From Acutalibacteraceae bacterium (GTDB lineage Bacteria; Bacillota; Clostridia; Oscillospirales; Acutalibacteraceae), in contig JAZPYI010000045.1 in the NCBI GenBank assembly GCA_045544115.1, positions 26,850 to 90,849 of the forward strand: DNA of 64,000 nucleotides, read 5' to 3'. The translations under genes were made by a program, and so were the position numbers. Below the pieces are notes generated by a model. That model had not been told where the DNA came from and did not search any database. It saw only the letters and a program-made list of their open reading frames with translations. How positions within the stretch are numbered: position 1 is the stretch's first letter; every line of letters starts with the position of its first letter. Of the stretch, positions 1-64,000 are shown one piece after another.

Positions 1-62
1 GTGTAAAAAATAAAGCCCGTATTTTGGGCAACATTAACAAAAATTAATTAACATATAATTTA

Positions 63-92
63 TTGACTGCAACACACATAATTTGATATAAT
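63..92 (+). promoter_or_regulatory. sigmaA-type promoter of cysK
   Basis: TTGACT (63-68), 18 bp spacer, TATAAT (87-92) preceded by TG. Confidence 0.7.
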
Positions 93-108
93 TTACAACG
101 GTGATAAT

Positions 109-1035
109 ATGAAAATTTATAACAATGCGGCAGAAACCATCGGCTGCACTCCTCTTGTTAAATTCGGCGCATATACAGAAAAAGCGGGTATTAATGCAAA
201 TATTCTTGCAAAGCTTGAATACAGAAATCCCGCAGGCAGCGCAAAGGACAGAGTAGGCTTTGAAATGCTTAAATCAGCATGGTCAGATGGTAAAATAAAC
301 GAAAAATCCGTTATAATCGAGCCTACAAGCGGTAACACCGGCATCGGAATCGCCTCAGTAGCGGCACAGATGGGTCTTAAGGTTATAATTACAATGCCCG
401 AAACCATGAGCATTGAACGCAGAAAGCTCCTTTCCGCCTATGGTGCAGAGCTTGTTTTGACCGAAGGAAAAAAAGGAATGGCGGGTGCAATAGAAAAAGC
501 AAACGAGCTTGCCAAGGAAATTCCCGACAGCTTCATTCCCGCACAGTTTGACAATCCCGCAAACTGTGATGCTCACTACAAAACAACAGGTCCCGAGATA
601 TGGAGCGATACCGACGGCACTGTTGATATTTTTGTTGCCGGAGTCGGCACAGGCGGTACAATAACAGGAACCGGCAGATACCTTAAAGAAAAAAATCCCG
701 ACGTAAAAATAATCGCCGTTGAGCCTGCGGATTCTCCGTTTCTTTCTGAGGGCAGAGCAGGTGCGCACGGGCTTCAGGGCATCGGTGCGGGATTTGTTCC
801 GTCGATACTCGACACAAATATTTATGACGAAATCATAACCGTAACAACCGACGAGGCATATGCCGCCGCAAGGCTTGCCGTTAAAACAGAGGGTATTCTT
901 ATCGGAATTTCCTCGGGTGCGGCACTTCATGCGGCAGCAAATGTTGCTTCACGTCCCGAAAACAAGGGCAAAAATATTGTTGTTCTCCTGCCCGACGGCG
1001 GCGAAAGATATCTTTCAACACCTATGTTTGAATAA
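109..1035 (+). CDS. cysK: cysteine synthase A (PLP-dependent O-acetylserine sulfhydrylase)
   Basis: NPAGSAKDR PLP-Lys motif, PTSGNTG, GVGTGGT, QGIGAGF, GISSGA. Confidence 0.95.
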   Translation: MKIYNNAAETIGCTPLVKFGAYTEKAGINANILAKLEYRNPAGSAKDRVGFEMLKSAWSDGKINEKSVIIEPTSGNTGIGIASVAAQMGLKVIITMPETMSIERRKLLSAYGAELVLTEGKKGMAGAIEKANELAKEIPDSFIPAQFDNPANCDAHYKTTGPEIWSDTDGTVDIFVAGVGTGGTITGTGRYLKEKNPDVKIIAVEPADSPFLSEGRAGAHGLQGIGAGFVPSILDTNIYDEIITVTTDEAYAAARLAVKTEGILIGISSGAALHAAANVASRPENKGKNIVVLLPDGGERYLSTPMFE

Positions 1036-1059
1036 TGAAACTTTGAATGGAGATATGAA

Positions 1060-1941
1060 GTGTTAAAAGAACTCAAGAAACTACGAATCAAAAATTTTAT
1101 TCTGCTTACGATTGCAGGCATAGTAAACGCAATCGGAGTTACCATTTTTCTGTATCCCGTCAACCTCTATGACAGCGGAATTTCCGGCACTTCAATGCTT
1201 CTTGCACAAATAACACCCGAAAGGTTTACCCTTTCAATTTTCCTTGTTGCGCTAAACATTCCGCTCTTTATTTTCGGACTGAAAAAGCAAGGTCTGCGGT
1301 TCACCGTTTATGCTGTATATACCGTTTCTGTTTACTCTGTTGCAGCATGGCTGATTACGGATATTCTTCCTGTTGATGTGAGTGTTGCGTCGCCTCTTGC
1401 AGGCACGGATCTGTTGCTTTGTGCTCTTTTCGGAGGCATAATTTCGGGCATCGGCAGCGGCCTTGCAATCCGTTTCGGCGGTGCGATGGACGGAATAGAG
1501 GTTATGGCAGTCATATTCGCAAAAAGGCTGAGCATAACCGTCGGCACTTTCGTTATGATTTACAACGTTGCACTTTATATCATATGCGGCATAGTAATTC
1601 AGAGCTGGATTCTGCCGCTTTATTCCATAGTAACATATGCCGCGGCACTTAAAACAATAGACTATATTGTTGAAGGTATGGACCGTGCAAAGGGCGCAAT
1701 GATAATAACATCAAAGCCCGGTGAAATATGCGCCGTGCTTTCCGAGGTCTTTGAAAGCGGAATGACAAAAATCAAGGCAGAGGGCGGTTATTCAAATACC
1801 GAAAAAACCGTTATATACTTTGTTGTCAACCGTTTTCAGGTTCCGAAGATGCGTGAAATTGTTCATGAGCTTGACCCTGAAGCATATATCACAATCAGCG
1901 AGGTTGCGGATGTTTTTGCTGCAAATCAAGATAAAGCATAA
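1060..1941 (+). CDS. YitT family membrane protein
   Basis: Multi-TM protein with GISG, LNIPLF and GG..DG.E motifs plus C-terminal soluble domain ending DPEAYITISEV. Confidence 0.85.
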   Translation: MLKELKKLRIKNFILLTIAGIVNAIGVTIFLYPVNLYDSGISGTSMLLAQITPERFTLSIFLVALNIPLFIFGLKKQGLRFTVYAVYTVSVYSVAAWLITDILPVDVSVASPLAGTDLLLCALFGGIISGIGSGLAIRFGGAMDGIEVMAVIFAKRLSITVGTFVMIYNVALYIICGIVIQSWILPLYSIVTYAAALKTIDYIVEGMDRAKGAMIITSKPGEICAVLSEVFESGMTKIKAEGGYSNTEKTVIYFVVNRFQVPKMREIVHELDPEAYITISEVADVFAANQDKA

Positions 1942-1945
1942 AATT

Positions 1946-1966
1946 GGGGCTGTTTTTGCAGCCCCT
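1946..1966. terminator. bidirectional intrinsic terminator between convergent genes
   Basis: ggggctg/cagcccc inverted repeat. Confidence 0.6.
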
Positions 1967-1969
1967 TTG

Positions 1970-3268
1970 TTATATTTCCAAATCTCCGTTTGACGGATTA
2001 TCAAGCAATTTTCCGTCATGCGAAAAACGTGAGCCGTGGCACGGGCAGTCCCATGAATGCTCATGCTTATTCCATTTCAGCGCACATCCGAGATGGGGAC
2101 ATCTCGGCTTGGAAAATGTTAATATATTTGCCGCAGATTCACGGATATTATCAAGCAACTGAGGATGACAGATGCTTCTTGACGGATTGAAAATTTTTTC
2201 GTAGCGGTTTTTCTTTTTCAAGATTTCATCGCTGAGTATCATTGCAGAAACCATGGATAAAGTCATACCCCACTTATTAAATCCCGTTGCAGTATACAGA
2301 GTAGGTGTATTTTTTCCGTATCTGCCGATATAAGCCGAGCCGTCAAGGCTTATGCAGTCCTGCGCCGCCCATTTGTATTTTACCGTTGAATAGGGATAAT
2401 ATTTTTCCGCAAAGGCTTCAAGCGGCTTCCATCCGTCTGAGGGTTTGCCTGTTTTATGAGAGCCTCCTCCAAGAAGAAGCAAATCCCCGTAATTCCTGAA
2501 AGAAAACCCGTTGTCGGCTTCGTCAAGATACATTCCGTCAACATTCGCTGCATTTTCAAGAGCAATAACATACGAACGATTCTGGTGCATCTTAAGAAAA
2601 TATCCGCCGTGTTTATTGATAATCGGAAAGTGCGTTGCGACTATGATTTTTTTGGCTTTTATGCTGCCATAGTCGGTAACAACGGTATTTCCCTTAAATT
2701 CTTCGGCAGATGTATGCTCACGAATATTCAAGTTTTTTGCGATTTTCGATGCAAATTTAAGCGGATGAAACTGTGCCTGATTTTTAAATTCCACCGCTCC
2801 CGCAACAGAAATGGGAAGCGGCGCATTATCAACATATGCCGCGGGAATGCCAAGCTCTTTCAACGCATTTATCTCATTCAAAACATTATCATTGCAGCCG
2901 ACGGAATATATATAATTGCTTTTCTCTTCAAAATCGCAGGAAATGCCTCTGCAAAGCTGACGGTATTGCTCTAGTGCCTCTTCATTTGCCTGCCAATACA
3001 TACGGGCATACTCCGGACCGTAAATATCAGTCAGCTTACCGTAAATCAGTCCGTGCTGTGAGGTTATTTTTGCCGTGGTGTTCTTTGTAACACCGCTGCA
3101 GATTTCATTCCTTTCTATAAGGATATAATCTATGCCCGCCTTATCAAGCATAAATGCTGTCAGTATCCCCGCCATTCCTCCGCCTATAATCAGCACATCT
3201 GTTTTTACATCATTCTCAAGCCTCGGAAAAGACGGCATTTTCTGTGTGTTTTTCCATACAGATTTCAT
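1970..3268 (-). CDS. FAD-dependent oxidoreductase with C-terminal Rieske [2Fe-2S] motif (YhfW-like)
   Basis: GGGMAG Rossmann motif; CPHLGC...WDCPCHGSRF Rieske motif. Confidence 0.85.
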   Translation of the reverse strand: MKSVWKNTQKMPSFPRLENDVKTDVLIIGGGMAGILTAFMLDKAGIDYILIERNEICSGVTKNTTAKITSQHGLIYGKLTDIYGPEYARMYWQANEEALEQYRQLCRGISCDFEEKSNYIYSVGCNDNVLNEINALKELGIPAAYVDNAPLPISVAGAVEFKNQAQFHPLKFASKIAKNLNIREHTSAEEFKGNTVVTDYGSIKAKKIIVATHFPIINKHGGYFLKMHQNRSYVIALENAANVDGMYLDEADNGFSFRNYGDLLLLGGGSHKTGKPSDGWKPLEAFAEKYYPYSTVKYKWAAQDCISLDGSAYIGRYGKNTPTLYTATGFNKWGMTLSMVSAMILSDEILKKKNRYEKIFNPSRSICHPQLLDNIRESAANILTFSKPRCPHLGCALKWNKHEHSWDCPCHGSRFSHDGKLLDNPSNGDLEI

Positions 3269-3380
3269 TTCATCACCGAATTTATTATCCGCATTTTAAT
3301 TGCTTTTAGTCAATATGATTGATTACCGGAAAAGTTTCTGCTATAATATAACGCAAATGAAACTACTGGAGTTAATTTTT

Positions 3381-4040
3381 ATGCAGGAATTAATAAAATT
3401 TATTTATACCGTTATTACCGTGATTTCGGTTTTTGCATCATCCCTGTTTTCTCCGGCTGTTATTAATCCTGAAACGGAAGGACTTGATATTTCTTATCTC
3501 GAATATCCTAAGGAAGCAGTATTGACTTTGGAGCAGGCAGGACTTACGGAAAAGGAGTTTACCGAACGGGCGAGTGCAGAGCTTACCGAATATGTTCAAT
3601 CGGGCGGCTATGCAAGATGCTTCGGTGTAACAGGCGAGGTCTGCAAAAAGATTTCAAATATAACCTTCCGTGACAGCGCTGTTATATACCGCGACGGTAT
3701 ATGGGACAACAACCGTATAGGTTCTCTGGTTGTTGTTGCCGAACAATGCTACGGCAGCATTGACGGTATTCTGTTTGAAAACATTGAAATTTTTCGTGAT
3801 GAGGGCAGAGCAATACTCGTAAAAATTTACGACGAGGAAGCAACCGACTTTGAAATCAAAAACATAAAATTTAAAAACATTTCCTATACCTCATATATGC
3901 CGTCAAAAACAGCAGGCACACCAAGCGATACCAACACCGTTCAGGTCACTCTGGAAAATATAAATGCCAACGGTCATTCGGTAAAAAATGCAAATGCGCT
4001 GTTTTCCGTCGGTAAATTCTGCGATGTGACATTTATCTAA
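3381..4040 (+). CDS. exported protein with short pectin-lyase-like beta-helix region
   Basis: RBS ggag before ATG 3381; hydrophobic N-terminus; repeated ITFRD/ILFENIEI/IKFKNIS/VTLENIN rungs. Confidence 0.55.
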   Translation: MQELIKFIYTVITVISVFASSLFSPAVINPETEGLDISYLEYPKEAVLTLEQAGLTEKEFTERASAELTEYVQSGGYARCFGVTGEVCKKISNITFRDSAVIYRDGIWDNNRIGSLVVVAEQCYGSIDGILFENIEIFRDEGRAILVKIYDEEATDFEIKNIKFKNISYTSYMPSKTAGTPSDTNTVQVTLENINANGHSVKNANALFSVGKFCDVTFI

Positions 4041-4054
4041 ACCAAATAAAAACA

Positions 4055-4099
4055 AAAATCCGAACACTCTCTTTAAAATAGGAGATGTGTTCGGATTTT
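4055..4099. terminator. 13-bp inverted repeat (terminator-like) at islet left boundary
   Basis: aaaatccgaacac (4055-4067) / gtgttcggatttt (4087-4099). Confidence 0.6.
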
Positions 4100-4163
4100 G
4101 TATTTTGGTGCGAGTGTTCATAAGGAATAGTTAATTTGAAAGTTACTTTTTCAATAATGTTAT

Positions 4164-4664
4164 TTAATAAGCAGATGAATAGCTTTCAACCAAAACGGTT
4201 ATCTTTTTATCATCTTCAACAGTTAATCGAATATTGAATTTTTCCCTATCTCCATACATTCCGTAATCATCTCTTGGCAAATATGTTCCCTGTGCTTCAA
4301 ATTGATATCCGCCTCTATAATATTCCGAAACGTTAAAAGTACCATATGAAATATTAACAGATGATACACCTGAATTATCACAACACAAATTAACAATTTC
4401 TTGTTTTGCAATATTCTCAGCTGCTTCTCTTGAAATTTTTTCTCCGCTATCATTTGATGATGACACATATGATGAAAGTGCCGCCATATCTTCAGCATCC
4501 GGCAGAAATATACCACCTGCACACATCAGAACTGAAACAATAATTATTATAATTGGTATTTTTTTCTTTTTCTTTCTTATCGCTTGTATTATAAGTATTA
4601 TAAGACCAATTACAAATAAAGGAATACTAATCAAATACAAAATAGCATTAAAATCTAAACCCAT
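4164..4664 (-). CDS. hypothetical membrane-anchored protein (2 N-terminal TM helices, Ser-rich linker, soluble C-domain)
   Basis: 166-aa ORF with gaggt RBS, AT-rich codon usage, two hydrophobic stretches separated by RKKKKK. Confidence 0.7.
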   Translation of the reverse strand: MGLDFNAILYLISIPLFVIGLIILIIQAIRKKKKKIPIIIIIVSVLMCAGGIFLPDAEDMAALSSYVSSSNDSGEKISREAAENIAKQEIVNLCCDNSGVSSVNISYGTFNVSEYYRGGYQFEAQGTYLPRDDYGMYGDREKFNIRLTVEDDKKITVLVESYSSAY

Positions 4665-4763
4665 ATTTATTACCTCTTTTCTATATTCTTTTTATCAAAA
4701 TGAATATTGTGGCTTTTCTTAAACTTCTCCTTTCACAAATCTACACTTTTTATCCCACAAAAT

Positions 4764-4793
4764 AAAAAAGTGCGCCAACCGAAGCCGACGCAC
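4764..4793 (-). terminator. intrinsic terminator of putative sRNA
   Basis: GUGCGUCGGC-UUCG-GUUGGCGCAC-UUUUUU on minus strand. Confidence 0.8.
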
Positions 4794-4970
4794 ATAAAAC
4801 GCAAACTCCGATTGTCGCCAAACAAAACCAGATAAATGGGAATGACTATACATCACACACTATCTGTGAAATTTGCGTTTTTAACAAATTCAAAAATAGT
4901 ATATGATAAGACATAGTATCCCTATAAAAGAAATACCATTCCCGCTACATTTATTTGGTTTTGTTTGGCA
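4764..4970 (-). ncRNA. putative ~205-nt structured small RNA (architecture like skipping-rope / DUF3800-associated motifs; not verified)
   Basis: 22-bp IR 4817-4838/4948-4969 (1 mismatch) extended by gggaatg/cattccc; upstream promoter; downstream cUUCGg terminator with U tract. Confidence 0.6.
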
Positions 4971-4975
4971 TAATC

Positions 4976-5005
4976 AGTATATCACAATTATTCAAGTTCA
5001 TGCAA
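4976..5005 (-). promoter_or_regulatory. sigmaA-type promoter of putative sRNA
   Basis: TTGCAT (5005-5000), 18 bp, TATACT (4981-4976). Confidence 0.55.
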
Positions 5006-5090
5006 TAGTTTGATAAAAAAATCTCACCCGACACCTTTACCGTTTAACTGAATGTGTCATAGTGAGTTAAATGCTTTGATAAAAAGATAT

Positions 5091-5133
5091 AAAAATTGAG
5101 TATTCATAGGCAAATCACTTATGAATACTCAAT
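5091..5133 (-). terminator. terminator of tRNA-Pro
   Basis: Perfect 14-bp IR attgagtattcata (5095-5108) / tatgaatactcaat (5120-5133) with T tract on minus strand. Confidence 0.75.
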
Positions 5134-5134
5134 A

Positions 5135-5210
5135 TGGTCGGAGTGACACGATTCGAACGTGCGACATCCTGCTCCCAAAGCAGGCGCGCTACCAACTGCG
5201 CTACACCCCG
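5135..5210 (-). tRNA. tRNA-Pro (anticodon TGG)
   Basis: CGGGGTG acceptor, GCGC D-stem, CCTGC-TTTGGGA-GCAGG anticodon arm, GCACG-TTCGAAT-CGTGT T arm, encoded CCA; 76 nt. Confidence 0.97.
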
Positions 5211-5248
5211 AAATATTCAGTTGTTATTCGGCACTATGCTTCGATTAG

Positions 5249-5408
5249 CCAAGGCAGGCGCACTACCAACTATCGGTCAGAAACATTGTCGCACCGCACT
5301 GCTCGCTTGGAGCGCTTCGCATTGCTCTGTGTTTCTTCCTGCTCCGCCATTGCCTTCCTCCGCCCCCGGCGGCGGCAATGCCCGAGCCACTACACCCCGA
5401 AATATTCA
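5249..5408 (-). pseudogene. interrupted partial duplicate of tRNA-Pro 5' half with ~118-bp GC-rich insert
   Basis: 5390-5408 identical to 5201-5219; 5249-5271 matches tRNA D-loop/anticodon segment with 2 mismatches; no T arm. Confidence 0.65.
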
Positions 5409-5417
5409 ACTTAATAT

Positions 5418-5446
5418 ATTTTATTCTATTTATCCGATAATGTCAA
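5418..5446 (-). promoter_or_regulatory. sigmaA promoter for tRNA-Pro locus
   Basis: TTGACA (5446-5441), 17 bp, TAAAAT (5423-5418). Confidence 0.75.
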
Positions 5447-5658
5447 TAATTTAATCGGCAATTTTAAAAATTGTGACAATAATTTTTTCGTCAACTCAAC
5501 CAAAAAAGCAAACGATTTTTAGTGTAAAATGTTGTCTTTTAAAAAGGTTTAAGAAGTGTTATAATACACATATGAAATGCGGAAGCTGCGGCTTTCGGAT
5601 TTTCTGTTTATTAAAGCAGCCGCCGATTTTATCAGCCGTTGCCAAAGGAGAAATTATA

Positions 5659-7143
5659 ATGAACAACACCTTTTTCTGTGCAAGGGAAAACGGTAAGCTT
5701 CACCGCCCCAGAACCATACTTACGGGCTTCGGCTTTATGGCTTCCTCAATTGCATGGGCAATCTATGACCCCTACATCACAAAAATTCTTGAAAGACTTC
5801 TCAATGCATCTTCCATGGTTACGGAATGGAGTGCAAAACTCAACGAGATGTTCCCCGTTCTCGCAAAATTTGCGGAATCACAGGGTGAAAACGTTGTTAC
5901 CGAAGCAGGCGGCATAACTCTTGTTCCGCTTTTCATCGGTATCATAATGACATTTGATAACATTTTCGGTGTTATTTTCCAGCCGACCTTCGGTAAGCTT
6001 TCCGACAGATGTCATTCAAAGCTCGGCAAACGCCGTCCCTTCATCGTTTTCGGTGCTCCTGTTTCGGCATTCCTTTTTGCCGTTATTCCCTGGGTTGCAC
6101 TTTCCAACTCTCTTCCCCTTACAATGCTCTTCATCATCCTCTTCGTTTTCTCGATGTCGCTTTGGAGAGCCCCCTGCGTTGCACTTATGCCCGCACTTAC
6201 TCCCCCTTCGCTTCGCAGTGAAGGCAATGCAATCATCAACCTCATGGGCGGTATAGGTTCAGCCCTCGGTATGTTTGCAGGTACAGTTGTAGGTCTTATT
6301 TATACAGGTATTACAGGAATCAAAATTACCACCGAAAACGAGCAGATTGCATTCCCCTATGTATTCCTTCTCGGTGCAATTGTTATGCTCATCGGTATGC
6401 TTGTTGTTCTTTTCTTTGTTAAAGAACCCTCAAGCAAGCTTGAGTCTGTTGCAGCACGCAATCAGGCACTTGACGAAAAAGCAAAAGCAAAGGCTGAAAA
6501 AGCCGCACAGAAGGCTGCAAAAGCAGCGCAGAAGCTTTCAAAGGGCGAAAGAAAGAGCCTTATCTTCATGCTTGGCGGTCTTTTCTTCCTCTTCTGCGGC
6601 ACAAACGCAATTACAACCTTCTTCGCACTTTTCGCAGCCGAAGTTCTCGGCAAAACAACCTCGGAAGCTACCATCATGACCACTCTCTTTGCTGTATGCT
6701 CAGCCATTGCTGCAATTCCCGCAGGCTACATGGGCAAGAAAATCGGCAGAAAGAAAACCATTCTCATCGGTCTTGCCGCATTCATGGGCGCTTTCCTTCT
6801 CTATATCTTAACAAAGAGCACTGCTATTATCTGGGTTGTTCTTGTTCTCGGCGGATTCGCAAATATGTTTATCACGGTTAACACTCTTCCCCTTGTTCTT
6901 GAAATCGGCGGTATTGACAAGGTTGGTACTTTCACCGGTTATTACTACACCGCAACCTTCTCCGCACAGATCGCTTCCCCCATCATTTACGGTGTTGTCC
7001 GTATGCTTTCAGGCACATATATGTCGCTGTTTGTATACAGCCCCGTTATGTTCATGCTCAGCATTCTCTGCATCCTTTTCGTTAAGCACGGCGAAGCAAT
7101 TCCCGAAGAAATGGTTAAGGCTGCAAAGGAAGAAAATGATTAA
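5659..7143 (+). CDS. MFS transporter, GPH/maltose-oligosaccharide permease-like
   Basis: RBS aaaggag before ATG 5659; FGKLSDR..SKLGKRRPF motif A; about 12 TM helices. Confidence 0.8.
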   Translation: MNNTFFCARENGKLHRPRTILTGFGFMASSIAWAIYDPYITKILERLLNASSMVTEWSAKLNEMFPVLAKFAESQGENVVTEAGGITLVPLFIGIIMTFDNIFGVIFQPTFGKLSDRCHSKLGKRRPFIVFGAPVSAFLFAVIPWVALSNSLPLTMLFIILFVFSMSLWRAPCVALMPALTPPSLRSEGNAIINLMGGIGSALGMFAGTVVGLIYTGITGIKITTENEQIAFPYVFLLGAIVMLIGMLVVLFFVKEPSSKLESVAARNQALDEKAKAKAEKAAQKAAKAAQKLSKGERKSLIFMLGGLFFLFCGTNAITTFFALFAAEVLGKTTSEATIMTTLFAVCSAIAAIPAGYMGKKIGRKKTILIGLAAFMGAFLLYILTKSTAIIWVVLVLGGFANMFITVNTLPLVLEIGGIDKVGTFTGYYYTATFSAQIASPIIYGVVRMLSGTYMSLFVYSPVMFMLSILCILFVKHGEAIPEEMVKAAKEEND

Positions 7144-7229
7144 GACTTCTTCCGCCGTTATATGAAACCGCAAGGTATTCCGCAACCTGCGGCGGATGTT
7201 TCGGCAAACATACATCCTTCTATAAAGTC

Positions 7230-7258
7230 AAAAGCACCGGCATTTGTCGGTGCTTTTG
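7230..7258. terminator. intrinsic terminator after MFS gene
   Basis: aaaagcaccg/cggtgctttt inverted repeat. Confidence 0.7.
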
Positions 7259-7331
7259 GCTTTTATTAATGCATTGTTAAGTTTCAAACCCACCCTTGAT
7301 TTTCAGCATACATTATGATAATATAGTATGC

Positions 7332-8165
7332 ATGAAAAACATTAAACATATAAATATAAGATGCATTGTTTCGCTGATGCTTTCTGCGGTGATTCTCTTC
7401 ATGCTTTGCGGATGTTCATCCAAGAATCCCAAAAAACCCGAAACGGCATCAACAACCTCAAATACCGTAACCGTCATGTTCCCCGAGGGAACATCAGTCA
7501 GTCAGATTGCGCTACTTCTTGAGCAAAACGGAGTATGCTCCGCTTCGGAATTTATGGCAGAGGCAAACAACCCGATTAACCTTGAAGGCTTTTCCTTCAC
7601 GATTGAGCATCCCGAAAACCGCGCGTTTTTGCTCGAAGGATATCTGTTCCCCGATACTTATGAATTCTACCGCAACGAAAGTGCCTCATCGGCAATAAAA
7701 AGATTTCTCAAAAACACGGAAGCAAAGCTTACTGCGGAAATACGCGCTGAATGCGATAAGCTTGGATTTTCGCTTGACGAAATACTGACCCTCGCTTCGA
7801 TAATTCAGGAGGAGGCGGGAAATCCGAAGGAAATGGGCAAGGTTTCATCCGTGCTTCACAACAGACTTCAGAGCAGTAAATACCCCAGACTGCAATGCGA
7901 TGTTGCAACATTTTATCTGCGCGATTACGTCAAGCCTTATGTTGACGAAGCCCGCTATGAGGAGCTTGTTGAGCTTTATAACACATATAACTGCGATGGC
8001 TTGCCCGCAGGTCCGATTACAAACAGCGGAATTGATGCCGTAAATGCGGCATTGAATCCCGAAAAAACTGATTGGTATTATTTTGTTACCGACAGCGACG
8101 GTGTTTATCACTATGCCGAAACATGGTCGGAGCATCTTGAAAACTGCGAAATTGCAGGGCTTTAA
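7332..8165 (+). CDS. mltG: endolytic transglycosylase MltG (YceG-like)
   Basis: LEGYLFPDTYEF, LTLASIIQEE, YNTY...GLPAGPITNSG, YYFV motifs. Confidence 0.9.
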   Translation: MKNIKHINIRCIVSLMLSAVILFMLCGCSSKNPKKPETASTTSNTVTVMFPEGTSVSQIALLLEQNGVCSASEFMAEANNPINLEGFSFTIEHPENRAFLLEGYLFPDTYEFYRNESASSAIKRFLKNTEAKLTAEIRAECDKLGFSLDEILTLASIIQEEAGNPKEMGKVSSVLHNRLQSSKYPRLQCDVATFYLRDYVKPYVDEARYEELVELYNTYNCDGLPAGPITNSGIDAVNAALNPEKTDWYYFVTDSDGVYHYAETWSEHLENCEIAGL

Positions 8166-8197
8166 TGCTCTCAGTTATAAATGAAAGGAATTTTATT

Positions 8198-8812
8198 ATG
8201 AAAAAGGTTTTATCACTTATCCTTGTTTTTGCAGCTGTAATGACTCTCTTCTGCTCATGCGGCGATAACAAATCAAAGCCCGTTGAATCCGGTGATTACA
8301 CTTATGTTGTTCTCGAGGATAACACCGCAAAAATCACAAAGTATAACGGCACGAATGATGTTGTTGAGCTTGATATTCCCTCATCATTTGAAGATATCAC
8401 AGTAACCGTTATCGGTGCGGAGGCTTTTGCGGGTGTTCAGACCATCACCGTTGTTAACTTCCCCAAAACCGTTACAAAGATAGAGGAAAGAGCCTTTGCC
8501 GGCAGCTCAATCAAGAAGGCATTCATGCACCGCTCATCAATCACGGAAATCGGTGCATACGCATTTTCGGAATGCAAAAATCTTGTTCAGACGGATATGC
8601 CCTCATCTCTTACCACTATCGGTGAAAAGGCTTATTACTATTGCGACAATCTTAAGGTAGCAACCTTCAGAGGCGACACGGCAAATATTGATAAGTTTGC
8701 ATTTGATGCCTGCCCCAAGGTAAAGCTCCATGTTAAAGACTCAATGCAGAACGTTATTAAGTTCGCAAATACATATAATCTCGAGCTTAATATAAATATT
8801 ACTCAAAAATAA
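8198..8812 (+). CDS. BspA-type leucine-rich-repeat lipoprotein
   Basis: Lipobox LFCSC; repeats VTKIEERAF, ITEIGAYAF, LTTIGEKAY. Confidence 0.8.
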   Translation: MKKVLSLILVFAAVMTLFCSCGDNKSKPVESGDYTYVVLEDNTAKITKYNGTNDVVELDIPSSFEDITVTVIGAEAFAGVQTITVVNFPKTVTKIEERAFAGSSIKKAFMHRSSITEIGAYAFSECKNLVQTDMPSSLTTIGEKAYYYCDNLKVATFRGDTANIDKFAFDACPKVKLHVKDSMQNVIKFANTYNLELNINITQK

Positions 8813-8846
8813 TAATTACAGCCGTCACATCATATTATTTTATGGG

Positions 8847-10190
8847 GTGACGGCTGTGTTTTTTGAAATTAATTCTGCAATAAGCTCCGTTATATGGGGA
8901 CCGCCGATGCTTGCGGTTTTCCTCGGTACGGGGCTTTTTTTATCAGCAAAAACAGGTTTTTATCAGATTTTCGGCATAGGCGACTGGCTAAAATCCACCA
9001 TAGGCACAGCATTCGGCAGCAAAAAAAGCAAAAAAGTGGCTGACGGTTCGGTTTCTCAGCTAGGTGCACTTTCCTCCGCGCTCGCCGCCTGTCTGGGTAC
9101 GGGCAACATTGTGGGAGTTGCTACGGCACTTTGCTCGGGAGGTGCGGGTTCGGTTTTCTGGATGTGCGTTTCCGCAATCCTCGGCATGATAACCTGCTGC
9201 TGCGAAAACATTCTCGGAATAAAATACCGTGTCAGGGATTCCCTCGGCAATTGGATAGGCGGTCCGATGCTCTACATAGAGCGGGGACTCGGAATGAAAA
9301 AGCTTGCCCGTGTTTATGCCGTTTTTCTCATAGGTGCATCCCTCGGAATGGGAAACATGACTCAGGCAAACTCCGTTGCGCAGGGACTTTCGGGCTTCGG
9401 AATCTCTCCGACGGTAACTGCGGTTATTCTCTCGGCACTGCTGATTGTTGCTGTTTCCGGCGGACTTAAACGCATAACGGCAATTTCACAAATGCTCATT
9501 CCCGTGCTTTCGGGAGCATTCATCCTCGCTTGCTTTTCAGTAATATTTGTAAACAGAGATAATCTTCTTCCAAGCCTTAAATATATTCTTTCCGAAGCAT
9601 TTTCGGTTAAAGCGGTTTCCGGATTCGGACTTGCAAAAGCAGCAAGATACGGCATATCAAGGGGAGTTTTTTCAAACGAAGCGGGACTCGGAAGCAGCGC
9701 AATTATCCATGCTTCAGCCGATTGCGAAAATGCGGGTGAACAGGGTAAATGGGGCATCCTCGAGGTTTTTATTGACACGGTTTTAATGTGCAGCATTACC
9801 GCCGCCGCAATTCTTACAAGCGGTGTTATGCAGGATAAAAGCCTTGAAGGTGTTGAGCTGTGCGCCGCTGTTTTTGAAAGTGTTTTCGGAAAGGCAGGCG
9901 GATATTTTTTGAACATATGCATATGCCTTTTTGCCTTTGCAACCCTCATTGCGTGGTCTTATTACGGCAAAACGGGAACACAGTATCTTTTCGGCGCAAG
10001 GAGCGGAAAAATATACAATGCCGTCTATGCTCTTGCGGCATTTATCGGCTGCACAATGAAGCTCGAGAGTGTGTGGAGCATTTCCGACACACTCAACGGA
10101 CTTATGGCTGTACCGAATATCTTTGCCCTTCTCTGCCTTTCAAAAGAAGCAATCGCAGAATTGAAGATTAAACGGCATATACGGGAATAA
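8847..10190 (+). CDS. alanine/glycine:cation symporter (AGCS family)
   Basis: GTGNIVGVA, GGAGSVFWM, GGPMLYIERG, RGVFSNEAGLGS motifs. Confidence 0.9.
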   Translation: MTAVFFEINSAISSVIWGPPMLAVFLGTGLFLSAKTGFYQIFGIGDWLKSTIGTAFGSKKSKKVADGSVSQLGALSSALAACLGTGNIVGVATALCSGGAGSVFWMCVSAILGMITCCCENILGIKYRVRDSLGNWIGGPMLYIERGLGMKKLARVYAVFLIGASLGMGNMTQANSVAQGLSGFGISPTVTAVILSALLIVAVSGGLKRITAISQMLIPVLSGAFILACFSVIFVNRDNLLPSLKYILSEAFSVKAVSGFGLAKAARYGISRGVFSNEAGLGSSAIIHASADCENAGEQGKWGILEVFIDTVLMCSITAAAILTSGVMQDKSLEGVELCAAVFESVFGKAGGYFLNICICLFAFATLIAWSYYGKTGTQYLFGARSGKIYNAVYALAAFIGCTMKLESVWSISDTLNGLMAVPNIFALLCLSKEAIAELKIKRHIRE

Positions 10191-10203
10191 TCCGTATATG
10201 CCG
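10174..10203. terminator. bidirectional terminator
   Basis: ggcatatacgg/ccgtatatgcc 11-bp IR between convergent genes. Confidence 0.65.
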
Positions 10204-10214
10204 TTTCCGACTGT

Positions 10215-11924
10215 TTATTGATTTTCTTCCTTTGCCGCTTCGTTGATATTATAGGTTATTCTGACATTTGCCGTTTTCTGAGCCTTAACAATCATGTTTT
10301 CATTGCGCTCGGGTTCATAATTTTTTTCAATGAAATCGTTATATTCACTCAAATAATCCTCAACACTCATATCGGTTCTGATTCTGACGTTCCAGTCAAA
10401 ATCCTCGGGATTATTGTGGCAGTAATAAACTATATATACCGTTGAGCCGTCATTGAACATATGCAGATCGCCCGGCTTGCGTTCGTCATCAAGAATCCAG
10501 CTGTTGACATAAAAGAACAAATCACCCGTACGGTAGGTTTTTTCAAAGCCGTAGCCCGTTTCGAGGCAAGCCTGTCTGAACTCATCCTCGGTCATATTCT
10601 GCGCAGCCCAGCCGTCATACATGGTCTGAATCTCCTGCGCCAGAGTGTTAAATTCTTCCTCGGTTGCACCCTCGGGATAAGTAAATTCATAGGTGATTAT
10701 ATCACAGCTTGTATCCAAAAATGCGGGAGTTTCGATATACACAAGGCACTCATAAAGCTGACCCTGAACAACCCCCACTTCTCCCGGAACACGGTCATCA
10801 CTGAATGCCCATTCGGCAACCTCATAGCCGAAGGTTTTGCCGATGTCGTCATATCCGTTGAAATGGCAGTTTGTCCTGTATTTTGCCACAAAATTAACAC
10901 CGGGATAATTTGACTGCGCAAAAGCAAGAAATTCATCCTCTGTTTTGATTTTGGAAACCTCTTCGGGGTCATATTCGTTTTCAATGGGATAAACTCTGGC
11001 TTTTACAACCTTATATTTCTTTTCATTCTCTTCAAGCTTACCGCGAACGGTATCCTCGGAATAGCTTTCATTAAGCTCCTGCGCTCTTTCGGTTTCATAT
11101 TTTTGCGCATATACCTGCATAATTTCTCTTGCGGCAAACATTGCATAGGTTGTTCCTGCACCGTAAGTATCCTGAATAATACCGTCAGCAGTCATCTCAC
11201 CGTCGGAATAATCGGCATACTCCTGAACCCTTCCGTAAGCAAGAGTTGTGTTGTATATTTCAGCTTCGGTAAGCTGTGTTCCGTTACGGACAGCCAAATC
11301 AAAGCTTGCATAATTCGTCTGAATGGCTTCAATTGCCTTCCTTGTAAAGTCCTCGGCAAAGGTATATTCACCGCTGATAACATTCTGTGCATCGGGAAGA
11401 ACCTTGGGGTCATATCCCGTCATGTTTGAGCCTCTCTGCTCGATAGAATATTGGATTTCATGCATCTGCAGACGGTACTGGTCGAGATAATACATAACAA
11501 ACTCACTTCTGGGTATATCTCTGTCACCGACACTTACCGCAACACCCTGACTTACACAGGCATTTTTGATATCAATCTCTGCCTGATTAAGTATTTCAAC
11601 AAATTCCGCAGGCATTTTTGTGCCGTTATAATCAACATAAGTATATTTTTCGCCTGCATTCGGTGTGTTTGTTACAATCGGCACGGTTGAAGGCTCTTTT
11701 CCCTTATCTATAGCAGGCTTTACAACAAAAATGCCGACAAGCACGGCAGCAACAACTACAATTGCAGCGGCTGCAATAATTATAGCCTTGCTTGATTTTT
11801 TCGGAGTTTTTCCCGCATTATCCTCGGGCAGCTTAACTTCCTTAAGCTCCTTCTTGGGCTTTTCCTCAGGCTTTGCAGACTTCGGAATCCTTTTAGGATT
11901 GGTTTTTTTGCTCATTTCAAACAA
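10215..11924 (-). CDS. membrane-anchored PrsA/SurA-like foldase-type protein
   Basis: Lys-rich N-tail, single TM, EFVMYY SurA-N-like segment, W.F...R.PG rotamase-like remnants. Confidence 0.45.
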   Translation of the reverse strand: MFEMSKKTNPKRIPKSAKPEEKPKKELKEVKLPEDNAGKTPKKSSKAIIIAAAAIVVVAAVLVGIFVVKPAIDKGKEPSTVPIVTNTPNAGEKYTYVDYNGTKMPAEFVEILNQAEIDIKNACVSQGVAVSVGDRDIPRSEFVMYYLDQYRLQMHEIQYSIEQRGSNMTGYDPKVLPDAQNVISGEYTFAEDFTRKAIEAIQTNYASFDLAVRNGTQLTEAEIYNTTLAYGRVQEYADYSDGEMTADGIIQDTYGAGTTYAMFAAREIMQVYAQKYETERAQELNESYSEDTVRGKLEENEKKYKVVKARVYPIENEYDPEEVSKIKTEDEFLAFAQSNYPGVNFVAKYRTNCHFNGYDDIGKTFGYEVAEWAFSDDRVPGEVGVVQGQLYECLVYIETPAFLDTSCDIITYEFTYPEGATEEEFNTLAQEIQTMYDGWAAQNMTEDEFRQACLETGYGFEKTYRTGDLFFYVNSWILDDERKPGDLHMFNDGSTVYIVYYCHNNPEDFDWNVRIRTDMSVEDYLSEYNDFIEKNYEPERNENMIVKAQKTANVRITYNINEAAKEENQ

Positions 11925-11935
11925 CTCTCCTTGGG

Positions 11936-12115
11936 TCAGTTTTGTTTTCTCACTACTTTATATTCATCATACGGATTGTAGTAGGGGCATTCAAATTCGC
12001 CGCCCTGCATAAATCTGTAAAGCTCGTCCTCATCGAGATTAACGAGGCATTCATAGCACTCATAATCCTCATTATAGTCATAATGAGCGCAGTTTTCACA
12101 GATGGATACTGCCAT
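11936..12115 (-). CDS. small Cys-rich protein (DUF6472-like), not in ORF track
   Basis: MAVSICENCAHYDYNEDYECYECLVNLDEDELYRFMQGGEFECPYYNPYDEYKVVRKQN, with gaggt RBS. Confidence 0.75.
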   Translation of the reverse strand: MAVSICENCAHYDYNEDYECYECLVNLDEDELYRFMQGGEFECPYYNPYDEYKVVRKQN

Positions 12116-12124
12116 AATACCACC

Positions 12125-12625
12125 TCAATAAATGGGAATGATAATTTCTTTTTCGGTTTTTCTTATGCCGTCGGTGCCGATATCGCGCAGATGCGGTGCA
12201 AAAAACATTCCCGGCGCCCTTCCCGAGGGATAAAGCTCAAGCAGCGGTGCCATAACGAATGCTCTTTCAAGAACTCTCGGATGCGGAAGAGTAAGCTCAA
12301 AGCTTTCCGTCTTAAAACCGTCATAAAGAATGAGGTCAAGGTCTATTATTCTCGGCGCATTCTTCTTTGTTCTCACTCTGCCCATAGCCGCCTCTATTCC
12401 GAGGCATTCACCGAGAAGCATGGCAGGCGAGATATTTGCATCAACAAGTATCGCCGCATTAAGATACATATCATCCTCTTCGCAGTCAACGGGTTCTGTT
12501 TCGTAAACACTCGATGCCTTGATAATCTTAACATCGGGCAGCTTTGCGATTGCCCTTACGGCAGCATTGAGGTTTTCAATTCTGTTGCCCATGTTTGAAC
12601 CCAGAGCAATTACCGCTTCACTCAT
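12125..12625 (-). CDS. folK: 2-amino-4-hydroxy-6-hydroxymethyldihydropteridine diphosphokinase
   Basis: ALGSNMG, PRIIDLDLIL, PHPR..ERAFV. Confidence 0.95.
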   Translation of the reverse strand: MSEAVIALGSNMGNRIENLNAAVRAIAKLPDVKIIKASSVYETEPVDCEEDDMYLNAAILVDANISPAMLLGECLGIEAAMGRVRTKKNAPRIIDLDLILYDGFKTESFELTLPHPRVLERAFVMAPLLELYPSGRAPGMFFAPHLRDIGTDGIRKTEKEIIIPIY

Positions 12626-13001
12626 TGTTTTCAGCCCTTTCTCTGAATATTTCTACTCCGACATATTCAAAATCCGCTTTTATCGGTGCTTCGGGTTTTT
12701 TGAGAAGAATGCGAAGCTTCTGTATTTTTCCGAAGGCTTCAAACAGCCCGTCGGCAACCCTTTGCGCCGCTTTTTCAAGCAAATCATCCTTTTGCTGCGT
12801 GAATATACGAACGGTTTCTTTTATTATTTTTGCATAGCTTACCGTATCGTCAACATTATCGCTGACGCAAGGTATACCAAGATCAACATACGCATCTATA
12901 TCAAAAACAAAATTCTGACCTTCCTCTTTTTCCTCGGGATTTACCCCGTGGTAAGCAAAAATTTTAAGGTTCTTTACGATAATTTTATCCATATTAAACA
13001 T
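12618..13001 (-). CDS. folB: dihydroneopterin aldolase
   Basis: YHGV..EE...GQ.F, LLE, KPEAPI motifs; between folP and folK. Confidence 0.93.
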   Translation of the reverse strand: MFNMDKIIVKNLKIFAYHGVNPEEKEEGQNFVFDIDAYVDLGIPCVSDNVDDTVSYAKIIKETVRIFTQQKDDLLEKAAQRVADGLFEAFGKIQKLRILLKKPEAPIKADFEYVGVEIFRERAENNE

Positions 13002-13828
13002 TATGCCTTTCTGTAAAGTTCATCAGCAACTCTTGCACCCTGAACACCCGAAAAAACATCGTGGACACGGATTATATCCGCGCCTCCCGCAATTGCCGCA
13101 GTATGCGCAGCAACGGTTCCCGAATCACGCATGGCTGCATTTTCCTCGCCGCTTGCCGTTCCGATAAATCTTTTTCTTGATGCCGCCGCAAGAAGAGCAA
13201 CACCCTTGAATTTAAGCCATTGAAGATTGCAGAGAATTTCAAGATTATCCTCATACGTTTTACCGAAGCCGAAGCCGGGGTCGAGGCAGAGCTGCTCCTT
13301 AGGCAAGCCGAATTTTGCCGCAAGCTCTATCACATCAACAAAAAACTTTCTCAATTCGGCAACCGCACCCTCGGGATATTCCGAAGCTGCCGCAGAACCG
13401 CAGGGATTATGCATAACAATGTATCCCGCGCCGTATTTTGCCGCAAGCTTTGCGGTTTCAGGATTAAAAACCCCGCTTACATCATTGATTATATCCGCTC
13501 CCGCTTTAAGAGCAGCCTCGGCACACGAGGGATAAAACGTATCAACGGATACCGCCGCCGTTACCTTTCCGCATATCGCTTCAAGCACGGGTACCAGCCT
13601 TTCTTTTTCCTGAGCCGCTCCGAGAATAACCGCATCGGGTCGGGTTGAATTTGCCCCGATATCAATTATATCTGCGCCCTGCTCCTGCATTTTCATGGCA
13701 TGCTCAAGAGCCTTTTCGGGGGTAAAATAAAGTCCGCCGTCTGAAAATGAATCGGGTGTATAGTTAAGAATCCCCATAACATAGGTTTTTTTGCCTAAAG
13801 GAAATTCGTACCTTCCTGCCTTAAACAT
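13001..13828 (-). CDS. folP: dihydropteroate synthase
   Basis: MGILNYTPDSFSDGG, IINDVSG, DPGFGF, SRKRF, IRVHDV; start moved to ATG 13828 overlapping folE stop. Confidence 0.95.
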   Translation of the reverse strand: MFKAGRYEFPLGKKTYVMGILNYTPDSFSDGGLYFTPEKALEHAMKMQEQGADIIDIGANSTRPDAVILGAAQEKERLVPVLEAICGKVTAAVSVDTFYPSCAEAALKAGADIINDVSGVFNPETAKLAAKYGAGYIVMHNPCGSAAASEYPEGAVAELRKFFVDVIELAAKFGLPKEQLCLDPGFGFGKTYEDNLEILCNLQWLKFKGVALLAAASRKRFIGTASGEENAAMRDSGTVAAHTAAIAGGADIIRVHDVFSGVQGARVADELYRKA

Positions 13829-14391
13829 TATCTGCCTCCCGTCAGAAGCGAAATTGCTTCTGCTCTTGTTTTTGCATTGCTTCTCATTGTACCTCTGAGT
13901 GCTGAGGTGCGTGTCTGTGCACCTGAAGCTCTTGCGCCTCGCATAGTCATGCAAAGATGCTCCGCTTCGATAACAACCGCGACTCCGAGGGGATCAAGGT
14001 TTTCTTCAAGAAAATCTGCAATCTGTGCCGTAAGCCTTTCCTGAAGCTGAGGCTTTTTTGCAAAGCAGTCAACAATTCTTGCAAGCTTTGAAAGACCGAT
14101 AACCTTGCCGTCCGAAGGAAGATAAGCAATATGAGCCTTGCCCATAAACGGTATGAGATGATGCTCACACATTGAATAAAGAGGGATATCCCTCACAACT
14201 ACCATTTCCTCGTTGCCTGTTTCATTGAAAAGCTTAAGATGTCTTTCGGGATTATCCTCAAGACCCGAAAAAATCTCCTCATACATTCTGGCAACTCTTG
14301 ACGGTGTTTCAACAAGACCCTCTCTGTCGGGGTCCTCACCTATGGCGATGAGAATTTCTCTGACCGCCGCCTCTATTCTTGCTTTATCCAT
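13828..14391 (-). CDS. folE: GTP cyclohydrolase I
   Basis: CEHH, GLSKLAR, QERLT, EHLCM motifs. Confidence 0.96.
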
Positions 14392-14410
14392 TTTGTATGC
14401 CGCCTTTCAG

Positions 14411-15577
14411 TTAGTTTGTTTCAACAACGAGTGTCAGCAAAAGCTGACCTGAATCTTTATAGTAGGAAAGTGAATCCGTTGAGAACTTCACCTTTGTTTT
14501 TCCCTTTACGGATTTTAGCACATTGTAAAGCCTGCCCGAGTCTATAAGCTCGGAAACGGCTTCTTTATAAGCTGATTTGCTTCCGAAACGAAGCTGAATA
14601 ACTCTTCCGCCGCTGTTAAGCTCGTTTGCAATAATTGCGCTGAGCTTGCTCTCATCGCTTCGGTCATAGGTTTCAAAAAAGCTTCCCGTTTTCAAATAAT
14701 AATTCTCTGCCGTTGCGGTGCAGTTGAAATCATATGAAAAATCGCTGTGAGTTGCGGAAATCATTTCATCGTTCAGATTGAAATAAGAATACATAACCAT
14801 TTCTTTCCCGCTCTCACTTACGGGATCATCCCAGGTGCAGTCAAGATAATAAAAATCGCCGTTGACCTTAACTGCATTCCACATATGAGGTCCTTCGGGG
14901 TCATCGGAATTGTCGGAAATTCCGCTTACAACCGCACTTTCCATGCCTGCCATATCAAAAAGCAGCTTTGCAGCCTTTGAATACCCCTCACATGCCGCTT
15001 CTCCGTTCACAAGAGCGCCATATGCCGAGGAATAAACAAACTCGCCCTTTTCAAGACGGTAAGCACAGTTTTTAACTATATAATCGTGAATTTCAAGCTC
15101 GGTACGAAATTCATCCTCCGGAGCAGTAAGCGAAGCCATAACCTCTCTGCAAACCTTTTCCAGTTCCGCCTTCTGATTGAGGTAGGTTTCGTTATCAATA
15201 TAATACTCCACGGCGCAGTAGGTGGAAAGTCCCTTAGCTGTTAAGGTGCATCTTCTGCCGACAAAAAACAAATCGGGGTTATCTGAAAGCAGAGCCGAGA
15301 AGATTTTGTCAAGCTGCTCACCGTTGATATCGGGTATTCTGACCTTTTCGGGCATAGAGTAAATGCTTGAAAGAATCTCATTATATGCATGCTTTTCGAT
15401 ATCGTCAAGCTCCTCATAATAGAATTTATACGGACTTCCGACATCGGTAAGCTTTTCGGGAATTTTATCCCTCCACGGGTCGGCTGTATCTATAACGGTG
15501 TTTGCGATATGAACACCGATAACAAGTGCAATAACGCACAGCGCCGCTTTAAATAAAAGAGAAACAAGCCTTTTCAT
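14411..15577 (-). CDS. exported transglutaminase-like domain protein
   Basis: N-terminal TM; intact Cys-His-Asp triad (ACEGYS, HMWN, YLDCTWDD). Confidence 0.85.
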   Translation of the reverse strand: MKRLVSLLFKAALCVIALVIGVHIANTVIDTADPWRDKIPEKLTDVGSPYKFYYEELDDIEKHAYNEILSSIYSMPEKVRIPDINGEQLDKIFSALLSDNPDLFFVGRRCTLTAKGLSTYCAVEYYIDNETYLNQKAELEKVCREVMASLTAPEDEFRTELEIHDYIVKNCAYRLEKGEFVYSSAYGALVNGEAACEGYSKAAKLLFDMAGMESAVVSGISDNSDDPEGPHMWNAVKVNGDFYYLDCTWDDPVSESGKEMVMYSYFNLNDEMISATHSDFSYDFNCTATAENYYLKTGSFFETYDRSDESKLSAIIANELNSGGRVIQLRFGSKSAYKEAVSELIDSGRLYNVLKSVKGKTKVKFSTDSLSYYKDSGQLLLTLVVETN

Positions 15578-15591
15578 ATCGCAGACCTTTC

Positions 15592-16464
15592 TTATTTTTC
15601 AAGCTCATCGGGCAAGTCTACGGTTGAGATTGCATCAAAGCCGTTTTCGCAAAGTATTTTTATTGCTTTCTCTGCCGATGAATAATCAACAATCGTTATA
15701 TCTGTGTTAAGTGTGTTTGAAATTTTGGCAAAAACGGAATCCGTTTTTCCTGCTCTTGAAGGCTTAAAAACTCCCTTAAGGATATCACCCATAACAAGAG
15801 CCTGAGATGCATTACCCTTAGTGCCGAGGGTATCAAGATAGCAGAGATACTTAAAAAGAGAATCGCCCTTAAGATTCTGCTTTCCCTTTACGAGAATGAG
15901 AGTCAAACCCTCATTTCTGTATTCAACCTGCTCCGGCACGGTTATTTCGGCTCCTCCGAGATAATTTATCATGGTTTTGAAATCGGTTTCGTCGGAGCTT
16001 ATGTAGCCGTCAATCTTTGAACCGAAGGTTGATTCCACAGCATCAACAAACTCCGCATCGCCCGTTACGGAAAGCACATTTTCTATACTCGACACCGTAC
16101 CGTTATAATTTACAAGGGTTTCGGGAGGCACCGTGCATACCGTAGCCCTTCTTTCGGGCATTTTTATGTTGACAAGCCACGCAAAATGCAGACTATCTCT
16201 GCTCTCACTCGCACACCAGAAAAAATAGGTTTTATCGGCATGAATATCGGGAATCCCCGAAGATTCAACCTCGGTGGTAAGCTCGGTTTTTGCCTCGCCG
16301 CTTATTGCCCGCTTAACATCAAAGTCATATTTTTTCAGAATTGCAAGGATTGATATTGCAAGCACCGTAAAAACGCAGGCAAAGAATACGATAAAAAACT
16401 TTTTTGTTTCCTCGTTCATCCTGCCGCCTCTGGTGCGAAAATCTATATTTTTTCTTTTTTTCAT
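15592..16464 (-). CDS. LCP (LytR-CpsA-Psr) family protein, catalytically degenerate
   Basis: TM then LCP-fold segments (VPPETLV, IDGY, F..MINYLGGAEITVP, KGKQNLKG); alternative start at 16419. Confidence 0.75.
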   Translation of the reverse strand: MKKRKNIDFRTRGGRMNEETKKFFIVFFACVFTVLAISILAILKKYDFDVKRAISGEAKTELTTEVESSGIPDIHADKTYFFWCASESRDSLHFAWLVNIKMPERRATVCTVPPETLVNYNGTVSSIENVLSVTGDAEFVDAVESTFGSKIDGYISSDETDFKTMINYLGGAEITVPEQVEYRNEGLTLILVKGKQNLKGDSLFKYLCYLDTLGTKGNASQALVMGDILKGVFKPSRAGKTDSVFAKISNTLNTDITIVDYSSAEKAIKILCENGFDAISTVDLPDELEK

Positions 16465-16471
16465 TATTGCT

Positions 16472-18325
16472 TCACCGCTTAATCAATATTGCCGCAGTTT
16501 CTTTTTCAAGATAAAGCTCTCTGCCCGTAACCGTACCGCCGCAAAGAACCTCATAGCCCTCCTCGGGAAGAATATATACTATCGAATGACCGTTTCGGTT
16601 TGCAACGGTCATTATTCTCTCACCGTTTCCGCTTCTTTCATAAGCAACACAGCCGAGAGTTGAGGAAACGGGTATGAAATCGCCGTCCCTGAAAACGGGA
16701 TGCTCCGCTCTGATTTTTCCGAGAGTCTTATAATATTCAATCAGCTCATTATCCTCATTTCCCCAAGGATAACAGCCTCTGTTATACGGATCCTCACCGC
16801 CGTCAAGACCTGCCTCGTCACCGTAGTATATACACGGAACACCGGGCAGAGTGAACTGCATTGCCGCAACAAGACGCAGAAGTCTTTTACCGATATCCTT
16901 CTGTTCATCGTTAAGACCTCCGGAATATCTTCCGCCGCAGCCGTTTCTGTAATTACCGAGGGTTGCAAGGCGGTTAAGTACACGGCAGGTATCGTGGGTA
17001 CCGATATGATTCATAAGGCAGTCAACGGCAGGCTTCGGATAATTTTCGCAAATCTCTGCAATCTTATCGTTAAAGCCCTCCGCATTCGCCGTAATCGCAA
17101 AATCAATAAGACAGTCGGCAAAGGGATAATTCATAACAGAATCAAGCTGACCGCCTAAAAGATAAGGTCGTCTTTTTCCGTAGCTTATTTTATTTGATGC
17201 ATCCTCCCATACCTCGCCGAGAATATATGCCTCGCTGTTTTCAGCCTTTACGGCATTTCGGAGTGCATCAAGGAATTTATCGGGCAGCTCATCCGCAACA
17301 TCAAGCCTCCAGCCGCTTGCGCCCGCCTTGAGCCATCTTCGCAGAATGCCGTTTTCGCCCGCCATATATTCAATATATCCGTCGTTTTCCTCGTTAATTT
17401 CAGGCAGGATATCAACACCCCACCAGCTTTCGTAATCATCGGGATATTCTCTGAATTTATACCAACCGTAATACGTTGATTCCTTGCTGTTATATGCACC
17501 GACGGTATCATATCTTTTTTCTTTGTTAAAATATATACTGTCCGACCCTGTATGGCTGAATACACCGTCAAGAATAATTTTTATTCCTTTTTTCTCTGCC
17601 ACCCTGCAAAGTGACGAAAACTGCTTCTCCGTGCCGAGCAAGGGGTCTGTTTTTTCATAATTTGCCGTATCGTAACGGTGATTTGAATGAGCCTCAAAAA
17701 TCGGGTTGAGATATATGCAGCCGACACCGAGGGATTTAATATAATCAAGCTTTTGCTCTATTCCCTTGAAATCGCCGCCGAAAAAATCATATTTTGTTAT
17801 TCTTCCCTCGCTGTCAGGCTCCCAATTCGGAATGCCGCCCCAGTCCGAACGCATAATTCTTTCAGGGGGAATATTCCTCTTTTTGGTTCCCGAGGAAGCA
17901 AATCTGTCGGGAAAAATCTGATAAATAACAGAGCCCTTTATCCAGTCGGGAGTTGTAAACTCCTTTGAATAAACGGTGAGCTGGAAGCTTGTGCCGTCGG
18001 GTGAAATTCTGCCCGTTGAGCCGTCAAAGCGGGTAATTATGCTTCCGCCGTCCCATCTCGCAACCGCAAAATGATACCAGTAAAGACCGCATTTTTCAGG
18101 GATAAAGGTGACTCTCCACCATTCCTCGCTGTCACCCTCCATGCGTTCCCATGACATGGGATAAAGGCATCTCTCGCCGCTGTCACTTGTTAAAATAAGG
18201 CTTGCGCCCGTGCAGCAGTAGCTTCGGGGCATAACTATTCTGAATGTTACCTCTTCGCCCTCACAAACTGCTCCGAAAGGGCTTTTATGGTAGCTTAATC
18301 TTGAGTTATAGGGTATAAAATTCAT
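16472..18325 (-). CDS. GH13 glycosidase (neopullulanase/cyclomaltodextrinase-like)
   Basis: YQIFPDRF, DGVFSH, WRLDVADE, GEVWED, GTHDT catalytic regions. Confidence 0.92.
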   Translation of the reverse strand: MNFIPYNSRLSYHKSPFGAVCEGEEVTFRIVMPRSYCCTGASLILTSDSGERCLYPMSWERMEGDSEEWWRVTFIPEKCGLYWYHFAVARWDGGSIITRFDGSTGRISPDGTSFQLTVYSKEFTTPDWIKGSVIYQIFPDRFASSGTKKRNIPPERIMRSDWGGIPNWEPDSEGRITKYDFFGGDFKGIEQKLDYIKSLGVGCIYLNPIFEAHSNHRYDTANYEKTDPLLGTEKQFSSLCRVAEKKGIKIILDGVFSHTGSDSIYFNKEKRYDTVGAYNSKESTYYGWYKFREYPDDYESWWGVDILPEINEENDGYIEYMAGENGILRRWLKAGASGWRLDVADELPDKFLDALRNAVKAENSEAYILGEVWEDASNKISYGKRRPYLLGGQLDSVMNYPFADCLIDFAITANAEGFNDKIAEICENYPKPAVDCLMNHIGTHDTCRVLNRLATLGNYRNGCGGRYSGGLNDEQKDIGKRLLRLVAAMQFTLPGVPCIYYGDEAGLDGGEDPYNRGCYPWGNEDNELIEYYKTLGKIRAEHPVFRDGDFIPVSSTLGCVAYERSGNGERIMTVANRNGHSIVYILPEEGYEVLCGGTVTGRELYLEKETAAILIKR

Positions 18326-18349
18326 GTGATGTTTCCTTAAAACAAATTA

Positions 18350-18583
18350 TTAAACCACGGGCTGATACGGAAGCTCGGTTATTTTAATAAGAACATCCGT
18401 AAAAAAATATCCCGTGCCGATAAGGGCAAGTATTCCTGCTGTGAGAAGCACCGCGGATATGATTCTCTTTGCCCTGACTCTTTCCTCATAGGTAGGTCCC
18501 GTTCCGAAGCGGGCTGCAAAATCGGTTATGCTCTTTCGCTCGGAGGGCTTGAGGGTTTTTTCTATTTTTCCCTTTTTAGGCAT
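18350..18583 (-). CDS. small single-TM hypothetical protein
   Basis: 77 aa, aggagg RBS, basic N-terminus and one hydrophobic helix. Confidence 0.7.
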   Translation of the reverse strand: MPKKGKIEKTLKPSERKSITDFAARFGTGPTYEERVRAKRIISAVLLTAGILALIGTGYFFTDVLIKITELPYQPVV

Positions 18584-18597
18584 ATTCTTTCCTCCTG

Positions 18598-19191
18598 TCA
18601 GGCAAACAAATTTGTATCGCTGAAGCCTGTAAACGCAAGCGAGAGCATGGCAACATAAAGAAACATTACGGGTGTTCCTTTGAATATCTCCGGAATGTTT
18701 TTGTTTTCTTCAAGCATATGCGAACCCATGCTGATAAGTGCCGCCGCAAGAACAAACGCGATGCCCGCACCTATGCCCGAACCGATGCTGTCCGCAAAGG
18801 AATATGCCGCCGAATGGTTTATATAGGGTACTGCAAGCACAAGTGTATTCAATGCCGCTATACCGAGTGTTCCGAGAAACTTCGGAGATACCTTGAATAT
18901 AAAACGTGCCGCAGCCGCAACGATAAGAAACACCGCTGCAAGAATGCCGCCGTAAACAGCAGCCCTCACCGCATAGGTAACATCCGCCATTGCGGGAATA
19001 CCGTCAATAAGACTGCAAAGAATGCTCGTCACAACAGAAAATCCCGAAATCATAACGGCAAATTTTCCGAAGATGCCTGGCTTTGTTGAAACACGGATTG
19101 CTTCACTCATGCCAAGACCCGAACTAAGAACAAGATTTTGAACAAAAACGGTATAAAGGGCAGTCATAAGCAAATCTGAGATTATTTTCAT
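18598..19191 (-). CDS. RnfA/RsxA-like membrane subunit (Cys ligands lost)
   Basis: FVQNLVLSSGLG and IP..FKG.P..FL...MLSLAF.GFS align with RnfA. Confidence 0.8.
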   Translation of the reverse strand: MKIISDLLMTALYTVFVQNLVLSSGLGMSEAIRVSTKPGIFGKFAVMISGFSVVTSILCSLIDGIPAMADVTYAVRAAVYGGILAAVFLIVAAAARFIFKVSPKFLGTLGIAALNTLVLAVPYINHSAAYSFADSIGSGIGAGIAFVLAAALISMGSHMLEENKNIPEIFKGTPVMFLYVAMLSLAFTGFSDTNLFA

Positions 19192-20030
19192 TGCTTATCC
19201 CCCTTTTCATAATAGTCTATGCCGAGAGATTTAAAGAAATCCTCGATATCCTCATGTACATCGGGTTTAATTTCCTCTTCAGTCTGCGGACGGATTTCTT
19301 CGGCGGGAGCAGGCTCCTCTGCAGGCTGTTCTGACCAAAACTCATCGAAAATTTCAACCTCGGTTGTGTTCTCATCAATAATTTCTTCAACAGGAATATC
19401 TTCTTCCTCTGTTTCCTCTTCTTCTCCGAGATATCTGTAATTCAGAAATGCTTTAAGACCGGCTGCAAGAAATCCGAGAAGAATAAGGCAGCCGAAGGGC
19501 ATCGCCATTCCTCTGAATATAACGGGAAGCTCAAGCTTTACTCCCGCAAGAGAGCCGCTGCCGAAGATTTCCCTTATCGAACCGACAAGAATCATAACCA
19601 CCGATGCACCTATGCTGACCGATGCTGCATCAAAAAACGCAAGCTTTACGGTGTTTTTAACCGCAAACTGCTCACAATGAACAGCCGTTACGGAATTAAT
19701 TGCAACAAGAGGAATATATATTTTCATGCCGAGGCTTATATTGATAAGGGTGTTTGTTTCCATATACCACAGCACGGGGCAAATAAGCGCAAGTCCTATA
19801 ACAAGATAAAGGGGAACTCGCACCCATCTGGGAATTTTCTTGAAAAGCGCACTTGCAATAACGCAGGTTACAATAAGAACAATGCAAAGAGCCGCCGAAA
19901 GTGCCACGGAACCCGCAAGAGTTGTTGATGCGGCAACCACTGGGCAGAGTCCTACAAGCTGAATAAGCACGGGATTGAAAATCAGTGCACCCTTTATAAG
20001 CATATCCTTGAAGGATATATTTTTATTCAT
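19188..20030 (-). CDS. RnfE/RsxE-like membrane subunit with acidic C-terminal tail
   Basis: NPVLIQLVGLCP, VRVPLY, IYIPLVAIN, GSIREIFG motifs. Confidence 0.82.
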   Translation of the reverse strand: MNKNISFKDMLIKGALIFNPVLIQLVGLCPVVAASTTLAGSVALSAALCIVLIVTCVIASALFKKIPRWVRVPLYLVIGLALICPVLWYMETNTLINISLGMKIYIPLVAINSVTAVHCEQFAVKNTVKLAFFDAASVSIGASVVMILVGSIREIFGSGSLAGVKLELPVIFRGMAMPFGCLILLGFLAAGLKAFLNYRYLGEEEETEEEDIPVEEIIDENTTEVEIFDEFWSEQPAEEPAPAEEIRPQTEEEIKPDVHEDIEDFFKSLGIDYYEKGDKQ

Positions 20031-20992
20031 TTTTCAGCCGCCTCCTTTCTCTTGAAGGAAACGGAAGGCAAAGCCTTGAAGGCGGAATCAAGCACAGGAC
20101 GCAAGCCGTTTGCAAGAAGAATTGCAAAGCACACGGTTTCCTCAAAAACTCCCGCGCCTCGCATAGCCATGCAGAGTATACCGCAGACCGCGCCGTAAAT
20201 CACTCTGTTTATTCCGCTGTGCGGCAGGGTTGCGTGGTCGGTCAGAAGAAATACTCCCGCAAACATAAGTGAGCCTGCGGAAAGCTCAAGAACAATGCTT
20301 GTAATTGCAGAGGCATTTATTCTCGGAAAAGCCACGGCATACACGGCGCAAGCCGCAACAAAACCGAGAGTGGCAAGCAGAGCCTTCCTTCTTCTTACAA
20401 AAAGATATACACAACAAGCAAGCATGAGTATACCGCAGCCCGTACCCATCGGACCTGCAACATTGCCCGCAATAATATCAAAAACATTGGCAGCGCTGAT
20501 ATGAACAGACTTGCCCTTCATAAGCATACTTCCGAGAGATTCCGCACCGAAAAGCTTCCCTTCGGAATTTGCTCCGTAATCAAAAACCGTATCCTTAAAG
20601 CATACACTTATAAATGCAAAAGCCGCAGCAGCAGGCACAAACGGTGCATGAAGCGCACCGCCAAAGGGAATTTTGACTGCAAGAACAGCAAACGCAGCTG
20701 CCGTTGCGGGCACATAAAGCGGTATACCCGCAGGAAGCATAAGTGCAATTGCAATACCGATAAAAATATTGCTGAAATCACGCAGATGAAATGATTTTCC
20801 GAGAATTGCTTTTGCTCCGAAATCGCAGGCAAGCGCAGTTATTATGCTTACTGCAGCAACGGATAAAAACTGCGCACCGTGATACCATGCTGCAACAAAG
20901 CACGGAGCGGCAAGCATGACAAGATAATCACCGAAAATCCGGGAGCTTTTTACCGTATTCTGTTTTGCGGCATTGTTAGCCAAGGCTGTCAC
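20027..20992 (-). CDS. RnfD/RsxD-like membrane subunit (FMN-Thr motif absent)
   Basis: GIAIALMLP, VKIPFGG...F.PA, GN.AG.MG, FLLTD...P, YG...G, FAILLAN motifs; alternative TTG start 20983. Confidence 0.82.
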   Translation of the reverse strand: MTALANNAAKQNTVKSSRIFGDYLVMLAAPCFVAAWYHGAQFLSVAAVSIITALACDFGAKAILGKSFHLRDFSNIFIGIAIALMLPAGIPLYVPATAAAFAVLAVKIPFGGALHAPFVPAAAAFAFISVCFKDTVFDYGANSEGKLFGAESLGSMLMKGKSVHISAANVFDIIAGNVAGPMGTGCGILMLACCVYLFVRRRKALLATLGFVAACAVYAVAFPRINASAITSIVLELSAGSLMFAGVFLLTDHATLPHSGINRVIYGAVCGILCMAMRGAGVFEETVCFAILLANGLRPVLDSAFKALPSVSFKRKEAAEK

Positions 20993-21078
20993 CTCTGAAA
21001 TTCCATTATTTATTCATTGCATACCGCCACGGAAAAACATATTATTATAGTAAACGATTTTTGCAAGGAGGCGGCAAT

Positions 21079-21648
21079 ATGAAAATTAATTCCCCTGCCG
21101 AGGATAAGATAATAGTTGACTTAAGCGAGCAGGATTTGCTCGGTTTGAATATTACATATGAGGAAATGGATTATTCCACGATAGAAACACGCAGAGTTAT
21201 CTGGACCGTACTTGACGAAGCAGGCAAAGCATTGGGCAGAGAGCTTGACCCGTCACGCAGAATGATAATCGAAGCATCCCCTAAACGTGACGGCGGCTGC
21301 ACCCTGAGCTTTACCATGCTTGACGGCAGAAAATCCGTTGGTATTCAAAAACAGTTCCTGAAAAAACAGGAGAAAAACATTATCTGCGAGTTTGAAAATG
21401 CCGATATGCTCATGAGAGCGGCGGAATGCCTTGAAGAGCTTAAGCTTCATATGCAGAGCAGCCTTTATGAGCTTGGCGGAAAATACCGTCTGCTTTTAAG
21501 CGGAAATGAGGATATTCCGAAAATCAGACAAAGCTGCTCCGAATTCGGAACCTCGGAAAGCTGCTCCGAGCTTGTCTGCTGTTTCACAAAGGAGCATTGG
21601 AAGGAGCTTGTTTCCGAAAATGCCATCGGTAAAATTCTCAACCGATAA
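21079..21648 (+). CDS. mecA: adaptor protein MecA-like
   Basis: MKI....DKIIVDLS..DL, MIIEASP, EFENAD..M, SLY..GKYRLLL, SEFG; ggagg RBS. Confidence 0.75.
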   Translation: MKINSPAEDKIIVDLSEQDLLGLNITYEEMDYSTIETRRVIWTVLDEAGKALGRELDPSRRMIIEASPKRDGGCTLSFTMLDGRKSVGIQKQFLKKQEKNIICEFENADMLMRAAECLEELKLHMQSSLYELGGKYRLLLSGNEDIPKIRQSCSEFGTSESCSELVCCFTKEHWKELVSENAIGKILNR

Positions 21649-22306
21649 AAGCATTTTGTGCAAGACTTCTCAAATTTTCAATAGCCTTTGATGCATCATC
21701 GGCGCCGAAAACGGCACTGCCGGCTACAAAAACATTTGCACCTGCTGCGGCGGCTGTTTCAACGGTTTTTTCGTTGATACCGCCATCAACCTGAATATCC
21801 GTTGAAAGACCTCTGCGTTTGATTTCGGCACGCAGGGTCTTTATTTTATCCATTGTTTCGGGCATAAATGACTGACCGCCGAAGCCCGGCTCAACTGTCA
21901 TAACCAAAACCATATCAAGCTTATCAAGATAAGGGAAAACCACCTCGGCGGGTGTTTTCGGCTTGATGCTTATTCCTGCCTTGCAGCCGCAGGCGATAAT
22001 CTTATCAACCGTTTCTTCTGCAGGCGATGAGCTTTCGATATGGAAAACAATCATATCCGCACCTGATTTTTTGAAATCCTCAATATAATCAAGCGGTGTA
22101 TCTATCATAAGATGAACATCAAAAACAAGATTTGTTTTGTTTCTTATGCTCTTGATAACTGGCGCACCAAAGGTAATATTCGGCACAAATCTGCCGTCCA
22201 TAACATCAAGATGAAGGTAATCCGCACCGCACTCCTCCATTCTCTTTGCTTCTGCGCCGAGAGATGAGAAGTCGCTTGCAAGCACCGACGGAGAAATTTT
22301 AATCAT
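21638..22306 (-). CDS. rpe: ribulose-phosphate 3-epimerase
   Basis: SPSVL, HLDVMDG.FVPN, DVHLM, MTVEPGFGGQ, VDGGI. Confidence 0.96.
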   Translation of the reverse strand: MIKISPSVLASDFSSLGAEAKRMEECGADYLHLDVMDGRFVPNITFGAPVIKSIRNKTNLVFDVHLMIDTPLDYIEDFKKSGADMIVFHIESSSPAEETVDKIIACGCKAGISIKPKTPAEVVFPYLDKLDMVLVMTVEPGFGGQSFMPETMDKIKTLRAEIKRRGLSTDIQVDGGINEKTVETAAAAGANVFVAGSAVFGADDASKAIENLRSLAQNAFIG

Positions 22307-22406
22307 GGGATATTCCCCCTTTTTTAATCACCTAATTTAATTGATATATTATAACAGTTTTTATTATTAAGGTCAATGATATAAATATTAATTTATTTTA
22401 AAATAT

Positions 22407-22438
22407 AACAACCCGCCGAAAAAAATCAGCGGGTTGTT
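22407..22438. repeat. palindromic terminator element, copy 1
   Basis: aacaacccgccgaaaaaaatcagcgggttgtt, near-identical to 52165-52193. Confidence 0.6.
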
Positions 22439-22443
22439 TCGTT

Positions 22444-23394
22444 TTACATCATTTTATTGATGATTCTGTCAACACCTTTTTCCTCAACGGTAAAGGCTGC
22501 GATATAGCTTGTAATCTCCTGTTCGGAGGTGTCGGAATAAAGGTCACTTATGCATGAGGTACGGTAATTTACATATATCTCTTCGCCCTTATCCTGAAGA
22601 CTTTCCTTCACTACGGCAAAAACACACTCGTCATATTCCAGAATCTGAACCGTGCCTTTATCCTGAGCATAAACCTTTTCAAAAAAGCCCGCAGGATATC
22701 CGTCGGAATATTTTTTCAGAATAATCGAATCGGAAAGTGTGTAACCCGCTGCGGTTACGGCTTCGGAAAACTTTTCCGTATCAACGGCAACCTTCTGCTC
22801 CATTGCCTTAAAAGCTTCAATAACCGCATTCTTTTCCGCCTGCGGCATTACCGAGCCGTCAGGAGCGGTAAAATAAGCACATACCGTACGGAAGCTTACA
22901 TAATTGGAATAGAAATAATCCTTAAGTTCTTTTTCCGCCGCCGCATTTTCAATTCCTCTGTCATAAGTAGCCGTAAAAATAGCATCTCTGTATGCATCGG
23001 AGGTCATAATTTTGGTAAGAGTCTGCTTTGAAACACCTATTTCGTTATAGTGATTTTCAAAACGTGTCCAAAAATGATTGACATTGTCTGAAATCCCCAC
23101 CTTATCAGCGGCGGAAAGGGTAAGCCCCTTGTCACGAAAACTTGTATTTGCGGCAATATACTTCTTGCATTCGTCAATCGCAGTCTGCTTAACAAGCTTC
23201 TTTTCGGGGTTCTCCGCAAGACCGTAATCCGCAGGCCGCTGAATAACCTTGTCAAGATAATAGGTAAAAACCTCGCTGTCAATCTTCGTTCCGGAAATTA
23301 TAAGCACCGTCTTTTTGTCCGAGGCACAGGAAGCCAATGACAATAAAATCATAACGGCAAGAATCACCGAAAATAATTTTTTCATAACATACAC
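22444..23394 (-). CDS. lipoprotein, SurA-N/PrsA-like
   Basis: Lipobox LSLASC; EVFTYYL, GVSKQTL helical foldase-like segments. Confidence 0.5.
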   Translation of the reverse strand: MYVMKKLFSVILAVMILLSLASCASDKKTVLIISGTKIDSEVFTYYLDKVIQRPADYGLAENPEKKLVKQTAIDECKKYIAANTSFRDKGLTLSAADKVGISDNVNHFWTRFENHYNEIGVSKQTLTKIMTSDAYRDAIFTATYDRGIENAAAEKELKDYFYSNYVSFRTVCAYFTAPDGSVMPQAEKNAVIEAFKAMEQKVAVDTEKFSEAVTAAGYTLSDSIILKKYSDGYPAGFFEKVYAQDKGTVQILEYDECVFAVVKESLQDKGEEIYVNYRTSCISDLYSDTSEQEITSYIAAFTVEEKGVDRIINKMM

Positions 23395-23548
23395 CCATTT
23401 CTTTGATATGACGCAATTATATCATAAAAATTGCCCTTTATCAATGAAATGCAAAAAATACATCAAAAAAATTTAAAAAATGTCTTTATTCCTTTGAAAT
23501 AATGTTGTATAATCATATTGTATCAAAATAATCTACGGGGTGAAAACA

Positions 23549-23884
23549 ATGGAAAAAATCAAAATTAAAATTGCCAACGAAGAATATAACATCATGACCG
23601 ACGATAACCTTGATTATGTTGCACAGCTTGGTGACGAGCTTGACAAAAAGCTCACCGCCATTATTACCAACAATTCAAGAATTTCCGTAACTCAGGCTGC
23701 AATTCTCTCTGCTCTCGAGTATGCCGATGCTGCAAAAAAGTGCGAAATCACGGCAGAAAACCTCAGAAACCAGATTCAGGATTACCTTGAAGAATCCGCA
23801 AGAGCAAGAACCGACGTTGAAATCATGAAAAGAGAAAACGAAAGACTCATGAAGGAAATCGCTTCTCTTAAGGCTGCTAAATAA
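23549..23884 (+). CDS. zapA: cell division protein ZapA
   Basis: IKIANEEYNI..D...Y...L...LD.K..., AAILSALEYAD, coiled-coil C-terminus. Confidence 0.85.
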   Translation: MEKIKIKIANEEYNIMTDDNLDYVAQLGDELDKKLTAIITNNSRISVTQAAILSALEYADAAKKCEITAENLRNQIQDYLEESARARTDVEIMKRENERLMKEIASLKAAK

Positions 23885-23885
23885 A

Positions 23886-25934
23886 ATGGCGGCTGAAATT
23901 CTTGCACCTGCAGGCTCGTTTGATGCCCTGACCGCCGCAGTAAGATGCGGTGCAAACGCGGTTTATCTCGGCATTAAATCTCTCAATGCCCGCAGAAACG
24001 CAGCCAATTTCTCCGATGAAGAACTTAAAAAGGCTGCAGAATACTGCCACGAAAGAAATGTTAAGGTGTATCTTACTCTTAACACTCTCATGAGCGATAA
24101 CGAAAAAGAAATTGCATATAAAGCAATCGAGTGCGCCTGCAATGCTTCTGTAGACGCACTTATTTTGCAGGATATCGGACTTGCTTCAATGGTGAGGCAG
24201 GTCGCTCCCGATATGCCCCTGCACGCATCAACGCAAATGTCCGTGCAGAGCATTGAAGGCATCAGAATGCTTGAAAAGCTCGGTTTTTCGAGAGCTGTTC
24301 TGCCCCGTGAGCTTTCCGAAAAAGAAATAAAATCAATCTCTTCACAGACCGATATGGAGCTTGAATGCTTCGTTCACGGTGCGCTGTGTATGTGCGTTTC
24401 AGGTCAGTGCCTCATGAGTGCGATGCTTGGCGGAAGAAGCGGCAACAGAGGTCTTTGCGCCCAGCCGTGCAGGCTTCCCTTCGGTATAAACGGCAAGGGC
24501 GGCAGCAATCTGAGCCTTAAAGATTTGTCGCTTGTCAATGAGCTTTCAAGGCTTGAAAAAGCCGGAGTCTGTTCCTTCAAAATCGAAGGAAGAATGAAGC
24601 GCCCCGAATATGTTGCGGCAGCGGTAACCGCCTGCAAAAACAGCATTAATAAAACTCCCGATGAAGAGCTGAACCGTTCGCTTCATGCGGTCTTTTCCCG
24701 CTCGGGCTTTACAAAAGGCTATTTTGAAGAAAAACTCGGCAAGGAAATGTTCGGAACAAGGCGAAAAGAAGATGTTGAAAATGCAGCTCCCGTGCTTTCC
24801 GGTCTGCAAAGACTCTACGACAATGAAAATCCTCTTATCCCTGTTGATTTTTCGCTTGTTTTCAGGTCCGGTGAACCTGCAAGACTTACCGTTTCCGCAC
24901 TCGGGAAATCGGCAGAGGCAGTCTGTGAAAAAGCACCCGAAAAGGCGATAAACAAGCCTCTGAGCCGTGAGGATTTGAGCGACAGACTCTCAAAATGCGG
25001 CGGCACACAGTTTTATGCAAAAAACATTGACATAGATTTTGAGAACGGTCTTATCATTTCCGCAGGCACTCTCAATGCCCTTCGCAGAGATGCACTTTCA
25101 GCACTCTCAAACGCACTTTCAAGAAGGAAAAATATTTCTGCAAACGAATATAAGCAGAGCTTTTCTCGCCATAAAGCGCAGTCATTTTTGCTTCACGCAA
25201 GATTTTTCAATGAGGAACAAATTCCCGAGGATTTAAGCGGAATTTCAAGGATGATTATTCCCGTCGAAGCCTCTCCGACAACGGTGAAATCCCTTATTTC
25301 TCAAGGGGTTGAGGTTGCAGTCGAAATTCCCGCCGCTGTTTTCGGAAATTCCGAAAAATATATTGAGAAGCTCATCAAATTAAAAGAAAACGGTCTTTCG
25401 CTTGCATGGACAACCACACTTGACGGAGTGGGTATCGCCGAAAAGGCAGGGCTTGATTTCTGCTCAGGCTTCGGCATGAACATATATAATAGTATATCGT
25501 TAAGTGAAATCAAATCGCTTGGAGGTAAGGACTGTCTCGTTTCATGTGAAGCACAGATGAACGATATTTCCCGTCTCGGCGGCGACATTCCGAGAGGAAT
25601 CATGATTTACGGCAGAATCCCACTGATGATGACCCGCAACTGTCCGATAAAAAATAAAATTACTTGTGCAGAATGTCAGCAAAAGAGTTTTCTCGTCGAC
25701 CGCATGGGGATTAAATTTCCCGTCATCTGCAAAAACGGAGCAAGCTTCATTCTCAATTCCCGCCCGTTATGGATTGCCGATAAGAAAAACGAGATGAAAT
25801 GCCTCGATTACGGTTTGATTTATTTCACAAACGAAAGCAAGGATGAGTGCCGAAAAATCATTTCCGAGGTAAAAACAGGTGCAAATCCCCCCGAAGAATT
25901 TACAAGAGGTATGTACTTTAAAGGAGTTTTATAA
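23886..25934 (+). CDS. U32 family protein with C-terminal extension (RlhA-like RNA hydroxylase)
   Basis: EILAPAGS, HASTQM, ECFVHGALC...SGQC, NRGLCAQPCR, KIEGRMK. Confidence 0.85.
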   Translation: MAAEILAPAGSFDALTAAVRCGANAVYLGIKSLNARRNAANFSDEELKKAAEYCHERNVKVYLTLNTLMSDNEKEIAYKAIECACNASVDALILQDIGLASMVRQVAPDMPLHASTQMSVQSIEGIRMLEKLGFSRAVLPRELSEKEIKSISSQTDMELECFVHGALCMCVSGQCLMSAMLGGRSGNRGLCAQPCRLPFGINGKGGSNLSLKDLSLVNELSRLEKAGVCSFKIEGRMKRPEYVAAAVTACKNSINKTPDEELNRSLHAVFSRSGFTKGYFEEKLGKEMFGTRRKEDVENAAPVLSGLQRLYDNENPLIPVDFSLVFRSGEPARLTVSALGKSAEAVCEKAPEKAINKPLSREDLSDRLSKCGGTQFYAKNIDIDFENGLIISAGTLNALRRDALSALSNALSRRKNISANEYKQSFSRHKAQSFLLHARFFNEEQIPEDLSGISRMIIPVEASPTTVKSLISQGVEVAVEIPAAVFGNSEKYIEKLIKLKENGLSLAWTTTLDGVGIAEKAGLDFCSGFGMNIYNSISLSEIKSLGGKDCLVSCEAQMNDISRLGGDIPRGIMIYGRIPLMMTRNCPIKNKITCAECQQKSFLVDRMGIKFPVICKNGASFILNSRPLWIADKKNEMKCLDYGLIYFTNESKDECRKIISEVKTGANPPEEFTRGMYFKGVL

Positions 25935-26046
25935 AAAATATAACAATATATATGTCGATTACGGCAAAATTTTCGCTCGAAGCACAATATATATCAAACG
26001 CATATATATCAACGGATTACAACGTAAAATTTTTCAAAAAAAGTTC

Positions 26047-26075
26047 TTGACTGCAGTTGACGATTGTGTTATTAT
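26047..26075 (+). promoter_or_regulatory. sigmaA promoter of rpmG-secE-nusG operon
   Basis: TTGACT (26047-52), 17 bp, TG-n-TATTAT (26070-75). Confidence 0.65.
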
Positions 26076-26212
26076 AGTCGTACCTCTGCAAGAGGGTTCT
26101 TTTTTTGTGCCCGAAAACAAAATGTTACGCAGAGGGAGGCCTGGCTCTGTTTCAGGTTGCCTGATAGACCCGATTTTCAGGGCTAAATATTCCAAAAATG
26201 GAGGTGCCGCAC

Positions 26213-26377
26213 ATGGCTGCTAACGGTAAAAGAGTAAAAATTACACTTTCTTGCACCGAATGCAAACAGCGCAATTACAACACAATGAAAAACAAGCAGA
26301 ACACACCCGACAGGCTGGAGATGAACAAGTACTGCCGTTTTTGCAGGAAGCATACTCTCCACAAAGAAACCAAATAA
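26213..26377 (+). CDS. rpmG: 50S ribosomal protein L33 (Zn-ribbon type), not in ORF track
   Basis: [54 protein letters not shown]. Confidence 0.96.
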
Positions 26378-26398
26378 TTAAGCGGGAGGATTTAACCT

Positions 26399-26809
26399 AT
26401 GGCTAAAAAGGAAGTTTCCCAAGCAGCAGAAAAGGTTGCCGCCGCTGAAAAGCAGAAGGAAAAAAAACCTGCTAATCCCAATGGTAATATCTTCGTAAGA
26501 GCCGGCAAGGCAATCAAAAAGTTCTGCAAGGACATCAAAGGCGAAACAAAGAAGATTGTTTGGCCCGATGCAAAGACCGTCTTGAAGTCAACCGCAGTTG
26601 TTCTCGTAGTGGTTCTCGTTTGTGCAATCGCAATTTTTGCAATTGACCAGCTTCTCGCTCTTCTCCTTTCACTCCTCGAAAGAGCTGCTGAATCGGTTGG
26701 CAAAGCTGACGCATCAAACGTTGCTGAGGTTGCAACAACAGTTGCAAATGCAGTTGCCGACCACGGTGACCATACTCACGTTGCAGGAATGATTAACAGC
26801 ATTCGCTGA
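26399..26809 (+). CDS. secE: preprotein translocase subunit SecE with C-terminal extension
   Basis: E.KKIVWP motif plus TM; located between rpmG and nusG. Confidence 0.92.
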   Translation: MAKKEVSQAAEKVAAAEKQKEKKPANPNGNIFVRAGKAIKKFCKDIKGETKKIVWPDAKTVLKSTAVVLVVVLVCAIAIFAIDQLLALLLSLLERAAESVGKADASNVAEVATTVANAVADHGDHTHVAGMINSIR

Positions 26810-26825
26810 GACAGGAGGTTTCCGA

Positions 26826-27374
26826 ATGTCTATCGACACAAGATGGTATGTAGTTCATACCTATTCGGGTTATGAAAACAAGGTTGCGACCAATATTGAA
26901 AAGATGGTCGAAAACCGCAGAATGCAGGATCAGATTTTAGAGGTCAAAATCCCGACCGAAACCGTAACGGATGTTGAGAAAAAGAAAGAGGTTGAGCGCA
27001 AGCTTTTCCCCGGATATGTTCTCGTCAAGGTTGCAGTTTCACCCGATAAGGACAACCGTCCCGCTATGAGCGATGAAACATGGCTCCTTATCCGTAACAC
27101 AAGAGGTGTTACAGGGTTTGTAGGTCCTGAAAACAAGGCAATACCTCTTACCGATGAAGAAGTTATCAGGCTCGGAGTCGAGAAGAGAAGTGTTGAAGTT
27201 TCTTATAATGTTGGCGATACCGTCAATATCATTGATGAAATTTTCGACGGCTTCAGCGGTGTTGTTGAGGAAATCGACGTTGATAATAACCTTGTTAAGG
27301 TTACGGTTTCCGCTCTCTTTGGCAAACAGACAACTGTCGAGCTTGAGCTTGACCAGGTTGAGCTTGCCGAATAA
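26826..27374 (+). CDS. nusG: transcription factor NusG
   Basis: WYVVHTYSGYE, FPGYVLV, RNTRGVTGFVG, KOW domain. Confidence 0.96.
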   Translation: MSIDTRWYVVHTYSGYENKVATNIEKMVENRRMQDQILEVKIPTETVTDVEKKKEVERKLFPGYVLVKVAVSPDKDNRPAMSDETWLLIRNTRGVTGFVGPENKAIPLTDEEVIRLGVEKRSVEVSYNVGDTVNIIDEIFDGFSGVVEEIDVDNNLVKVTVSALFGKQTTVELELDQVELAE

Positions 27375-27448
27375 TCACGGTAATTTGAGGGTTTATCCCT
27401 TTCAAATTTAGCGCTTTTTGCGCAGTCCCGCTAATTTGCGTGGGCTTC

Positions 27449-27482
27449 GTGGGAGGAGCCAAAGGCTCCGCAATTTACCACA
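27449..27482 (+). promoter_or_regulatory. L1-binding (L11/L1 leader) site upstream of rplK
   Basis: gtgggagg..hairpin..accac kink-turn-like L1 site pattern. Confidence 0.65.
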
Positions 27483-27501
27483 ATTTATGGAGGTTTTAAT
27501 T

Positions 27502-27927
27502 ATGGCACAGAAAGTAGTTGGCTTAATTAAGTTGCAGATTCCCGCAGGTAAGGCAACACCCGCTCCCCCTGTAGGTCCTGCTCTCGGTCAGCACGGCGTT
27601 AACATTATGGCTTTCACAAAGGAATTCAATGAGCGCACAAAGAACGACATGGGTCTTATCATCCCTGTTGTTATCACTGTTTACGCTGACCGTACATTCA
27701 GCTTCATCACAAAGACCCCGCCCGCAGCAGTCCTCATTAAGAAGGCTTGCGGTATCGAAAGCGGTTCGGGCGTTCCCAACAAGACCAAGGTTGCAACAAT
27801 CTCTCAGGAACAGATTCGCAAGATTGCCGAGCAGAAGATGCCCGACCTCAATGCTGCTTCCGTTGAAACAGCTATGAGCATGATCGCCGGTACAGCTCGT
27901 TCAATGGGTGTTACCGTAACTGACTGA
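27502..27927 (+). CDS. rplK: 50S ribosomal protein L11
   Basis: [23 protein letters not shown]; ATG 27502 with ggagg RBS. Confidence 0.97.
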
Positions 27928-27936
27928 TTTGCAAAC

Positions 27937-27964
27937 TGTGGGAGGAAAAATCCGATTAACCACA
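27937..27964 (+). promoter_or_regulatory. second L1-binding site upstream of rplA
   Basis: tgtgggagga..tcc..accaca. Confidence 0.6.
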
Positions 27965-27986
27965 TCTTTGGGAGGAATTAATTAAC

Positions 27987-28697
27987 ATGAAACACGGAAA
28001 GAAATATAATGAGAGTGCAAAGCTCGTTGAAAGAGCAACACTCTATGATACCGACGCTGCACTTGAGCTTGCTGTTAAGACTGCAAGTGCAAAGTTCGAT
28101 GAAACAGTTGAAGTACACGTTCGTCTTGGTGTTGACTCTCGTCATGCTGACCAGCAGGTTCGCGGCGCTGTAGTTCTCCCCAACGGAACAGGTCGTACCG
28201 TAAGAGTAGCAGTTTTTGCTAAGGGTGCAGATGCTGACGCAGCAGCTGCAGCAGGTGCAGAAGTAGTAGGCGCAGAAGACCTTGTTGCAAGAATCCAGGG
28301 CGAAGGCTTCATGGATTTCGACGTATGCATCGCAACACCCAACATGATGGGTCTTGTTGGTCGTCTCGGTAAGGTTCTCGGTCCCCGCGGTCTTATGCCC
28401 AGCCCCAAGGCAGGCACAGTTACACCTGATGTAGCTAAGGCTGTTACAGAAGCTAAGGCAGGTAAGATTGAATACCGTCTTGACAAAACAAACATCATCC
28501 ACTGCCCCATCGGCAAGGTTTCCTTCGGTGCTGAAAAGCTCGTTGAGAACTTCAACACTCTCCTCGATGCTATCATCAAGGCTAAGCCCGCTGCATCAAA
28601 GGGTCAGTATATCCGTTCCTGCGTTCTTGCAACCACAATGGGCCCCGGAATCAAGGTTAACCCCAACAAGGTTGGTACCGCAGCAACAGAAGCATAA
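27987..28697 (+). CDS. rplA: 50S ribosomal protein L1
   Basis: [31 protein letters not shown]. Confidence 0.97.
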
Positions 28698-28705
28698 AAA
28701 AATGC

Positions 28706-28734
28706 TTGACAAGCGCAATTTATTGTGCTATTAT
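28706..28734 (+). promoter_or_regulatory. sigmaA promoter of rplJ-rplL
   Basis: TTGACA, 17 bp, TATTAT. Confidence 0.75.
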
Positions 28735-28749
28735 ATTTGAGCTGTTCTT

Positions 28750-28875
28750 TTTAAGACAGCAGGTGCTTTTCGCATAAAGGTTTTATACCGCCTGCCGAGA
28801 GAGGATGCATACAAGGCTTTATAGCTTAATTATGTATGTTCATGCCCTTTCTGCAGAAGCGGAAAGGGCTTTAAA
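28750..28875 (+). promoter_or_regulatory. L10 leader (autoregulatory RNA)
   Basis: aagacagcagg...cctgccgag motif plus gccctttc/gaaagggc hairpin upstream of rplJ. Confidence 0.75.
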
Positions 28876-28906
28876 TTTTGTAATAAACCTACGGAGGTGA
28901 AAATAC

Positions 28907-29440
28907 ATGCCCAGCGCAAAGGTTTTGGAACAGAAAAAGCAAATCGTTGCTGACCTCACCGAGCAGATTCAGAATTCAGTAGCAGGTGTTATCGTTGACT
29001 ATAAGGGTATCAACGTTGCTGACGACACAAAGCTTCGTAAAGAGCTTCGTGAAGCAGGCATCAAGTATTCAGTAGTTAAGAACACACTTCTCGGACTCGC
29101 TGCAAAGAACGTTGGTCTTGACGATCTCTGTGATGTTCTCGAAGGCACAACAGCTATCGCTATCAGCCCCGATGACCACACAGCAGCAGCAAGAATCCTT
29201 TCAAAGTTTGCTGATACACACAAGAACTTCTCCGTAAAGAGCGGTTATCTTGACGGTAAGGTTGTTGACACAGCAACTATCGACTCGCTTGCAAAGCTTC
29301 CCACAAGAGATATCCTTCTTGCTACAGTTTGCAACGCATTCAACGCACCCATCGCATCCTTCGCACGTGCTATTCAGGCTATTGTTGATAAGAGCGGTGA
29401 AGCTCCCGCAGCAGCTGAAGAAGCACCCGCAGAAGCATAA
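28907..29440 (+). CDS. rplJ: 50S ribosomal protein L10
   Basis: DY.G..V.....LR..LR, VVKNTL, LA.LP. Confidence 0.97.
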   Translation: MPSAKVLEQKKQIVADLTEQIQNSVAGVIVDYKGINVADDTKLRKELREAGIKYSVVKNTLLGLAAKNVGLDDLCDVLEGTTAIAISPDDHTAAARILSKFADTHKNFSVKSGYLDGKVVDTATIDSLAKLPTRDILLATVCNAFNAPIASFARAIQAIVDKSGEAPAAAEEAPAEA

Positions 29441-29482
29441 TTTTAATTAACTAAAAAATTCTATTTATTGGAGGAAAATAAA

Positions 29483-29857
29483 ATGGCATCAGAAAAGATT
29501 GCAGCAATGATTGAAACAATCAAAGAACTTACAGTACTTGAACTCTCAGAGCTCGTTCACGCAGTTGAAGAAGAATTTGGCGTATCAGCAGCAGCAGCAG
29601 TTGCAGTAGCAGCTCCCGCAGAAGCAGCTGCAGCAGCAGAGGAGAAGACAGAATTTGACGTTATCCTTGCTGAAGTTGGCGCAGAAAAGATTAAGGTTAT
29701 CAAGGTTGTTCGTGAGCTCACAGGTCTTGGTCTTGCAGAAGCTAAGGCTGCTGTTGACAGCGCTCCCAAGGCTCTCAAGGAAGGCGTTTCCAAGGAAGAT
29801 GCTGAAGCTGCTAAGGCTAAGCTTGAAGAAGTTGGCGCAAAGGTTGAAATTAAATAA
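29483..29857 (+). CDS. rplL: 50S ribosomal protein L7/L12
   Basis: [35 protein letters not shown]. Confidence 0.97.
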
Positions 29858-29876
29858 TTTAGTTTTGACTTACATG

Positions 29877-29908
29877 ACCGCTGTGCAGAAATGCACGGCG
29901 GTTTTTTT
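29877..29908 (+). terminator. terminator after rplL
   Basis: accgctgtgca-gaaa-tgcacggcggt-ttttttt. Confidence 0.85.
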
Positions 29909-30090
29909 ATTTGCTGTTACGGAAATGCAAAATGTTCTCACCCTGCTTCGGGCTGCAAAAAATCTTATCAATAGAAAATCTCTCTTGTTAGGAGAATTTA
30001 TTTCAATAAACGAGTTATTGTTTCTTTGATTAAAAACAGTTATTATTAGGGTGTAAACAGCGCTGTTAATATTTTAAAAGGATGGTTTAT

Positions 30091-31179
30091 ATGACAGTTT
30101 ATTTCGGAGAAAACCTTAAAAAGCTTCGCAAATCCAAAAACCTCACTCAGGAATCTCTTGCTGATTTCCTTGGTATGTCATTTCAGGCAATCAGTAAATG
30201 GGAGAGGAGTGAAACCTATCCCGACATTACCATGCTTCCGTCAATCGCTTCCTTCTTCGGTGTTACCGTCGACAGCCTTCTTGGCACTGATATGATTGAT
30301 AAAGAAAACAAAATCAAAGAATACGGTGAAAAATATTCACGTCTGTGGAACGAAGGAAAAATAGCTGAAGTAAGAGATATGCTCAAGACGGCAATATGTG
30401 AATTTCCGGGTAATTATGACCTTCTTGCAAAATATTTTAATGCACTTATTCAGGCAGAGCATGATGATGAATATAAGCTTTCAATTAAGAACGAGGTATA
30501 TAGAGTCTATGACATGATACAAAATCATTGCTCAACAGACAGTATCAGAATATGGACAAAAAAACTCATGTGCATTTATCTGCGTGATCTCAGCCTTATC
30601 AAAAACAGCGGCATTGACATCTCCGAAGCAGAAAAAATTCTCTCTGAAATGCCTCTTATGCAGAACTCAAGAGATTACGAAGCCATGTATATGTATCCCC
30701 ACGACGATGAGAAGCGTGCGGCAGCATGTGCAAACGGCATGGTTGAAATGCTCCGTCTTTTCGGTGAAATCATGAACAGACGTCACAAGAATTTTCTTGA
30801 CGCAGACAACGATATTGCCGAGGCTTACATCAATCTTGTTGAGGCGGTCATGCCTGACGGCGACTACGGCAAAAGCCACTATCTCATGGTTATTCATCAC
30901 CAGAGAATCGGTGTAAGAAAATATATTGCAGGCGACGAAAAAGCCGCTCTTTGTCACTTTGAAAGAGCTGTTGAACTTGCCAAAAAATACGACGAAATGC
31001 CCGATGTCATTATTCACACCTCCCCTGCTGTCAAAGGTGTTGTGTTCGACAAATCCAAAGCATACCGCTTCTGGGAAGACTCATTCTGTGAAGATGTTAA
31101 GGAGGGTCTGATAAACAGACCTGAGCTTTCAGATGAATTTAAAAACAGCGAAGAATTTAAAAAAATGCTCAATATTTAA
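30091..31179 (+). CDS. XRE-family HTH regulator with C-terminal helical/TPR-like domain
   Basis: LKKLRK...LTQESLA..LG.SFQAISKWE....YPDI..LP HTH; long helical C-terminus. Confidence 0.85.
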   Translation: MTVYFGENLKKLRKSKNLTQESLADFLGMSFQAISKWERSETYPDITMLPSIASFFGVTVDSLLGTDMIDKENKIKEYGEKYSRLWNEGKIAEVRDMLKTAICEFPGNYDLLAKYFNALIQAEHDDEYKLSIKNEVYRVYDMIQNHCSTDSIRIWTKKLMCIYLRDLSLIKNSGIDISEAEKILSEMPLMQNSRDYEAMYMYPHDDEKRAAACANGMVEMLRLFGEIMNRRHKNFLDADNDIAEAYINLVEAVMPDGDYGKSHYLMVIHHQRIGVRKYIAGDEKAALCHFERAVELAKKYDEMPDVIIHTSPAVKGVVFDKSKAYRFWEDSFCEDVKEGLINRPELSDEFKNSEEFKKMLNI

Positions 31180-31184
31180 CAGCA

Positions 31185-31212
31185 AAAACGGGCTACGTCT
31201 GCAGCCCGTTTT
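31185..31212. terminator. bidirectional terminator
   Basis: aaaacgggct/agcccgtttt IR. Confidence 0.7.
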
Positions 31213-31220
31213 CTTATGAA

Positions 31221-32381
31221 TTATTTTGATTTCTTTCTGTCCATACCCCAAAGATGAATTATTCCCTCATCATTGAGTGCTTTGACAAGCACAAAGGTTA
31301 TGGGCAAAATAAATATTCCGAGGAATCCGAAAAGCTGAACACCGAGATACATTCCGAAGAGGGTAATTACGGGATGCATTCCCACGTTCATTGCAACCAG
31401 TCTGGGTTCAAGCACCTGACGGATAACTGTTATCACCACATACATAATAATAAGTCCTATTGCCAGACCGATGTTACCCGTGAACAGATTGAAAACCGCC
31501 CACGGAATAAGAATCGTACCCGTACCGAGAACGGGAAGAATATCAACAATCGCCGTGATTATTGAAAGAACAAGGATATATCCGCCGCTGTAAACACCGA
31601 TAAGCTTAAGTATATTCAAGCCTATCGAAACCTCACAGAAGGTTATAAAAATCAAAGTTGCATATGACTTAAGCATCTTGCCGAGTATTCCGCCGAGCAA
31701 TCTTCTTGTTTTGACTATTGCAACCTCATGCTCACGGGAAATGTTCTCACGGATAAGATTTGTAAACTTATCGTAGTCACAAGTTATAAAGAAACAGGCT
31801 ATAATACTCATGAAGACCGCTGCAAAAATTCCGGGAATCTGCTTGGCGGTTGAAAGCAGTCCGCCAAGAGGTGTTGCAAGCAAGGATAAATCAAAACCGG
31901 TATCTGTCGGCTGCGGAAGATTTGAAACCTCCTCCTGAGAAGCAAGCAGAAGTCTGTCAACAATACCCGTAACCGAATCAGTAACGGTTTTTTCGAGCGA
32001 ATCGGGCAAAACAGTTATTCTTGCAAGAATCCAGCTCTCTGCGGAACGGATTAAATTCGGCAAATCGGAAATCTTAGACATAATATACTCGCCGAAGCCC
32101 TTAAACTCTACAAATAGCCTGTAGCCAACAAGCACAACAGCCGAAATAATAACAGCAATTATCAGCAAAACGGCAATCGCCCCAAGAATATTCTTTTTAA
32201 TTTTTGTTTTTGCGGAAATAATTCTGAGCGGTTTCTGCAAAAGTATCGCAACGGCAAAGGCAACAATAAACGGCGCCACAAGTCCGAATGCATACTTCAT
32301 GAAAAGATAGAAAAGAGCAACAATAACGGAATAATAGGCAATATTTATCAGAGTTGCCTTTCTTCTTTCGGTAATTTCCAT
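31221..32381 (-). CDS. ytvI: sporulation integral membrane protein YtvI (AI-2E family)
   Basis: DILPVLGTGTILIPW, IRQVLEPRLV...G.HP..TL..MYLG. Confidence 0.88.
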   Translation of the reverse strand: MEITERRKATLINIAYYSVIVALFYLFMKYAFGLVAPFIVAFAVAILLQKPLRIISAKTKIKKNILGAIAVLLIIAVIISAVVLVGYRLFVEFKGFGEYIMSKISDLPNLIRSAESWILARITVLPDSLEKTVTDSVTGIVDRLLLASQEEVSNLPQPTDTGFDLSLLATPLGGLLSTAKQIPGIFAAVFMSIIACFFITCDYDKFTNLIRENISREHEVAIVKTRRLLGGILGKMLKSYATLIFITFCEVSIGLNILKLIGVYSGGYILVLSIITAIVDILPVLGTGTILIPWAVFNLFTGNIGLAIGLIIMYVVITVIRQVLEPRLVAMNVGMHPVITLFGMYLGVQLFGFLGIFILPITFVLVKALNDEGIIHLWGMDRKKSK

Positions 32382-32560
32382 TTATATTCCCCCTATCAAA
32401 ACGGAATTACATTGTTATTTTACACCATTTTTCACCAAAAGGCAATTATTGTTATAAAAAAGACATAAAAATTTAATAAAAGTTAAAAATATCTCTTTAT
32501 TATTTTGAAAAAGTGTGTTAAAATCTTTTTAATTAGTTATTTTTTAAAGGAGCGATTCGG

Positions 32561-33799
32561 ATGTATGTTGCCATAATGGGTTACGGCGTGGTCGGCTCGG
32601 GTGTTGCAACCCTTCTTAATAAAAACCACGAACACATCGTTAAAAAGAGTCTGCAGAGTGATATGCAGCTCAAATATATTCTTGACCGCCGTACATTTCC
32701 CGGTGACCCTTATGAACATCTTCTCATCTCCGATTTCTCAAAAATCGTTGAGGATGACGAGGTAAAGATAGTTGTTGAAACCATGGGCGGACTCCACCCC
32801 GCTTATGAATATGTTCTTGCAAGCCTCAAGGCAGGCAAAAACGTTGTAACCTCAAACAAAGAGCTTGTTGCAGCTAAGGGCTGTGAGCTTCTTAAGGTTG
32901 CAGATGAAAATAATGTAAACTTCCTGTTTGAAGCAAGTGTTGGCGGCGGTATTCCCATCATCAGACCCATCAGCCAGTGCCTTGCCGCAAACGATATTGA
33001 TGAAATTGCAGGTATTCTCAACGGCACCACCAATTTCATTCTTACAAAGATGATAAGCGACGGAATGACCTTTGATGAGGCACTCCTTCTTGCCCAGAAA
33101 AACGGTTATGCGGAACGTGACCCCTCCGCAGATGTTGACGGTCACGATGCTTGCAGAAAAATCTGCATTCTTGCCGCTCTCTGCTTCGGCAAGCACGTTT
33201 ATCCCGAATCGGTTTATACAGAAGGCATCCGCAAGATTGACCTTGCAGACGTTGACTATGCCCGCTCATGGGGCGGTGTAATCAAGCTTATTGCAAGAGC
33301 AAAGATGCTTGAAAGCGGCAAGGTTTCGGTTATGGTATCCCCTGCTTTTGTTCAGAATCACAGCCAGCTTGCTACCGTTGACGATGTATTCAATGCAATC
33401 CTTGTAAGAGGCGATGCCATAGGCGACGTTGTATTTTACGGCAAGGGTGCAGGCAAGATGCCCACAGCCAGTGCGGTTGTCGCCGACGTAATCGACTGTG
33501 CAAGACATATGCAGCGCAAAAAGTTCTTCGGCTGGGCTGACAGCGAGGAAGGCTATGTTGCCGACTTTGAGGAAAGCGCATCCGCCTTCTATATCAGAGC
33601 AACAACAGAAAATGCAGCTGCGGCACTCGCTCAGGTAAATTCTCTTTTCGGCACAGTAAAGATGCTCGCAAGAGAAAATGCTCCCGACGGCGAATTTGCT
33701 TTTGTTACCGATATCCTTTCCGAAAAGGAAATGTCGGAAAAGCTTGCACTTGTTAAAGAATCAAAAATCGAATCTGTTATACGCATAACAGATTATTAA
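32561..33799 (+). CDS. hom: homoserine dehydrogenase
   Basis: G.GVVGSG, VVTSNK, FEASVGGGIP, NGTTNFIL, GYAE.DP..DVDG. Confidence 0.95.
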   Translation: MYVAIMGYGVVGSGVATLLNKNHEHIVKKSLQSDMQLKYILDRRTFPGDPYEHLLISDFSKIVEDDEVKIVVETMGGLHPAYEYVLASLKAGKNVVTSNKELVAAKGCELLKVADENNVNFLFEASVGGGIPIIRPISQCLAANDIDEIAGILNGTTNFILTKMISDGMTFDEALLLAQKNGYAERDPSADVDGHDACRKICILAALCFGKHVYPESVYTEGIRKIDLADVDYARSWGGVIKLIARAKMLESGKVSVMVSPAFVQNHSQLATVDDVFNAILVRGDAIGDVVFYGKGAGKMPTASAVVADVIDCARHMQRKKFFGWADSEEGYVADFEESASAFYIRATTENAAAALAQVNSLFGTVKMLARENAPDGEFAFVTDILSEKEMSEKLALVKESKIESVIRITDY

Positions 33800-33821
33800 T
33801 CCCTGTTTGGAGGTAGACACT

Positions 33822-35036
33822 ATGGGCTTAATTGTTCAGAAATTCGGCGGCAGCTCCGTTGCCAATGCCGAAAGAGTAATGAATGTTGCAAGAATCGTTA
33901 CCGATACTTACAAGGAAGGTAATGACGTTGTTGTAGTTGTTTCTGCTCAGGGCGATACAACCGACGACCTTATTGCAAAGGCTAACGAAATCAATCCCAA
34001 GGCTTCAAAGAGAGAGATGGATATGCTCCTTGCCTCGGGTGAACAGATTTCAATTTCACTTCTCGCCATGGCTATCGAAAGCCTCGGCTTCCCCGTTTGC
34101 TCGCTTCTCGGCTGGCAGGCAGGCTTCTCAACAAATTCCGTTTATGGCTCGGCAAGAATCAAAAAGGTTAAGGCTGACCGTATCAAGATGGAAATTGCAA
34201 AGAAGAATATAGTAATTGTTGCAGGCTTCCAGGGTCTTAACAAATACGACGACATAACAACTCTCGGCAGAGGCGGTTCGGACACAAGCGCAGTTGCAAT
34301 TGCAGCCGCAATGCACGCAGACCGCTGCCAGATATTCACCGACGTTGAGGGTGTTTACACCGCAGACCCCAGAAAAATCAAGGGCGCAATCAAGCTTAAT
34401 GAAATCACTTATGATGAAATGCTTGAGCTTGCAACTCTCGGCGCACAGGTTCTCAACAACCGTTCGGTTGAAATGGCTAAGAAATATAATGTTAAGCTTG
34501 AGGTGCTTTCAAGCCTTGTAAGAGCACCCGGTACAATTGTCAAGGAGGTAGCAGACATGGAAAAAATGCTCGTAAGAGGTGTAACAAAGGATACGGACGT
34601 TGCCCGTGTATCAATCATCGGTGTTCCCAACGTTCCCGGTATCGCATATAAAATTTTCGGCAAGCTCGCTGCAAAGGATGTTAACGTTGACATCATCCTT
34701 CAGTCGGTAGGCAGAGGCGACACAAAGGATATCGCTTTCACAACCGCAAAGGCAAAGCTTGACGATACAGTTGAAACTCTCAAGTCACTCGACCTTCTTG
34801 AAGGTCTTGAAATCATCTGCGACACAGATGTTGCAAAGGTTTCCGTTGTAGGCGCAGGCATGGAATCACATCCCGGTATCGCTGCAAAGATGTTTGAAGC
34901 ACTCTTTGAGTCCGATGTTAACATTCAGATGATTGCAACAAGTGAAATCAAGATTTCCGTTCTCATTGACGTTAAGGATGCAGACAAAGCTGTTGAAGCA
35001 GTTCACAACGCATTCATTCCCGTTATTAACGAATAA
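33822..35036 (+). CDS. lysC: aspartate kinase (two ACT domains)
   Basis: VQKFGGSSV, VVVSAQG, TTLGRGGSDTSA, TDVEGVYTADP. Confidence 0.93.
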   Translation: MGLIVQKFGGSSVANAERVMNVARIVTDTYKEGNDVVVVVSAQGDTTDDLIAKANEINPKASKREMDMLLASGEQISISLLAMAIESLGFPVCSLLGWQAGFSTNSVYGSARIKKVKADRIKMEIAKKNIVIVAGFQGLNKYDDITTLGRGGSDTSAVAIAAAMHADRCQIFTDVEGVYTADPRKIKGAIKLNEITYDEMLELATLGAQVLNNRSVEMAKKYNVKLEVLSSLVRAPGTIVKEVADMEKMLVRGVTKDTDVARVSIIGVPNVPGIAYKIFGKLAAKDVNVDIILQSVGRGDTKDIAFTTAKAKLDDTVETLKSLDLLEGLEIICDTDVAKVSVVGAGMESHPGIAAKMFEALFESDVNIQMIATSEIKISVLIDVKDADKAVEAVHNAFIPVINE

Positions 35037-35041
35037 TAAAT

Positions 35042-35078
35042 ATGGCTTGCAGAGGAATTAACCTTTGCAAGCCATTTT
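35042..35078. terminator. bidirectional terminator
   Basis: atggcttgca/tgcaagccat IR. Confidence 0.7.
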
Positions 35079-35082
35079 ATTA

Positions 35083-35913
35083 TTAAAAGAAATTCCTTCT
35101 CCAATGGAACAGATATTGCTGTGCGATACCCCTTGCACCGTTTGTGCATTCGGGGAGTCCGTCGGGATAAAGCTCGCTCATAATGCGTTTCACCCACACA
35201 TCAACGGGGAATGCGTCAATCTTTCCGAAGCCGTAGAGAAGTGAGCATTGCGCAACCTTCTCGCCAACCCCCTTGATTTTTATCAGCTCATCCCTGCCCT
35301 CATCAATGGTGAGGGCATAAATTTTTTCAATGTCGATTTCGCCGTTTGCAACCTTTTCGGCGGCATCAATTATATATTTTGCTCTGAAGCCCGCTCTTAT
35401 CGGTGCAAGCGCTTCAACACCCGCCTCAGCAATTTTTGCGGCGGAGGGGAAGGAATAGTCATCATCACCCAAAGGCTCACCCAGAAGTCGGCAAAGGCGG
35501 TCTATGATACCTTTTATTCGGGGAATATTGTTGTTCTGCGAAATGATGAACGAACATATTGCCTCCCACGGCTCCTGACGCAGAAGCCTTATTCCGTAGC
35601 AGGTATCAACTGCCTCAGCAAGACATTTATCTGCCATAAACTTACGGCAAAGTATGCCGTAGTCACGTTCAAGGTCAAAATATGTAATCCAGATGTTTTC
35701 AAAATCCTCTTTATTCGTTCCGATAAACTCAATTCCCCGCTCGGTTTTCTTAAGAGTAAGCGGTTTTGAATATGCGACTCCGTGCCATTCATTCTCCCCT
35801 GTCTGCACCCAGCGGAATGCCTGACCGCAATCGAGGGTCAAAGCCAAATCAAAACAGTCGGCGGTGAGAATTATTTTGTTTTCTTCAATTGTATATGTAT
35901 TTTTTACAGCCAT
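35083..35913 (-). CDS. ogg: 8-oxoguanine DNA glycosylase (HhH-GPD, Ogg-like)
   Basis: TLDCGQAFRW, FIISQNNNIPRI, GVGEKVA, FPVDVW; ggag RBS before ATG 35913. Confidence 0.85.
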   Translation of the reverse strand: MAVKNTYTIEENKIILTADCFDLALTLDCGQAFRWVQTGENEWHGVAYSKPLTLKKTERGIEFIGTNKEDFENIWITYFDLERDYGILCRKFMADKCLAEAVDTCYGIRLLRQEPWEAICSFIISQNNNIPRIKGIIDRLCRLLGEPLGDDDYSFPSAAKIAEAGVEALAPIRAGFRAKYIIDAAEKVANGEIDIEKIYALTIDEGRDELIKIKGVGEKVAQCSLLYGFGKIDAFPVDVWVKRIMSELYPDGLPECTNGARGIAQQYLFHWRRNFF

Positions 35914-36041
35914 TTTGTTTTTCTCCAAACTGTAATATTATGTATTTTTTGCGAAAAATATTGCCATAATTTCATCGACAATTTGCAACATTTTGTAAAG
36001 TTTGTACAACCTTTTGTATATTCCAATTTAGAATTAAAAAG

Positions 36042-36153
36042 TTTTCCACACTCAAATTCGGTGAAAAATAAGGACTTTTTCACTTGGTTATACATCTTTT
36101 CCACACAGTTATCCACATTTTTAGTGGAAAAGTCGGTTATACAGATTGTATAA
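36042..36153. promoter_or_regulatory. DnaA-box cluster
   Basis: Three TTWTNCACA matches (36042, 36097, 36109) plus four 1-mismatch boxes in about 110 bp. Confidence 0.75.
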
Positions 36154-36218
36154 CAAGCATTACAAACAGCATGAATATATCACCTTTTCTCTGCCAAAAA
36201 TAACATAGAACTTCCGCA

Positions 36219-36509
36219 GTGAAAGGAGAACTCGAGTTGATAAAAGGGGTCAACAGACAGGTTGTTGAAATCACACAGACTCAATGCGAATATTTTGAAA
36301 GGGTGCTGTTTTTCATAAAACCCGAATACTCGGCAGTCAGTGAGGGTGATTTAAGAGAAAGGGCGAGTGAAATTGCGCAGAGTGCAGGTATGCCGCCCGC
36401 TGCAAGGCTGAGGAAAAGCAGAATACGACTCGCCTTAAGCATGAGTGCCGCTGCCTGCGCAGGAGCATCAATCAGCGGAATTATTTTTTTGCTGACTTCA
36501 TTTTTTTGA
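36219..36509 (+). CDS. hypothetical protein with C-terminal TM helix
   Basis: 96-aa ORF with hydrophobic C-terminus; overlaps 3' end of nth. Confidence 0.65.
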   Translation: MKGELELIKGVNRQVVEITQTQCEYFERVLFFIKPEYSAVSEGDLRERASEIAQSAGMPPAARLRKSRIRLALSMSAAACAGASISGIIFLLTSFF

Positions 36510-37130
36510 GTAGTGGTCGCAAAAGCTGTTCATAACGCAGCTTTCGCACTTCGGTCTGCCTGAAATACAGGTTTCTCTGCCGTGAAGAACGCAGCGGTGG
36601 CAAAAATCGTTGCTTTCTTCAGGCGTAAGAATTTCACGAAGCTGCATTTCAACCTTAAACGGGTCCTTTGTCGAAACAAGACCAAGCAAATTGGAAATTC
36701 TTATAAGATGAGTATCGGCAACTACAGCAGGCTGACCGTAAACATCACCCATGATGAGATTGGCGGTTTTTCTGCCGACACCCGGCAAAGAAGTGAGCTT
36801 TTCAAGGGTATCGGGAACCTCACCGTCAAACTCCGCTATCATCTTACGGCACATTTCAACGATATCCTTTGCCTTTGCTCTGAAAAATCCGCAGGAATGT
36901 ATAATTTTCTCAACATCAGATATTTCTGCATTCGCAAAATCTTCAACAGTTTTATATTTTTCAAAAAGAGCAGGTGTAACAAGATTCACTCTGGCATCGG
37001 TGCATTGAGCCGAAAGCCTTGTTGCAATAATAAGCTGCAGGGGATTTTCGGCATTGAGCGAACAAATTGAATCGGGATATTTTTCCTTGAGCGCATTAAC
37101 TGCGAGCAGGGCTTTTTCTTTTTTATTCAT
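36498..37130 (-). CDS. nth: endonuclease III
   Basis: LSAQCTD..VN, LPGVGRKTAN, DTH, C-x6-C-x2-C-x5-C Fe-S motif. Confidence 0.95.
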   Translation of the reverse strand: MNKKEKALLAVNALKEKYPDSICSLNAENPLQLIIATRLSAQCTDARVNLVTPALFEKYKTVEDFANAEISDVEKIIHSCGFFRAKAKDIVEMCRKMIAEFDGEVPDTLEKLTSLPGVGRKTANLIMGDVYGQPAVVADTHLIRISNLLGLVSTKDPFKVEMQLREILTPEESNDFCHRCVLHGRETCISGRPKCESCVMNSFCDHYSKK

Positions 37131-37299
37131 AATGTTCTCCATTTAAAATAATATACTCTAATTATATATCAACATCCTTCGTTTTTGAAGATTAAATTTA
37201 AAATTAATATGAATTTTTATTTTTACCACATAAAAACAGTTGATTTTAAATCACTTTCATGTTAACATAATAATAACTATAAAATGGGAGGATACCCTT

Positions 37300-39315
37300 A
37301 TGAAGAATAAATTTACATCAAGGCTTTGTGTGTTCATGTGCTTTATTCTCATTCTCTCAACATTTGCGGCTTGCAGTGTTAAGCAGGATGAAAACGGCAC
37401 AACAACAGTGCCTGTAGTACCCAACAATGAGTGGGTGCCCGGAATTGATACATATGTACCTGTTACAATCACAAATGTTGAGCTTGTTGAACTTGTTTCC
37501 GAGGCTCTCGGCGATGAAGCAAGCGGCTTTAACGGTGATCTGAATACTCTCACTCCCGAGCAGCTCGAAAAGGTTGAAAACCTCGCTGCAGATAAGGGTT
37601 TGGTTGTTGAAAAGGATGAAAACAACAATACCGTTATCAAAAAGGAAGAGGTTCCCGCAACCAACGTTTCACCTGAAGAATATACTCAGATTATGAATCA
37701 GGCTTCCGTTAAGGATCCCAACAATGTCAGCCCGAGCGAATATGCTGAGATTTCAAAGGTTGCAGCTTCAAACAATATGGTTGTTGTTACAAAGCCGGGT
37801 TCAAGCGAGGTTTCTATCGTAAAGCCCGTAAGCACAACTAAGAGAACCAACGTTCCTGTTGTTACTCAGAAGGTTACAGACGCAGGCAACAAGCCCATAA
37901 CTCCCGCAACAACCAAAAAGGTTCCCAAAACAACTTCGGTTTATGTTCCCGTAACTCCCGCTTATGTTGCTTCAAAAGGAACAACAAAAATGGCAATCTC
38001 CACTCTTTCAACCGATTGGCTCAACACTGCAGGCACAGCCTCAGGCAGTGTTTTCTGGGATAACGAACCCACCGCTGACGGCGGCATCGTAAGTGTAGGC
38101 TACACATATGAATTTGTTGACGGCAATACCAAAGATTATACCTCGGGCTACGTTGCAAAATACTCCGATAAGGGCAAGCTTGAGTGGTCACAGGTTATCG
38201 GCGGCACCGCACAAAGAGACGGCAATCCCATAAAAGCAAAAACCTCATTTGAAAAGGTTGCTGTTCTCAGCGACGGCAGCATTCTTGTTGTAGGTGAAAC
38301 AAGAGCAGAAGACATTGCCGCTCCTTCTGAATACAAATGCTCAGGTACCGTTGAAGGTATTGTTGTTAAGCTTAACAGCAAGGGCGATATAGTTTGGACA
38401 AAGCTTTACGGCGGCAGCGCAGGCGATATGATTCACTCAATTGCACCCACAGCTGACGGCGGCTTTGTTATCGGCGGTAAATCAGAATCCTCTGACTCTG
38501 ACCTTAAGAACCTCGGCACGCAGAGAATAAAGGCATTTATCTTCAAGTGCGATGCAAACGGCAACATTCAGTGGCGCCAGGCACTCTCCGGCTCAAAGCA
38601 CAGCACGGTTGAAGATTTGGCTGTAAATTCCGCAGGTGAAATTTATGCCGATATCGCTTGCTACAGCGGCGACGGTGAATATGCGGACATTGAAGGCACC
38701 GCACCTATCAAGAGAACAACAGTTGTTGTAAAGCTCAGCCCCACCGGCAATATTCTCTGGAAGAATGCATATTACGATTCAGGCGTTACAAATCTTTATG
38801 CCATGGAGCTTGCTTCTGACGGCGGTGTTGTTATTGCAGGTAACTACTCATTTACAACATCCGGTGCAGACGAAAACTCCACCTTCAAGGGTATGTATAA
38901 CGGCGGCACCGCAGGTACAATGGACGGCGTAATCATTAAGATTAATGCCAACGGCACAACCGGCTGGATTCGCACAATCGTTGGCTTTAAGAATGATTTC
39001 ATTACAGACATAACCGCAATACCCGGTGGATATGCAGTTGCGGGCTACACCAATTCAACAAACAGAGATTTCATGGTTACAAATTCAGGCGATTTTGACA
39101 GCTTTGTTTATACCTTAAGCACAGGCGGCAGACTCGGAAGCATCTATGCTTTCGGCGGTTCTGCTACGGATAACCCCAGAGGAATCTGCTCAGACGGCGA
39201 ATCACTTTATGTCTGCGGTTCAACAAACTCAAGCGACGGTCTTTTCTCAAACGGTTCCGTAAAGAGCAACGGAGAGCTTCCCGTTTGCTTCATTGGCCGT
39301 TATTCCATAGCTTGA
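37300..39315 (+). CDS. large lipoprotein with helical repeats, Thr/Pro linker and beta-propeller-like C-domain
   Basis: Lipobox TFAAC; repeated PTADGG..v.G blades; ggagg RBS before ATG 37300. Confidence 0.7.
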   Translation: MKNKFTSRLCVFMCFILILSTFAACSVKQDENGTTTVPVVPNNEWVPGIDTYVPVTITNVELVELVSEALGDEASGFNGDLNTLTPEQLEKVENLAADKGLVVEKDENNNTVIKKEEVPATNVSPEEYTQIMNQASVKDPNNVSPSEYAEISKVAASNNMVVVTKPGSSEVSIVKPVSTTKRTNVPVVTQKVTDAGNKPITPATTKKVPKTTSVYVPVTPAYVASKGTTKMAISTLSTDWLNTAGTASGSVFWDNEPTADGGIVSVGYTYEFVDGNTKDYTSGYVAKYSDKGKLEWSQVIGGTAQRDGNPIKAKTSFEKVAVLSDGSILVVGETRAEDIAAPSEYKCSGTVEGIVVKLNSKGDIVWTKLYGGSAGDMIHSIAPTADGGFVIGGKSESSDSDLKNLGTQRIKAFIFKCDANGNIQWRQALSGSKHSTVEDLAVNSAGEIYADIACYSGDGEYADIEGTAPIKRTTVVVKLSPTGNILWKNAYYDSGVTNLYAMELASDGGVVIAGNYSFTTSGADENSTFKGMYNGGTAGTMDGVIIKINANGTTGWIRTIVGFKNDFITDITAIPGGYAVAGYTNSTNRDFMVTNSGDFDSFVYTLSTGGRLGSIYAFGGSATDNPRGICSDGESLYVCGSTNSSDGLFSNGSVKSNGELPVCFIGRYSIA

Positions 39316-39336
39316 AATATTTGAATGTATATACTA

Positions 39337-39366
39337 AAAGGCACATCCGATCGGATGTGCCTTCTC
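39337..39366. terminator. bidirectional terminator
   Basis: aaggcacatccg/cggatgtgcctt IR. Confidence 0.7.
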
Positions 39367-39368
39367 TT

Positions 39369-39857
39369 TTATGTTGCAGATGATGCTGCTGCAGCTGCTG
39401 CCATAACGCAGTCTATGGTCAAAACAACGGCAAGTGCTACCGTTTCATCGCGGGGATTGGAAATATCAAGCTCATAGCTGTCGCCCCACGTCATCCATTC
39501 CTTTTGTATGGTAACAATCGGCTGTCCTGCGCAGGTTATTTCATAGTCATGCGCCCAGAAGCTGCCTTGTATATCCCAGTCAAGCCCTTCTATTCTGTAT
39601 CTGGGTCTGAGGAAGGTAAACTCCTTAACAATTTCCGCAACCTGCTCACCGTTGACAAAAACATGATATTTTGGCAGAAAGCTCAGCATCTTCTGCTGAA
39701 TAAATGCGGTTTCATTTCCGTTAACATCCGTCACATGAAGCTTTTTGCCCCATGAGAAAAGCTCGCCCTCAACATAATATTTATCCTGCCCGTTTTCATC
39801 CTTGACGGTGAATTTATCCCTCCAGGAGAAAACCTTTTGCTTGATATAAAGCTTCAT
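39369..39857 (-). CDS. LURP-one/scramblase-like (YxjI-type) protein
   Basis: LYIKQKVFSWRDKFTVKD, I..EFTF.RP.Y.I, W.WGDSYELDI. Confidence 0.85.
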   Translation of the reverse strand: MKLYIKQKVFSWRDKFTVKDENGQDKYYVEGELFSWGKKLHVTDVNGNETAFIQQKMLSFLPKYHVFVNGEQVAEIVKEFTFLRPRYRIEGLDWDIQGSFWAHDYEITCAGQPIVTIQKEWMTWGDSYELDISNPRDETVALAVVLTIDCVMAAAAAASSAT

Positions 39858-39904
39858 ATCATCACCCCTTTCTTTAATAATATCATAAAAATTCAGAAAA
39901 TAAC

Positions 39905-39935
39905 AGAGGCAGTTTCAAAAAAGAAACTGCCTCTT
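39905..39935 (-). terminator. terminator after purL
   Basis: agaggcagtttc/gaaactgcctct IR. Confidence 0.7.
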
Positions 39936-39948
39936 ATTACATTATATA

Positions 39949-42900
39949 TTATTTATAGTATTCAACAGCGGATTCAAAGAGCTTAAGGTCAAATTCGCCG
40001 GGAACATTCTTGTAAAGACCAGCACCCGTTCTTTCGGAGTGACCCATCTTACCGAGAACTCGTCCGTCAGGTGAAACGATACCTTCAATTGCGAAATCGG
40101 AATTGTTGGGGTTAAATGCGATATCGTTTGTTGCATTGCCGTCAAAATCAACATACTGTGTGATAATCTGACCGTTAGCGGCAAGCTTTCTGATAAGAGC
40201 CTCATCAGCGATAAATCTGCCCTCGCCGTGTGAAATGGGAACGGTGTAAACCTCGCCCTGCTTTGCCTTTGAAAGCCACGGAGAATTATTGGAAACAAGC
40301 TTTGTTCTTACAAGCTTCGACTGGTGTCTGCCGATGGTATTATAAGTAAGTGTCGGGCAAGTTTCGTCGGTGTCGATAATCTTACCGTAGGGAACAAGAC
40401 CAAGCTTAATAAGAGCCTGGAAGCCGTTGCAGATACCGAGCATAAGACCGTCATGCTTTTCAAGAAGCTCTGTTACAGCCTGCTTGATTTCTGCATTGCG
40501 GAAGAATGCTGTGATAAATTTACCTGAACCGTCGGGTTCGTCACCGCCCGAGAAGCCGCCGGGAACAAAGATAATCTGGCTCTCGCCTACCTTCTTTGCA
40601 AAATCCTCAACGGACTTTGCGATGCTTGAAGCCGAAAGATTGTTGATAACAAATATTTCTGCTTCTGCGCCTGCTCTTTCAGCATACTTTGCGGAATCAA
40701 ACTCGCAGTTTGTGCCGGGGAATACGGGAATAAGAACCTTGGGCTTTGCAGTTCTGATTGCAGGCTTTGCAAAGGTTGTTGCCTTATAATCAAAGGTTTC
40801 AATCTTCTTTTCGGGCATTGCGATATTGCAGGAATAGATATCCTCAAGCTTATCCTCATAAACGGGAAGAAGCTTTGTGAAATCAACTGTTTCCGAGCCA
40901 TATGTGATTGCGGTCTTATCGGTTGTATAACCGAGGAGAGTACCGCAGTCGGTATCATCGGTAAGCTCAATGATGAATGAACCGTAAGAATATCCGAAAA
41001 TATCATCAAGAGCAACGTCCGCAAAGTTAAAGCCGATGCCGTTACCCATAGCCATCTTAAGAACAGCTTCTGCTGCGCCGCCCATAGCGGGAGTATATAT
41101 TGCTGCAGCCTTGCCTGCTGTTACGAGAGAGTAAACCTCATCATAAACCTTAAGAAGAGATGCTGTTTCGGGAAGGTTATCCGCCGTATATTCGGGCTTG
41201 AGGATAACCACCTTATGACCGGCAGCTTTAAATTCGGGAGAAACGATATTTTTTATGTTTTCGGTTGTAACCGCAAAGGAAACAAGAGTGGGAGGAACGT
41301 CAATATCCTCAAATGAGCCGCTCATTGAGTCCTTACCGCCGATAGCGGCAATTTTGAGATCCATCTGTGCCTTGAATGCACCGAGGAGCGCTGCAAGGGG
41401 CTTGCCCCAGCGCTTGCCGTCCTTCATGGGCTTCTCAAAATATTCCTGGAAGGTGAGATAAACCTCATTGAAATCCGCACCTGCTGCAATAAGCTTTGAA
41501 ACGGATTCTATAACTGCAAGATATGCACCGTGATAGGGGCTCTTTTCAGTAATAAACGGGTTATAACCCCATGCCATGAGTGAGCAGGTGTCTGTATCCT
41601 GCTTCTCAACGGAAATCTTATGTACCATAGCCTGAATGGGGGTAAGCTGATGCTTGCCGCCGAAAGGCATGAGAACGGTATTTGCACCGATAGTTGAGTC
41701 AAATCTTTCGGAAAGACCTCTCTTTGAGCAGATATTAAGATCACCTGCAAGAGCAGTATACATATCGGTAAATGAGCCGTCAATCTTCTTTGAGTAGTCC
41801 TCAAGCTTTGCGGGGGCAATGTCGATATGCTTTTCAGCACCGTTTGAATTGAGAAATTCACGGCTGATATTTACGATTGCCTTGCCGTTCCAGTTCATAA
41901 CAAGGTAGGGCTTTTCCTTGACCTCGGCAACAATTGTTGCTTCAAGATTTTCACTTGTTGCAAGCTCAATAAATCTTTCGGCATCCTTTGCTTCAACAAC
42001 AACCGCCATTCTTTCCTGGCTTTCGGAGATAGCGAGCTCAGTGCCGTCAAGACCCTCGTACTTCTTGGGAACCGCATTGAGATTTATTTCAAGACCGTCT
42101 GCAAGCTCACCGATAGCAACGGAAACACCGCCTGCGCCGAAGTCGTTGCAGCGCTTAATGAGCTGTGATGCCTCTTTGTTTCTGAAAAGTCTTTGGAGCT
42201 TTCTTTCCTCGGGTGCGTTACCCTTCTGAACCTCTGCTCCGCAGCTTTCAAGCGACTTAAGGTTATGTGATTTTGATGAACCTGTTGCACCGCCGCAGCC
42301 GTCACGACCCGTTCTGCCGCCGAGGAGGATAACAACATCGCCGTCCTGCGGGCATTCACGGCGCACATTTTCTTCGGGAGCCGCAGCAATAACCGCACCG
42401 ATTTCCATTCTCTTGGCAACATATCCGGGATGATAAAGCTCATCAACAATACCTGTTGCAAGACCTATCTGGTTACCGTATGAGCTATAGCCTGCCGCAG
42501 CAGTCTGAACAATTTTTCTCTGGGGAAGCTTACCTTCGATTGTTTCGCTCACGGGAACGGTGGGGTCACCCGCACCTGTTACACGCATAGCCGCATAAAC
42601 ATAGCTTCTGCCTGAAAGGGGGTCACGGATAGCGCCGCCTATACAGGTTGCCGCTCCGCCGAACGGCTCAATTTCGGTGGGGTGGTTATGTGTTTCGTTT
42701 TTGAAGAGAAGAAGCCATTTCTGGGTTTCACCCTCAACATTAACATCAATCTTTACTGTGCAGGCATTGATTTCTTCACTCTCATCAAGCTTGGGAAGAA
42801 GACCCTGCTGCTTAAGATATCTTGCTGCAATAGTGCCGATATCCATAAGATTTACGGGCTTTGTTCTGTTGCAAGCCTTTCTTGCTTCTATATATTCGTC

Positions 42901-43635
42901 ATATGCCTTCTGAAGAAGCTCATCCTCAAACTTAACGGAATCAATGTTAGTAAGGAAGGTTGTGTGACGGCAGTGGTCTGACCAATATGTATCAATCATT
43001 CTGATTTCGGTGATGGTAGGATCTCTCTGCTCGCTTATAAAATACTTCTGGCAGAACTTGATATCATCAAGGTCCATTGCAAGGCCGTAATCCGCAACAA
43101 ATGCCGCAAGACCTGCTTCGTCAAGAGCGATGAAGCCGTCAAGTGTCTTAACTGTTTCGGGAACAACATAGTCCATTACAAGAGTTTCGTATTCTTCAAG
43201 TGAAGCTTCTCTTGATTCGACAGGGTTGATAACATACTTTTTAATCTGTGCAAGCTCTTCATCGCTGATGTTACCGTAAAGGCAGTAAACCTTTGCAGTT
43301 CTTACAAGAGGTCTTTCGCCCTTTGAGATAATCTGAATGCACTCTGCGCAGGAATTTGCTCTCTGGTCAAACTGACCGGGAAGAAATTCAACTGCAAAAA
43401 GTCTGTCGCATTCAAGATTGGGATTCTCGCTGATATCATCAAGCTGAGGCTCGGAAAGAACGGTGCTCTTTGAATAATCAAAAAGCTCCTTTTCAATATT
43501 TTCAATATCATAACGGTTGAGAACTCTTACCTTCTCAAGGCTTGCTATACCGAGAAGGGAAACAAGCTCGTTTTTGAGCGAACGGGCTTCGTTATCAAGT
43601 CCGCTCTTCTTTTCAACATATGCTCTGTATACCAT
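39949..43635 (-). CDS. purL: phosphoribosylformylglycinamidine synthase, single-chain type
   Basis: WSDHCRH, KNETHNHP, GGKDSMSG, glutaminase GICNGFQ and MGHSER. Confidence 0.95.
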   Translation of the reverse strand: MVYRAYVEKKSGLDNEARSLKNELVSLLGIASLEKVRVLNRYDIENIEKELFDYSKSTVLSEPQLDDISENPNLECDRLFAVEFLPGQFDQRANSCAECIQIISKGERPLVRTAKVYCLYGNISDEELAQIKKYVINPVESREASLEEYETLVMDYVVPETVKTLDGFIALDEAGLAAFVADYGLAMDLDDIKFCQKYFISEQRDPTITEIRMIDTYWSDHCRHTTFLTNIDSVKFEDELLQKAYDEYIEARKACNRTKPVNLMDIGTIAARYLKQQGLLPKLDESEEINACTVKIDVNVEGETQKWLLLFKNETHNHPTEIEPFGGAATCIGGAIRDPLSGRSYVYAAMRVTGAGDPTVPVSETIEGKLPQRKIVQTAAAGYSSYGNQIGLATGIVDELYHPGYVAKRMEIGAVIAAAPEENVRRECPQDGDVVILLGGRTGRDGCGGATGSSKSHNLKSLESCGAEVQKGNAPEERKLQRLFRNKEASQLIKRCNDFGAGGVSVAIGELADGLEINLNAVPKKYEGLDGTELAISESQERMAVVVEAKDAERFIELATSENLEATIVAEVKEKPYLVMNWNGKAIVNISREFLNSNGAEKHIDIAPAKLEDYSKKIDGSFTDMYTALAGDLNICSKRGLSERFDSTIGANTVLMPFGGKHQLTPIQAMVHKISVEKQDTDTCSLMAWGYNPFITEKSPYHGAYLAVIESVSKLIAAGADFNEVYLTFQEYFEKPMKDGKRWGKPLAALLGAFKAQMDLKIAAIGGKDSMSGSFEDIDVPPTLVSFAVTTENIKNIVSPEFKAAGHKVVILKPEYTADNLPETASLLKVYDEVYSLVTAGKAAAIYTPAMGGAAEAVLKMAMGNGIGFNFADVALDDIFGYSYGSFIIELTDDTDCGTLLGYTTDKTAITYGSETVDFTKLLPVYEDKLEDIYSCNIAMPEKKIETFDYKATTFAKPAIRTAKPKVLIPVFPGTNCEFDSAKYAERAGAEAEIFVINNLSASSIAKSVEDFAKKVGESQIIFVPGGFSGGDEPDGSGKFITAFFRNAEIKQAVTELLEKHDGLMLGICNGFQALIKLGLVPYGKIIDTDETCPTLTYNTIGRHQSKLVRTKLVSNNSPWLSKAKQGEVYTVPISHGEGRFIADEALIRKLAANGQIITQYVDFDGNATNDIAFNPNNSDFAIEGIVSPDGRVLGKMGHSERTGAGLYKNVPGEFDLKLFESAVEYYK

Positions 43636-43637
43636 AA

Positions 43638-44894
43638 TTATAAAACCTCCAAGGCTTTTTTACCGATATCTTTTCTGTAATATGCATTTGCAAAGTTAAC
43701 GGTCTTAACCGTTTCATATGCCTTTGCGATTGCAGCTTCAAGAGTATCTGCGGTTTCGGTTACACCGAGAACTCTGCCGCCTGCGGTGAGAAGCTTGCCT
43801 TCGGAAAGCTTTGCACCTGCAACATATATATTTTTATCAGCAGGCATTGTGATTTCAAAGCCGCTTTCGTATTTCTGCGGATAGCCGTCGGATGCCATAA
43901 CAACACAGCAAGCGCTCTTTTCGCTGAACTTAACCTGTTCCTCGGTAAGAGTTCCAGCCGCAACACTCTTCATGATTTCAAAAAGGTCGCTTTCAAGAAG
44001 AGGAAGAACAACCTGAGTTTCGGGATCGCCGAAACGGCAGTTATACTCGATAACCTTGGGACCGTTCTTGGTTATCATAAGTCCGAAATAAAGGCAGCCC
44101 TTGAAAGTTCTTCCCTCGGCATTCATGGCATTAATCGTTGGAAGGAAAATTTCCTTCATGCATCTTTCCGCAACCTCTGCGGTGTAGTAGGGATTGGGAG
44201 CAATTGTTCCCATACCGCCGGTATTAAGACCCTCATCGTTATCCTTTGCTCTCTTGTGATCCATTGAAGAAATCATGGGAACAACAATTTTGCCGTCGGT
44301 GAAGGAAAGAACGGAAACCTCGGGTCCTTCAAGAAACTCCTCAATAACTATCTGATTGCCGCTTTCGCCGAACTGCTTGTCCTGCATAATGGACTTAACG
44401 GCATCTGCCGCCTCTTCACGGGTCATCGCAATGATAACACCCTTGCCGAGCGCAAGACCGTCAGCCTTGATAACGGTGGGAATGGGTGCTGTTTCGATAT
44501 ATGCGAGAGCCTTTTCGGCATCGTCAAACACTTCATATGCAGCTGTGGGAATGCCGTATTTCTTCATAAGGTTTTTCGAGAAAACCTTACTGCCTTCAAT
44601 GATAGCTGCCTTTGCCTCGGGACCGAAGCAGGGAATGCCGAGCTTTGAAAGCTCATCAACCGCACCGAGAACAAGGGGGTCATCAGGCGCAACAACCGCA
44701 AAGCCGATATCGTTGTTTTTGGCAAAATCAACGATTGCGGGAATATCCTTCGCACCGATTGCAACACACTCGGCATCGTTTGCCATGCCGCCGTTTCCGG
44801 GAAGTGCATATATTTTTTCGATTTCTTTATTTTCTTTAAGCTTTTTTATGATGGCGTGTTCGCGTCCGCCGCCGCCGACAACAAGAACCTTCAT
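43638..44894 (-). CDS. purD: phosphoribosylamine-glycine ligase
   Basis: MKVLVVGGGGREHA, KADGLALGKGV, NTGGMG, EYNCRFGDPE. Confidence 0.96.
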   Translation of the reverse strand: MKVLVVGGGGREHAIIKKLKENKEIEKIYALPGNGGMANDAECVAIGAKDIPAIVDFAKNNDIGFAVVAPDDPLVLGAVDELSKLGIPCFGPEAKAAIIEGSKVFSKNLMKKYGIPTAAYEVFDDAEKALAYIETAPIPTVIKADGLALGKGVIIAMTREEAADAVKSIMQDKQFGESGNQIVIEEFLEGPEVSVLSFTDGKIVVPMISSMDHKRAKDNDEGLNTGGMGTIAPNPYYTAEVAERCMKEIFLPTINAMNAEGRTFKGCLYFGLMITKNGPKVIEYNCRFGDPETQVVLPLLESDLFEIMKSVAAGTLTEEQVKFSEKSACCVVMASDGYPQKYESGFEITMPADKNIYVAGAKLSEGKLLTAGGRVLGVTETADTLEAAIAKAYETVKTVNFANAYYRKDIGKKALEVL

Positions 44895-45493
44895 TTTTTT
44901 GCCTCCAAAATTTCTTTGCATACCTTTTCCGCAGACTGCGGAAGAATTATCCATTCTGCCTGCTCCATAACTCTCTTCTGAAGTGTTTCGGGAGTGTCAC
45001 CAGGCTCTGTGTCAACGGCTTTCTGCATAATAATGCGTCCGCCGTCGGGGATTTCATTAACAAAATGAACCGTTGCACCCGTCACCTTTACACCGTAGCC
45101 GAGTGCCGCCTCATGCACGCGAAGACCGTAAAAACCTTCACCGCAGAATGACGGAATAAGTGATGGGTGAACATTGATTATTCTGTCTTTATAATGATTT
45201 GTGAATCTCTCGGAAAGAATACTCATAAAGCCCGCAAGAACAATAAGGTCAATGCCGTCGCCGTCGAGAAGCTCAATAAGCTTACCCTCGAAATCGGGGG
45301 TTTCCTTTTTAAGCACGGTTTCTGTTCTGATTCCTGCCTTTGAGGCTCTTTCGAGTGCATAAGCACCCGCTTTATTGGAAATAACGAGCGTTATTTCACC
45401 GCTGCTGATAATTCCTGCCGCCTCGGCATCAATCAGCGCCTGAAGATTTGTTCCGCCGCCCGAAACAAGAACGGCAATGCGAGCTTTTTTCAT
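44891..45493 (-). CDS. purN: phosphoribosylglycinamide formyltransferase
   Basis: SGGGTNLQA, LAGFM, NVHPSL, TGATVHFV...DGG.II. Confidence 0.96.
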   Translation of the reverse strand: MKKARIAVLVSGGGTNLQALIDAEAAGIISSGEITLVISNKAGAYALERASKAGIRTETVLKKETPDFEGKLIELLDGDGIDLIVLAGFMSILSERFTNHYKDRIINVHPSLIPSFCGEGFYGLRVHEAALGYGVKVTGATVHFVNEIPDGGRIIMQKAVDTEPGDTPETLQKRVMEQAEWIILPQSAEKVCKEILEAKK

Positions 45494-45540
45494 GTTTTTT
45501 CTCCGTTCAAATATTTTAATTCGGAATTGCAGTTATTTGC

Positions 45541-46581
45541 TCAGCAAATAACTACCTTGTCTTCGCTCTTGATGATTTCGCCGATGATATAAGCATCTTC
45601 ACCGTTTGCCTTAAGAACTTCCAGAGCCTTTTCAGCATCTTCCTTAGCAACAACAATGCTCATGCCGACACCCATGTTAAAGGTGTTGAACATATCTCTC
45701 TCGGGGATGTTGCCTGTCTTTGCAATGAGGTCAAAGATGGGAAGAATCTTAAGAGCGGATTTATCAATCTTTGCACCGAAGCCGTCGGGAATGCTTCTGG
45801 GAATATTTTCATAGAAGCCGCCGCCTGTGATATGAGAAACAGCCTTGACCGTTACTTCATCAAAGAGAGCAAGCATGGGCTTAACATAAATCTTGGTGGG
45901 AGTGAGGAGAGTTTCGCCGACTGACTTGCCGCCGAGCTCTGCAACGGGAGTTTTGATATCTGCGTTATCAACATCAAATACTTTTCTTACAAGTGAGAAG
46001 CCGTTTGAGTGAACACCGCTTGAGGGAAGAGCGATAACAACGTCGCCCTCTGTCATCTTTGTGTTGTCAAGAACCTTATCCTTGTCAACAACACCTACGC
46101 AGAAGCCTGCAAGGTCATATTCGTCAACGGGATAGAAGCCGGGCATTTCTGCGGTTTCGCCGCCGATAAGAGCTGCATTTGACTGAACGCAGCCTTCAGC
46201 AATACCGCTTACGATTTCGGCAATTCTTTCGGGAACATTCTTGCCGCAAGCAATATAGTCAAGGAAAAGCAGGGGCTTTGCACCGCAGCAGATAATATCG
46301 TTTGCACACATTGCAACGCAGTCAATACCTACGGTATCGTGCTTGTCCATGATAAATGCGAGCTTAAGCTTTGTGCCTACACCGTCGGTACCGCTTACGA
46401 GAACGGGCTTTGAGATGCCTGTGAGGTCAAGCTCAAAAAGACCGCCGAAGCCGCCGATATCGGACATTGCGCCCGCTGTCAAAGTTCTCTTGATGTGGGT
46501 TTTCATAAGTTCTACCGCTTTGTAACCCGCGGTAATATCAACACCTGCTGCTGCGTAGCTTTCGCTGAAGCTTTTTTCCAT
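45541..46581 (-). CDS. purM: AIR synthetase
   Basis: YAAAGVDI, GTDGVGTK, GGETAEMP, SSGVHSNGFSL, HITGGG. Confidence 0.96.
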   Translation of the reverse strand: MEKSFSESYAAAGVDITAGYKAVELMKTHIKRTLTAGAMSDIGGFGGLFELDLTGISKPVLVSGTDGVGTKLKLAFIMDKHDTVGIDCVAMCANDIICCGAKPLLFLDYIACGKNVPERIAEIVSGIAEGCVQSNAALIGGETAEMPGFYPVDEYDLAGFCVGVVDKDKVLDNTKMTEGDVVIALPSSGVHSNGFSLVRKVFDVDNADIKTPVAELGGKSVGETLLTPTKIYVKPMLALFDEVTVKAVSHITGGGFYENIPRSIPDGFGAKIDKSALKILPIFDLIAKTGNIPERDMFNTFNMGVGMSIVVAKEDAEKALEVLKANGEDAYIIGEIIKSEDKVVIC

Positions 46582-46625
46582 AATTTATTCCTCCTGTGAA
46601 ATTCACATATTTTACACAATAATTT

Positions 46626-48050
46626 TTATCCCTTGCCGTTCCAGCAATAAGTACATATGCAGTCTTCGGGAAGACCGATTGCCTCTATAAGACCGGCAAT
46701 TGACTGATAGCCGAGAGTAGTGAGCTTAAGCTCCTTGCAAATGATTTCGCGAAGCTTTTTACCTCTTTCGGTTGAAGCATCGCAATACTCATCAATATAT
46801 TTATCCCCTTCTTCGCCTTCAAGGTCGTGTATAATGCGTCTTGCGATAAGGTCATCATCAGAGGTATTGCGTGAGAAGTTGAGGTATTTGCAGCCGTACA
46901 TAATCGGCGGGCAGGCAGAACGCATATGCACTTCCTTTGCGCCGTGGCTATAAAGGAAATCAATTGTTTCACGCATCTGAGTTCCTCTTACGATTGAATC
47001 GTCAACAAAGAGAAGGCTCTTATTCTGAATCAAATCATGAACGGGAATCATTTTCATTTTCGCAACCTTGTTGCGCTCGCTCTGACTGGTAGGCATAAAG
47101 CTTCTGGGCCATGTGGGGGTATACTTGATAAACGGTCTTGCAAAAGGAATGCCGCTCTCGTTTGCATAACCGATTGCATGGGGTGTTCCCGAATCGGGCA
47201 CACCGCTTACATAATCTATTCCGTCGCAAAGACCCTTTGCCTTATCTTCCCTTGCCATAACGGCACCGTTTTTGGTTCTCATTGCCTCAACACCGACACC
47301 CTCGTATCTTGCGGTGGGATAACCGTAATAGCTCCAAAGGAAGGCGCAGATTTTAAGCTTCTTCTGCGGTTCGGCAAGAGTGTGGACTCTGTCGGGATAT
47401 ATCCTTACGATTTCGCCGGGACCGAGTTCCTTTTCAAAAATATAATCAAGCTTTTCAAAAGCAAAGGATTCAAACGAAACACATCTTCCCTCGGTATCCT
47501 TGCCGATGAGAATGGGAAGCCTTCCCACCTTATCTCTCGCCGCTATGATGCTTCCGTCTTCAAGAAGAATAAGCACGGAAAGTGAGCCGTCAATCTTCTC
47601 CTGAGCAAAGCGGATTCCGTCAACGAAATTGCTCTTTTGGTTAATAAGCGCCGCAACAAGCTCGGTTGAATTGATTTTGCCCGAGGTCATGGTTGTAAAA
47701 TGACCGCCGCTGAATGAAAGATACTGATTTATAAGCTCATCGGCATTATTTATGCAGCCGATTGTGGTTATTGCATAAACACCGAGATTTGAGCGAATGA
47801 GTATTGGCTGCGGGTCGCTGTCGCTTATGCAGCCTATGCAGGCATTGCCGTGCATCTCGTCAACAATTCCCGCAAACTTTGTGCGGAAAGGAGAGTTTTC
47901 AATGTTATGTATATCTCTCTGAAAACCTTTTTCCTCATTGACCGCCGCCATACCGCCTCTGCGTGTGCCGAGGTGTGAATGGTAGTCAACTCCGAAAAAT
48001 ACGTCCAGTACAACATCCCTTGTTGATGTTGCGCCGAAAAATCCTCCCAT
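46626..48050 (-). CDS. purF: amidophosphoribosyltransferase (N-terminal Cys absent)
   Basis: PRPP motif VDDSIVRGT, GVPDSG, SACPP, CICTYCW Fe-S Cys; position in pur operon. Confidence 0.9.
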   Translation of the reverse strand: MGGFFGATSTRDVVLDVFFGVDYHSHLGTRRGGMAAVNEEKGFQRDIHNIENSPFRTKFAGIVDEMHGNACIGCISDSDPQPILIRSNLGVYAITTIGCINNADELINQYLSFSGGHFTTMTSGKINSTELVAALINQKSNFVDGIRFAQEKIDGSLSVLILLEDGSIIAARDKVGRLPILIGKDTEGRCVSFESFAFEKLDYIFEKELGPGEIVRIYPDRVHTLAEPQKKLKICAFLWSYYGYPTARYEGVGVEAMRTKNGAVMAREDKAKGLCDGIDYVSGVPDSGTPHAIGYANESGIPFARPFIKYTPTWPRSFMPTSQSERNKVAKMKMIPVHDLIQNKSLLFVDDSIVRGTQMRETIDFLYSHGAKEVHMRSACPPIMYGCKYLNFSRNTSDDDLIARRIIHDLEGEEGDKYIDEYCDASTERGKKLREIICKELKLTTLGYQSIAGLIEAIGLPEDCICTYCWNGKG

Positions 48051-48078
48051 AGATTTTTACCTCCGAAAAAGCGATGGA

Positions 48079-48573
48079 TTATTTATTGAATTTTTCTTCA
48101 ATCTTTGCATTTGCAGCAAGAACCTTTTCGGTTGCGGCTGCTCTTGCGGCTGCGAGCTTCTGAGCAAGCTCGTCATCCGATACTGCAAGAATCTGTATAG
48201 ACAACAAAGCGGCATTAACTGCACCGTCTATAGCAACCGTTGCAACAGGAATGCCTGCGGGCATCTGTACGGTTGAAAGAAGTGCGTCCATGCCGTCAAG
48301 TGTAGATGATTTTACGGGTATACCGATAACAGGGAGGGTTGTATTGGCTGCAACTGCCCCTGCAAGATGTGCCGCCTTACCTGCGGCTGCAATAATTGCG
48401 CCGAAGCCGTTGTTCTTTGCGTTCTGTGCAAAATCCTTGGACTGCTCGGGTGTTCTGTGAGCCGAATAAACGTGAACCTCATAAGGCACACCGTATTCCG
48501 CAAGGGTGTTTATTGCTTTTTCAACAACAGGCAAATCGCTGTCGCTTCCCATGATAATTCCGACTTTTTTCAT
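48079..48573 (-). CDS. purE: N5-CAIR mutase
   Basis: [35 protein letters not shown]. Confidence 0.96.
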
Positions 48574-48779
48574 GGTAATCCTCCTTTTACTGATACTATA
48601 AGTGATTATACTATATATTAATATATATTTTCAAGAGTTTGTACAGTAAAATTTATATAAATATAATACATTTATTTTGTAATTCTCGCCAAAAGAAAAT
48701 ATCAGCATTGACAAACCTTTTTGATACATGATAAAATGTTTTTTAATCGGTAAAAATTATTTTTCTCGGAGGAAATAAA

Positions 48780-49361
48780 ATGTCTTTGACAGAGCTTTTT
48801 ATTATAGCCGTCGGTCTTTCGATGGATGCCTTTGCAGTTGCAATTTGCAAGGGTCTGTCCGTTAAAAAAGCAGGAATAAAAGAAATGGCAAAGGCGGGTC
48901 TGTGGTTCGGCGGGTTTCAGGCACTCATGCCTGCAATAGGATATTTTCTCGGCTCAACCTTTGAAGAATACATAACCAAAATTGATCACTGGGTTGCATT
49001 TATTCTTCTCGGAATAATCGGCGCAAACATGATTAAGGAATCCCTTTCCAAAGAAGAGGAATGCAGCTGCGAAAAATCGGAAAACTCCATGAATATCAAG
49101 GAAATGCTTACACTTGCCGTTGCAACGAGCATTGATGCGCTTGCGGTGGGAATAACCTTTGCGCTTCTCCCCGATGTCAACATCGGTGCGGCAGTCGGTT
49201 TTATCGGAGTTATTACATTTACACTTTCGGCTGTCGGTATCAAAATAGGCAACATTTTCGGAATCAAATTCAAGTCCAAGGCGGAATTTGCCGGCGGACT
49301 TATCCTTATTCTTATGGGACTCAAGATTTTGCTTGAGCATCTGGGTATAATTAATTTTTAG
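48780..49361 (+). CDS. mntP: manganese efflux pump MntP family
   Basis: [27 protein letters not shown]. Confidence 0.9.
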
Positions 49362-49404
49362 TGAAAAATAAAAACGAAAAGTGAAGAGTTGAGGAAGTGA
49401 TATT

Positions 49405-49992
49405 ATGCCCCGCAAAGACTCACGCAACACAAAAATGAAGATAGTCAATGCCGCATGGGAGCTGTTTTATGAGAACGGCTATGAAAACACAACCATCGAG
49501 GATATCGTTGAACGTTCCGAAACCTCGAAAGGCTCTTTTTATCACCATTTCAGCGGCAAGGATGCCCTCCTTTCAACTCTTTCATATCTTTTCGATGATA
49601 AATATGAAATGCTCGAGGGAGATATCGACCTTGACGGCGATGCGTTTCAGACTCTCATTGACCTCAACAAAGAGCTGTTTTTTATGATTGAAAACCGTGT
49701 TTCCATTGACCTGCTTGCAAGAATGTATTCAACGCAGCTTATCACCACGGGCGAAAAGCATCTGATGGATAATAACAGAACCTACTTTAAACTCCTGCGC
49801 AAAATCATATCAAAGGGTCAGCAAAACGGCATACTCCGTTCGGATGTTTCTACAAACGAAATTCTTAAGGCATATGCGCTTTTTGAAAGAGCTTTGCTCT
49901 ATGATTGGTGCCTTTGCAACGGCAACTACTCCCTCTGCAATTATTCGCAGACGTTGCTGCCGATGTTCCTTGACGGGTTCAGGGTGAAATAA
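49405..49992 (+). CDS. TetR/AcrR family transcriptional regulator
   Basis: AAWELF...GYE.TT..DI......SKGSFYHHF HTH. Confidence 0.9.
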   Translation: MPRKDSRNTKMKIVNAAWELFYENGYENTTIEDIVERSETSKGSFYHHFSGKDALLSTLSYLFDDKYEMLEGDIDLDGDAFQTLIDLNKELFFMIENRVSIDLLARMYSTQLITTGEKHLMDNNRTYFKLLRKIISKGQQNGILRSDVSTNEILKAYALFERALLYDWCLCNGNYSLCNYSQTLLPMFLDGFRVK

Positions 49993-50002
49993 TTTGCTTT
50001 TC

Positions 50003-50031
50003 AGGGGTCGATGCCTTCATCGACCCTTTTT
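50003..50031 (+). terminator. terminator after tetR
   Basis: aggggtcgatg/catcgaccctt plus T tract. Confidence 0.7.
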
Positions 50032-50230
50032 GATTTTTAAGAGTCTTTTTTTATTTGAATTTTTGGTATAATATTTTGTTCTGTTTAAAAGTCTTGATAT
50101 TTCAGGACTTTTTCTTTTTTATTGTATTTTAGTATGAACTAAATTCTGTAATTCAGTCTGTATTGCATATATGTTAATTTTCTGTTAATATATCGGATAC
50201 AGTATTTTCCAAGAAAGGATTTTGATAATT

Positions 50231-51727
50231 ATGACACCTCAGATTGCGGCATTTATAGTTTACTTTGCCACGGTTCTCGCAATCGGTCTTGTTTTCTTCT
50301 TCAAATCGAAGGGAACAGGCGAAAAAGATTACTTCCTCGGCGGACGTTCAATGGGTCCCTGGGTAACAGCTCTCAGTGCACAGGCATCCGACATGAGCGG
50401 ATGGCTTCTTATGGGCTTCCCCGGCAGCATTCTTGCTTTCGGCATGGGTCAGGTATGGATCGGTATCGGTCTTGCACTCGGCACAGCAGCCAACTGGATT
50501 TTTATTGCACGCAGACTTCGTAAATTCTCACAGGCTGCAAACGATTCAATCACCGTTCCGCAGTATCTTTCAAACAGATTTCTCACCAAAAGCCCCGCTT
50601 TGCAGATAATCTGCGCGGTTGTTTTCCTTGTATTCTTCACCATTTATGTTGCATCAAGCTTTGTTGCAGGTCAGAAGGTTTTCATTCAGGTTGTTCCTCA
50701 GCTTGAAAGCAATCCCAACCTTGCACTTCTTATTTTTGCGGCAATTATCATCGTTTATACTTTCCTCGGCGGATTCAAGGCTGTTTGCTGGACAGACTTC
50801 TTCCAGGGTCTTATGATGCTTGCAGCTCTTCTTGCAGTTCCCCTTGTTCTTGTTTTTGTAAAAGACCTTGACTACAGTGTATTTGAAGCAGTTGAAGGCG
50901 GTGTTAATCCCCTCAATCCCTTCGCAGCAAGCTGGCAGGATATAGCCTCAGGTCTTGCATGGGGTCTCGGCTACTTCGGTATGCCCCACATCATCGTAAG
51001 ATTCATGTCCACAAAGAATGCAAAGGTTCTCAAGAAATCAGCAACAATCGGCATCGTATGGGTTGTTCTTTCACTCGGCGCAGCTATCGCAATGGCTCTC
51101 CTCGGCAGAGGCTACGCAGCAACTCAAGCCCTCGTTGACGCAGGTCAGCAGGAGCTTGTTTTTGTAACCCTTGTTCAGGATATCTTTAATGGTCCTTGGG
51201 CATTCGTTGCAGGTCTTCTTCTCGCCGCTATCGTTGCCGCCGCAATGAGTACCGCTGACTCACAGCTCCTTGTTGCTTCCTCGTCCTTCACAAGCGATAT
51301 TTATAAGCCCATCTTCCGCAAGAAGGCTTCCGATAAAGAAGTCCTCTGGGTAGGCAGAATCGTTGTTCTTGTTATCGCCATTGTTGCTTATTTCATCGCA
51401 AGCAGCAAATCGGAAGGCGCAGCAAGCATTATGACCCTCGTTGATAACGCATGGGGCGGCTTCGGCTCGGCATTCGGTCCCGTTATCATTCTCTCACTCT
51501 TCTGGAAGAGATTTACATACAAGGGTGCTATCGCAGGTGTTGTCGGCGGTGCGATTGTTGACGTCCTTTGGATGAATTTCCTCACAGATTCCACAGGTAT
51601 TTACGAGCTTCTTCCCGGTTTCGCTGCAGGCTTGATTTTTGCAGTTGTCGTTTCACTCATCGACAAGAAGCCCTCCAAGGAAGTTGAAGAACTCTATGAC
51701 CTTGCAGTAAGCTCTGAAATCGAATAA
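50231..51727 (+). CDS. putP: sodium:proline symporter (SSS family)
   Basis: DYFLGGRSMGPWVTALSAQASDMSGW, AVCWTD.FQG, LGYFGMPHI..RFM, MSTADSQLL. Confidence 0.9.
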   Translation: MTPQIAAFIVYFATVLAIGLVFFFKSKGTGEKDYFLGGRSMGPWVTALSAQASDMSGWLLMGFPGSILAFGMGQVWIGIGLALGTAANWIFIARRLRKFSQAANDSITVPQYLSNRFLTKSPALQIICAVVFLVFFTIYVASSFVAGQKVFIQVVPQLESNPNLALLIFAAIIIVYTFLGGFKAVCWTDFFQGLMMLAALLAVPLVLVFVKDLDYSVFEAVEGGVNPLNPFAASWQDIASGLAWGLGYFGMPHIIVRFMSTKNAKVLKKSATIGIVWVVLSLGAAIAMALLGRGYAATQALVDAGQQELVFVTLVQDIFNGPWAFVAGLLLAAIVAAAMSTADSQLLVASSSFTSDIYKPIFRKKASDKEVLWVGRIVVLVIAIVAYFIASSKSEGAASIMTLVDNAWGGFGSAFGPVIILSLFWKRFTYKGAIAGVVGGAIVDVLWMNFLTDSTGIYELLPGFAAGLIFAVVVSLIDKKPSKEVEELYDLAVSSEIE

Positions 51728-51741
51728 TAATGTGAAAATTT

Positions 51742-51773
51742 ACCGCCGCAACCGATTGGCTGCGGCGGTTTTA
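51742..51773. terminator. bidirectional terminator
   Basis: accgccgca/tgcggcggt IR plus T tract. Confidence 0.7.
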
Positions 51774-51833
51774 TTTGTATTCGCATACTAAGGATTACAT
51801 CGTAATTCACTTTCGGGCGGATAATATCCTCCC

Positions 51834-52022
51834 CTACCGTCTTAATATAAACACACCTGCTTCTTGCTCCTCAAGATCATCCAAAGCATATTTACAGCAC
51901 TGTATAACAAGCTGATTAAGTGAAATCTCTTTAGACTGAGCAAGCACTTCCATTTCCTTTATCATTTCAACCGGCATACGAAAAGTCTTGTTTATATATT
52001 CCTGCTTCTTCACTTTAAACAA
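51834..52022 (-). CDS. small ribbon-helix-helix protein (HicB-like/Arc-type)
   Basis: KTFRMP.EM...M..LA....ISLNQLV RHH pattern; gaggtg RBS before TTG 52022. Confidence 0.7.
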   Translation of the reverse strand: MFKVKKQEYINKTFRMPVEMIKEMEVLAQSKEISLNQLVIQCCKYALDDLEEQEAGVFILRR

Positions 52023-52164
52023 CCGAATCACCTCTGACTATATTTTACTATACTTTTCGGTTGTTATATATACTGCAAAATTGCACTTAAATTATTATTG
52101 TAAATTACACTTTTGTTATAATCTGTTCCCCCAGCCCCATGGACAGCTTTTTCAATAAACCTAA

Positions 52165-52193
52165 AACAACCCGCCGAAAATCGGCGGGTTGTT
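52165..52193. repeat. palindromic terminator element, copy 2 (after argS)
   Basis: aacaacccgccgaaaatcggcgggttgtt. Confidence 0.65.
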
Positions 52194-52197
52194 GATT

Positions 52198-53943
52198 TTA
52201 CATGCTTTCGGGAACGTTAATACGGAACATCGTAAGGATATTTTTAAGAACATTTCTCACGCAAAGGCAGAGGCTGAGTCTTGCCTGCATAAGAGCTTCA
52301 TCCTCGCAGTTAACACGGCATGCGTTATAGAACTTATGGAAAAGAGTTGCAAGGTCAACGGCATAACGTGTAATCTTTGCGGGGTCATAATTCTTTGCGG
52401 AGTTAATAATTTCATCGGTAAGAGAAGCAAGATGTCTGATAAGCTCCTTTTCCTCAGGTGCGGTAAGAAGCGCAAGCTCGGGAATGCTGCATTCTCTCTG
52501 CTGCTTGCCCTCGCCCTCAAGCTTTTTGAGGATACTGCAGATTCTTGCATGGGCATACTGGCAGTAATAAACGGGATTCTGTGAGCTCTGTTCAACGGCA
52601 AGGTCAAGGTCGAAGTCCATCTTTGAGCCGGGATCTCTCATATTAAAGAGGAAACGCACCGCATCAATGGGGATTTCTTCAAGCAAATCAACAAGAGTAA
52701 TCGCCTTGCCCGAGCGCTTGCTCATACGGACAACCTCGCCGTCACGGGTAAGATTTACAAGCTGCATAAGAACGATATCAAGGTTATCTCCGCTGCAGCC
52801 GATGGCATCGAGTGCACCCTTCATTCTTGCAACGTGACCGTGGTGGTCTGCACCCCATACGTCAATGGCTCTGTCAAAGCCCCTTATCGCAAGCTTATTG
52901 CGGTGGTAAGCGATGTCTGCGGCAAAATATGTGGGGTTGCCGTTGGTTCTGATAAGAACCTCGTCCTTAAGCTCAAGACGTTCGATTTCTTCGGGAGTTT
53001 TGCCCTCTTTTGCAAGCCTTGCACCGAGAACCTCTTTGTTCTTATACCAAAGAGCGCCGTCCTTTTCGTAGGTAAGACCTTTATCCTTCATTATGTTGAG
53101 GGTTTCCTCAAGCTCGCCGTTGTTATGGAGAGTGCTTTCAAGGAACCATGTATCGTATTCAATGCGGTATTTACCGAGATTTTCCTTCATTGCGGCAATA
53201 TTCTTGGGAAGTGCATAGGCAACAAGAGCCTTCCTGCGCTCTGCCTCGGGTGCATCGAGATATTTGTCGCCGTTGATTTCGGCAAATTCCTTTGCGCGCT
53301 GAATGATATCCTCGCCGTGATAGCTGTCCTCAGGAAGCTCTACGGCATCTTCGCCTTTATAAAGCTGCTGATATCTGATATCGAGTGAAAGACCGAATTT
53401 GTCTATCTGGTTGCCCGCATCGTTAACATAAAATTCACGGCTTACGCTGTAGCCTGCAAAATCCATAACCGCAGCAAGGCAGTCACCAAGTGCGCCGCCT
53501 CTTGCGTTACCCATATGCATGGGTCCTGTGGGGTTTGCCGAAACAAATTCAATATTAATCTTCTTGCCTGCACCGTAATCGGAGCGACCGTAAGCATCGC
53601 CTTTTTCAAGGATATCCTGAATAATGCAGGCATTGAAGCTCTCCTTGAGATAGAAATTCATGAAGCCGGGACCTGCAATTTCACATCTGTCAACAAATGT
53701 ATCGCAAAGCTCAAGTCTATCAACGATTGTCTGTGCAATTTTGCGGGGTGCGCTCTTCAAATCCCTTGCCCATGCCATGGCAGCATTCGACGAATAATCG
53801 CCGTTTTCCTTGTTGGCGGGAACCTCGATAATAAAATCGCTTAAAGGCACTTCGGGAAACTCGCCGTCTGCAACAGCTCTTCCCGCCGCCTCGATAATTG
53901 CATTGCGGATTTCATTGATTGCCTGTTTAACGAGAACTGACAT
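52198..53943 (-). CDS. argS: arginine-tRNA ligase
   Basis: EFVSANPTGPMHMGNAR, WGADHHGH, MSKRSG, YCQYAHAR; aggagg RBS before ATG 53943. Confidence 0.96.
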   Translation of the reverse strand: MSVLVKQAINEIRNAIIEAAGRAVADGEFPEVPLSDFIIEVPANKENGDYSSNAAMAWARDLKSAPRKIAQTIVDRLELCDTFVDRCEIAGPGFMNFYLKESFNACIIQDILEKGDAYGRSDYGAGKKINIEFVSANPTGPMHMGNARGGALGDCLAAVMDFAGYSVSREFYVNDAGNQIDKFGLSLDIRYQQLYKGEDAVELPEDSYHGEDIIQRAKEFAEINGDKYLDAPEAERRKALVAYALPKNIAAMKENLGKYRIEYDTWFLESTLHNNGELEETLNIMKDKGLTYEKDGALWYKNKEVLGARLAKEGKTPEEIERLELKDEVLIRTNGNPTYFAADIAYHRNKLAIRGFDRAIDVWGADHHGHVARMKGALDAIGCSGDNLDIVLMQLVNLTRDGEVVRMSKRSGKAITLVDLLEEIPIDAVRFLFNMRDPGSKMDFDLDLAVEQSSQNPVYYCQYAHARICSILKKLEGEGKQQRECSIPELALLTAPEEKELIRHLASLTDEIINSAKNYDPAKITRYAVDLATLFHKFYNACRVNCEDEALMQARLSLCLCVRNVLKNILTMFRINVPESM

Positions 53944-53947
53944 TTTA

Positions 53948-54370
53948 TTATTCCTCCTTAGGTGTAACGGCAACGGTAAGCTCGTTTTCCGAAGCCGGAG
54001 TATTGTTGAAATCAATTGTGTAAGAAAAATTGAGTATACCGCCGTTTTCCGTCATATCATTCGATATGCTCTTTGCGTAAATCCCCATAATCAGCTCACC
54101 GTAGGGTGTCTGATAAAAGCAGCTGTGGCGGCGGTCCTTTTCAATTATCATTTCGGTGTTATATTTACCCGCGCGGGTCATGGAAATCTTCGTTGAGCCT
54201 TCAACATCAAGGGTTGTAACGCAGTTGTCCAGTTCCTCGTCGGTTTCGGAGTAAACAACCCTGCAGCCGTTTTCCGTAACATCAAACTCGCCCGAGGTGG
54301 TAAGCTCGCACTCGTATTCTTCGCCGTCCTGAACATGACGGTCCGTGATTTTAATAATAGCTTTTTTCAT
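53948..54370 (-). CDS. DUF1934 family beta-barrel protein
   Basis: Beta-rich; Y.E, M.R.G, Y.TPYG motifs; usual argS neighbour. Confidence 0.8.
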   Translation of the reverse strand: MKKAIIKITDRHVQDGEEYECELTTSGEFDVTENGCRVVYSETDEELDNCVTTLDVEGSTKISMTRAGKYNTEMIIEKDRRHSCFYQTPYGELIMGIYAKSISNDMTENGGILNFSYTIDFNNTPASENELTVAVTPKEE

Positions 54371-54374
54371 AGTC

Positions 54375-55439
54375 TTATCTTTCCAATGCCAAATTTATCA
54401 ATTTATCAAGCAGCTCCGCATAGGGTACTCCCGAGGCGGCAAAAAGCTTGGGATACATACTTATCGAGGTGAAGCCGGGGATTGTGTTCGGCTCGTTGAG
54501 CATAATCTCATTATCGCCTTCTCTTACAAAGAAACCAACTCTTGTGAAGCCCTCACAGCCGAGTGCTCTGTAAGCTCTGACCGCCTGAGCCTGAACGGCT
54601 TTGAGCATATCGTCCGAAAGCCTTGCGGGAATATGAAGCTCGCTTTCGTTTGCAAGATATTTTGCATCGTAATCGTAAAATTCGTTGCAGGGTACAACCT
54701 CACCGACCACCGATGCAACAGGATTTTCGTTACCCATAACGGCAACCTCAACCTCTTTGCCGATGATTCCTTCTTCAAGGACAAGTTTTTTATCGTGTAC
54801 AAATGCCTTTTCGCAGGCTTTTTCAAGCTCCTCAACATTCTTTGCCTTGCTGATGCCGACAGATGAGCCTGCATTTGCGGGTTTAACAAAAATCGGATAG
54901 CCGAGCTTCTCACCTGCATTTGCCAATAATGCGGCTTTATCCGCCGAATAAGCATATTTATCGAAGGCAACCCATTTTGCCTGGGGTATGCCGTAAAAGT
55001 CCGCCAGCGCGTTTGTGACGGCTTTATCCATGCATGCAGAGCTTGCTGCCGTGCCGCAGCCTACATAAGGAATGCCTGCTATCTCCAAAAGACCCTGCAT
55101 TGTACCGTCCTCGCCGTTTTTTCCGTGAAGCACGGGAAAAACAACATCAACTCTTTCGATTTCAGCCTTACCGTTACCGTATCTGATAATGCCGTGATGC
55201 GCTCTGTCACATGAAATAACAGCCGATTCAAGATTTTCTTTATCTTCAAGCCACTTTCCGTCGGGAAGCATATCGGGCGAGCCGTTATAGATATAGAACA
55301 CACCCTCTTTTGTGATTCCCATGGGGATAACATCATACTTATCGGCAGGGATATTCTTGATTACGGATGATGCCGACTGAAGCGAAACATCATGCTCGCT
55401 TGATACACCGCCAAAAAGAACAAGAACCTTTTTCTTCAT
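54375..55439 (-). CDS. ddl: D-alanine-D-alanine ligase (carries Asp257->Gly)
   Basis: FGG.SSEHDVS, LHG..GEDG..QG, KPA..GSS.G, FYDYDAKY, E.NTIPG. Confidence 0.92.
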   Translation of the reverse strand: MKKKVLVLFGGVSSEHDVSLQSASSVIKNIPADKYDVIPMGITKEGVFYIYNGSPDMLPDGKWLEDKENLESAVISCDRAHHGIIRYGNGKAEIERVDVVFPVLHGKNGEDGTMQGLLEIAGIPYVGCGTAASSACMDKAVTNALADFYGIPQAKWVAFDKYAYSADKAALLANAGEKLGYPIFVKPANAGSSVGISKAKNVEELEKACEKAFVHDKKLVLEEGIIGKEVEVAVMGNENPVASVVGEVVPCNEFYDYDAKYLANESELHIPARLSDDMLKAVQAQAVRAYRALGCEGFTRVGFFVREGDNEIMLNEPNTIPGFTSISMYPKLFAASGVPYAELLDKLINLALER

Positions 55440-55785
55440 TTACAATCGCTCCTAACGCACAAAATCCCATTTTAACTTTTTAATGATAACATAACATAAA
55501 AAAATAGTCAACAAATACCGTAAGGTCATTTTGTACAATAATATTATGCCTGCACGGCATTTATATCCGCAATTTGCAAGGAACAGGACCTCCCTGCAGG
55601 GTCAATGCAGGCATCAACCTTTACCTATTTAAGATATAGCTATACTATATCTTTATAGAAATATTTAATTTATTTATAAATATATAGGGTATATTTCTTT
55701 TTCGGAAATATAAATTCTTTTTTGCATGATATAATACAAAAGATTAAAATGGTTAAAAATTTGATTTCGGCAAAGGAGATTTATT

Positions 55786-58690
<2,905 letters not shown>

Positions 58691-58713
58691 TTATAAGAAA
58701 GGACTGATTTAAC

Positions 58714-61215
58714 ATGAGTTTTGGTGACGCAAGAGATACCCAGAAAATTATAAATGTTGACCTCAACAAAGAAGTACGTCAGGCTTTTCTTGACTATTCA
58801 ATGTCGGTTATCACATCCCGTGCTCTTCCCGATGTAAGAGACGGTCTTAAACCCGTTCACAGAAGAATACTTTACACAATGCACGAAAACGGACTTACTC
58901 CCGACAAGGCATACAGAAAGTGCGCCGATACCGTCGGTTCCGTTCTCGGACGTTATCATCCCCACGGTGACGCATCGGTTTATGATGCAATGGTTCGTCT
59001 TGCCCAGACCTTTTCAATGAGATACATTCTTGTTGACGGTCACGGTAACTTCGGTTCGGTTGACGGCGACCCCCCTGCAGCATACCGTTACACAGAGTCG
59101 AGAATGAGCAAAATGGCTCTGCGTATGCTCACCGATATCGACAAGGATACTGTTGATTTCACAACAAACTATGATGACCGTCTTAAAGAACCCGTTGTTC
59201 TTCCTTCAAGATTCCCCAACCTTCTCGTTAACGGTTCAGTAGGTATCGCCGTCGGTATGGCAACAAACATCCCTCCCCACAATCTCGGCGAGGTTATTGA
59301 CGGAATGTGTGCCATGATTGACGACCCCGACATTTCTCTTGAAGGTCTTATGGAGCACATAAAAGGACCCGATTTCCCCACAAACGGTGTTATTATGGGC
59401 AAAGCGGGCATAAGAGCCGCTTACGGCACGGGCAGAGGCAAAATCACCCTGCGTGCAAAGGCTGAAATAGTTGAAAAGAAAAACGGCAGATTTGAAATTC
59501 AGGTTACCGAAATTCCTTATATGGTCAACAAGGCAAGGCTTATCGAAAGCATTGCGGACCTTGTAAAAGAAAAGAAGATTGAAGGCATCTCCGACGTTAA
59601 TGACTACTCCTCAAAGAAAGGTATGCTCATTTCAATCGACCTTAAGAGAGATGCAAATCCGCAGGTTGTTCTCAATAAGCTTTTCAGCTTCACACAGCTT
59701 CAGACAACCTTCGGCGTTATCATGATTGCTCTCGTAAACGGTGAACCCAAGCAGCTCACTCTCAAGGAAGTTCTCGGTCACTATATCAAGTTCCAGGAAG
59801 AGGTTATCGTCCGCAGAACAAGATACGACCTCAAAAAGGCTCAGGACAGAGCGCATATCCTTGAAGGTCTTGCAAAGGCTATTGATATTGTTGACGATAT
59901 TATCGCAACAATCAGAGCCTGTAAGGGCGGACAGGCAGAGGCAAAGCAGGCTCTTATGGATAAGTTTGAGTTTGACGAGCCTCAGGCGGCGGCTATCGTA
60001 GCCTTCCGTTTAGGTCAGTTGGCAGGTCTTGAAATTCTCAAAATACAGAACGAACTCGACGAACTCAAAGCCAGAATTGCGGAGTTCCTTGATATCCTTT
60101 CGGACGAAGCAAAGGTTCTTGAAATCGTTAAAACGGAAGCAATGGCTATCCGTGATAAATTCGCAGACGAAAGAAAAACAGAAATCGTCAATGTTTCGGG
60201 CGAGGTTGATATTGAAGACCTCATTCCCGAGGAAACCTGCGTATTCACCCTCACCGATATGGGCTATATCAAGCGTATTCCCATGGATGAATACAAGCAG
60301 CAGAGAAGAGGCGGCAGAGGTGTCAAGGGTCTCACACGCAGAGACGAGGATATCGTCAAAACCATGTTCACCTGCTCGACTCACGACTACATTATGTTCT
60401 TCACCACAAAAGGTAAAACATATAGGCTTAAAGGCTATGAAATTCCCGAAGGCTCCCGTCAGAGCAGGGGCATGAATATAGTTAATCTTCTTCCCATTGA
60501 AGAAGGAGAGCGCGTTTCGGCAATGATAAGAGTACCCGAATTTGGAGAGGATAACTATTTCCTCTGTATGCTCACAAGAAACGGCATTATCAAACGCACA
60601 GAGCTTGATGCTTATAAAAATGTCCGCCGCAACGGTGTTATTGCAATCAACCTTGACGATGATGACGAGCTTGTATGGGTTAAGCTTACTCAGGGCGGCG
60701 AAAATCTCATTATTGCAACGAAGAAGGGCATGAGCATTGCTTTCCGCGAGGACGATGCAAGAGTTATCGGTCGTACCGCAAGAGGTGTTAAGGCTCTTAA
60801 GCTCAAGGAAGGCGACTGCGTAGTCGGCATGGATATCCTTTCAGAAGGCAAGAAGGTTCTTACCGTCAGCGAAACCGGCTACGGCAGACTTAGCGATATT
60901 GAAGATTACAGACTTCAGAACAGAGGCGGTTCGGGTCTTACAAACTACCATGTTGCAAAATACGGTGACGTTGCCGCAATTGAGGTTGTTGACCCTGCAG
61001 ACGACCTTATGCTCATTTCCTCGGACGGCATTATCATCAGGATTCCGCTCGAAACAGTCCGTCTTTGCGCAAGACCCTCAAAGGGTGTTCGCGTGATGAA
61101 GGTAACGGAGGGCGAAAAGCTCATTACCGTTGTTTCCGTTGCAAATGAAGGCGATGTGGAAGCCGAAGAAACCGCTGAATCTTCCGCAGAGGAAAATAAC
61201 GAACAAAATACATGA
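58714..61215 (+). CDS. gyrA: DNA gyrase subunit A
   Basis: [24 protein letters not shown] catalytic Tyr, GyrA-box QRRGGRG. Confidence 0.96.
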
Positions 61216-61306
61216 TTTTTATATAAAAAATTTTAAATAAGTACTTGTCATATCATGTAATATTTGATATTATTTTAAAAGTAAATGATATAAAGGGGAT
61301 GATTTT

Positions 61307-61714
61307 TTGAATATCGCTTTGATTGCACATGATGCAAAGAAGGAACTTATGACAGAATTTTGTATAGCTTATTGCGGAATTTTAAGCCGACATAATCTGT
61401 ACGCAACCGGAACTACAGGCAAAATCGTTGCTGAAGCTACCGGTCTTGACATTACCAGATTTTTAAGCGGTATTCAGGGCGGCGATGAGCAGATTGCATC
61501 AAGAATCGCCTGCAACGAAATCGACCTTCTTCTTATTTTCCGTGATCCTTTGACCGCAAAGCCTCACGAGCCTAACGAAGCCACGCTTCTCAGGCTGTGC
61601 GATGTACACAATGTCCCCGTTGCAACCAATATCGCAACGGCGGAAGCTCTGATTCATTCACTTGCCAGAGGAGATCTGGACTGGCGCGAAATCGTCAATC
61701 CCAAGAAGATTTGA
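61307..61714 (+). CDS. mgsA: methylglyoxal synthase
   Basis: [35 protein letters not shown]. Confidence 0.92.
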
Positions 61715-61760
61715 TTTAATCTTCGGAGAGGCACTCCTTCAGGCATACCTGTGATTTTTA

Positions 61761-61791
61761 GGGAGTCGCTTTATACGGCGGCTCCTTTTTC
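61761..61791 (+). terminator. terminator between mgsA and hisS
   Basis: ggagtcgc/gcggctcc stem plus TTTTTT. Confidence 0.7.
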
Positions 61792-61827
61792 ACCCAAAAA
61801 ATTATAAGTCTAAAAAGGAAGAAAACT

Positions 61828-63168
61828 ATGGCTTTAGTAACCAAGGCTGTTAAAGGCACGCAGGATTTGCTGCCTGCAGACAGCTATAAAAATCAGTTTA
61901 TCGAATCAACAATGCTTGATATCGCTTCAAAATTCGGTTTTAAAGAAGTAAGAACTCCCGTTTTTGAGCATACCGAGCTTTTCCAGAGAGGTGTCGGCGA
62001 AACAACCGATGTTGTCCAAAAGGAAATGTATACCTTCAACGATAAGGGCGAGCGCTCAATAACTCTTCGCCCCGAAGGTACTGCAGGCGCAGTAAGAGCC
62101 TTCCTCGAGCACGGTCTTTTCAATGAGGCTCTGCCCTCAAAGATGTGCTATCTCACCTCATGCTACCGCTACGAAAAGCCTCAGGCAGGCAGACTGCGTG
62201 AATTTCACCAGTTTGGTGTTGAGGTTTTCGGTGCCGGCGCACCCGCTGCCGATGCAGAGGTAATCTCCGTTGCCAACGAGATTTTTGCCTTCCTCGGTGT
62301 GCAGAATCTTCAGCTTGAAATCAATTCAATCGGATGCCCTGAATGCAGAAAAAAATATCATAATGCTCTTAAAGAATATTTTGAGTCAAAGAAGGAAAAT
62401 CTTTGCGGCACCTGCCTTGAAAGACTCGAGAAGAACCCCATGAGAATCCTTGACTGCAAGAGTCCGATATGCAGCGATATAACAAAGGATGCTCCCGTAA
62501 TTCTCGACTATGTTTGCGATGAATGCTCGGCTCACTTTGAAAGTGTCAAGAAATATCTTGATGTTATGAATATCGAATACACTGTAAACCCCAAAATCGT
62601 AAGAGGTCTTGACTATTATTCAAGAACCGTTTTTGAGTTTGTATCAAACGAAATCGGCGCACAGGGTACGGTATGCGGCGGCGGAAGATACGACGGGCTT
62701 GTTGAAGAGCTTGGCGGACCTCACACTCCCGCTCTCGGCTTCGGAATGGGTATCGAAAGACTTCTTCTCCTGCTTAAGGCGCAGAATATTGAAATTCCCG
62801 AACCCTCGGGCTGTGACCTTTATATAGCACCCATGGGTGATGCCGCATCACTTGAAGCAATGAAAATTGTTTCAGACCTTCGCGCAAACGGTGTTTCGGC
62901 TCAGACAGATGTTGTAGGCAGATCACTCAAGGCTCAGATGAAATTCGCCGACAAAATCGGCGCAAAATACACCATGGTTCTTGGCGATAATGAAATTAAC
63001 GAAGGCAAGGCAAAAATTAAAAACATGAACACGGGCGAAGCAAGCGAAGCAGAGCTTGCGGATCTCGGCGAAAGCTTCATGGAGTTTCTCGTACGAGAAG
63101 CCACAGCCGCTCTTGGCGAAAGCCTCAACCTTGAAGGTGTTGACCTTTCGGGATTACTTAATATTTAA
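61828..63168 (+). CDS. hisS: histidine-tRNA ligase
   Basis: KG..D.LP, LRPEGTAG, RYEKPQAGR.REFHQ, VRGLDYY, GGGRYD. Confidence 0.96.
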   Translation: MALVTKAVKGTQDLLPADSYKNQFIESTMLDIASKFGFKEVRTPVFEHTELFQRGVGETTDVVQKEMYTFNDKGERSITLRPEGTAGAVRAFLEHGLFNEALPSKMCYLTSCYRYEKPQAGRLREFHQFGVEVFGAGAPAADAEVISVANEIFAFLGVQNLQLEINSIGCPECRKKYHNALKEYFESKKENLCGTCLERLEKNPMRILDCKSPICSDITKDAPVILDYVCDECSAHFESVKKYLDVMNIEYTVNPKIVRGLDYYSRTVFEFVSNEIGAQGTVCGGGRYDGLVEELGGPHTPALGFGMGIERLLLLLKAQNIEIPEPSGCDLYIAPMGDAASLEAMKIVSDLRANGVSAQTDVVGRSLKAQMKFADKIGAKYTMVLGDNEINEGKAKIKNMNTGEASEAELADLGESFMEFLVREATAALGESLNLEGVDLSGLLNI

Positions 63169-63189
63169 TCATAAACGAGGTAGAATAAA

Positions 63190-64000
63190 ATGGATTTTAT
63201 GACCGGTCTTAAAAGAACCCATTACTGCGGTGACCTCCGCCTTGCAGACGCAGGCAAAACAGTTACCGTTGCAGGCTGGGTACAGCGCCAGAGAGACCTC
63301 GGCGCACTCATCTTCATTGATTTGAGGGACAGAGAGGGCATTGTTCAGCTTGCCTTTGACGAATCAACCGCAAAGGATGTTTTTGAAAAAGCAGCTTCAG
63401 CAAGAAGCGAATATGTTCTCATGGCTCAGGGTGTTGTAAGAGAACGTTCCGCAAAAAACACAGAAATCCCCACAGGTGAAATTGAAATCGAGGTAACAGA
63501 TCTCCGTGTGCTTGCAAAAAGTGAAACTCCCCCGTTTGAAATCATTGAAGACTGCCAGACTGCGGAGCTTACAAGACTTAAATACCGCTATCTTGACCTT
63601 CGCAGACCCGATTTGCAGAAGAATATTCTTCTCCGCCACAAAATAACAAAGATTACAAGGGACTATTTTGATGAAAACGGCTTCATCGAAATCGAAACAC
63701 CCATTCTTATTAAATCAACTCCCGAGGGTGCAAGAGATTATCTTGTTCCCAGCCGTATCCACAAGGGCAAGTTCTATGCTCTTCCTCAGTCACCCCAGCT
63801 TTACAAGCAGCTTTCAATGGTTGCGGGCTTTGACAGATACATGCAGATTGCCCGCTGCTTCCGTGACGAGGACTTAAGAGCAGACCGCCAGCCCGAATTT
63901 ACTCAGATTGACCTTGAAATGTCCTTCGTTGATATGGAAGATGTTCTTTCAATCGGTGAAGGCTATATCGAAAGAGTTTTCCGTGAAGCTATCGGCACGG
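63190..64000 (+). CDS. aspS: aspartate-tRNA ligase, 5' part (runs off window end; not in ORF track)
   Basis: [70 protein letters not shown]. Confidence 0.96.

Follow-up and report, generated by a model that had tools for sequence, protein, structure and literature searches.

Introduction

Transcription attenuation driven by a countertranscript is known from the plasmid pT181, and also from pIP501 and pAMbeta1 (PMC4878617). In Bartonella, the RNAs Brt1-9, which are located upstream of trp genes, are terminated RNAs of about 200 nt that have been proposed to act both as cis attenuators and as trans-acting small RNAs (PMC5387305). Here, we describe an RNA locus of gut Clostridia that shares features with both systems. 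Like the pT181 leader, it has two alternative folds, an intrinsic terminator and an antiterminator in which part of the terminator is sequestered. Like Brt1-9, it belongs to a multi-copy set of highly paired RNAs of about 200 nt, each of which has its own promoter and ends directly before a small gene in a structure resembling a terminator, and conservation peaks at the 3' end.

The locus lies in a stretch of 64,000 nucleotides of an Acutalibacteraceae bacterium (contig JAZPYI010000045.1 of assembly GCA_045544115.1), which is referred to below as the window. On its minus strand, positions 4969 to 4764 correspond to a predicted RNA of about 205 bases, which is preceded by an extended -10 promoter and folds into a closing stem of 22 bp, inner helices and a terminator with a UUCG loop. 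We consider it probable that this element is the 5' leader of the gene for a 166-aa membrane protein, and that competing helices within it attenuate transcription.

Structure of the RNA in the window

An earlier first-pass annotation of the same DNA had reported TTGCAT and TATACT with an 18-nt spacer, a stem with 21 of 22 positions paired, a UAGC bulge, a GGGAAUG/CAUUCCC stem and a UUCG terminator followed by U6. All of these are present on the minus strand, and they are listed here together with the remaining features of the locus.

5135-5210, minus strand: tRNA-Pro(UGG) gene, upstream (ARAGORN and Rfam); context, outside the RNA
5132-5091, minus strand: hairpin terminator of tRNA-Pro(UGG), between the tRNA and the leader promoter; context
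4976-5005, minus strand: promoter, with a weak -35 element TTGCAT (5005-5000), an 18-nt spacer and an extended -10 element TGaTATACT (4984-4976)
4817-4969, minus strand: rod domain; MFE of the domain, -59.7 kcal/mol
4969-4948 (GCCAAACAAAACCAAAUAAAUG) with 4838-4817, minus strand: closing stem P1a, 21 of 22 positions paired
4947-4944, minus strand: UAGC bulge, seen in the sequence
4943-4937 with 4844-4838, minus strand: P1b, GGGAAUG/CAUUCCC, seen in the sequence
4936-4909, minus strand: P2 region, with a GGG/CCC mini-hairpin of modest support
4908-4896 with 4863-4851, minus strand: P3, a helix of the rod
4891-4885 with 4875-4869, minus strand: P4, A/U-rich apical hairpin made of strands a and b, 92.5% paired across the family
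4868-4881, minus strand: strand b, AAAACGCAAAUUUC, comprising the P4 loop and the 3' arm of P4; complementary to the linker
4794-4816, minus strand: linker c, 23 nt, GACAAUCGGAGUUUGCGUUUUAU; the most conserved segment of the family
4793-4770, followed by U6 at 4769-4764, minus strand: intrinsic terminator, GUGCGUCGGC-UUCG-GUUGGCGCAC, with a 10-bp stem (terminator scan)
4785-4776, minus strand: segment d of the terminator, GCUUCGGUUG; alternative pairing with linker c
4164-4664, minus strand: downstream gene for a 166-aa orphan protein with an N-terminal transmembrane segment (ORF and translation); Shine-Dalgarno (SD) sequence GAGG about 9 nt before ATG 4664

The 212-nt minus-strand stretch that contains the RNA has an MFE of -79.5 kcal/mol (z-score of -8.7), and none of 200 shuffled sequences was as stable. 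The plus strand of the same stretch reaches only -56.4 kcal/mol. The minus strand folds much better because of its G-U pairs, in agreement with the strand that had been assigned before. One inner pairing of the window's MFE structure, P2a (GUAUUUCU/AGGGAUAC), was rejected, as it was no better than shuffled or slid controls.

The promoter proposed in the first-pass annotation stands in part. Both TTGCAT and TATACT are present, but the -35 element matches at only three of six positions, and the element that is conserved in the family is the extended -10 (TGnTAnnnT). In 105 of 123 family copies, the extended -10 ends 6-7 nt 5' of the first G of the stem, so that transcription should start at the first base of the stem. 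The leader RNA should then begin with a base-paired 5' end, with G4969 as the predicted start in the window.

No conserved ORF was found inside the RNA, as had been noted before with regard to ORFs with a ribosome-binding site. Two local ORFs, of 22 and 45 aa, have no SD sequence and are not kept among the copies. The ATG of the 22-aa ORF is missing in a paralogue, and the 45-aa ORF (4856-4719) spans the linker, which varies in length from 21 to 25 nt among copies, so that any reading frame is broken. A type I toxin-antitoxin or small-peptide gene was rejected, because the transcript contains no conserved SD-bearing small ORF.

Distribution of the leader family

A second copy, with 74% identity, is found in the same genome (contig C66), and its stems are kept by compensatory changes: the outer stem differs in sequence yet pairs, and the linker and terminator are nearly identical to those of the window. 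A covariance model, R1, was built from 59 copies (alignment A2). The window copy scores 171 bits with R1 by construction, because it is part of the seed. Profile search with R1 revealed two more, shorter copies in the genome (contigs C61 and C5). The source genome, a 2.58-Mb MAG, thus contains four copies in total, each diverged. No orphan attenuators, consisting of linker and terminator without the rod, were found in this genome.

Outside the source genome, blastn against 201 genomes of the same family (Acutalibacteraceae) detected relatives in 40 of them. At least 120 species genomes, with labels such as Oscillospiraceae, Acutalibacteraceae and Christensenellaceae, contain an exact match to the linker motif, as do four IMG/VR contigs and one gut phage record. 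R1 matched 140 of the 401 genomes sampled from the order and 107 of the 399 sampled from the class, with one to six or more copies per carrier genome (six candidates were scored per genome).

More than 140 related copies share the same architecture, and we defined the family by a fixed order of elements. An extended -10 whose end lies 6-7 nt ahead of the closing stem (GCCAAAC...GUUUGGC) comes first, then a rod topped by an A-rich hairpin; these are followed by the linker GACWAUCGGAGUUUGCGUUUUU, the UUCG terminator and, immediately after it, a gene. Every one of these elements is found in the window copy. The members fall into two types. Type 1 leaders, which include the window copy, are 140-165 nt long and consist of P1, a three-way junction with the weakly supported P2, P3 and P4. 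Type 2 leaders (100-125 nt) are unbranched rods that lack the junction and P2 and retain strands a, b, c, d and e; the short members of this type are near-perfect unbranched rods.

When the 4227 covariance models of Rfam 15 were used as queries, the window copy remained unmatched at E<=10 and eight divergent members at E<=0.1. At gathering thresholds, the only Rfam matches in the window were tRNA and the L10 leader, and positions 4600-5350 gave only chance-level matches to snoRNA and miRNA models. The first-pass annotation had likened the RNA to the skipping-rope and DUF3800 motifs, which are also structured RNAs of gut Firmicutes and mobile elements, but this likeness found no support in the search. 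The skipping-rope model (RF02924, gathering threshold of 36.7 bits) matched neither positions 4600-5350 at E<=10 nor the eight divergent members. The model itself works: in one related locus (L035:640-735) it detected a true skipping-rope RNA of 51.1 bits, which is distinct from the family copy 600 nt away. Likewise, DUF3800-I to DUF3800-X, 6S, riboswitches, T-box, Clostridiales-1 and the other Rfam 15 families did not match the leader region. Literature searches, whether by sequence string or by description, turned up no paper about the leader family. The RNA is a member of a widespread, uncatalogued and unpublished leader family of gut Clostridia.

Conserved and mutually exclusive pairings

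Covariation among homologues had been put forward as a check on the RNA, and it was found: the P1 base, P4, the terminator and two further pairings, b:c and c:d, are all kept by compensatory changes. RNAalifold applied to a plain MAFFT alignment recovered the P1 base and the terminator only. The inner stems are missed because variable stems misalign, and they were therefore assessed per sequence. The covariation statistics on the family ignore kinship.

Of the 13 bp of the P1 base, eight show compensatory change, and pairing there reaches 97.8%; for the terminator stem, the figures are six of 10 pairs and 98.3%. The P1 segments are highly variable in sequence (137 of 146 distinct, 46% mean pairwise identity), compared with a mean pairwise identity of 82% for the linker. 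Sampled rod domains have a mean z-score of -10.7, and all 49 of them lie below -3. The conservation of the P4 loop, GRUAAAAA, exceeds the needs of pairing alone.

In the window, the 3' part of linker c (4809-4796, GGAGUUUGCGUUUU) pairs with strand b (4881-4868) over 14 bp, and the 5' part (4814-4805) pairs with segment d (4785-4776) over 10 bp, which forms the antiterminator. Formation of c:d precludes the terminator, and that of b:c precludes c:d.

In alignment A2, b:c is 98.1% paired over 15 columns, compared with 27-60% when one strand is slid, and the one-sided changes are all compatible with pairing. Given that A2 was ascertained on the linker, divergent members were gathered with R1 for the b:c test. 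In these 37 distinct linker cores, compensatory changes preserve the complementarity, as illustrated by the pairs GGAGUUUGUAUUUU with AAAAGUACAAAUUCC and GGAGCUUGUGUUUU with AAAAGCACAAGCUC, and by the C61 copy in the same genome (AAAAGUGCGGACUUC with GAAGUUCGCAUUUUU). The energy of b:c with its own partners was -17.1 kcal/mol, compared with -13.6 +/- 0.4 kcal/mol for permuted partners, and none of 5000 permutations was as good (kinship ignored). Since 104 of 146 copies share one linker core, much of this support comes from a phylogenetically related set of about 36 variant linkers.

The c:d helix is formed between the linker segment CWAUCGGAG and the closing C, the UUCG loop and the proximal 3' arm of the terminator (CUUCGGUWG). 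It is 96.4% paired, and its single freely variable position covaries (UA in 21 cases, AU in 20 and UG in 11). Rarer variants are also compensated, such as GGGG with CUCC and AGC... with ...GCUGC. The duplex energy was -12.8 kcal/mol, against -5.3 kcal/mol for shuffled linkers, and own partners again outperformed permuted ones (0 of 5000 permutations as good, kinship ignored). In transcripts lacking the last 6 nt of the terminator stem, c:d formed in 145 of 146 copies. Across copies, the antiterminator and terminator energies differ by 0.6 +/- 2.3 kcal/mol; for the 3' region of the window, the antiterminator fold has -18.2 kcal/mol and the terminator-only fold -16.0 kcal/mol.

In other words, the four helices a:b, b:c, c:d and d:e are conserved, covarying and mutually exclusive in a chain, and such a fine balance between antiterminator and terminator is characteristic of an attenuator. 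The conserved segments match one another and have no other obvious complement. The RNA had previously been described as self-contained. Its terminator, however, is one of two isoenergetic folds, and the RNA is better described as a leader.

Genes behind the leader

The 166-aa protein encoded behind the window copy belongs to no Pfam family, its NCBIfam membrane-protein matches are sub-threshold, and it has no relatives in the species genomes. The gene starts 100 nt after the terminator, which is beyond the family median. Our scan found no promoter-like site between 4763 and 4665, and a weak promoter there may have been missed. The first-pass annotation had paired the RNA with this adjacent membrane protein, and the link is borne out by the lack of a promoter in the scan between the terminator and ATG 4664 and by the family as a whole, in which a same-strand gene lies behind the leader in all 157 copies with enough flank. 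The membrane-protein gene is presumed to be the regulated gene.

A survey of the genes neighboring the homologues, which had also been recommended, showed that this co-oriented gene is always there but that its kind is very mixed. The distance from the U-run to the start codon has a median of 24 nt, and a GGAGG-like SD sequence often abuts the U-run. In 60.5% of copies, the first 50 nt contain the start of an ORF of at least 100 aa, compared with 21% of random positions. Among 146 downstream proteins, we found 77 Pfam families and many orphans like that of the window. The most frequent families were BspA-type LRR (13 proteins), zinc-ribbon (eight) and AMP-binding (four), followed by SPFH, HTH, CHAP and YpsA with three each. 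An N-terminal hydrophobic segment is present in 65% of the downstream proteins, compared with 28.5% of control ORFs.

This heterogeneity, with its 77 downstream families, speaks against a metabolite riboswitch, as does the absence of the junction region from the short members. Likewise, no evidence favors the role in defence or in a toxin-antitoxin-like module that was suggested before, given that the transcript has no conserved ORF and that the genes behind it are so heterogeneous. The pattern is consistent with a portable regulatory module in front of accessory and surface genes.

Proposed mechanism

We propose the following mechanism for the attenuator, in which the direction of regulation and the intermolecular mode are inferred. 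Transcription would begin at G4969, the first base of a long stable rod (P1-P3) that is capped by P4 with its strands a and b. Behind the rod would follow the conserved single-stranded linker c and then the terminator with strands d and e. Linker c would pair with the terminator loop and the proximal 3' arm, and this c:d antiterminator could form before the terminator is complete. As c:d forms early and is equally stable, a free linker would let RNA polymerase read into the gene. If b instead captured c over 14-15 nt, no antiterminator would form, the terminator would fold, and an RNA of about 205 nt would be released.

The next question is how strand b would reach linker c. Strand b sits atop a rod of about 40 bp and c lies 7 nt from the rod base, so that we favor a b:c pairing made between molecules. 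The paired 3' strand between b and c measures 26-54 nt (median of 42), the type 2 rods are nearly perfect duplexes, and on geometric grounds a simple intramolecular b:c pseudoknot with an intact rod would be sterically implausible. We also considered a fold-back of P3 onto P1, but there was no length compensation (P1 versus P3, rho of -0.33) and no periodicity in the spacing. Under an intermolecular mode, finished leaders that carry the same 15-nt code would capture the linkers of nascent leaders, and the outcome would be RNA-only negative feedback or cross-talk. We put forward only tentatively that b:c forms between molecules and that accumulated leader shuts off nascent leaders of the same code.

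The four copies in the source genome represent three b:c codes that match one another poorly, with energies of -17 to -20 kcal/mol for self or same-code pairing, compared with -6.5 to -14.6 kcal/mol across codes, which is consistent with specificity. A broader speculation, which we regard as rather doubtful in its full form, is that the family is a sense-encoded analogue of plasmid countertranscript control. Linker c would be the lock and strand b the key, and the rigid rod would keep the key from its own lock. Finished leaders, perhaps as antiparallel dimers, would force termination of nascent leaders with the same code, and the whole would serve as an RNA-only, protein-free limiter of dosage or bursts and as a cross-talk network for horizontally acquired surface and accessory genes.

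The same attenuator might also be controlled by a classical sensor, in which a ligand, an ion or an RNA-binding protein acts at the rod, the junction or the P4 loop and governs an intramolecular loop-to-tail pseudoknot made by b:c. The cascade of b:c, c:d and d:e does resemble platforms composed of an anti-antiterminator, an antiterminator and a terminator. The type 1 three-way junction, with its semi-conserved U-rich/GGG...CCC region, offers a possible binding site, and in the larger type 1 members, such as the window copy, b and c might come into contact within one molecule through bending at internal loops or at this junction, or with the help of a protein. The conservation of the P4 loop beyond the needs of pairing would also be accounted for, as would the many controlled genes that encode surface or secreted proteins, since such genes constitute a typical second-messenger regulon in other Clostridia. 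However, the downstream genes are functionally incoherent (77 Pfam families for 146 proteins), and type 2 members without the junction and P2 still keep a, b, c, d and e. Moreover, the 7-nt spacer cannot bridge about 40 bp if the rod is intact, the lengths of P1 and P3 do not show the co-variation that a fold-back requires, and no conserved unpaired aptamer-like core is evident. A classical sensor therefore seems unlikely to us.

Possible small RNA function and genomic context

Another explanation is that the locus is a stand-alone gene for a trans-acting small RNA that is terminated at 4764, with the downstream gene expressed independently or incidentally. The RNA has its own promoter and a strong terminator and belongs to a conserved multi-copy family with exposed conserved segments, and in the window the gene starts as far as 100 nt past the terminator. 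The Brt RNAs of Bartonella, which are alike in size and layout, are also terminated at about 200 nt, and trans action has been proposed for them (PMC5387305). However, in most copies the SD sequence and start codon lie within about 25 nt of the U-run, so that there is no room for a separate promoter. In addition, a conserved and covarying antiterminator would be purposeless in a pure small RNA, and the conserved segments match each other with no obvious other target. We thus judge a stand-alone small RNA gene to be quite improbable. A dual role, in which the attenuating leader also acts in trans as proposed for the Brt RNAs, is possible by analogy.

The family is also associated with tRNA genes. 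Upstream of the window copy, tRNA-Pro(UGG) is found at a distance of 166 nt, and upstream of the C61 copy, tRNA-Thr at about 300 nt. A same-strand tRNA gene is found within 600 nt upstream of about 22 of 151 family copies (chance estimated at well under 1%), which suggests that many leader cassettes sit at the edges of tRNA-linked islands. The C66 paralogue and the window copy share about 160 nt of upstream sequence, which in the window reaches up to the CCA end of the tRNA. At C66, the shared sequence abuts the stop codon of an ORF that resembles ORFs of gut phage contigs; Pfam found no recombinase domain in this ORF, and similarity to the gut phage contig ORFs was all that was seen. Past the 166-aa ORF, the window continues with genes that look chromosomal (an FAD/Rieske oxidoreductase, YitT and a PLP enzyme), so that any island here would be very small.

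Such surroundings, with the 22-bp inverted repeat flanking about 110 bp, the window copy just after a tRNA gene, its paralogue just after a phage-type ORF and the enrichment of tRNA adjacency in the family, could point to a DNA-level element (an invertible segment bounded by the inverted repeat, a MITE-like repeat or a mobile-element attachment site), but this is hardly credible, because the orientation of the interior relative to promoter and terminator is constant in all of the approximately 165 copies examined, one strand folds much better by virtue of its G-U pairs, the promoter lies exactly at the stem base with the terminator or SD sequence directly behind, the long-range covariation of b:c and c:d has no rationale at the DNA level, and the genome has only four copies, each diverged. 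An inverton of the cwpV type and a MITE were both rejected on the basis of the constant interior orientation in all aligned copies and of the four diverged copies.

Significance and comparison with known systems

If the reading as an attenuating leader is true, then about a quarter to a third of the sampled Clostridia genomes use one uncatalogued leader RNA to gate unrelated accessory genes, including those for BspA-type LRR surface proteins, lipoproteins, small membrane proteins and phage or island cargo. Among cis-regulatory RNAs of the gut microbiota that have yet to be described, it would be one of the most abundant, and it would offer a handle on the control of the variable cell surface in uncultured gut bacteria. 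Because the complementarity between rod tip and linker is hard to satisfy within one molecule, self-titrating, code-specific attenuation is directly testable. Under the lock-and-key reading, several orthogonal codes could coexist in one genome, as do the three among the four copies here, and such compact and apparently orthogonal b:c codes could serve as parts for synthetic RNA circuits.

Leaders of the trp type (1:2/2:3/3:4) and the S-box/SAM-I and other transcriptional OFF riboswitch platforms resemble this family in that mutually exclusive helices are linked in a series that closes with an intrinsic terminator, with an antiterminator that is approximately isoenergetic with the terminator and an SD sequence and gene directly behind. 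Unlike them, the Clostridia family has no leader peptide or recognizable aptamer, the genes that it would control are functionally unrelated, and the partner that would act as the anti-antiterminator is separated from its target by about 40 bp of helix.

The Brt RNAs differ in other respects. There is no sequence relationship, and they occur in Alphaproteobacteria rather than in Clostridia. They are always located before XRE-type regulators, whereas the Clostridia leaders precede many kinds of genes. Their alternative helices are not defined (PMC5387305), in contrast to those described here.

A close parallel in mechanism would be pT181. There, a complementary RNA in a hairpin loop captures the antiterminator strand so that the terminator forms, and the equivalent action in trans would be the role of strand b in the present family; in both cases, specificity would come from a short base-pairing code. 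However, the partner in pT181 is an antisense RNA from the opposite strand, whereas strand b is part of the leader RNA itself, in the sense orientation, and sits at the tip of its rod; a consensus scan, which could overlook a promoter, found no promoter-like site on the plus strand within 4764-5005. Finally, pT181 attenuation serves a replication gene, whereas the leader family precedes accessory genes of chromosomes and islands.

Association with tRNA genes

About 15% of the copies of the RNA family have a tRNA gene on the same strand no more than 600 nt upstream, a share far above that expected from tRNA density. These copies include loci L016, L040, L047, L048, L052, L060, L063, L068, L070 and L074, among others, and the tRNAs concerned are of many different identities. 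In the window, the tRNA in question is tRNA-Pro(UGG), and three features lie close to it:

Window 5230-5330, minus strand: tRNA-like fragments (…GGUAGUGCGCCUGCCUUGGCU…) upstream of tRNA-Pro
Window 5091-5132, minus strand: palindromic terminator of tRNA-Pro, immediately 3' of the tRNA gene
Window 5049-5083, minus strand: block of ~35 nt, UUAUCAAAGCAUUUAACUCACUAUGACACAUUCAG, between the tRNA terminator and the promoter of the RNA

The terminator, which reads UUGAGUAUUCAUAAG...CUAUGAAUACUCAA followed by U5, matched as an isolated piece of ~45 nt (query 1-45) in at least 10 further genomes of the bacterial family. Within the source genome, the palindrome occurs again on contig C5 (138-182, 96% identity) and, in a diverged form, on contig C66 (471-515), ahead of the second copy of the RNA. 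This paralogue also keeps the ~35-nt block, which is followed in the window by a second hairpin and U-run, and which on its own (query 45-107) matches several other genomes at 78-89% identity.

Possible remnants of tRNA genes and a phage-like reading frame

Two further features lie beside the recurrences of the palindrome:

Contig C5 ~183-230 (locus L237): 3'-terminal part of a gene resembling tRNA-Pro, …CCCGCCACUCCGACCA
Contig C66 1-471 (locus L009), plus strand: truncated ORF, within which the contig begins

On C5, the tRNA-Pro-like 3' end alone is present, adjoining the recurrent palindrome, and tRNA gene calling returned none at this site. It looks like the attachment-site remnant of an element once integrated into tRNA-Pro. 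Gene calling likewise returned no tRNA at window 5230-5330 despite the tRNA-like fragments, and this segment may be a decayed tRNA gene. The last 156 aa of the C66 ORF, whose stop codon lies 160 nt before the start of the second RNA copy, match ORFs at 37-51% identity in 24 records from gut phages of Faecalibacterium and Acutalibacter; a Pfam search of these residues found no domain. This ORF probably encodes the C-terminal portion of an integrase or recombinase from a phage.

Tandem units and other structured RNAs

L019 1152-1798, plus strand: three tandem units of the RNA family, ahead of a single surface-protein gene
L035 640-735, minus strand: genuine skipping-rope RNA (RF02924, 51.1 bits)
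Window 28732-28884, plus strand: ribosomal protein L10 leader (RF00557, 51.2 bits)

The first unit at L019 has the linker and terminator and lacks both the rod and the b strand. By its sequence it is an 'orphan' attenuator, and, since it has neither rod nor b strand, it would be addressable in trans only. As for known RNA families, the Rfam matches in the whole window are confined to the tRNA and the L10 leader, and the skipping-rope RNA at L035 lies ~600 nt away from a copy of the RNA family, on the opposite strand.

Follow-up and report, generated by a model that had tools for sequence, protein, structure and literature searches.

A conserved DnaA-box array upstream of an uncharacterised small gene: a candidate DnaA target outside the chromosomal origin in Oscillospirales

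Introduction

Transcriptional control by DnaA at box clusters away from the chromosomal origin is well established in Bacillus and in Escherichia coli. One of the Bacillus subtilis targets encodes Sda, a 46-aa soluble inhibitor of KinA. Expression of sda requires five DnaA boxes upstream of its promoter, an arrangement that couples replication status to sporulation, and other non-origin clusters of the same organism bind DnaA stably and in some cases repress their neighbours, ywlC and yydA being among the genes that DnaA represses (PMC2533591). Jointly, the non-origin clusters of B. subtilis delay initiation (PMC3245932). For the Oscillospirales, the gut and rumen Clostridia to which the relatives of Ruminococcus and Acutalibacter belong, we found no account in the literature of DnaA control at non-origin clusters.

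Here we describe a locus of comparable layout in the draft genome of an Acutalibacteraceae bacterium (2.58 Mb in 93 contigs, 41% GC). The window, by which we mean the whole stretch of 64,000 nucleotides that was analysed (C45:26850-90849), had been the subject of a sequence-only reading, which described a dense cluster of DnaA boxes at 35930-36160, beside an AT-rich tract and between two base-excision repair genes with no dnaA nearby, and which considered titration of DnaA, or DnaA control of genes beside the cluster, more likely than an origin of replication. The locus proves to be a strongly conserved, specific and testable candidate DnaA target in Oscillospirales, and it draws attention to an uncharacterised, highly conserved small membrane protein.

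Results

A dense DnaA-box array between ogg and a small gene

The cluster described by the sequence-only reading is present, with all seven of its boxes where that reading had placed them. These putative DnaA boxes occupy about 105 bp (36042-36145), and each lies within one mismatch of TTWTNCACA, three of them being perfect. From left to right, the array opens with a perfect box, TTTTCCACA, on the plus strand (36042-36050), which has a distal counterpart in relatives, placed some 46-55 bp before the tandem pair described below, and continues with two boxes of one mismatch each, TTTTTCACC on the minus strand (36060-36068) and TTTTTCACT on the plus strand (36076-36084). The two remaining perfect boxes, TTTTCCACA (36097-36105) on the left and TTATCCACA (36109-36117) on the right, both on the plus strand, form the tandem direct pair TTTTCCACA-cag-TTATCCACA (36097-36117), which measures 12 bp from start to start and is the best-conserved portion of the array. 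Beyond the pair lie an inverted box with one mismatch, TTTTCCACT, on the minus strand (36123-36131), which is kept as GTGGAAAAG in the genus alignment, and a final plus-strand box with one mismatch, TTATACAGA (36137-36145), which is at the same time the left half of the palindrome TTATACAGATTGTATAA.

Over the window as a whole, perfect matches to TTWTNCACA occur about as often as shuffled sequences predict (7 found, 7.19 expected), and three of the seven are packed into 76 bp at the array. When every 150-bp stretch of the genome was scored by counting 2 for a perfect box and 1 for a box with one mismatch, the array reached a score of 10, jointly highest with a cluster at C82:82029-82126 and followed by runners-up at 8, 7 and 7. 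In 20 genomes simulated from a third-order Markov model, the best cluster scored between 6 and 8, below the 10 of the array. The cluster is real and far above chance, and it is the top-scoring cluster of the genome outside oriC. The adjoining AT-rich tract, on the other hand, survives only in part: the intergenic region between ogg and the small gene is moderately AT-rich (69% AT), with a longest pure A/T run of 9 bp and at most 87% AT over any 30 bp.

Profile matches bore out the identity of the two repair genes between which the cluster had been placed. To the left, and divergent from the small gene, lies ogg, encoding 8-oxoguanine DNA glycosylase (35083-35913, minus strand), with matches to Pfam OGG_N (1.4e-25) and HhH-GPD, and with a match to the subfamily model TIGR00588 that falls below the cut-off. 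Its start is taken as the ATG at 35913, which has a GGAG ribosome-binding site and is conserved in position in the genus alignment; a conserved -10-like element, TAATAT, sits beside that ribosome-binding site. To the right, nth, encoding endonuclease III (36498-37142, minus strand; TIGR01083, 222.6 bits at a cut-off of 211.7; HhH-GPD), is convergent with the small gene and overlaps its 3' end. Further leftward, beyond ogg, are genes for homoserine dehydrogenase and aspartokinase, while rightward of nth come a 691-aa protein with no Pfam match and only a weak match to a delta-60 repeat, a LURP-one-related protein, and purL.

An origin signature at recR-dnaN

The statement that no dnaA is nearby holds for dnaN as well, since neither gene is in the window: dnaA is on contig C13, where yidC-rnpA is divergent from dnaA-ftsY-rdgB, and dnaN is on contig C82. 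The encoded DnaA protein is complete, with its N-terminal domain, its ATPase and the helix-turn-helix of domain IV. In the genome-wide score scan, no box cluster was found in the rpmH/rnpA-dnaA region, and around dnaA the GC skew is positive throughout, over more than 70 kb to either side. The cluster that shares the top score with the array occupies the recR-dnaN intergenic region, with dnaX-ybaB-recR on one side and dnaN-recF-remA-like on the other. Bacterial origins possess a basal unwinding system in which 3'-GAT-5' DnaA-trios (5'-CTA-3' repeats) are found within 16 bp of a box, together with an AT-rich element (PMC8287927). Read in order, the recR-dnaN region contains boxes (TTTTCCACT, TTTTCCACA twice and TTATCCACA), a GC cluster, CTACTACTACTACTA, and 32 bp of pure A/T, and the (CTA)5 run found there, at C82:82197, is the only run of four or more CTA units in the 2.58-Mb genome. 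Among the genomes of the genus in which the region upstream of dnaN was checked, boxes are present in four of five and a CTA or TAG run in three of five, with a further such run in the relative SVS042. Since boxes, CTA trios and A/T tract occur together and are kept in the genus, we place oriC at recR-dnaN; the origin of the genus is likely to lie next to dnaN, dnaA having moved hundreds of kilobases from it.

At the array itself, no CTA or TAG run of two or more units is found anywhere in 35914-36236, and an AT-rich unwinding element is missing, the longest A/T run being 9 bp and the highest AT content over 30 bp 87%, against 32 bp and 100% at recR-dnaN. Contig C45 shows no skew minimum at 62.9 kb, the skew being at or below zero on both sides, and no switch in gene orientation at the array, where orientation is mixed. 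The GC skew of the draft genome is weak and does not mark the recR-dnaN site with its trios either, the minimum on C82 falling at about 28 kb; in a near-complete relative (G041), the weak skew turns from negative to positive near 1.0-1.08 Mb, at neither dnaA (0.85 Mb) nor dnaN (1.39 Mb). In the present assembly (G000), the array and the recR-dnaN cluster are found on different contigs and are at least 41 kb apart, a figure based on each cluster's distance to the nearest contig end. Because the features of an origin are absent and the two clusters lie that far apart, we conclude that the array is not an origin and does not form half of a compact bipartite origin. The sequence-only reading had argued against an origin from the orientation of the rplK-L operon, and had held that a skew inversion at the cluster would instead make it an origin detached from dnaA. 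No inversion appeared when the skew was computed, and the rejection of the array as oriC can now be placed on firmer grounds, namely the signature at recR-dnaN and the absence of trios, unwinding element and skew switch at the array.

The small gene and its protein

The array lies upstream of a plus-strand gene (36237-36509) that had been given as a 96-aa gene. The open reading frame is present, although 96 aa is the length of the longest reading frame, which begins at a GTG; the product is of 90 aa and starts at the TTG at 36237, because the relatives all begin at MIKGVN and a ribosome-binding site (AAAGGAG, 36222-36228) lies 8 nt upstream of this codon. Searches of the protein against Pfam and NCBIfam matched no family. 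It belongs to an uncharacterised family for which we collected 476 cluster representatives at E<=1e-3; the named members come from genomes of the Acutalibacteraceae, Oscillospiraceae and Ruminococcaceae type and are all annotated as hypothetical proteins, save for one evident mis-annotation. Conservation is high over the first 50 residues (MIKGVNRQVVEV..CEYFER..FFVKPEY..SEG.LRERA), after which come a PPP-basic linker and, at the C-terminus, a hydrophobic helix. An AF2 model (mean pLDDT 76) contains a beta-hairpin, a helix and a transmembrane helix at residues 62-89. The protein seems to be tail-anchored in the membrane, with a small domain on the cytoplasmic side. No PDB entry matched this model below E=3.5 in a Foldseek search. 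The only sequence retrieved by a profile search of PDB sequences, a designed coiled coil, aligns with residues 37-86, which span the helix and the transmembrane segment, and was deemed irrelevant. In the published literature we found no description of the family or of this cluster.

The array is conserved with the small gene

Conservation in relatives, one of the checks that had been proposed for the cluster, proved extensive. A box cluster is found upstream of the small gene in 18 of 18 same-genus loci, and the alignment of these loci shows almost no variation in the tandem pair, TTTTCCACA-N3-TT(A/T)TCCACA. We then considered a wider set of 80 Oscillospirales loci from public genomes, with 50-87% protein identity, which were found by way of an 11-sequence alignment. 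Within 350 bp upstream of the gene these loci contain 185 perfect boxes in 27.8 kb (6.66 per kb), and their flanks 88 in 545 kb (0.16 per kb), which corresponds to a 42-fold enrichment upstream. At least one perfect box is present in 70 of the 80 loci and at least two in 60. The tandem pair recurs in this wider set, while the number, orientation and spacing of the boxes vary by clade, from tandem pairs of 12 bp to pairs 30 bp apart with an inverted distal box. That the cluster persists despite this turnover of individual sites argues for selection on binding, and not for an inherited sequence.

The gene order is common but not universal. The small gene and ogg diverge from a shared box region in 61 of the 80 loci, with both neighbours present (ogg on one side and a convergent nth on the other) in 50, and four loci keep the boxes though neither ogg nor nth adjoins (L067, L090, L093 and L095). 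Five genomes of the same genus are without the small gene; in these, nth directly adjoins ogg at a distance of about 60-130 bp, and of the dense array no more than one or two TTATTCACA sites are left. In a tree, the five form one clade (support 100/99) nested among gene-bearing lineages, which indicates a single secondary loss of small gene and array. Conversely, ten of the 80 loci have the small gene and its predicted promoter P2 (described below) but no perfect box, and none was found at the distant homologues in G033, G034 and G040, so that DnaA control would not be obligatory across the family.

In two clades the array is found close to the origin. Four loci (L039-L041 and L054) have the order ogg, boxes, small gene, nth, x, dnaX-ybaB-recR, oriC, dnaN, which places the array about 5 kb from oriC. 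At L095, a block in which dnaN, oriC and dnaA run in reverse orientation is followed by nth, orf172, boxes and small gene, which leaves about 1.5 kb between the array and the start of dnaA, and about 3 kb between the array and dnaN. Such proximity is compatible with either regulation or titration, and compatible also with early forespore expression of origin-proximal genes.

A predicted forespore-type promoter and a link to sporulation

The promoters recognised by sigmaF and sigmaG in B. subtilis have a -35 element G-n-A-T-A/G, a spacer of 17-18 bp and a -10 element C/x-A-n-n-n-T-A. Between the array and the small gene we find a predicted plus-strand promoter of this forespore type, P2 (36173-36202), consisting of GAATA (36173-36177), an 18-bp spacer and AAAAATA (36196-36202), the -10 element of which matches the forespore consensus at six of seven positions. 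The forespore consensus of Clostridioides difficile is reported to be very similar to that of B. subtilis (PMC3789822). Searching for the motif G[ACT]ATA-N17/18-[ACT]A[ACT][AT][ACT]TA between -120 and -45 from the start codon recovered it in 88 of 98 loci, mostly at about -62, and it is present even where boxes are lacking. From this sequence resemblance we infer that P2 is used by sigmaF or sigmaG. Readings of the conserved proximal element as a sigmaH or an ordinary sigma-70 promoter were rejected, since neither spacing nor hexamers fit. Measured to the -35 element of P2, the boxes are 28-130 bp upstream, clear of the promoter itself.

Other elements share the intergenic region, in which a search against Rfam gave no match of note. 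A consensus scan predicts a sigma-70-like promoter, P0 (TTGTAA-18-TATATT, 35993-36022, plus strand), which points into the array, the boxes beginning about 20 bp downstream of its -10 hexamer. P0 as such is conserved in the genus alignment only; a sigma-70-like site upstream of the boxes occurs in 26 of 88 loci. The palindrome at 36137-36153 is conserved, the right half reading as a -10-like TATAAC/TATAAT, and the form TATACA-N4/5-GTATAA recurs across clades. On the minus strand, a heptamer resembling a Spo0A box, TGTCGAT (35974-35980), agrees with TGTCGAA at six of seven positions and is a weak lead: its TCGACA block is conserved in the genus alignment, and the regions upstream of the family's genes are 4.9-fold enriched in perfect TGTCGAA, which nevertheless occurs in only 12 of 80 loci. 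As sequence features, the palindrome and the Spo0A-like motif suggest further regulatory inputs.

SpoIIE, SASP, GPR, SpoVA and GerA mark the organism as a spore-former, and motifs like P2 also precede a spoIIQ-like gene, a gerA-family gene and spoVAC. The spoIIQ-like gene, whose product combines a transmembrane segment with Peptidase_M23, has GAATA-N18-..GCCAAAAATA, with a -10 region almost identical to that of P2, and spoVAC has GAATA-N17-GATAATA. A SASP gene shares the -10 (AACAATA) with a weaker -35 (TAATA), and upstream of gpr there is no clear match to the motif; the loose form of the pattern also matches upstream of housekeeping genes. Across the genus, small gene and SASP occur together in 16 genomes, the small gene alone in two, SASP alone in none, and neither in seven. 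At least five of these seven, those in which ogg could be traced, form one clade, in which the losses of small gene and SASP amount to about one event, so that the Fisher p=7.5e-5 for the co-occurrence, a nominal value, overstates its weight. Promoter type and phylogenetic profile, taken together, would tie the small gene to sporulation.

Discussion

A candidate regulatory region for DnaA

The array is probably a non-origin DnaA-binding regulatory region of a sporulation-associated small gene, at which DnaA most likely sets transcription. That DnaA binds here we infer from the boxes themselves: the predominant 9-mer of the array, TTTTCCACA, is also the predominant 9-mer at recR-dnaN, in this genome and in relatives, so that the same protein is expected to bind both. 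Bound at the array, DnaA would determine how much of the small gene is transcribed, and such control would tie a sporulation-associated gene to the state of replication initiation, the array also soaking up DnaA as a side effect. As to the sign of the control, activation is our tentative choice, by analogy: the boxes lie upstream of the sole family-universal promoter, a layout as at B. subtilis sda. Repression, or a roadblock to transcription from upstream, seems rather unlikely by comparison, although, within this genus, a DnaA roadblock to transcripts from P0 is as conceivable as activation. As boxes and P2 are separate, there is no reason to assume simple occlusion, and any choice of sign is a guess.

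The preference of the sequence-only reading for a titration site or for DnaA control of neighbouring genes thus fares well, as the array follows the small gene through more than 80 genomes and is lost with it; of the two genes proposed as targets, the small gene, with which the array co-varies, has gained in support, and ogg less so, its -10-like element lying about 100 bp or more from the main boxes.

Alternative explanations

The array could instead be a pure DnaA reservoir of the datA or DBC kind, which delays re-initiation and stands beside the small gene incidentally. It is, after all, the strongest non-origin cluster of the genome, and in two clades of differing gene order it lies 3-5 kb from oriC/dnaN; clusters near oriC are common (PMC2533591), and B. 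subtilis from which six non-origin clusters have been deleted initiates early (PMC3245932). However, the array disappeared along with the small gene from a clade in which initiation still has to be controlled, and elsewhere it stays upstream of the gene's conserved promoter through rearrangements, even far from the origin (at least 41 kb in G000), which makes this explanation unlikely. Titration and regulation are not mutually exclusive, and the cluster would titrate DnaA whether or not it is regulatory. Distinctly improbable, in our view, is that the boxes mainly regulate ogg, and possibly nth, thereby linking base-excision repair to replication with the small gene as a bystander. In E. coli, DnaA boxes at repair and replication genes provide a precedent for this, the divergent arrangement of ogg and small gene around the boxes is found in 61 of 80 loci, and one or two TTATTCACA boxes lie between nth and ogg in three loci without the small gene (L140, L142 and L143). 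Against it speak the distance of about 100 bp or more between the TAATAT element and the first strong box, the seven loci that keep the boxes without an adjacent ogg (L067, L071, L072, L080, L090, L093 and L095), the two that have an adjacent ogg and no boxes (L099 and L102), and the disappearance of the dense cluster from the clade that retains nth-ogg and has lost the small gene.

We regard it as very improbable that a factor other than DnaA binds the 9-mers, or that they are repeats without function that happen to resemble DnaA boxes. The palindrome TTATACAGATTGTATAA and the Spo0A-box-like motif do indicate that other regulators probably act at the locus, but the same 9-mer dominates the trio-bearing origin in this genome and in relatives, boxes are enriched 42-fold over 80 genomes with turnover of individual sites, and the genome encodes a complete DnaA with its domain IV helix-turn-helix. 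Barely credible, finally, is an array that serves as the chromosomal origin, or as half of a bipartite one, detached from dnaA. Its box density equals that of the dnaN-linked cluster, dnaA itself is without boxes and lies in uniformly positive skew, and in two clades the array is 2-5 kb from dnaA/dnaN; yet it has no trio run and no A/T tract beyond 9 bp where recR-dnaN has a genus-conserved (CTA)5 followed by 32 bp of A/T, contig C45 shows neither a skew minimum nor a switch in gene orientation, the two clusters of G000 are on different contigs at least 41 kb apart, and a whole clade dispenses with the array.

Implications

Returning to DnaA control of the small gene, one could speculate further that its product is an unknown replication-sporulation checkpoint factor, expressed in the forespore from a sigmaF/G promoter that active DnaA boosts by way of the upstream array. 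The conserved cytoplasmic N-terminal domain of this factor would in turn act at the membrane on DnaA or on the machinery of initiation, a feedback that would block re-initiation in the developing spore. The protein would then be a functional counterpart of Sda and SirA in Oscillospirales. We consider this extension decidedly unlikely. If the link of the small gene to sporulation is true, the locus would show how these Oscillospirales couple chromosome replication to spore formation. An origin beside dnaN, for its part, matters for origin prediction and for replication-based estimates of growth rate from metagenomes.

Comparison with known systems

Several described arrangements of DnaA boxes resemble the array in part. 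With the basal unwinding system of oriC it shares tandem boxes in the same orientation and of the sequence type found at the origin, whereas the trios and the AT-rich unwinding tract, both present at recR-dnaN, are absent from it. The autoregulatory region of rpmH-dnaA in Firmicutes likewise has boxes after a sigma-70-type promoter or between it and the gene under control, and P0 reading through the array would give a possible roadblock layout of this kind; here, however, the gene downstream is not dnaA, and the rpmH/rnpA-dnaA region of this genome is without a box cluster. The B. subtilis clusters at ywlC, yydA, gcp-ydiF, trmE-jag and ywcI-vpr and the datA locus of E. coli, which has a requirement for IHF, are, like the array, intergenic groups of 4-8 boxes outside oriC, and differ from it in their neighbouring genes.

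The closest likeness is to sda (yqeG-sda). The two proteins are unrelated, that encoded here having 90 aa, a predicted tail anchor and no detectable family; the promoter beside the small gene looks forespore-type (sigmaF/G-like) and not vegetative; and the lineage is Oscillospirales rather than Bacillaceae, with DnaA control a putative one at the present locus. What the two loci have in common is a gene for a very small protein tied to sporulation, with some five or more boxes ahead of its promoter, and in both the cluster is conserved with its gene across relatives.

Conserved elements around the small gene

A conserved palindrome, TTATACAGATTGTATAA (window 36137-36153), lies between the array of DnaA boxes and the proximal, forespore-type promoter of the small gene, and in the relatives it takes the form TATACA-N4/5-GTATAA. 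A dimeric regulator could bind there, or the element could be a pair of weak DnaA boxes placed head to head, or a -10 element. At the other end of the gene, a terminator-like hairpin with a T-run (window 36472-36505) falls within the final codons, at the overlap with the 3' end of the convergent nth, and may serve as a bidirectional terminator.

In one clade of the genus (loci L140-L144, from genomes G006, G016, G009, G018 and G008), the small gene has been lost along with the box array and SASP genes, leaving nth and ogg in tandem (nth->ogg); the clade looks like a lineage that abandoned sporulation. In the source genome, two SASP genes, one of them truncated, are near-identical over roughly 130 bp of upstream sequence (C90:1900-2035 and C51, about 2260-2400), a sign of either recent duplication or a repeat in the assembly.

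The probable replication origin and the location of dnaA

The probable origin of the source genome lies outside the window, between recR and dnaN (C82:82016-82320, equivalent to L003:5016-5320), where DnaA boxes are accompanied by a GC cluster, a (CTA)5 run of DnaA-trios that is the only one in the genome, and a pure A/T tract of 32 bp. The gene order around this site, dnaX-ybaB-recR|oriC|dnaN-recF, is kept throughout the genus.

About 50 kb to the left of this trio-bearing site, at approximately 28-36 kb of C82 (L004), we observed the sharpest GC-skew minimum together with a clean switch in gene orientation, from 27 minus-strand genes to some 50 plus-strand genes. It is flanked by a class-V aminotransferase gene and an ftsW/PBP operon, no DnaA boxes were found near it, and it could stem from recent rearrangement, from wrongly joined sequence in the MAG or from transcription-driven skew. 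The third-best DnaA-box cluster of the genome (score 8; C18:59168-59308, or L006:4169-4309) sits between mutS2 and the ylxM-ffh operon and is directly followed by a near-consensus promoter, TTGACA-N17-TATAAT, and a short hairpin plus T-run, potentially a small RNA or a leader.

The dnaA gene itself (C13:73334-74689, or L005:5334-6689; arrangement yidC-rnpA<- ->dnaA-ftsY) is apart from dnaN and from every DnaA-box cluster, and on the 1.7-Mb scaffold 1 of a relative, G041, dnaA (0.85 Mb) and dnaN (1.39 Mb) are separated by 542 kb. Such a separation, which bears on origin predictors keyed to dnaA, is uncommon among Firmicutes, and other Oscillospirales (G033 and L095) retain the canonical dnaA-dnaN pair. 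In the latter, a goat-rumen Clostridia MAG (L095:1-4270, JAFTCX010000048.1), a canonical origin region, dnaA-[boxes+TAGTAG]-dnaN, has the small gene and its boxes about 1.5 kb upstream, in the order dnaN<-dnaA | nth-orf172-boxes-small.
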